From positions 350-17,624 of the forward strand of contig JAVZCB010000007.1 in assembly GCA_038874595.1 (NCBI GenBank): a stretch of 17,275 nucleotides of DNA, read 5' to 3'. The position numbers were made by a program, and so were the translations under genes. Under the pieces are notes generated by a model that saw only the letters and a list, made by a program, of their open reading frames with translations, had not been told where the DNA came from and ran no database searches. The stretch is from Candidatus Micrarchaeia archaeon. Its GTDB lineage: Archaea > Micrarchaeota > Micrarchaeia > CAILAH01. Below, piece after piece: positions 1 through 17,275 of this stretch. The first letter of the stretch is position 1; the number at the start of each line of letters is the position of its first letter.

Positions 1-384
1 CGTGATATGGAGCTGCTCACATCAGAGCTGTCGCGTGCAATACGTGTTGCACACTCTGTAAAGAAGACTTTCATACTCGCAATTCCGGGTGAGAAGGCAC
101 CTGAAAAAGTGCCAGCAGATTTCCTGCTTTACCACAGGAGGAAGGATGGTATAGAAACTCCTGAGAACGGCAAGCCCCGCTATTTGATGTTGGCCCTTAA
201 CGAAGATGAGAAGATAAGCGGTGCATATCTCGCTGGTGCAATCGAGTCTGCAAAAGAGGTTGGGCTTAACCTGATGCTTGCAATTGTTGACCGCGAGACG
301 AGTGTTACCTACTACCGTGTGCGCAGGATAGAATTAAAGGACAGCAGGTATGAATATTACGAGATTGACTGGAAACAGCCATAA
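1..384 (+). CDS. endA: tRNA-splicing endonuclease, 3' part (5'-truncated by the window edge)
   Basis: Frame 1 is open from base 1. It contains LSRAIRVAHSVKKTFILA (the EndA catalytic-Lys region), a second EndA C-terminal-like unit DFLLY...LAIVDRETSVTYY, and the terminal YYEIDWKQP. Confidence 0.88.
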   Translation, partial: RDMELLTSELSRAIRVAHSVKKTFILAIPGEKAPEKVPADFLLYHRRKDGIETPENGKPRYLMLALNEDEKISGAYLAGAIESAKEVGLNLMLAIVDRETSVTYYRVRRIELKDSRYEYYEIDWKQP

Positions 385-423
385 CTTGTTTTGGGATTTG
401 ATTGCTAATAATCCATAACGCGC

Positions 424-1053
424 TCATTCATTCTGTGTGGCTTTCCTTATGTTCTCCCTCATTTCCTGCATTATCTGCTCAAAAGGTGTGGAGCGCCTTT
501 TCTCCATCTCCTCAAGTGCCTTATAAACACCCGCTCTTTCGCACAGCATTTTGGTGGTCTTGAGATAATGCTCAACATCCTCGTTGAACGTTTTCATAAT
601 GCCCTCTTCGGTTATTATGCCCTTTTCAAGCAGGTAATTTAATGGTATCAACCAGGCATTCTCTTCCGGCCCGTAAACAGATTCAGATGTAACCCAAAGA
701 TTGCTGACTGGCAGAAATACCCTTACACGCTCACGCTCATGCACGATAACATACTTATCTTCGTTGCTTTTTCCTAACAACAGTGCAACCCTCAGGTAAG
801 GTGTCTCGCTTCTTATCAACTCTTTTTCTGTGGGGCTCAGGATATCTTCCGGAAAATATGCAGTGCTCCCAAGAGATACCAGACTTCCAGCCTCAATCTT
901 TGAAGGGATTTTGTGGAAGCACACAACCGCGCAATCAACACCTTTTTTCTCCATTTCACTAAACAGCTTTTCTATAACCTGTCTGATATCCGGCTTTTTT
1001 TCATCGCAGTTGCTTGCCTTCTCTTTCTTCTTTTTGAACAAACCGAATAACAT
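424..1053 (-). CDS. hypothetical protein
   Basis: Long ORF (the track starts it at 1068). The ATG at 1053 (MLFGLFKKKK) lies about 25 nt downstream of a minus-strand TTTATAAT at 1084-1077, so it is the preferred start. No recognisable family. Confidence 0.7.
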   Translation of the reverse strand: MLFGLFKKKKEKASNCDEKKPDIRQVIEKLFSEMEKKGVDCAVVCFHKIPSKIEAGSLVSLGSTAYFPEDILSPTEKELIRSETPYLRVALLLGKSNEDKYVIVHERERVRVFLPVSNLWVTSESVYGPEENAWLIPLNYLLEKGIITEEGIMKTFNEDVEHYLKTTKMLCERAGVYKALEEMEKRRSTPFEQIMQEMRENIRKATQNE

Positions 1054-1120
1054 ATCTTGCTTTATCATAAAGTCATATTATAAACATTTTGATTTGTTTG
1101 GCCGGGCAAAAGAACGGCAA

Positions 1121-1130
1121 TTTATATAAA
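1121..1130 (+). promoter_or_regulatory. TATA box for the C/D sRNA
   Basis: TTTATATAAA, preceded by a purine-rich BRE-like stretch, 20-29 nt upstream of the sRNA terminal stem. Confidence 0.7.
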
Positions 1131-1149
1131 CCGGGGTGTGCATAATAAG

Positions 1150-1223
1150 ATTGCATCTGTGATGATGATGACAACCTCTGATAATGTACAATATGATGAG
1201 GTCGACAGCGACTGAGATGCAAT
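1150..1223 (+). ncRNA. box C/D methylation-guide sRNA
   Basis: C box GTGATGA 1159-1165, 12-nt guide 1166-1177, D' CTGA 1178-1181, C' ATGATGA 1193-1199, 12-nt guide 1200-1211, D CTGA 1212-1215. An 8-bp terminal stem forms from ATTGCATC (1150-1157) and GATGCAAT (1216-1223). Intergenic location. Confidence 0.93.
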
Positions 1224-1259
1224 ATTAGGTTTTTATAGTTTAGAAGTTAATATTCCATT

Positions 1260-2084
1260 ATGAACGCAAATTGGTCATATCTTCTTATATTAGTGCTTTT
1301 TTCAAGTGTTGCATTTGCAGTTGGCCCAGGGCAGGTCCAGCTTATTGAGCCCGTTACGAAGGTTGTCAGCAGCGGTGATATCGTTGATGGTGGGCTTATA
1401 GGTCCAGGCCAGACACTTTCTGTAATGGTTTCAACAAAGGTTGATACGGGAGGCAAATACGGTGAAGGTGGCAATTGGAATAATCTAAAGGCTGAAAGCC
1501 TGCCACCCGGCTGGCAGTCAACATTCTCAGAGTACGGCCCGAACCTGAAAATCAACATAAAGGCGCCTGCCAGCGCGCCGGAAGGCAAGTACCGCCTCGT
1601 TTTCTCAGTGAATGATGAGGGCGATATACAGCAGATAGGCGGGAAGGTTGTCTTTTATGTGGATATTGAGGTCAGGGATAGCGTAGTTGACATGAGCGCA
1701 TATCCGCGTGAGCTGGTTGTACAGCCAGGATCGCCAGCAAGGTTTACTGTTAAGATTGTTAACCCAAGCAGTGCAAGTGATGTGTTCACGGTTGAAGGCA
1801 AAGGGATAACAGGATGGAGGTTCAAGAAGGATGTATTCGTCCCTGCGCGCGGCTATTCAACAATCTACTATGAGCTCATTAACAATGATGAGGAGACAAT
1901 CCCAATCACGCTTACCGCAGTATCAAAATCAAGCAGCCGTATACATGATGAGCAGGAAGTGCTCCTGATTACCAAGAGTAATCCCCTACTGGATATAATG
2001 AGCACAAAATACGGATTATTGCTCTACCCGCCAGCAGAGTTCCTGCTGTACTCAACAATCTATTTTGTCTCATCTTTCATGTGA
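1260..2084 (+). CDS. secreted/membrane-anchored protein with Ig-like (NEW3/NPCBM-associated-like) beta domains
   Basis: N-terminal signal peptide (YLLILVLFSSVAFA), motifs LPPGW and IKAPASAPEGKY, beta-rich body, hydrophobic C-terminus. Confidence 0.7.
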   Translation: MNANWSYLLILVLFSSVAFAVGPGQVQLIEPVTKVVSSGDIVDGGLIGPGQTLSVMVSTKVDTGGKYGEGGNWNNLKAESLPPGWQSTFSEYGPNLKINIKAPASAPEGKYRLVFSVNDEGDIQQIGGKVVFYVDIEVRDSVVDMSAYPRELVVQPGSPARFTVKIVNPSSASDVFTVEGKGITGWRFKKDVFVPARGYSTIYYELINNDEETIPITLTAVSKSSSRIHDEQEVLLITKSNPLLDIMSTKYGLLLYPPAEFLLYSTIYFVSSFM

Positions 2085-2090
2085 TAGTAT

Positions 2091-2726
2091 CTATTCATAT
2101 GATTGAAGGTTTGCTATCACATACTTCTTATTTTCATTATCTGATAAAACAATCCTTACAGGAATCGGGACGTCTTTCACAATCCACATATCGATGTTTT
2201 CTTTTCTAAGCCTCACTGCTTCATATACGTTACCTTTATATATGGCACTCTCAACCACAACAATATCCAATATATCATACTTCCTCATAAGCTGAGGGAG
2301 CACATACGTGGCAAGCTGGACTTCTGCATCTGGATAAGGCTTGTTACACTGTATTACCTCCGCACCATAATATTTAGATACACAGCTGAATGTAACAGTA
2401 TCAATTTTTATACCAGCGCTGGTTGTTGACTGGACAATTCCATCGTATACAACAATATCTATAAGTGCAGTTCCATCAGGGTTTTTGCTAAATGTGAGTA
2501 AAACCTCGGATTTGTTCATTTCACCGTTCGCCATTGATATGATATTATACCTGGCTTTTGAAACTGCCTCAATCTTATAAACATCATTCCAGCTAAACGC
2601 GCTTGCCTTCTTATTACCACTGGGCAATGCTGGTGGCGTATAGGAAAACAAAGATATCAATATGATACCAAGGACAGATATTATTACCGCAGCCGCAATT
2701 ATGGTAATGATTGTGTCCTTACCCAT
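2091..2726 (-). CDS. hypothetical protein with N-terminal transmembrane anchor
   Basis: 211-aa ORF with a hydrophobic helix at residues 6-27 and an AT-rich TATA-like element at about 2746-2762. Confidence 0.75.
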   Translation of the reverse strand: MGKDTIITIIAAAVIISVLGIILISLFSYTPPALPSGNKKASAFSWNDVYKIEAVSKARYNIISMANGEMNKSEVLLTFSKNPDGTALIDIVVYDGIVQSTTSAGIKIDTVTFSCVSKYYGAEVIQCNKPYPDAEVQLATYVLPQLMRKYDILDIVVVESAIYKGNVYEAVRLRKENIDMWIVKDVPIPVRIVLSDNENKKYVIANLQSYE

Positions 2727-2783
2727 ATGCCCTACTTCACAGTAATATATTAAATATTTAATCCAGCCACACTTAGCTTGTGC

Positions 2784-3545
2784 TTACCTGATGTAACTCA
2801 ACGGCTCATCGCCGCCACCGCTTTTCTCCATATTCTGCAGCCGCTTAAGCTCCTCTGTAGCAATCTTATCTAGCTTTATTCTCTCTTCCAGCTTATCAAG
2901 TGTTACTTTCACATCAAGTATATTGCACAGGACTTTAAGTAACTCCTTTGCAGAATTGGCGTCAACATATGCGCCGTGCGTCTCACCCATTAGGCAGGCA
3001 CCCTCCATCTTCCTAAGCTTTCCCAGGCCCAAAAGCATCCCTGCCGCACCTATGATTGTCCCCTTACTCTCACCGAATATTACCCCGTGCTTTTCAAGCT
3101 CAGGAATGAGCCGCTTATGTGTAGCAGCCCCAAGCACACGCGGTGTGTCAAGATGCCTTCCTGTCCCATAACCACCTAAAGTGTAAATCCTCTTTGTACC
3201 GATGGATTCAAAGTAATCCAACAACTTGTTCGTAACTTCAAACTGGGCATCTGAAGTGACGGCCTGAACATCACCAAGAAGGAATACGATTTCCAAATCC
3301 TTTTTCTTATAACCGTAAATGACGTTCCTGAGCATCCTTATGGTACCGTTTTTCCTCATTATTACCTGGTGCGGGAAATACGGGGAGTACACCTCAGCTA
3401 TCTTCTTTGCCTTAAGCTCCCTGGCCATATGCTGTGCAGCAATCTTGCCAACAAGGCCTATACCAGGCAATCCCTCTACAACAATAGGGTTCTTGAATTT
3501 CATATCCCTGATGATGCGGATATAAGTCTCATTTTTCATACCCAT
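2784..3545 (-). CDS. proteasome assembly chaperone family protein (PAC2/PbaA-like)
   Basis: Motifs VEGLPGIGLVGKIAA, IYTLGGY, IIGAAGMLL and GACLMGET. Typical position after nop10. Alternative start at 3539. Confidence 0.92.
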   Translation of the reverse strand: MGMKNETYIRIIRDMKFKNPIVVEGLPGIGLVGKIAAQHMARELKAKKIAEVYSPYFPHQVIMRKNGTIRMLRNVIYGYKKKDLEIVFLLGDVQAVTSDAQFEVTNKLLDYFESIGTKRIYTLGGYGTGRHLDTPRVLGAATHKRLIPELEKHGVIFGESKGTIIGAAGMLLGLGKLRKMEGACLMGETHGAYVDANSAKELLKVLCNILDVKVTLDKLEERIKLDKIATEELKRLQNMEKSGGGDEPLSYIR

Positions 3546-3687
3546 CCCCTACCCGCGTTTTATAATGTGCATACTTATCCTGCGGCGAGAATTTTACAGG
3601 GTGTGCACTTGCACTTTCCACACCACAGTGCTTTTCCTTGAGTGTATATTTATGGCACACCTTACACTTGCGCATCCTGAATTTCAC
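3529..3687 (-). CDS. nop10: H/ACA RNP protein Nop10 (not in ORF track)
   Basis: Hand translation from the GTG overlapping the aIF2alpha stop: MKFRMRKCKVCHKYTLKEKHCGVESASAHPVKFSPQDKYAHYKTRVGDGYEK (52 aa). It carries the CxxCxxYTLK and HPxKFSPxDKY signatures. Confidence 0.95.
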   Translation of the reverse strand: MKFRMRKCKVCHKYTLKEKHCGVESASAHPVKFSPQDKYAHYKTRVGDGYEK

Positions 3688-4463
3688 TTATTTTCACCCA
3701 GCACTTCAAGGTGGTACTTGCATTTTCCCATCGCCTGCTTTATCGAATCAATAAGCGTGTTCATCTCTTTCTCTGCTTTCTTATAATCATCACATTCAAT
3801 ATCAATCCTGTATATTGGCGCCCCGATGTATTTAATCGTAAGGCTAACATTTTTTGAGGATAGTGACCCGAGAACATCCTTTATCTTTTTGATGCCTTCC
3901 GGCTCAAAGCATTCAAGCTTGATGTTCCTGCTGATGTTTACTTTCTGTTTCTTAATATTCTCCTTTGCGATAGCTTCGAGCACTTTCAACGTCTTCTCAG
4001 GTATCTTATCAAGCTTGGCCCTCGCTTTCTCGGTGTCAAAAGATAGCGCCTCAAACGCACCATAAACAGAGCCAAAATTCTCTTCAAGCTCTTTTGTTAT
4101 CTCCTCCGCAAACTTAACCTTATCCTTCTTGAGCTTCTTTGCAGCAATCTCAATAAGTTTCATCCCCCGGTTTGTTCTTCGGTACTGCTCGCGTTTCCAC
4201 ACCCTCTCATTTTCCGCAACTCTCTTAAGTGTGAGGTCTACTTGGTTTTTCTCCTGCACATATCTGTGCACTTTTGCGATTACCTTCTGCCCTTCCTTGA
4301 TATGCTCGTGTATGTTTTTTATCCATCTCGGTGCAATCTCAGAAACGTGCAGGAATGCCTCTGCACCATCATATTCATCCAGAGAGCAGAATGCCCCGTA
4401 CGGAAAAATCTTCTTTATGGTTGCAATAACCAATTCCCCTTCTTTAGGAAGCCCTTTACCCAT
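3684..4463 (-). CDS. eif2a: translation initiation factor aIF2 alpha subunit
   Basis: S1 domain (LPKEGELVIATIKKIFPYGAFCSLDEY, LHVSEIAPRWIKNI) and C-terminal YIGAPIYRI. The ATG at 4463 overlaps the rps27e stop (TGATG). Confidence 0.97.
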   Translation of the reverse strand: MGKGLPKEGELVIATIKKIFPYGAFCSLDEYDGAEAFLHVSEIAPRWIKNIHEHIKEGQKVIAKVHRYVQEKNQVDLTLKRVAENERVWKREQYRRTNRGMKLIEIAAKKLKKDKVKFAEEITKELEENFGSVYGAFEALSFDTEKARAKLDKIPEKTLKVLEAIAKENIKKQKVNISRNIKLECFEPEGIKKIKDVLGSLSSKNVSLTIKYIGAPIYRIDIECDDYKKAEKEMNTLIDSIKQAMGKCKYHLEVLGENK

Positions 4464-4624
4464 CAATCCAGCTCCTTTTCAATTTTGCCAAGGACATTTG
4501 CAGTGCCCCCAGTTGGCCGTGCGAGCACAGCACCGCAGCTCCCACACTTAACCTCAGAAGTTATATACTTGAACAGCGGCTGCTCATACCCACATTTACA
4601 TTTTGCAATAACAAACTTGCCCAT
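4463..4624 (-). CDS. rps27e: 30S ribosomal protein S27e (not in ORF track)
   Basis: Hand translation MGKFVIAKCKCGYEQPLFKYITSEVKCGSCGAVLARPTGGTANVLGKIEKELD (53 aa) with Zn-ribbon cysteines and the PTGG motif. GAGGTG RBS upstream. Confidence 0.95.
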   Translation of the reverse strand: MGKFVIAKCKCGYEQPLFKYITSEVKCGSCGAVLARPTGGTANVLGKIEKELD

Positions 4625-4642
4625 AGCAACACCTCTTTATGC

Positions 4643-4927
4643 TTATCTACCGATTTCAACCTTCTTTTTTGTCCTGCCGCCGCCTAACAACCTATCCTGC
4701 TTCTTTTTGCATACCGAGCACTCCAGTGTAAGCTTCTGCCGTTTTCCTTGTTTCCTGACATTAGCCTGCCCCTTAACCTTTCCAACATACCCTTTTGTCC
4801 TTCTCTCGTGCCTCAGCGTACCCCACGCCAGGCCACGCGCTTTCCCCTTTTTAGGGTTGGACACCTTGTGTACAGTATGCTTCTTGCACTTTGGGCAGTA
4901 TGTCTTGATTTCCTTTGGAACCTTCAT
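4643..4927 (-). CDS. rpl44e: 50S ribosomal protein L44e (eL42)
   Basis: MKVPKEIKTYCPKCKKHTVHKV...LECSVCKK, in the conserved position within this operon. Confidence 0.97.
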   Translation of the reverse strand: MKVPKEIKTYCPKCKKHTVHKVSNPKKGKARGLAWGTLRHERRTKGYVGKVKGQANVRKQGKRQKLTLECSVCKKKQDRLLGGGRTKKKVEIGR

Positions 4928-5448
4928 TCAACCAACTCCGCCAAGTTACGTTTTATCATAATCTCCCCCTCTTTTTTTGGGAGCTCGCATCTGGCACCGG
5001 CAGGGAACGGGCCATACTCATTCCCATCGAGCGCCTTGAATTTTGGCACATCCTTTAAGACTTTAATCTTTATAACATCTTCCCTGGGCTCAACACTCTT
5101 AAACTCCCGCTTATCAATACCTTCCTTGAACCTTCTTACGGCCTCCTTAACTTCATAATATAGTGCCTTCTCCTGGTCAGTCAGCCCAGTAAGCGGTGGG
5201 AAACCGTTATATATCTCATTAAAAGCATGCCATATTATTTTCTCTGTTCTCTTTATCTCAATATCATGTAGCACCTTGCTGCAGTTCTCAAGCTCTCTTA
5301 CAGTCTGCGTATCCCACTTTGAGGCAAGCTGTGTCTTAAGTTGCTCAATATATATGAACGCCCGTGAATAAGTATCTTCTTTGACCTGGACAAGGTCGTT
5401 TGACCTCTTCTCTTCAATCTGCAACCTTCTAAGCTCCTCGTACATCAC
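4924..5448 (-). CDS. gins15: DNA replication complex GINS subunit (Gins15/Gins51)
   Basis: Helical A domain (YEELRRLQIEEKRSNDL) plus C-terminal B domain (IKVLKDVPKFKALDGNEYGPF...LP). Lies between priS and rpl44e. Confidence 0.88.
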   Translation of the reverse strand: MMYEELRRLQIEEKRSNDLVQVKEDTYSRAFIYIEQLKTQLASKWDTQTVRELENCSKVLHDIEIKRTEKIIWHAFNEIYNGFPPLTGLTDQEKALYYEVKEAVRRFKEGIDKREFKSVEPREDVIKIKVLKDVPKFKALDGNEYGPFPAGARCELPKKEGEIMIKRNLAELVE

Positions 5449-6488
5449 ACAAGCCTCGCAGCATTTTTTGCAATAAGATAAACTGCATAATATTTAGGCA
5501 GGCGCGTTTTTTTATTATTAATCTCATCAAACTGCTGGCCACCGAACACAAGTGCCGGCACATCTTCAGTAACCTCAACTTCAACCTCACAACCATCAGC
5601 AAACACAGTATCCTTTAACGGGTCAAACCTTTCCATATCGTGCACCTTCTTTGCAATAAGGCCTGTTTCTCCGTGTATAGTCCCAGGGAGCCGTATTAGG
5701 CGGTGTATATCCGTAGTGACCTGCGCATCTACGTTTGCTGAAAGCGATTTCCTGCACTCTTCAAACTCCCTGTAAAACCAGGCGCTATCACACACACCAC
5801 TCCATACGCCATTGCTTATTGAATCCAGGTATTCCTGCTTTTTTGAAGTCTTTATCTTGCCACTTTCAAGCCTCTCAGATATGCACCTGGCAATCCTGCC
5901 AAACCACGCAGGCGAATTTGTGTGCGGGCCAAACTCACAGAAAATCCCCGCATCAATACCTATGCCGTTAAGGAAGCTGACTATCTCCTGCCGTTCCTTC
6001 TGGCCGAGGCCTTTATACCTATCATCCTCAACATGAATATGGTACCCTCTATTGCCACTAAAATTCACAGATATATCCTTTTTGCTTATCCCAAAATCGG
6101 GCACAAGGAATTCCTCAATCAGGTAAATCGTATCCCTTTTGGCTTTTTCAAGACAGGATTCGCATACGAACTTATCAGCGTGTTTATCGCAGCCGTGCAC
6201 ATCTATATCAAATACGAGATCGGAGCTGACCATCATTTTTGCTTCCATAGGCTTCGCTTCGGGTGCTGTGTAATACGCAACCGAGTATGAGCAGAAAAAA
6301 GGCACGTTCGTTATCAGGTACTCCCTCAGCTCCTTCTGAGAGTTGAACCTCTTATGCCTGAAATCAATCTTTTTCTCAAACCCAAACCCGAACTCTCTCA
6401 TTTCAATCATGTGCGGGTAATCCGGCTCATGCTCCCTGTAATACGATGCAAACTCGCTTTTGAGGAATTCTCTCTCACGCAGGCCCAT
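5445..6488 (-). CDS. priS: DNA primase small (catalytic) subunit
   Basis: Motifs REFGF, DLVFDID, FSGNRGYHIHV and DAQVTTDIHRLIRLPGTIHGETG. The start is moved from 6656 to the ATG at 6488 (MGLRERE), which lies 23 nt from a TATA box. Confidence 0.96.
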   Translation of the reverse strand: MGLREREFLKSEFASYYREHEPDYPHMIEMREFGFGFEKKIDFRHKRFNSQKELREYLITNVPFFCSYSVAYYTAPEAKPMEAKMMVSSDLVFDIDVHGCDKHADKFVCESCLEKAKRDTIYLIEEFLVPDFGISKKDISVNFSGNRGYHIHVEDDRYKGLGQKERQEIVSFLNGIGIDAGIFCEFGPHTNSPAWFGRIARCISERLESGKIKTSKKQEYLDSISNGVWSGVCDSAWFYREFEECRKSLSANVDAQVTTDIHRLIRLPGTIHGETGLIAKKVHDMERFDPLKDTVFADGCEVEVEVTEDVPALVFGGQQFDEINNKKTRLPKYYAVYLIAKNAARLV

Positions 6489-6503
6489 CGTTATCTTATG
6501 CCT

Positions 6504-6520
6504 GAAAACGTTTATATAAA
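6504..6520. promoter_or_regulatory. palindromic TATA box between divergent genes
   Basis: GAAAACG followed by TTTATATAAA (6511-6520, self-complementary), between the priS ATG (6488, -) and the ATG at 6551 (+). Confidence 0.65.
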
Positions 6521-6550
6521 ATGAGATGTCATATAAGCATAGGTGGAAAT

Positions 6551-7738
6551 ATGGCTCAGGCTGAAGCACAAGCGCAGGATGAAATGTTATTGCAGATGAA
6601 TAAAGCCGCAGAGATGGTAAACAAACATGCCCATGCAAACGGGTTGCACGTAACAATTGAGAGAGACAATAAGGGCGTTTTCAGGATGTATGTGCAGGTG
6701 TGGGATAACGAAAGGAAAGTGGCTGTTGATGACCCTGAAAAATTAAAGCAGTCCCAATCTAAATTAAAAGACTCAATTATAGCATTTGGAACCGAAGCGA
6801 AATCTTCCAATGATGATGCGCAGAAGATGCTTTTCATAAAGATGATTGCCACAACTAAGGAGGGGGGGTTCTCAGAGAGTGATTCAAAGAATCTTAGCAC
6901 AATGCTCGATGGGACATCAGACCGCGCCATTGATAAAATTATTGAGAAAGTAAAAGGGGCGGAAGTTCGTTTTAAGACTGAAGAAGAGGTAAAGGGAGAA
7001 GGGCAGCAGGGCGGCAGGACTTACGCATATCTTCTTACCGATAAGGAGTTCTGGGATATCCTAAAGATGGCAAAAGCAGCAGATTTTGACAGGCTCATGC
7101 ACGAGCGCCTGCAGTATATCCCACAGGAAATGCGTAAAGGTATAGAAGAAAAAGGCACGGGCCACACAGAGGTTGCAAAGGGTAAGGTCCGTGTAGGTGT
7201 GGGTACAGCTGAAAGCAGGTCGGCTGTGATGGAAGGTGAATATAAGGCAGCGCTGCACAGGGGGTTTGAGGAGGATGCGATTAAGGCAATGCAGGCCGGT
7301 AAAGAAGACGCAATGAAAGAAGTGTTTAAGGAGATAAAGGATAACCCAGAGAAGTATAAGGGCCACGGCCTTTCAATTGAAGACGGCAAGATGTACGTAA
7401 GCTACACATTTAAGGGTAAGAAGAAGAAAGTGCTGGTGATGGATGAGAATGGCAAAATCAACCAGGAGGGGTATAAAGACCTCACTCACATATGCAACAC
7501 ACTTGAGAATAAGCAGTACAAAGAATCAAAGAAATGGAAGGATGACCCCGTGAAGGCTCTTATAGCACAAAAGGTTTCAGAGAAGCTGCAATCATCAGGT
7601 GTTGATGTAAACTCTCTCCTCAAAGAAGCGGAGGATAAGTATGCAGAGCTTTACGGTGAGCGCCGCCGCAACGTATTCAGCAAGACAGGGTACCTGTGCG
7701 GCCTGGCTTATGAGGCAGGCGAAATAGCAAAGAAATAG
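6551..7738 (+). CDS. hypothetical protein (charged, largely helical, no signal peptide)
   Basis: 395-aa ORF. The RBS AGGTGG at 6541-6546 supports the ATG at 6551 rather than 6521. Followed by a T-rich tract. Confidence 0.8.
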   Translation: MAQAEAQAQDEMLLQMNKAAEMVNKHAHANGLHVTIERDNKGVFRMYVQVWDNERKVAVDDPEKLKQSQSKLKDSIIAFGTEAKSSNDDAQKMLFIKMIATTKEGGFSESDSKNLSTMLDGTSDRAIDKIIEKVKGAEVRFKTEEEVKGEGQQGGRTYAYLLTDKEFWDILKMAKAADFDRLMHERLQYIPQEMRKGIEEKGTGHTEVAKGKVRVGVGTAESRSAVMEGEYKAALHRGFEEDAIKAMQAGKEDAMKEVFKEIKDNPEKYKGHGLSIEDGKMYVSYTFKGKKKKVLVMDENGKINQEGYKDLTHICNTLENKQYKESKKWKDDPVKALIAQKVSEKLQSSGVDVNSLLKEAEDKYAELYGERRRNVFSKTGYLCGLAYEAGEIAKK

Positions 7739-7772
7739 TTGTTTGGTTTTGCTTACTTTTATTTTCCTTTTC
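7739..7772 (+). terminator. T-rich archaeal terminator tract
   Basis: A run of T tracts directly after the stop, between convergent genes. Confidence 0.45.
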
Positions 7773-7775
7773 TGG

Positions 7776-8423
7776 TTACAGCTTTATCTCTTTCCATTGC
7801 GTAACGCCGTTCATCGGTGCACGTGCAAGCACCTTCCCATCCTCATTTTTAACTTCAATCACGGCATCAACGAGGTGCTTGATTGTTGTGACCACTTTTT
7901 CATCGTGCATTCCTTCCTCTATAAGAAACAGCGTTGCCGCATTTGAGTTTTTCAGGCGTGCCCCGGTAATCTGCGTGAACCTATAAATTACTTCTGGGTT
8001 GTTGTAAAGCAGGAGTGTGGATAGTGACTGCATAACCACGCGTAGCTTTTTCTCTGGCTTGAATATCCTCTGCATAGCTTGTGCAATGCCAATGCTCAGA
8101 TCGTTAAGCGCGCTCGGCCCTGGCACCATTATATCCCTGCGCGTGCCCTGCTGTGCACCCAACGTCCATGAATAGCAGTCAATGAATACTAAATCTTTGT
8201 TTGCAAGCTCGCTTATCTTTTTGCTTTTTTCCTCAAGCTCGGCAGGTGCCACATCTGTTGTTATATATACCATCCCGTCCCCATCCTCAGCACCAGATTC
8301 AATGAACTTGAGCGCAATGCTTACCTTTTCAGAACCAGGTGGCCCTATCACCAGCACGTTTGACTTTTCTTTCAAGCCGCCGCCCATCGGCAAATCCAAT
8401 TCAGGAATCCCTATCTTCATCAT
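7776..8423 (-). CDS. KaiC/RAD55-like RecA-fold protein, degenerate Walker motifs
   Basis: GIPELD...GGGL start, Walker A position GPPGSEKV, FIDCYS, Walker B position VVMQSLSTLL, and GMHDEKVVTTIKHLVDAVIE. Confidence 0.88.
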   Translation of the reverse strand: MMKIGIPELDLPMGGGLKEKSNVLVIGPPGSEKVSIALKFIESGAEDGDGMVYITTDVAPAELEEKSKKISELANKDLVFIDCYSWTLGAQQGTRRDIMVPGPSALNDLSIGIAQAMQRIFKPEKKLRVVMQSLSTLLLYNNPEVIYRFTQITGARLKNSNAATLFLIEEGMHDEKVVTTIKHLVDAVIEVKNEDGKVLARAPMNGVTQWKEIKL

Positions 8424-8492
8424 GCAAACCTAACCCCATAACCCCGCATATGCAGGCCTTCTTTTTCTGATAAGATAATCATAACATCACGC

Positions 8493-8864
8493 TTATGCAC
8501 CCAGCATCCCAGCAATAACCCTTGCGCTTTTCTCCATGCTTACAAGCACAAGGCCGAGATTGGCATCCTTGCTTACAAGGCATGCAAGTACAGCCTGGCT
8601 GCCTGCACCCATTGCCACAAGCTTGCCTTCAGCACTCTCAATTATCGCCTGGCCAAACTCGCCAAGCTTCAGCTCACTGACAGAAGATTCGCCTGTTCCT
8701 ACTAGCGTGGCGGTCATCGCAGCAATCGTCCTGCCATCAACGTAGTTTGGCATATCGCTTGCAATCATAAGCCCATCCCGCCTCACTATCGCACTTGCCT
8801 CAACATCGCCAACCCTACGCAGGTCAGCAAGCACAGACTCAAGCTCCTGCCTTTTCTCAGCCAT
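8493..8864 (-). CDS. Roadblock/LC7 (MglB-like) protein
   Basis: 123 aa with VEASAIVRRDGLMIAS, IAAMTATL and ANLGLV, a classic Roadblock pattern. The ATG overlaps the upstream stop (TAATG). Confidence 0.95.
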   Translation of the reverse strand: MAEKRQELESVLADLRRVGDVEASAIVRRDGLMIASDMPNYVDGRTIAAMTATLVGTGESSVSELKLGEFGQAIIESAEGKLVAMGAGSQAVLACLVSKDANLGLVLVSMEKSARVIAGMLGA

Positions 8865-10015
8865 TATTTACCACCTTCAACAATCTTATCTATAAGAAGC
8901 TTAAGCGCTTCCATGCATCCCTCACCGGTTATTGCAACGGTCCCGACAACCTCGGTGTCAAGGCCAAGGAGCTCCTTTATCTTCTCAGGCTTGAGCGCGC
9001 TCTTTTCATCCTGCTTGTTTGCAGCTACAATATATGGCAAGCTATACCTTGATACGTGCGCGAGCATCTCCTTTGCGCGTGCGAGCATCTCCGGCTTTGT
9101 AGAGTCAACAACCAGTACTACACCAAACGCATCTTTGTTTAAGATGTCAAGCATAAACTCAAACCGCTCCTGGCCAGGCGTCCCGAACAAGTCAACACTA
9201 AGACCGCTGTGCTCTACATAGCCGTGGTCAAGCGCAATCGTTGTCCCCATCCTGTTTACTGAAACGGCCTTGGTACTTATCTTGTGTATGAATGTTGACT
9301 TGCCTGCGTGGAACGGCCCTGTTATAATCACTTTGGGCACGTATACTGCAATGCCATCAAACCCAACCCTGAAAGGTATGACTTTCCCAATGAATTTCCC
9401 AGGCGCCTTCACGATTTTGAAGAAACTTCTTGAGAGCATCCTGTCCTCCACGCTTTTTGCCTCTATTACATAATCAAAGTGCTCTCCTATGCGTGCGCTT
9501 TCCGTTTCATCCCACGAAGTGTAAAGGCAGAGCACCGTTACCCCTTTCTTCTTAAGCTCATCAATCTTGTCAAGCATCCCGCCCGTGAATGCATACTTAG
9601 CATCCATTCCAGACAGCGAATCAATAACCATTATGCCAGGTTTTACTTCCTGGAATGCCGCGTCAATGGCCTCAAGTATTGTTTTTGGCTTTGTTGCGTC
9701 TTTTGCGGCAAACCGCTCTGTGCTCGGTAGCCCAAGCGCGGATGAGAACGCATCAATGAACACCATTCTCCTGAATGCTTCTTGTGGATAAATATACTTT
9801 CCTATATCCTTTCTTACCTGCTCTGGGAAGGTGTTCTCTATAAAATATACACCCTGAACAGAAGGGTTTGCCTGTAATGCCTGGTATGCAAACGCCCGCG
9901 CATCAATACCCGGTGTTGTGATTATGATGACACTTTTCCCTTCAAGAAAACCTCCTGAAAGATGCTCGTCAAGCTTGGGGATACCGGAAGAAAACGGCAT
10001 GACTTTTATTTTCAC
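8864..10015 (-). CDS. fusion protein: degenerate KaiC/RAD55-like domain + MglA-like small GTPase
   Basis: N-terminal SGIPKLDEHLSGG, Walker A position TTPGIDAR, FIDAFS and VIDSLS. C-terminal G1 GPFHAGKST, G2 region GTTIALDHG, G3 FGTPGQERF, G4 NKQD, G5 TVAITG. Alternative ATG start at 10000. Confidence 0.92.
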   Translation of the reverse strand: MKIKVMPFSSGIPKLDEHLSGGFLEGKSVIIITTPGIDARAFAYQALQANPSVQGVYFIENTFPEQVRKDIGKYIYPQEAFRRMVFIDAFSSALGLPSTERFAAKDATKPKTILEAIDAAFQEVKPGIMVIDSLSGMDAKYAFTGGMLDKIDELKKKGVTVLCLYTSWDETESARIGEHFDYVIEAKSVEDRMLSRSFFKIVKAPGKFIGKVIPFRVGFDGIAVYVPKVIITGPFHAGKSTFIHKISTKAVSVNRMGTTIALDHGYVEHSGLSVDLFGTPGQERFEFMLDILNKDAFGVVLVVDSTKPEMLARAKEMLAHVSRYSLPYIVAANKQDEKSALKPEKIKELLGLDTEVVGTVAITGEGCMEALKLLIDKIVEGGK

Positions 10016-10063
10016 ACTGAATTTAATAAATTAACCTGCCATAAAAAATCATCAGGTGTTTTG

Positions 10064-10249
10064 ATGGCTGTTACAATAAATCACGAGAAGTGTATCTACT
10101 GTGGTGCTTGTGTTGCAACATGCCCCTACCTTGCACTGAGATTAAGGGAAGTGTATGTTGAAGTTTATCCTGACAAGTGCGTTGAGTGCGGGCTTTGTGC
10201 AAAGGCGTGCCCGATGGGGTGCATATCCCAGCCAAACCAGAAAAAATAA
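10064..10249 (+). CDS. 2[4Fe-4S] ferredoxin
   Basis: Two CxxCxxCxxxCP motifs (CIYCGACVATCP, CVECGLCAKACP). The AGGTG RBS supports the ATG at 10064. Confidence 0.95.
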   Translation: MAVTINHEKCIYCGACVATCPYLALRLREVYVEVYPDKCVECGLCAKACPMGCISQPNQKK

Positions 10250-10263
10250 CGGTGGTGTTTGAG

Positions 10264-11514
10264 ATGAGTTCTGAAATAATGGGGCTTCCTGGGATGAAGA
10301 ATGAGTATGATATTATAGTTGTTGGTGCAGGCCCGGCAGGGTCGCTGGCCGCACGCGAGGCTGCAAAAAAGGGCGCATCGGTGCTTGTGCTTGACCGCAG
10401 GAAAGAGCTGGGTGCACCAGTCAGGTGTGGTGAAGGTCTCGGTGCAAAGTATCCTGAGAAGTTCGGCATTAAGCTTTCTCCGGCAGCAGTGTCAGCGCAC
10501 ATCAACGGTGCGCGTGTGGTTGCACCTAACCTGAAGGATGATATAATAATCAAGACACCTGAGACAAAGGGGTACGTGCTTGACCGCAAAGTGTTTGATA
10601 AGGACCTTGCAAAAGACGCGGCACGCGCTGGGGCATCGGTTTTCTCTAAGGCAGAGGTTTATGATTTAATACAAGAAGACGGCAAGGTAAAGGGTGTCAG
10701 GGTATATTTTGATGGTGGGAGAAGAGAGGTCCGCTCCAAGATCGTGATTGCGGCTGACGGTGCAGAGTCCGTAATGGCACGCTTAGCAGGCATGAAAGAT
10801 GCTGTATCCACGCTTTACGACACTGATTATGGGATGGAGTACGAGATGACAAATGTCAAGCTTGATGAGAACGGGAGGGATTATTCCGATCTTATTGAGT
10901 TGTTTTTTGGCAGGGAGTGGGCACCGCGCGGGTATACTTGGATTTTCCCAAAAGGGAAGGATGTGGCGAACGTTGGTGTGGGTATCGGTGGGCTTGAGGC
11001 ACCAAACGCTATCCATTACCTGCACAAGTTCCTTGCAGACCCGCGGATGAAGCATAGGCTTGGCAACGCATCAATCGTTGCCACTAAGGGCGGGGCAATC
11101 CCAGTATGCCAGCCAATAAAGGAGTTTGTAAAGGATGGGTTTATGGTTGCTGGTACTGCAGCGCACCAGGTTGACCCTATACATGGTGGTGGCATTGGCC
11201 TTGCAATGAACGCAGGGCGCCTGGCAGGCATTGTTGCAGGTGAATGTGCACTTGACAACAAGGTTGACAAGGCATCGCTTGACCGATACAAGACAATGTG
11301 GTATGATGAGGAATGGGGCAAATTTAGCAAGCGCCTGACGCTTAGGAAAGTGCTTGAGAAGATGAACGATGATGACTTTAACTCAATACTCAGCACGATA
11401 AACGATGAGGATATCGACCTGGTGCTTCAGGGCAAGTTTGCACCTGTAGTGCAGAAAGTCCTTGCAAAGAGGCCGCAGCTGCTCAAGGTGTTAACAGTGC
11501 TTATTAACCTCTAA
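10264..11514 (+). CDS. geranylgeranyl reductase family flavoprotein (digeranylgeranylglycerophospholipid reductase-like)
   Basis: Motifs VVGAGPAG, PVRCGEG, LDRKVFDK, IAADG, PRGYTWIFPKG (PxxYxWxFP) and DPIHGGGI. The RBS GGTGGTG supports the ATG at 10264. Confidence 0.93.
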   Translation: MSSEIMGLPGMKNEYDIIVVGAGPAGSLAAREAAKKGASVLVLDRRKELGAPVRCGEGLGAKYPEKFGIKLSPAAVSAHINGARVVAPNLKDDIIIKTPETKGYVLDRKVFDKDLAKDAARAGASVFSKAEVYDLIQEDGKVKGVRVYFDGGRREVRSKIVIAADGAESVMARLAGMKDAVSTLYDTDYGMEYEMTNVKLDENGRDYSDLIELFFGREWAPRGYTWIFPKGKDVANVGVGIGGLEAPNAIHYLHKFLADPRMKHRLGNASIVATKGGAIPVCQPIKEFVKDGFMVAGTAAHQVDPIHGGGIGLAMNAGRLAGIVAGECALDNKVDKASLDRYKTMWYDEEWGKFSKRLTLRKVLEKMNDDDFNSILSTINDEDIDLVLQGKFAPVVQKVLAKRPQLLKVLTVLINL

Positions 11515-11662
11515 TTTTCGTTTTTTGTCCTGCCCGCAGGGGAGTGAAAGGCGCAAAAAATACCTGCAAGAGAAGCTCATTTTTTCGTTTTTTATGCTTG
11601 CTCTGCAATAGAAAATCTTTAAAACACTGCCCTGCCTAATCCTTTTCTAGTGTGTGATATAG

Positions 11663-12412
11663 ATGAATTTCAACCCGCGCATGAAGTTTGTATGGTTTAT
11701 ACAGGCACTTGCGGCAGTGCTTGTGCTGTTTGTATGGGCACTTCTCATGCTTGCACTTGTTCCGTTTGATGGTTCGTTTTTTGATGGCATCTCAAACAGG
11801 GTGCTCGTAGCAGTTATCGTGATTGCACTAGCACTATTTATTATGATAGTGGTATATGTTGGTGCAGAGCTGTTCCACCGCAATTTTGAGTATGATTTCC
11901 AGCCTGATGCGTTTGTTGTGCGCAAAGGCGTTATTGCAAGAAAAGAAATGATAATCCCCTACAAGGATATAGAATCTGCAAAGGTGCTGCGCTCTGGTGT
12001 GCACGCGCTTGACCAGATATTTGGTCTTACGTGTGTGCAGGTCAAAGCAAAAGGCAAGATTGTAATCATCCCAGGCATAACAGAACCGGAAGTGTTCTTG
12101 AGAAGATTGATGGCTAACGTGCAGGGAAACGAGATGATAAAGAACAGCGAGATATACTTATCAGAGAAGGAAATCCTGATGAAGCTGTCAGCGGATGTGA
12201 AGGCAATAGGTGAAAAAGTTGAGCAGCTGGTTGCCGAGCAGAAGCGCCAGCAGCTTGTGCAGAAGCCAACCATACAGAATTACCCATTTGAGTTCTTAAA
12301 GACCGGGAAAGATATTGAAGCAGAAAAGCTGGTAGATATAAAAACATTTGGTGGCTTAAAGAAGCCTGATGAGGATACGCTACCTCAGAAGAACAGAAAA
12401 GATAAGAAATAG
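11663..12412 (+). CDS. membrane protein with bacterial PH (bPH_2/YdbS-like) domain
   Basis: Two TM helices followed by FEY...VVRKGVIARKEMIIPYKDIESA...LDQIFGL. The C-terminal tail is coiled-coil-like. A TATA-like GAAAATCTTTAAAA lies at 11611-11624. Confidence 0.8.
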   Translation: MNFNPRMKFVWFIQALAAVLVLFVWALLMLALVPFDGSFFDGISNRVLVAVIVIALALFIMIVVYVGAELFHRNFEYDFQPDAFVVRKGVIARKEMIIPYKDIESAKVLRSGVHALDQIFGLTCVQVKAKGKIVIIPGITEPEVFLRRLMANVQGNEMIKNSEIYLSEKEILMKLSADVKAIGEKVEQLVAEQKRQQLVQKPTIQNYPFEFLKTGKDIEAEKLVDIKTFGGLKKPDEDTLPQKNRKDKK

Positions 12413-12420
12413 GTGTTTTT

Positions 12421-12609
12421 ATGTCAGGTGAGGAGGTTACAGAGTTAAACAGGTTTGAGATTGCAAGGATTATTGGAGCGCGCTCTCTTCAGCTTTCTCT
12501 GGGTGCCCCCCCAATGATACAAGTCCCCCCAAAGATGGTTGACCCGCTTGAGCTTGCTCGCGAAGAGTTCAGGCAAGGGGTCATCCCGCTGATGGTTATT
12601 CGCGGCTGA
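12421..12609 (+). CDS. rpoK: DNA-directed RNA polymerase subunit K (Rpo6)
   Basis: NRFEIARIIGARSLQLSLGAP...DPLELAREEF...IPL, with an AGGTG RBS. Confidence 0.97.
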   Translation: MSGEEVTELNRFEIARIIGARSLQLSLGAPPMIQVPPKMVDPLELAREEFRQGVIPLMVIRG

Positions 12610-12680
12610 ATTTTTCCTTCTTATCGGAATATTTAAAAATTAGCTTATTCTCAATTATCCCTCTGTAAAGCAGGAAAGGG

Positions 12681-13358
12681 ATGTTTATGGAATCAAAGAG
12701 AGTAAGTTTGTTTAAGGGCAGGAAGAATCTTGAGATGCTCGTGCATATGCGCGAAGGCAAGCTGCTTTTTAAGAAAGCAGACCTGTGCACCGATAAATCA
12801 TTGATGGATGTGCCAGTTGAAGTGCAGATGGCAAACGCATCCCTTATGCACGCTGCCAGGAATAATCTCCTGGAGAAGGGCAGGGAGGCCCTAATATCAT
12901 CGGCCAACCCAAACATATATGATAAGTTTGGGTTTACCCCATTGTTCTGGGCACTTGCAAACCGGAACGAAGACTTTGCCCTTATGCTGCTTTTGTACGA
13001 TGCTTCAATACATATGAGGAACCCGTTAGGTGAAACACCGCTTATGGTTGCATCTTATTTTGGGATGTGTGGCGTCATCAAAGAAATAATAATTAAAGGG
13101 GCAGAGCTGAACGCGCGCAACTTGTACAGGATGACTGCACTTATGTGCGCAGCACAGGGGGGAAGCGAGAATGCAGTAGCGCTTCTTATAAGTGCCGGTG
13201 CAAACCCATTGCTAAAGGACAGCAGGCACCTATCTGCACTTGACTACGCGCGCTATCTGAAGCATAGAGATGTTGAGATGCTACTGCGTGCAGTGTGTAC
13301 GCCAGGCCGGCCTCTTAAAACCGAAAACTATTTAAACAAAGAACTCGCTAAGTTGTAG
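12681..13358 (+). CDS. ankyrin repeat protein
   Basis: 33-aa periodic repeats GFTPLFWA, GETPLMVA, RMTALMCAA and HLSALDYA. Confidence 0.92.
   Translation: MFMESKRVSLFKGRKNLEMLVHMREGKLLFKKADLCTDKSLMDVPVEVQMANASLMHAARNNLLEKGREALISSANPNIYDKFGFTPLFWALANRNEDFALMLLLYDASIHMRNPLGETPLMVASYFGMCGVIKEIIIKGAELNARNLYRMTALMCAAQGGSENAVALLISAGANPLLKDSRHLSALDYARYLKHRDVEMLLRAVCTPGRPLKTENYLNKELAKL
13323..13337 (+). promoter_or_regulatory. BRE-TATA-like promoter inside the 3' end of the ankyrin gene
   Basis: GAAAACTATTTAAAC about 25-35 nt upstream of the ATG at 13361, which has no RBS (likely leaderless). Confidence 0.5.
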
Positions 13359-13360
13359 CT

Positions 13361-14953
13361 ATGAGCGCAAAAATGCTTACATTCATGATGTTTGCCCTTC
13401 TGGCAGTTATGGTGTCTGCCGCAGATTATTATATAGGAGACACGATGGCTGTATCAGAAAGCGTGCTTGGTACAGTAACTTCTGGACTGCAGGTGCAGAT
13501 TGGCAGCGATTCCACAACACATACAATCCCTTCGGGGATGCTGGACCGTGCAACTGACCCTGTAGTTATAGAAAGTGCATCAAATAATCTGGAAGCATTT
13601 TACAATAACAATGATAATGGGGGTAGCACTCTTGTAGTGGTACCTGAAGGAGTGCTTATAGAAGGCGCAAAGCTGCACACATATATGTGGGACATCCCGG
13701 ATAACAGGGAGTGCTATCAGCAGGTTTCAATTTCACCGGAGATTTCATATGTTACTCCTGGTAGCGTGATTGAGTTCCGTACTAATGTTGTAGGTGCAGA
13801 GTGGCATGTTGAGTATGGAAAGCTGTATGTGCGCGGCACAAAGGTGTTTTATACTGCACCAACTGTGCTCAATGCCAGTAGGCTTGTTGATACAGTAACT
13901 GTTGTCAAGGGCAAGTGCAAAGCTACTGCCACTGTAAATGTTGAAGCTGATAACGGGGTAAAGCTTGAAATTACAGCCCCGCAGTCACTCAAAGTGGGGA
14001 GCAGTGCATCGGTATATGCTCTTCTCAAAGATGAGTATGGTAACCCTGTCTCAGGCAAGAAAGTTAGATTTACACTGGCGTCTGCAAACGGTGTGCCCGC
14101 GGCAAGCCTTAAGGCAGGTAACGATGAAGGCCTTGTGGTTGATGCTATAACTTGGGACAATGGTAAGGCGTATGTAACTTTAAGCGCTGGCAATAAGTCT
14201 GCAAATTATACGCTTAAGGCACAGCACAACCGTGCAAACTCAATTATGAAGATAAGTGTTGTTATAGAGGATGACGGCGTTAATCCAGACGCCGGCAATA
14301 CTGACAATGATAGTAATAGTAACAGTAATGGCAATGATAATAATGGTAACAATAATGGTGGCGGAAGTTATTCTGGTGGTGGGGGTGAAAACACCGGTCA
14401 TCTTGGAAGCGGCGGTGTAAGTGTTGTAGGAGTTACCCGTGAAGAAGAGAGTGTTGAAAACAAAACAAAACCAGCAGAGGTGGAGCCCGTTTCAGAAAAG
14501 CCAGCCGAGCAGCCGGTTGCAGTAGGTACGGCCACAGCTGAGGAAGTACGTGTTACTTACTATAAGCGCGTTTATCTTGGTGAGGATATTGTGCTTACCC
14601 TGAAATATTCCAATGGCGAGCCTGTTGTTGGCAGGAGAGTTACAATATCTAGCCAGGATGGTTCAGCTGAGGTTGAAAGCGACCAGCAAGGTGTTGCTAG
14701 GTATACGCCAAAATCGATTGGTGATTATCGTATAAGGATAGAGGGCTCAACGAACGAGCTTACAGTAAAAGTCGTTGAGAAGCCAACCGCTCATGTGGAG
14801 GAGCAGAAGCCTAAAGAGGCAACATTTGATATCGTTGCCGCACTAACAGGCGGGAACACATCTTCATTGCCGTTGATTGCAGTCCTGCTTGTAGTGCTCG
14901 TGCTGGTGGTTGGTGCTGCAGTATATTTCTTAAACCAGAAAGAAGAGATGTAA
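13361..14953 (+). CDS. cell-surface protein with Ig-like (Big_1/invasin-like) domains and C-terminal TM anchor
   Basis: Signal peptide, LKDEYGNPVSGKKVRFT and LKYSNGEPVVGRRVTI motifs, N/G/S-rich linker, and a C-terminal hydrophobic helix with a short charged tail. Confidence 0.85.
   Translation: MSAKMLTFMMFALLAVMVSAADYYIGDTMAVSESVLGTVTSGLQVQIGSDSTTHTIPSGMLDRATDPVVIESASNNLEAFYNNNDNGGSTLVVVPEGVLIEGAKLHTYMWDIPDNRECYQQVSISPEISYVTPGSVIEFRTNVVGAEWHVEYGKLYVRGTKVFYTAPTVLNASRLVDTVTVVKGKCKATATVNVEADNGVKLEITAPQSLKVGSSASVYALLKDEYGNPVSGKKVRFTLASANGVPAASLKAGNDEGLVVDAITWDNGKAYVTLSAGNKSANYTLKAQHNRANSIMKISVVIEDDGVNPDAGNTDNDSNSNSNGNDNNGNNNGGGSYSGGGGENTGHLGSGGVSVVGVTREEESVENKTKPAEVEPVSEKPAEQPVAVGTATAEEVRVTYYKRVYLGEDIVLTLKYSNGEPVVGRRVTISSQDGSAEVESDQQGVARYTPKSIGDYRIRIEGSTNELTVKVVEKPTAHVEEQKPKEATFDIVAALTGGNTSSLPLIAVLLVVLVLVVGAAVYFLNQKEEM
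14297..14415 (+). repeat. low-complexity Asn/Ser/Gly-rich coding tract
   Basis: Encodes NTDNDSNSNSNGNDNNGNNNGGGSYSGGGGENTGHLGSGG, rich in AAT/AGT/GGT codons. Confidence 0.8.
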
Positions 14954-14973
14954 AAAGCAAAATGGTGAGTTGA

Positions 14974-16089
14974 ATGACAAAAGGAATAAAGGTTAATGAC
15001 CTGGAGAACCCGCAACAGGAGAAGCCCCATAAAGTAAAAAATGGCATCAAGAATAAGTTTGCAAGGGTTGCATCAGCACTGCTCTTGTTAGGTGGATGCG
15101 GCTATTCTGAGTCTACGTTTTTTACTGCACAGCAGGTAGACAAAAGGGATGTATTGCCTGATGGGGGCACAGTGCAGCGTGATGGGGGCACAGTGCAGCG
15201 TGATGGGGGCACAGTGCAGCGTGATGGGGATACAGATGTAACAAAGTGTGATTACAGTGCATACACAGTGCTAAAAATCGGGGAAAATACTTTGGTGGTT
15301 ATGGAAGGCGCATCCGTTGACATTGGCGGTAAGAAGTATGCTGTCAACAAGGCGCAGGATGGCAGTGTTGTACTTCACTCGGAGGAAGAGTTTTACGTAG
15401 TCAGGGATAAAGAGACAATTAACGGTGTTGATGTTTCCTATCTTGGCAGTGGTACAACACTTACAAATGCGGCACTTTTGCAGGTGGAGTATTACCTCAA
15501 TGGCAATGTTGCAACAAAGAATATGTCGCTTTCAGTCAATGAGCGTATGAAGTATGATATTGATAGCAAACATTATGTTGAGGTAAAGCTCAGAGATGCA
15601 GTTAGTGCTGAAAAAGAAGGCAGGAAGGTTGAATATGTGAATGTTGATGTTGAGCTGTTTGTGCGATCAAGCAACGGGGATAGCACGTTTATATCAGCAA
15701 AGAAAGGTACTTATACTGTTGGTGCTGAAGAAGTCAGGAACGTTGTTCTTGATGAGGAAACAGGCCTTGCAGTCAACATAGATCTTCTGAGTGTTGGCAC
15801 TGAAAACGCAATTGCAAAGCTCGGCATAAATGGAAAGGAAGTAGTTCTTGGGCAAGGCGAAGGCCCATATAAAGTGAAAATAGGCAATACACAGGTTGAG
15901 GTTGCCGTGTTAGAAGTATATCATTCTTCTGATGGTATTTCAGAGGCGGCACTTCTGATATCCTCACCTACAAAATCAGTAGTGAACAGAATGAGGTCAG
16001 GTGAAAAGGTAAATCTCGAGGTTGATGACAGTGGCCAGAGGCTGCACATAGAGATGCTTGGCAGCGAGCCTGTTTGCAATGCTGAGTAG
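14974..16089 (+). CDS. putative lipoprotein/surface protein with repeated beta domains
   Basis: Basic n-region plus the lipobox-like SALLLLGGC, DGGTVQR repeats, and a V/G/E-rich beta body. Confidence 0.78.
   Translation: MTKGIKVNDLENPQQEKPHKVKNGIKNKFARVASALLLLGGCGYSESTFFTAQQVDKRDVLPDGGTVQRDGGTVQRDGGTVQRDGDTDVTKCDYSAYTVLKIGENTLVVMEGASVDIGGKKYAVNKAQDGSVVLHSEEEFYVVRDKETINGVDVSYLGSGTTLTNAALLQVEYYLNGNVATKNMSLSVNERMKYDIDSKHYVEVKLRDAVSAEKEGRKVEYVNVDVELFVRSSNGDSTFISAKKGTYTVGAEEVRNVVLDEETGLAVNIDLLSVGTENAIAKLGINGKEVVLGQGEGPYKVKIGNTQVEVAVLEVYHSSDGISEAALLISSPTKSVVNRMRSGEKVNLEVDDSGQRLHIEMLGSEPVCNAE
15159..15229 (+). repeat. perfect 21-bp tandem repeat (about 3.4 copies)
   Basis: GATGGGGGCACAGTGCAGCGT at 15160, 15181 and 15202, plus a partial copy at 15223. 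Confidence 0.97.
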
Positions 16090-16160
16090 ATTATTTCTCT
16101 TATTTTAACCTTTTTTGTCTGTTTCTCCCTTTTATAAATTTTCAGGCAAAATCAAAGCTT

Positions 16161-16658
16161 ATGAAAGTCAAGTTATTTCATAGGCCAGTCTCGCTCCTAA
16201 CCGCTTTTGGAGAGAAGGTACGGGTAACACCGGGGGTGTTATCGCATTTTGCAGCAGCATTATATGGGAACAGCATCAATCTCTACGGTGTTTCTTCAGG
16301 TGAAGATTCAGTGACATTCATAATTGATTACGCTGATGAGGAGAAGGCATTTGGCATATTGCACGAGTCAATTAGAACCGGCCCGATCGCATTCAGTGAG
16401 CTTGTAGTAAGAAGCAATAAGAGCGCGATTACAGTGAACGCAACAGAAATGGCAGATACACCAGGGGTGGCACATGCTGCAATCTCTGGCCTTGCACAAG
16501 AAAGCATAAACATCATTGAGATTTTTTCAAGCTACGGGTGCATAACGCTTGTTATAGAGCCAGACCAGAGGAAAAAGGCGTATGACCTCGTGGTTAGCTC
16601 TCTTAACGCAAAATTCCCAGGTAGCGTCGAAACCGAAGAAGAGCAGAACAAGAGATAA
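16161..16658 (+). CDS. stand-alone tandem ACT-domain protein (aspartokinase regulatory-domain-like)
   Basis: Two homologous units, TPGVLSHFAAALYGNSINLYGVSS and TPGVAHAAISGLAQESINIIEIFSS. No kinase domain. TTTTATAAA at about 16130-16138. Confidence 0.88.
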   Translation: MKVKLFHRPVSLLTAFGEKVRVTPGVLSHFAAALYGNSINLYGVSSGEDSVTFIIDYADEEKAFGILHESIRTGPIAFSELVVRSNKSAITVNATEMADTPGVAHAAISGLAQESINIIEIFSSYGCITLVIEPDQRKKAYDLVVSSLNAKFPGSVETEEEQNKR

Positions 16659-16707
16659 AATAAAAAACAGCATGCCTAAGGCATGCATTTCATTTTTTGT
16701 TTTCTTT
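16659..16707. terminator. inverted repeat flanked by A and T tracts between convergent genes
   Basis: GCATGCCT-A-AGGCATGC at 16670-16686, with an A tract upstream and a T tract downstream. Confidence 0.55.
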
Positions 16708-16941
16708 TTATGGTATGTACGGGGAGATGAAGATTACGCTATCCCCTCTCAAAAGCATTGTACCAAGCTTACGTTTCACTTCACCATTTTCAAGGTGCTC
16801 GGTGTTCTCTAGCACGAGGTTCATATGCACATCATACGCAGTCATTCTTCCCCTAAGCTCCATTCCTCCCTTAATCCTAATTATGACATCCTTGTTTAAG
16901 GAGCCGTTCAATATATCAAAAGGTCTTTTGGCTTCCATCAT
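16708..16941 (-). CDS. Sm-like archaeal protein (SmAP/Lsm)
   Basis: RPFDILNGSLNKDV, Sm1 motif GRMTAYDVHMNLVL, Sm2 motif LLRGDSVIFISP, and an AGGTG RBS. Confidence 0.97.
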   Translation of the reverse strand: MMEAKRPFDILNGSLNKDVIIRIKGGMELRGRMTAYDVHMNLVLENTEHLENGEVKRKLGTMLLRGDSVIFISPYIP

Positions 16942-17160
16942 TCAACACCTAAACAAACATATATTTCTAATAAGAAGATTTAAAAAAGAAAAAACGATTC
17001 TCCCAGAGATAAAAAGATCTTCAAATCTTTTTATTTCTTTTTCTTCTTTGCCGCTTTCTTTTTCTTTGCTGCCATGCAAATCTATTCTGCAATTAATTAT
17101 AAAAATGTTTAATTCAATTTCGCGCGCGTTCTGAAAAATTTTTTTTATAATAATAGAGCG

Positions 17161-17212
17161 TCCTGAGAGGGATTTTTTCGTCCCTTGAAATATCCTTGAG
17201 AGGGATTTTTTT
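17161..17212. repeat. 15-bp direct repeat in an AT-rich non-coding region
   Basis: TGAGAGGGATTTTTT at 17164-17178 and 17197-17211. Confidence 0.85.
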
Positions 17213-17275
17213 GCGGTTTAGCAGACCTATAATATGTTCCACGTCGTATTTTTTTCTCCTTCCTTTCTTAACATA

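Follow-up and report, generated by a model that had tools for sequence, protein, structure and literature searches.

Three adjacent genes in the window (the whole stretch of DNA that was analysed, 17,275 nucleotides in length) constitute a real, conserved and uncharacterised variant of the MglA/MglB kind. Gene F joins a small GTPase to a dead KaiC-like domain, gene R encodes a Roadblock/LC7 protein, and gene K a second, degenerate KaiC-like protein. The reading that we favour, and regard as probable, is a three-part GTPase switch composed of a GTPase of the MglA groups 2-5/CvnD type carried on a dead KaiC domain, a Roadblock regulator, and K as a scaffold partner. The observations on which it builds are the domain identities, the loss of catalytic residues, the conservation of the trio and the tight coupling of the F and R genes. 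The recurrence of the trio across archaeal phyla is far beyond chance and, judged from its sequence relatives, it is a widespread putative signalling module of archaea rather than a DPANN speciality, with the window's copy an ordinary member.

As described in the sequence-only reading that preceded this analysis, F, R and K are co-oriented open reading frames on the minus strand, the first two joined by a TAATG. Gene F occupies positions 8864-10015 (KaiC-like domain plus small GTPase; 383 aa from GTG 10015, 378 aa from ATG 10000), gene R, encoding a Roadblock/LC7 (MglB-like) protein of 123 aa, positions 8493-8864, and gene K, encoding a degenerate single-domain KaiC-like protein (DUF7504/DUF7090) of 215 aa, positions 7776-8423. 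Within the TAATG (8862..8866, minus strand), the last A of the F stop codon (TAA, 8866-8864) is the first A of the R start codon (ATG, 8864-8862), an overlap that reads as translational coupling of F and R; K lies downstream of R at a spacing of 69 nt. The ATG at 10000 is the likelier start of F than the GTG at 10015, since homologues begin there and a TATA-like box, TTTATTAAA (10022..10030, minus strand), is located 26 nt upstream of it. The box falls within a divergent spacer of ~60 nt, with a ferredoxin gene on the plus strand on the other side, and from general archaeal promoter geometry we take it to be a putative promoter for a leaderless F transcript. Within the window, the genes around the trio have housekeeping functions (primase, GINS, aIF2-alpha, L44e and geranylgeranyl reductase), and no break in composition was seen. 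The organism, earlier taken to be a probable DPANN cell, is indeed a DPANN archaeon: the closest homologues are named Candidatus Micrarchaeota and the source genome is 0.92 Mb in size.

The N-terminal domain of F (iKaiC; residues 9-226 in the numbering from GTG, 9338..9991 on the minus strand) matches the Pfam KaiC family (PF06745) at 1.3e-10, with 41.5 bits against a cut-off of 26.6, and its RecA/KaiC fold is evident from VIA-align matches to PH0284 (Z 26.3, rmsd 2.4, 223 residues aligned), KaiC CI (Z 24.1), Sso2452 (Z 24.0) and ArlH/FlaH (Z 19.9). When F is aligned with a canonical KaiC-like protein encoded in the same genome, the P-loop site reads GIDARA as opposed to GAGKST, such that the Lys and the Ser/Thr are gone, and the second catalytic Glu is replaced by Asn (Glu-Asn) with the Walker B Asp retained. 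The Walker A site as a whole is PGIDARAF (9913-9890), corresponding to PG[IV][DE] in relatives, and all 21 of the 21 matches to a Walker A regular expression among F homologues fall at a non-homologous GGxPxGK[ST] turn. The residue pattern is best explained by a domain that has lost both ATP binding and ATP hydrolysis. With several motif losses in K in the same kind of alignment, the earlier label of 'pseudo-KaiC' was appropriate for both proteins. In the AF2 model of F (mean pLDDT 87.0, pTM 0.82) a single strand, residues 221-232, runs continuously from the KaiC-like domain into beta1 of the G domain with no linker, which argues for a rigid coupling of the two domains in the model. Foldseek matches to the whole F model were mostly two-domain KaiC proteins at rmsd 11-14 A, and are uninformative on the domain arrangement.

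The GTPase domain of F (residues 228-378; 8882..9334, minus strand) is of the Pfam Arf/Ras type (2.7e-13). The G1 to G5 motifs attributed to it were recovered on the minus strand as G1 GPFHAGKS (9319-9296), G2 Thr258-Thr259, G3 GTPGQ (9184-9170), G4 NKQD (9019-9008) and a G5-like Ala361. Across 45 F sequences the residues G233, G238, K239, T258, T259, G278, T279, G281, Q282 and N333-D336 are invariant, P280 is conserved at 90% or above, and Arg255, three residues before the Thr-Thr, is nearly invariant. The G3 motif had been called MglA-type, which can be put more precisely: going by the published survey (PMC4316618), the combination of GTPGQ and Thr-Thr is that of MglA groups 2-5 and not of the Myxococcus group 1. 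Arf-like, Ras and Rab chains rank first for the G domain in both PDB phmmer and VIA-align searches, Arf-like chains being closest and Arf6 the best structural match (Z 19.1, VIA-align), and MglA is absent from the top 60 PDB sequence matches and the top 50 fold matches listed. Among the matches listed, the closest stand-alone GTPase relatives are ~40% identical and named 'ATP/GTP-binding proteins', and GTPGQ is present in 118 of the 120 stand-alone relatives listed.

The Roadblock protein R matches Robl_LC7 in Pfam at 3.2e-14 (52.9 bits, cut-off 23), as do 45/45 of its orthologues, and among PDB entries it is related to archaeal Roadblock proteins (7yh1, 7f8m and 9jue, E about 1e-14), with weaker matches to CvnB5 (1e-6) and bacterial MglB (0.02). 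It contains an Arg-Asp-Gly motif (8780-8772, minus strand), in which R29 and G31 do not vary among the 45 orthologues and D30 is conserved at 90% or above. The third protein, K, is matched in Pfam by both DUF7504 (PF24336; 4e-20, 73.5 bits, cut-off 27) and KaiC (PF06745; 6.1e-17, 62.2 bits), with DUF7504 also matching 34/45 K orthologues; a full-text literature search found no mention of DUF7504. Taken over the three genes, the KaiC, Arf/Ras, Robl_LC7 and DUF7504 matches agree with the domain calls made beforehand, for which an HMM assignment had been suggested as a check. A P-loop remnant, GPPGSEKVS, is found in K at 8345-8319 on the minus strand; compared with the GAGKST of the canonical KaiC of the same genome, its GSEKVS has Gly replaced by Glu and Ser/Thr by Val, and in the same alignment the catalytic Glu-Glu pair is TD and the Walker B Asp is Gln. 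At the corresponding columns of the K family, Lys33 is found in 63/69, Gly32 in 51/69, Ser/Thr34 in 28/69 and the Walker B Asp in 39/68, and the window's K has Glu32, Val34 and Gln132.

In the proposed switch, R would be the cognate Roadblock/MglB-type regulator of F, and we infer that it binds the G domain, most likely as a dimer on the switch face, where it would set the GTP/GDP state. By analogy with MglB it could act as a GAP and possibly as a GEF too; the GAP role is plausible on the basis of the analogy, the conserved Arg-Asp-Gly and one natural single-chain fusion of F with R. This fusion (P0249) is a predicted iKaiC-GTPase-Roadblock protein, the only one among 150 representatives listed, in which the Roadblock domain is joined at the end of the G domain and is without the Arg-Asp-Gly. 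No longer fused forms (>671 aa) were found at E<=1e-10, which is weak evidence by the tool's own account. The partner K would most likely pair with the dead KaiC domain of F via the usual RecA-type subunit interface. The hetero-oligomer so formed would serve as a scaffold for presenting the G domains and might also dock on the cell's active KaiC-like ATPases. A structure prediction of the three-protein complex had been proposed from the sequence; the F and K pair was run, with a verdict of 'weak support' (median ipSAE 0.59 vs 0.00 for the best control, at least 71% of contacts in agreement between runs, partner pLDDT of at least 86). The mark used is reached by 116/157 solved complexes and 2/215 mismatched pairs, and scores of 0.60 or less include only 18 of the 157 solved complexes along with both of the mismatches that passed. 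The pass for F and K may reflect likeness to KaiC/RecA-type assemblies already solved. An extension of this model, specifying its oligomeric state and downstream output, appears doubtful as a whole: the dead KaiC domain of F and K would co-assemble as a RecA-type ring or stack, possibly with active KaiC paralogues, bearing several G domains per platform; the Roadblock-set GTP/GDP state would gate KaiC-type signalling; the hybrid GTPase-KaiC hub would be ancestral in archaea; and, with V4R in the operon, Roadblock, V4R and GTPase would form a non-Asgard counterpart of TRAPP/Ragulator logic.

Homologues of the fusion comprise 955 proteins at E<=0.001; the fusion occurs in at least 585 species genomes, and the F family forms 228 representative clusters at E<=1e-30. 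From these genomes, a synteny sample of 80 loci from about ten phyla was kept. A lack of conserved linkage in related genomes had been named as grounds for rejecting a three-gene module; linkage is instead extensive, with R on the same strand and within 1.6 kb of F in 67/80 loci, a separate KaiC-like gene near F in 62/80 loci on the same strand (68/80 on either strand), and both near F in 55/80. Where at least 1.6 kb was present on both sides of F (57 loci), R was found in 49, the KaiC-like gene in 46 and both in 41. In 46 of the 80 loci R comes directly after F, the two genes overlapping or lying no more than 10 nt apart; in 13 it is not within 1.6 kb, and four of these have a contig end close to F. 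The commonest order is K-F-R, and the window's F-R-K is rare. Pairs of F and R without K occur in Woesearchaeota (F-R in 3/4 loci) and in three Altiarchaeota loci (L061, L062 and L078); like the loci with no R nearby, they weigh against the three-part switch. No other gene is common to more than 13/80 loci; a V4R (Bet3/TRAPPC3-like) gene is part of the cluster in 13/80, and is absent from the window's genome. Conservation of the module extends from DPANN to methanogens, Archaeoglobi and Bathyarchaeia.

Within the window's class the fusion is present in 9/41 genomes, in one of which it is interrupted by TAG. Three close relatives (G003, G005 and G006) have F-K only, their sole free-standing Roadblock lying elsewhere beside a canonical KaiC. 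The window's genome itself encodes a Roadblock paralogue, 71% identical to R, directly upstream of an active-looking KaiC-like gene whose P-loop (GAGKST) is intact, at a site where the GTPase is absent; with this paralogue present, the module is not strictly self-contained, as the earlier description had it. The Roadblock-KaiC pair recurs in 7/9 such loci of relatives, with no KaiC-like ORF detected in the remaining two (3.3 kb each), and in one genome (G018) F, K, R and KaiC stand in one row. In the tree, module R of the window's genus forms a supported clade (95/98) nested inside a KaiC-linked Roadblock group, suggesting that R was recruited by duplication in this genus; the rare F-R-K order is likewise attributed to a lineage-specific Roadblock duplication. 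A membrane-anchored coiled-coil protein of ~1218 aa with a C-terminal Roadblock is conserved in the window's genome and its relatives. The control genomes of H. volcanii, S. acidocaldarius and M. acetivorans gave no Robl_LC7 match.

The paralogue beside an intact KaiC-like gene, the recurrence of that pair in relatives, the single row in G018 and the descent of the genus's module R from KaiC-linked Roadblock proteins all favour a reading in which the main partner of R is the KaiC-like fold. R would then be an adaptor on KaiC-type rings (K, the N-terminal domain of F, active KaiC paralogues), with the GTPase otherwise regulated or self-sufficient, for which Arg255 before the Thr-Thr could be an intrinsic finger. 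We consider this unlikely as the main role of R, given that R directly follows the G-domain end of F in the 46 tightly spaced loci, that F-R pairs occur without any K, that P0249 joins a Roadblock to that same G-domain end, and that coupling of Roadblock/MglB to small GTPases is the documented pattern of GTPGQ GTPases in PMC4316618. The adaptor and GTPase-regulator readings of R can both hold.

A role confined to DPANN biology, be it in polarity, attachment to a host or nutrient sensing, had also been suggested, and the retention of the module in a 0.92-Mb genome would fit such a device, as would the speculation that the ~1218-aa membrane-anchored protein might hold a Roadblock/GTPase pair at the membrane. 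It is nonetheless very improbable, as carriers among the 80 loci are mostly non-DPANN (Methanobacteriota 30, Bathyarchaeota 12, also Thermoplasmatota and Nitrososphaerota), the fusion was found in only nine of the 41 genomes of the window's own class, one of them with the TAG, R does not adjoin F-K in three close relatives, and the genes conserved beside F in the 80 loci include none for a pilus, adhesin or transporter. There is even less to commend the notion of neighbours without joint function, or of a mobile or defence island, which we regard as barely credible: the patchiness within Micrarchaeia and the varying gene order would be in its favour, but the three families occur together in 55/80 loci from about ten phyla with differing flanks, and the surroundings in the window are housekeeping genes with no composition break. 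A defence system was rejected as a candidate, with PADLOC giving only mad8 P-loop-level noise (E 0.001-0.002).

It has been proposed that KaiC-like proteins are hubs of archaeal signalling and that pairs of a Roadblock protein and a GTPase are ancient switches, and the two are not known to have been linked by experiment. The module physically fuses KaiC-like and Roadblock-GTPase elements, in the context of a poorly understood archaeal signal transduction, and the biochemistry of one F/R/K set would inform hundreds of genomes. It is additionally a test case for the activation of GTPGQ-type GTPases without an obvious arginine finger, and the occasional V4R partner may point to prokaryotic forerunners of TRAPP-like GTPase platforms. 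The 2017 mBio paper by Makarova, Galperin and Koonin, which lay outside the full-text search, may already list this GTPase fusion and the trio; within that search no paper was found on a module of KaiC, Roadblock and GTPase in archaea, nor any description of an operon of V4R, Roadblock and GTPase. Podar 2008, on V4R, makes no mention of a GTPase or Roadblock.

In the survey by Wuichet & Sogaard-Andersen 2015 (PMC4316618), MglA groups 2-5 have GTPGQ at G3 and Thr-Thr at G2 and are coupled to an MglB with a conserved Asp-Gly. These features of groups 2-5, which include CvnB/CvnD and archaeal group 4, are all found in F and R, as is the coupling to an MglB/Roadblock gene (R within 1.6 kb in 67/80 loci). 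F is unlike these groups in its length of 378-383 aa, with the G domain as its C-terminal half; the survey kept proteins of 150-240 aa, a limit that is a survey cut-off and not a biochemical one, and F was left out because proteins above 240 aa were excluded. For archaeal group 4 the survey reports that neighbouring genes are not conserved, whereas F has conserved KaiC-like partners. Regarding the actinobacterial conservons, R matches CvnB5 at 1e-6, and the trio differs in having no CvnA-type kinase and no CvnC.

In the MglA/MglB system, MglB acts as a GAP, possibly also as a GEF, and the Roadblock dimer positions the GTPase's intrinsic catalytic residues, as would be expected for F and R too. 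The pairs of Myxococcus xanthus and Thermus thermophilus resemble the trio in having an xxPGQ GTPase without the G3 Asp next to a Roadblock/LC7 gene. The trio differs in its GTPGQ and Thr-Thr, as opposed to the TVPGQ and Arg-Thr given for MglA group 1 (Myxococcus) in PMC4316618, and in the fusion of the GTPase to a dead KaiC-like domain and the presence of a third, KaiC-like gene; the match of R to MglB reaches only E 0.02, and the top F matches listed do not include MglA. The archaeal single-domain KaiC-like proteins PH0284, Sso2452 and ArlH/FlaH share the fold of the F N-terminal domain (Z 26.3, 24.0 and 19.9) and keep the P-loop that is absent in F; the window's K is in turn without the P-loop Ser/Thr, the Glu-Glu and the Walker B Asp. 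The idea of dead KaiC domains as signalling adaptors (iKaiC; Makarova, Galperin & Koonin 2017) is reported at second hand in PMC5847659. Finally, F is unlike the Rag GTPases in that it ends with the G domain and has no C-terminal Roadblock, P0249 being the sole relative so fused among the representatives listed, but the trio is like Rag-Ragulator and TRAPP in that Roadblock-fold proteins partner a small GTPase, and in 13/80 trio-related loci, though not in the window's genome, a Bet3/TRAPPC3-like V4R gene is present as well.

The three co-oriented genes described in the sequence-only reading were recovered at the same positions on the minus strand of the window: F (8864-10015), a fusion of an inactivated KaiC-like (iKaiC) domain with a small GTPase, R (8493-8864), a Roadblock/LC7 protein, and K (7776-8423), a degenerate KaiC-like protein. 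The TAATG coupling of the first two was also recovered, one A being common to the TAA stop of F and the ATG of R, and K follows 69 nt downstream of R. In F, Pfam assigned residues 9-226 to a KaiC-type domain and residues 228-378 to an Arf/Ras-type GTPase; it recognised Roadblock/LC7 in R, and DUF7504, KaiC and DUF7090 in K. NCBIfam gave nothing beyond generic small_GTP models and KaiC models that stayed below threshold. Translation of F more likely begins at ATG 10000 than at GTG 10015, because homologues start there and a TATA-like box (TTTATTAAA, 10022-10030) lies upstream, 26 nt 5' of that ATG, which suggests that the box is the promoter of F and that the mRNA is leaderless. A 2x[4Fe-4S] ferredoxin gene (9962-10249, plus strand) diverges from F, the likely starts being only ~60 nt apart, and a 405-aa ORF rich in Lys and Glu (6521-7738, plus strand), with no Pfam match, converges on K.

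The F fusion is abundant in archaea: 955 proteins match at E<=0.001 and, at E<=1e-30, 228 representative clusters, and at least 585 species genomes carry it; the source names of the 120 homologues listed were all archaeal or generic. Its distribution within the class of the window is patchy: 8 of 41 genomes, that of the window among them, carry the fusion intact, one further genome has it interrupted by a TAG, and the window's F as query did not find it in the remainder. At G008:C15:9545-10567 (locus L010), in a relative's genome, the F orthologue is split in two with an in-frame TAG, and the adjoining Roadblock gene sits on a long branch; the copy may be decaying, or the assembly may be in error.

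For synteny, ORFs were called in 80 F-carrying loci and searched with HMMs built by iteration from the R and K of the window (Pfam check on subsets: Robl_LC7 in 45/45 for R, KaiC in 44/45 for K), counting genes on the same strand within 1.6 kb of F. R was near F in 67 of the 80 loci, a separate KaiC-like gene in 62 (68 counting either strand) and both in 55, bearing out the expected linkage of the trio; when the count was confined to the 57 loci whose flanks reach 1.6 kb or more on both sides, the respective numbers were 49, 46 and 41. Any further gene family was common to at most 13 of the 80 loci, and the trio is therefore the unit that is conserved. The commonest order was K-F-R, found exactly in 31 loci including 24 of the 30 from Methanobacteriota; the window's order, F-R-K, was found in four, and in 46/80 R came after F, either overlapping it or separated by no more than 10 nt.

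The most intriguing side lead is a V4R (Bet3/TRAPPC3-like) gene within or directly after the module in 13/80 loci (L033, L034, L038, L045, L046, L048, L053, L055, L071, L075, L079, L086 and L101; 13/13 above the Pfam cut-off), from Archaeoglobaceae, Thermoplasmatota, Hecatellales, Bathyarchaeia and Woesearchaeota; the window's genome yielded none. Downstream of R in 12/80 loci (L059, L060, L072, L074, L076, L081, L082, L084, L089, L090, L094 and L098), all Methanosarcinales/Methanoperedens-type records, was a small CRS1/YhbY (CRM) RNA-binding-domain gene (Pfam scan on L059 only).

The label 'pseudo-KaiC' for the N-domain of F and for K held on alignment to a canonical KaiC-like protein encoded in the same genome, relative to which both have lost P-loop and catalytic residues. 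F has D-A-R in place of GK[ST] and Asn at the second catalytic Glu, with the Walker B Asp retained; in K, the P-loop Gly and Ser/Thr are replaced by Glu and Val, Glu-Glu by Thr-Asp and the Walker B Asp by Gln. The P-loop site reads PG[IV][DE] in 80/80 related F proteins, and 21 Walker A regex matches in F homologues were rejected as a different turn. By its alignment columns the K family is degenerate only in part (P-loop Lys in 63/69, the following Ser/Thr in 28/69, Walker B Asp in 39/68), the window's K being among its most eroded copies. A confident AF2 model of F (pLDDT 87.0, pTM 0.82) matched PH0284 (Z 26.3), KaiC CI (24.1) and Sso2452 (24.0) in the N-domain, and Arf6 (Z 19.1) and Ras/Rab proteins in the C-domain; a continuous strand (221-232) links the two domains directly, and the fusion is accordingly modelled without a flexible linker.

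Prediction of an F-K complex from alignments made for this analysis returned 'weak support', with median ipSAE 0.59 against 0.00 for the best control, contact agreement between runs of at least 71% and partner pLDDT of at least 86. In calibration the mark was reached by 116/157 solved complexes and 2/215 mismatched pairs, scores of 0.60 or below comprising just 18/157 solved complexes plus both mismatches that passed; the F-K pair may have reached the mark through its likeness to solved KaiC/RecA assemblies. One of 150 representatives listed (P0249, a 527-aa library protein) is a single iKaiC-GTPase-Roadblock chain; it may be a Rosetta-stone fusion of F and R, and the Arg-Asp-Gly motif is missing from its Roadblock part. 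No fused forms above 671 aa were found in the homologue search, which is weak evidence.

We lean towards the trio being a GTPGQ switch under Roadblock control, with dead or degenerate KaiC-like domains as the scaffold that carries it; its output may go to the KaiC network. As the chief alternative, or as a complement, to R being a GTPase-activating regulator of F, Roadblock may be tied to the KaiC-like proteins. The window's genome has three strong KaiC-like genes. Immediately upstream of one of them, a canonical gene whose 241-aa product has an intact GAGKST P-loop, lies the gene for a second Roadblock of 122 aa that shares 71% identity with R (G000:C2:166772-168096; L110:461-1785, minus strand, outside the window), with no GTPase present; the same pairing occurs in 7/9 corresponding loci of relatives. 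R is missing beside F-K in three relatives (G003, G005 and G006), whose sole free Roadblock is the KaiC-linked one, and G018 has F-K-R-KaiC in one row. In the Roadblock tree one clade (95/98), nested inside the family's KaiC-linked group, unites the module's copies from the window's genus and from G008; R therefore reached its place between F and K through a lineage-specific duplication. This local history supports a real Roadblock-KaiC connection, and it complicates the proposed self-containment of the module: the genome has further KaiC-like and Roadblock genes, and some relatives lack R in the module. A third Roadblock domain (Pfam 9.9e-09) ends a ~1218-aa protein with N-terminal hydrophobic segments and long coiled-coil-like regions (G000:C2, L133:725-4378, minus strand, outside the window), a possible membrane anchor for Roadblock partners; G001-G008 and G018 have comparable open frames of 1219-1765 aa.

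The genome (0.92 Mb, 7 contigs, 93.5% complete) and nearest homologues named Candidatus Micrarchaeota bear out the earlier suggestion of a DPANN cell; the DPANN-specific roles suggested earlier (polarity, host attachment, nutrient state) are unsupported. Neighbouring genes in the window are archaeal housekeeping genes (tRNA intron endonuclease, PAC2, aIF2-alpha, L44e, GINS, primase, geranylgeranyl reductase). A plus-strand series of possible surface or interaction proteins (11663-14953) comprises a bacterial-PH-domain protein (11663-12412), an ankyrin-repeat protein (12681-13358) and a 530-aa protein with weak Ig-like (Big_1) similarity (13361-14953).

The individual parts and the Roadblock-GTPase pairing are already known, and the 'inactivated KaiC' concept is published, as excerpts of a citing paper (PMC5847659) indicate; no publication on the F/R/K trio was found in the literature searched, the most relevant paper, a 2017 KaiC survey, lying outside that search. 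The G domain looks Arf-like in overall sequence and fold, MglA being absent among the matches listed. The nearest stand-alone relatives of the domain are ~40% identical to it (some named 'ATP/GTP-binding protein'), and 118 of the 120 in that listing carry GTPGQ. R best matched solved archaeal Roadblock proteins (E ~1e-14), then CvnB5 (1e-6), whereas its match to MglB was marginal (E 0.02). In the survey by Wuichet & Sogaard-Andersen (2015, PMC4316618), MglA groups 2-5 have GTPGQ in G3 and Thr where group 1 has its arginine finger, an Asp-Gly pair is common to the MglB proteins coupled to them, and no conserved neighbours were seen for archaeal group 4. The MglA-type G3 was confirmed, GTPGQ and Thr258-Thr259 being invariant in the F family, and in the R family Arg29 and Gly31 are invariant and Asp30 at least 90% conserved; by these published marks the F-R pair would therefore fit MglA groups 2-5 and their coupled MglB, although F lies beyond that survey's size filter, which left out proteins above 240 aa.
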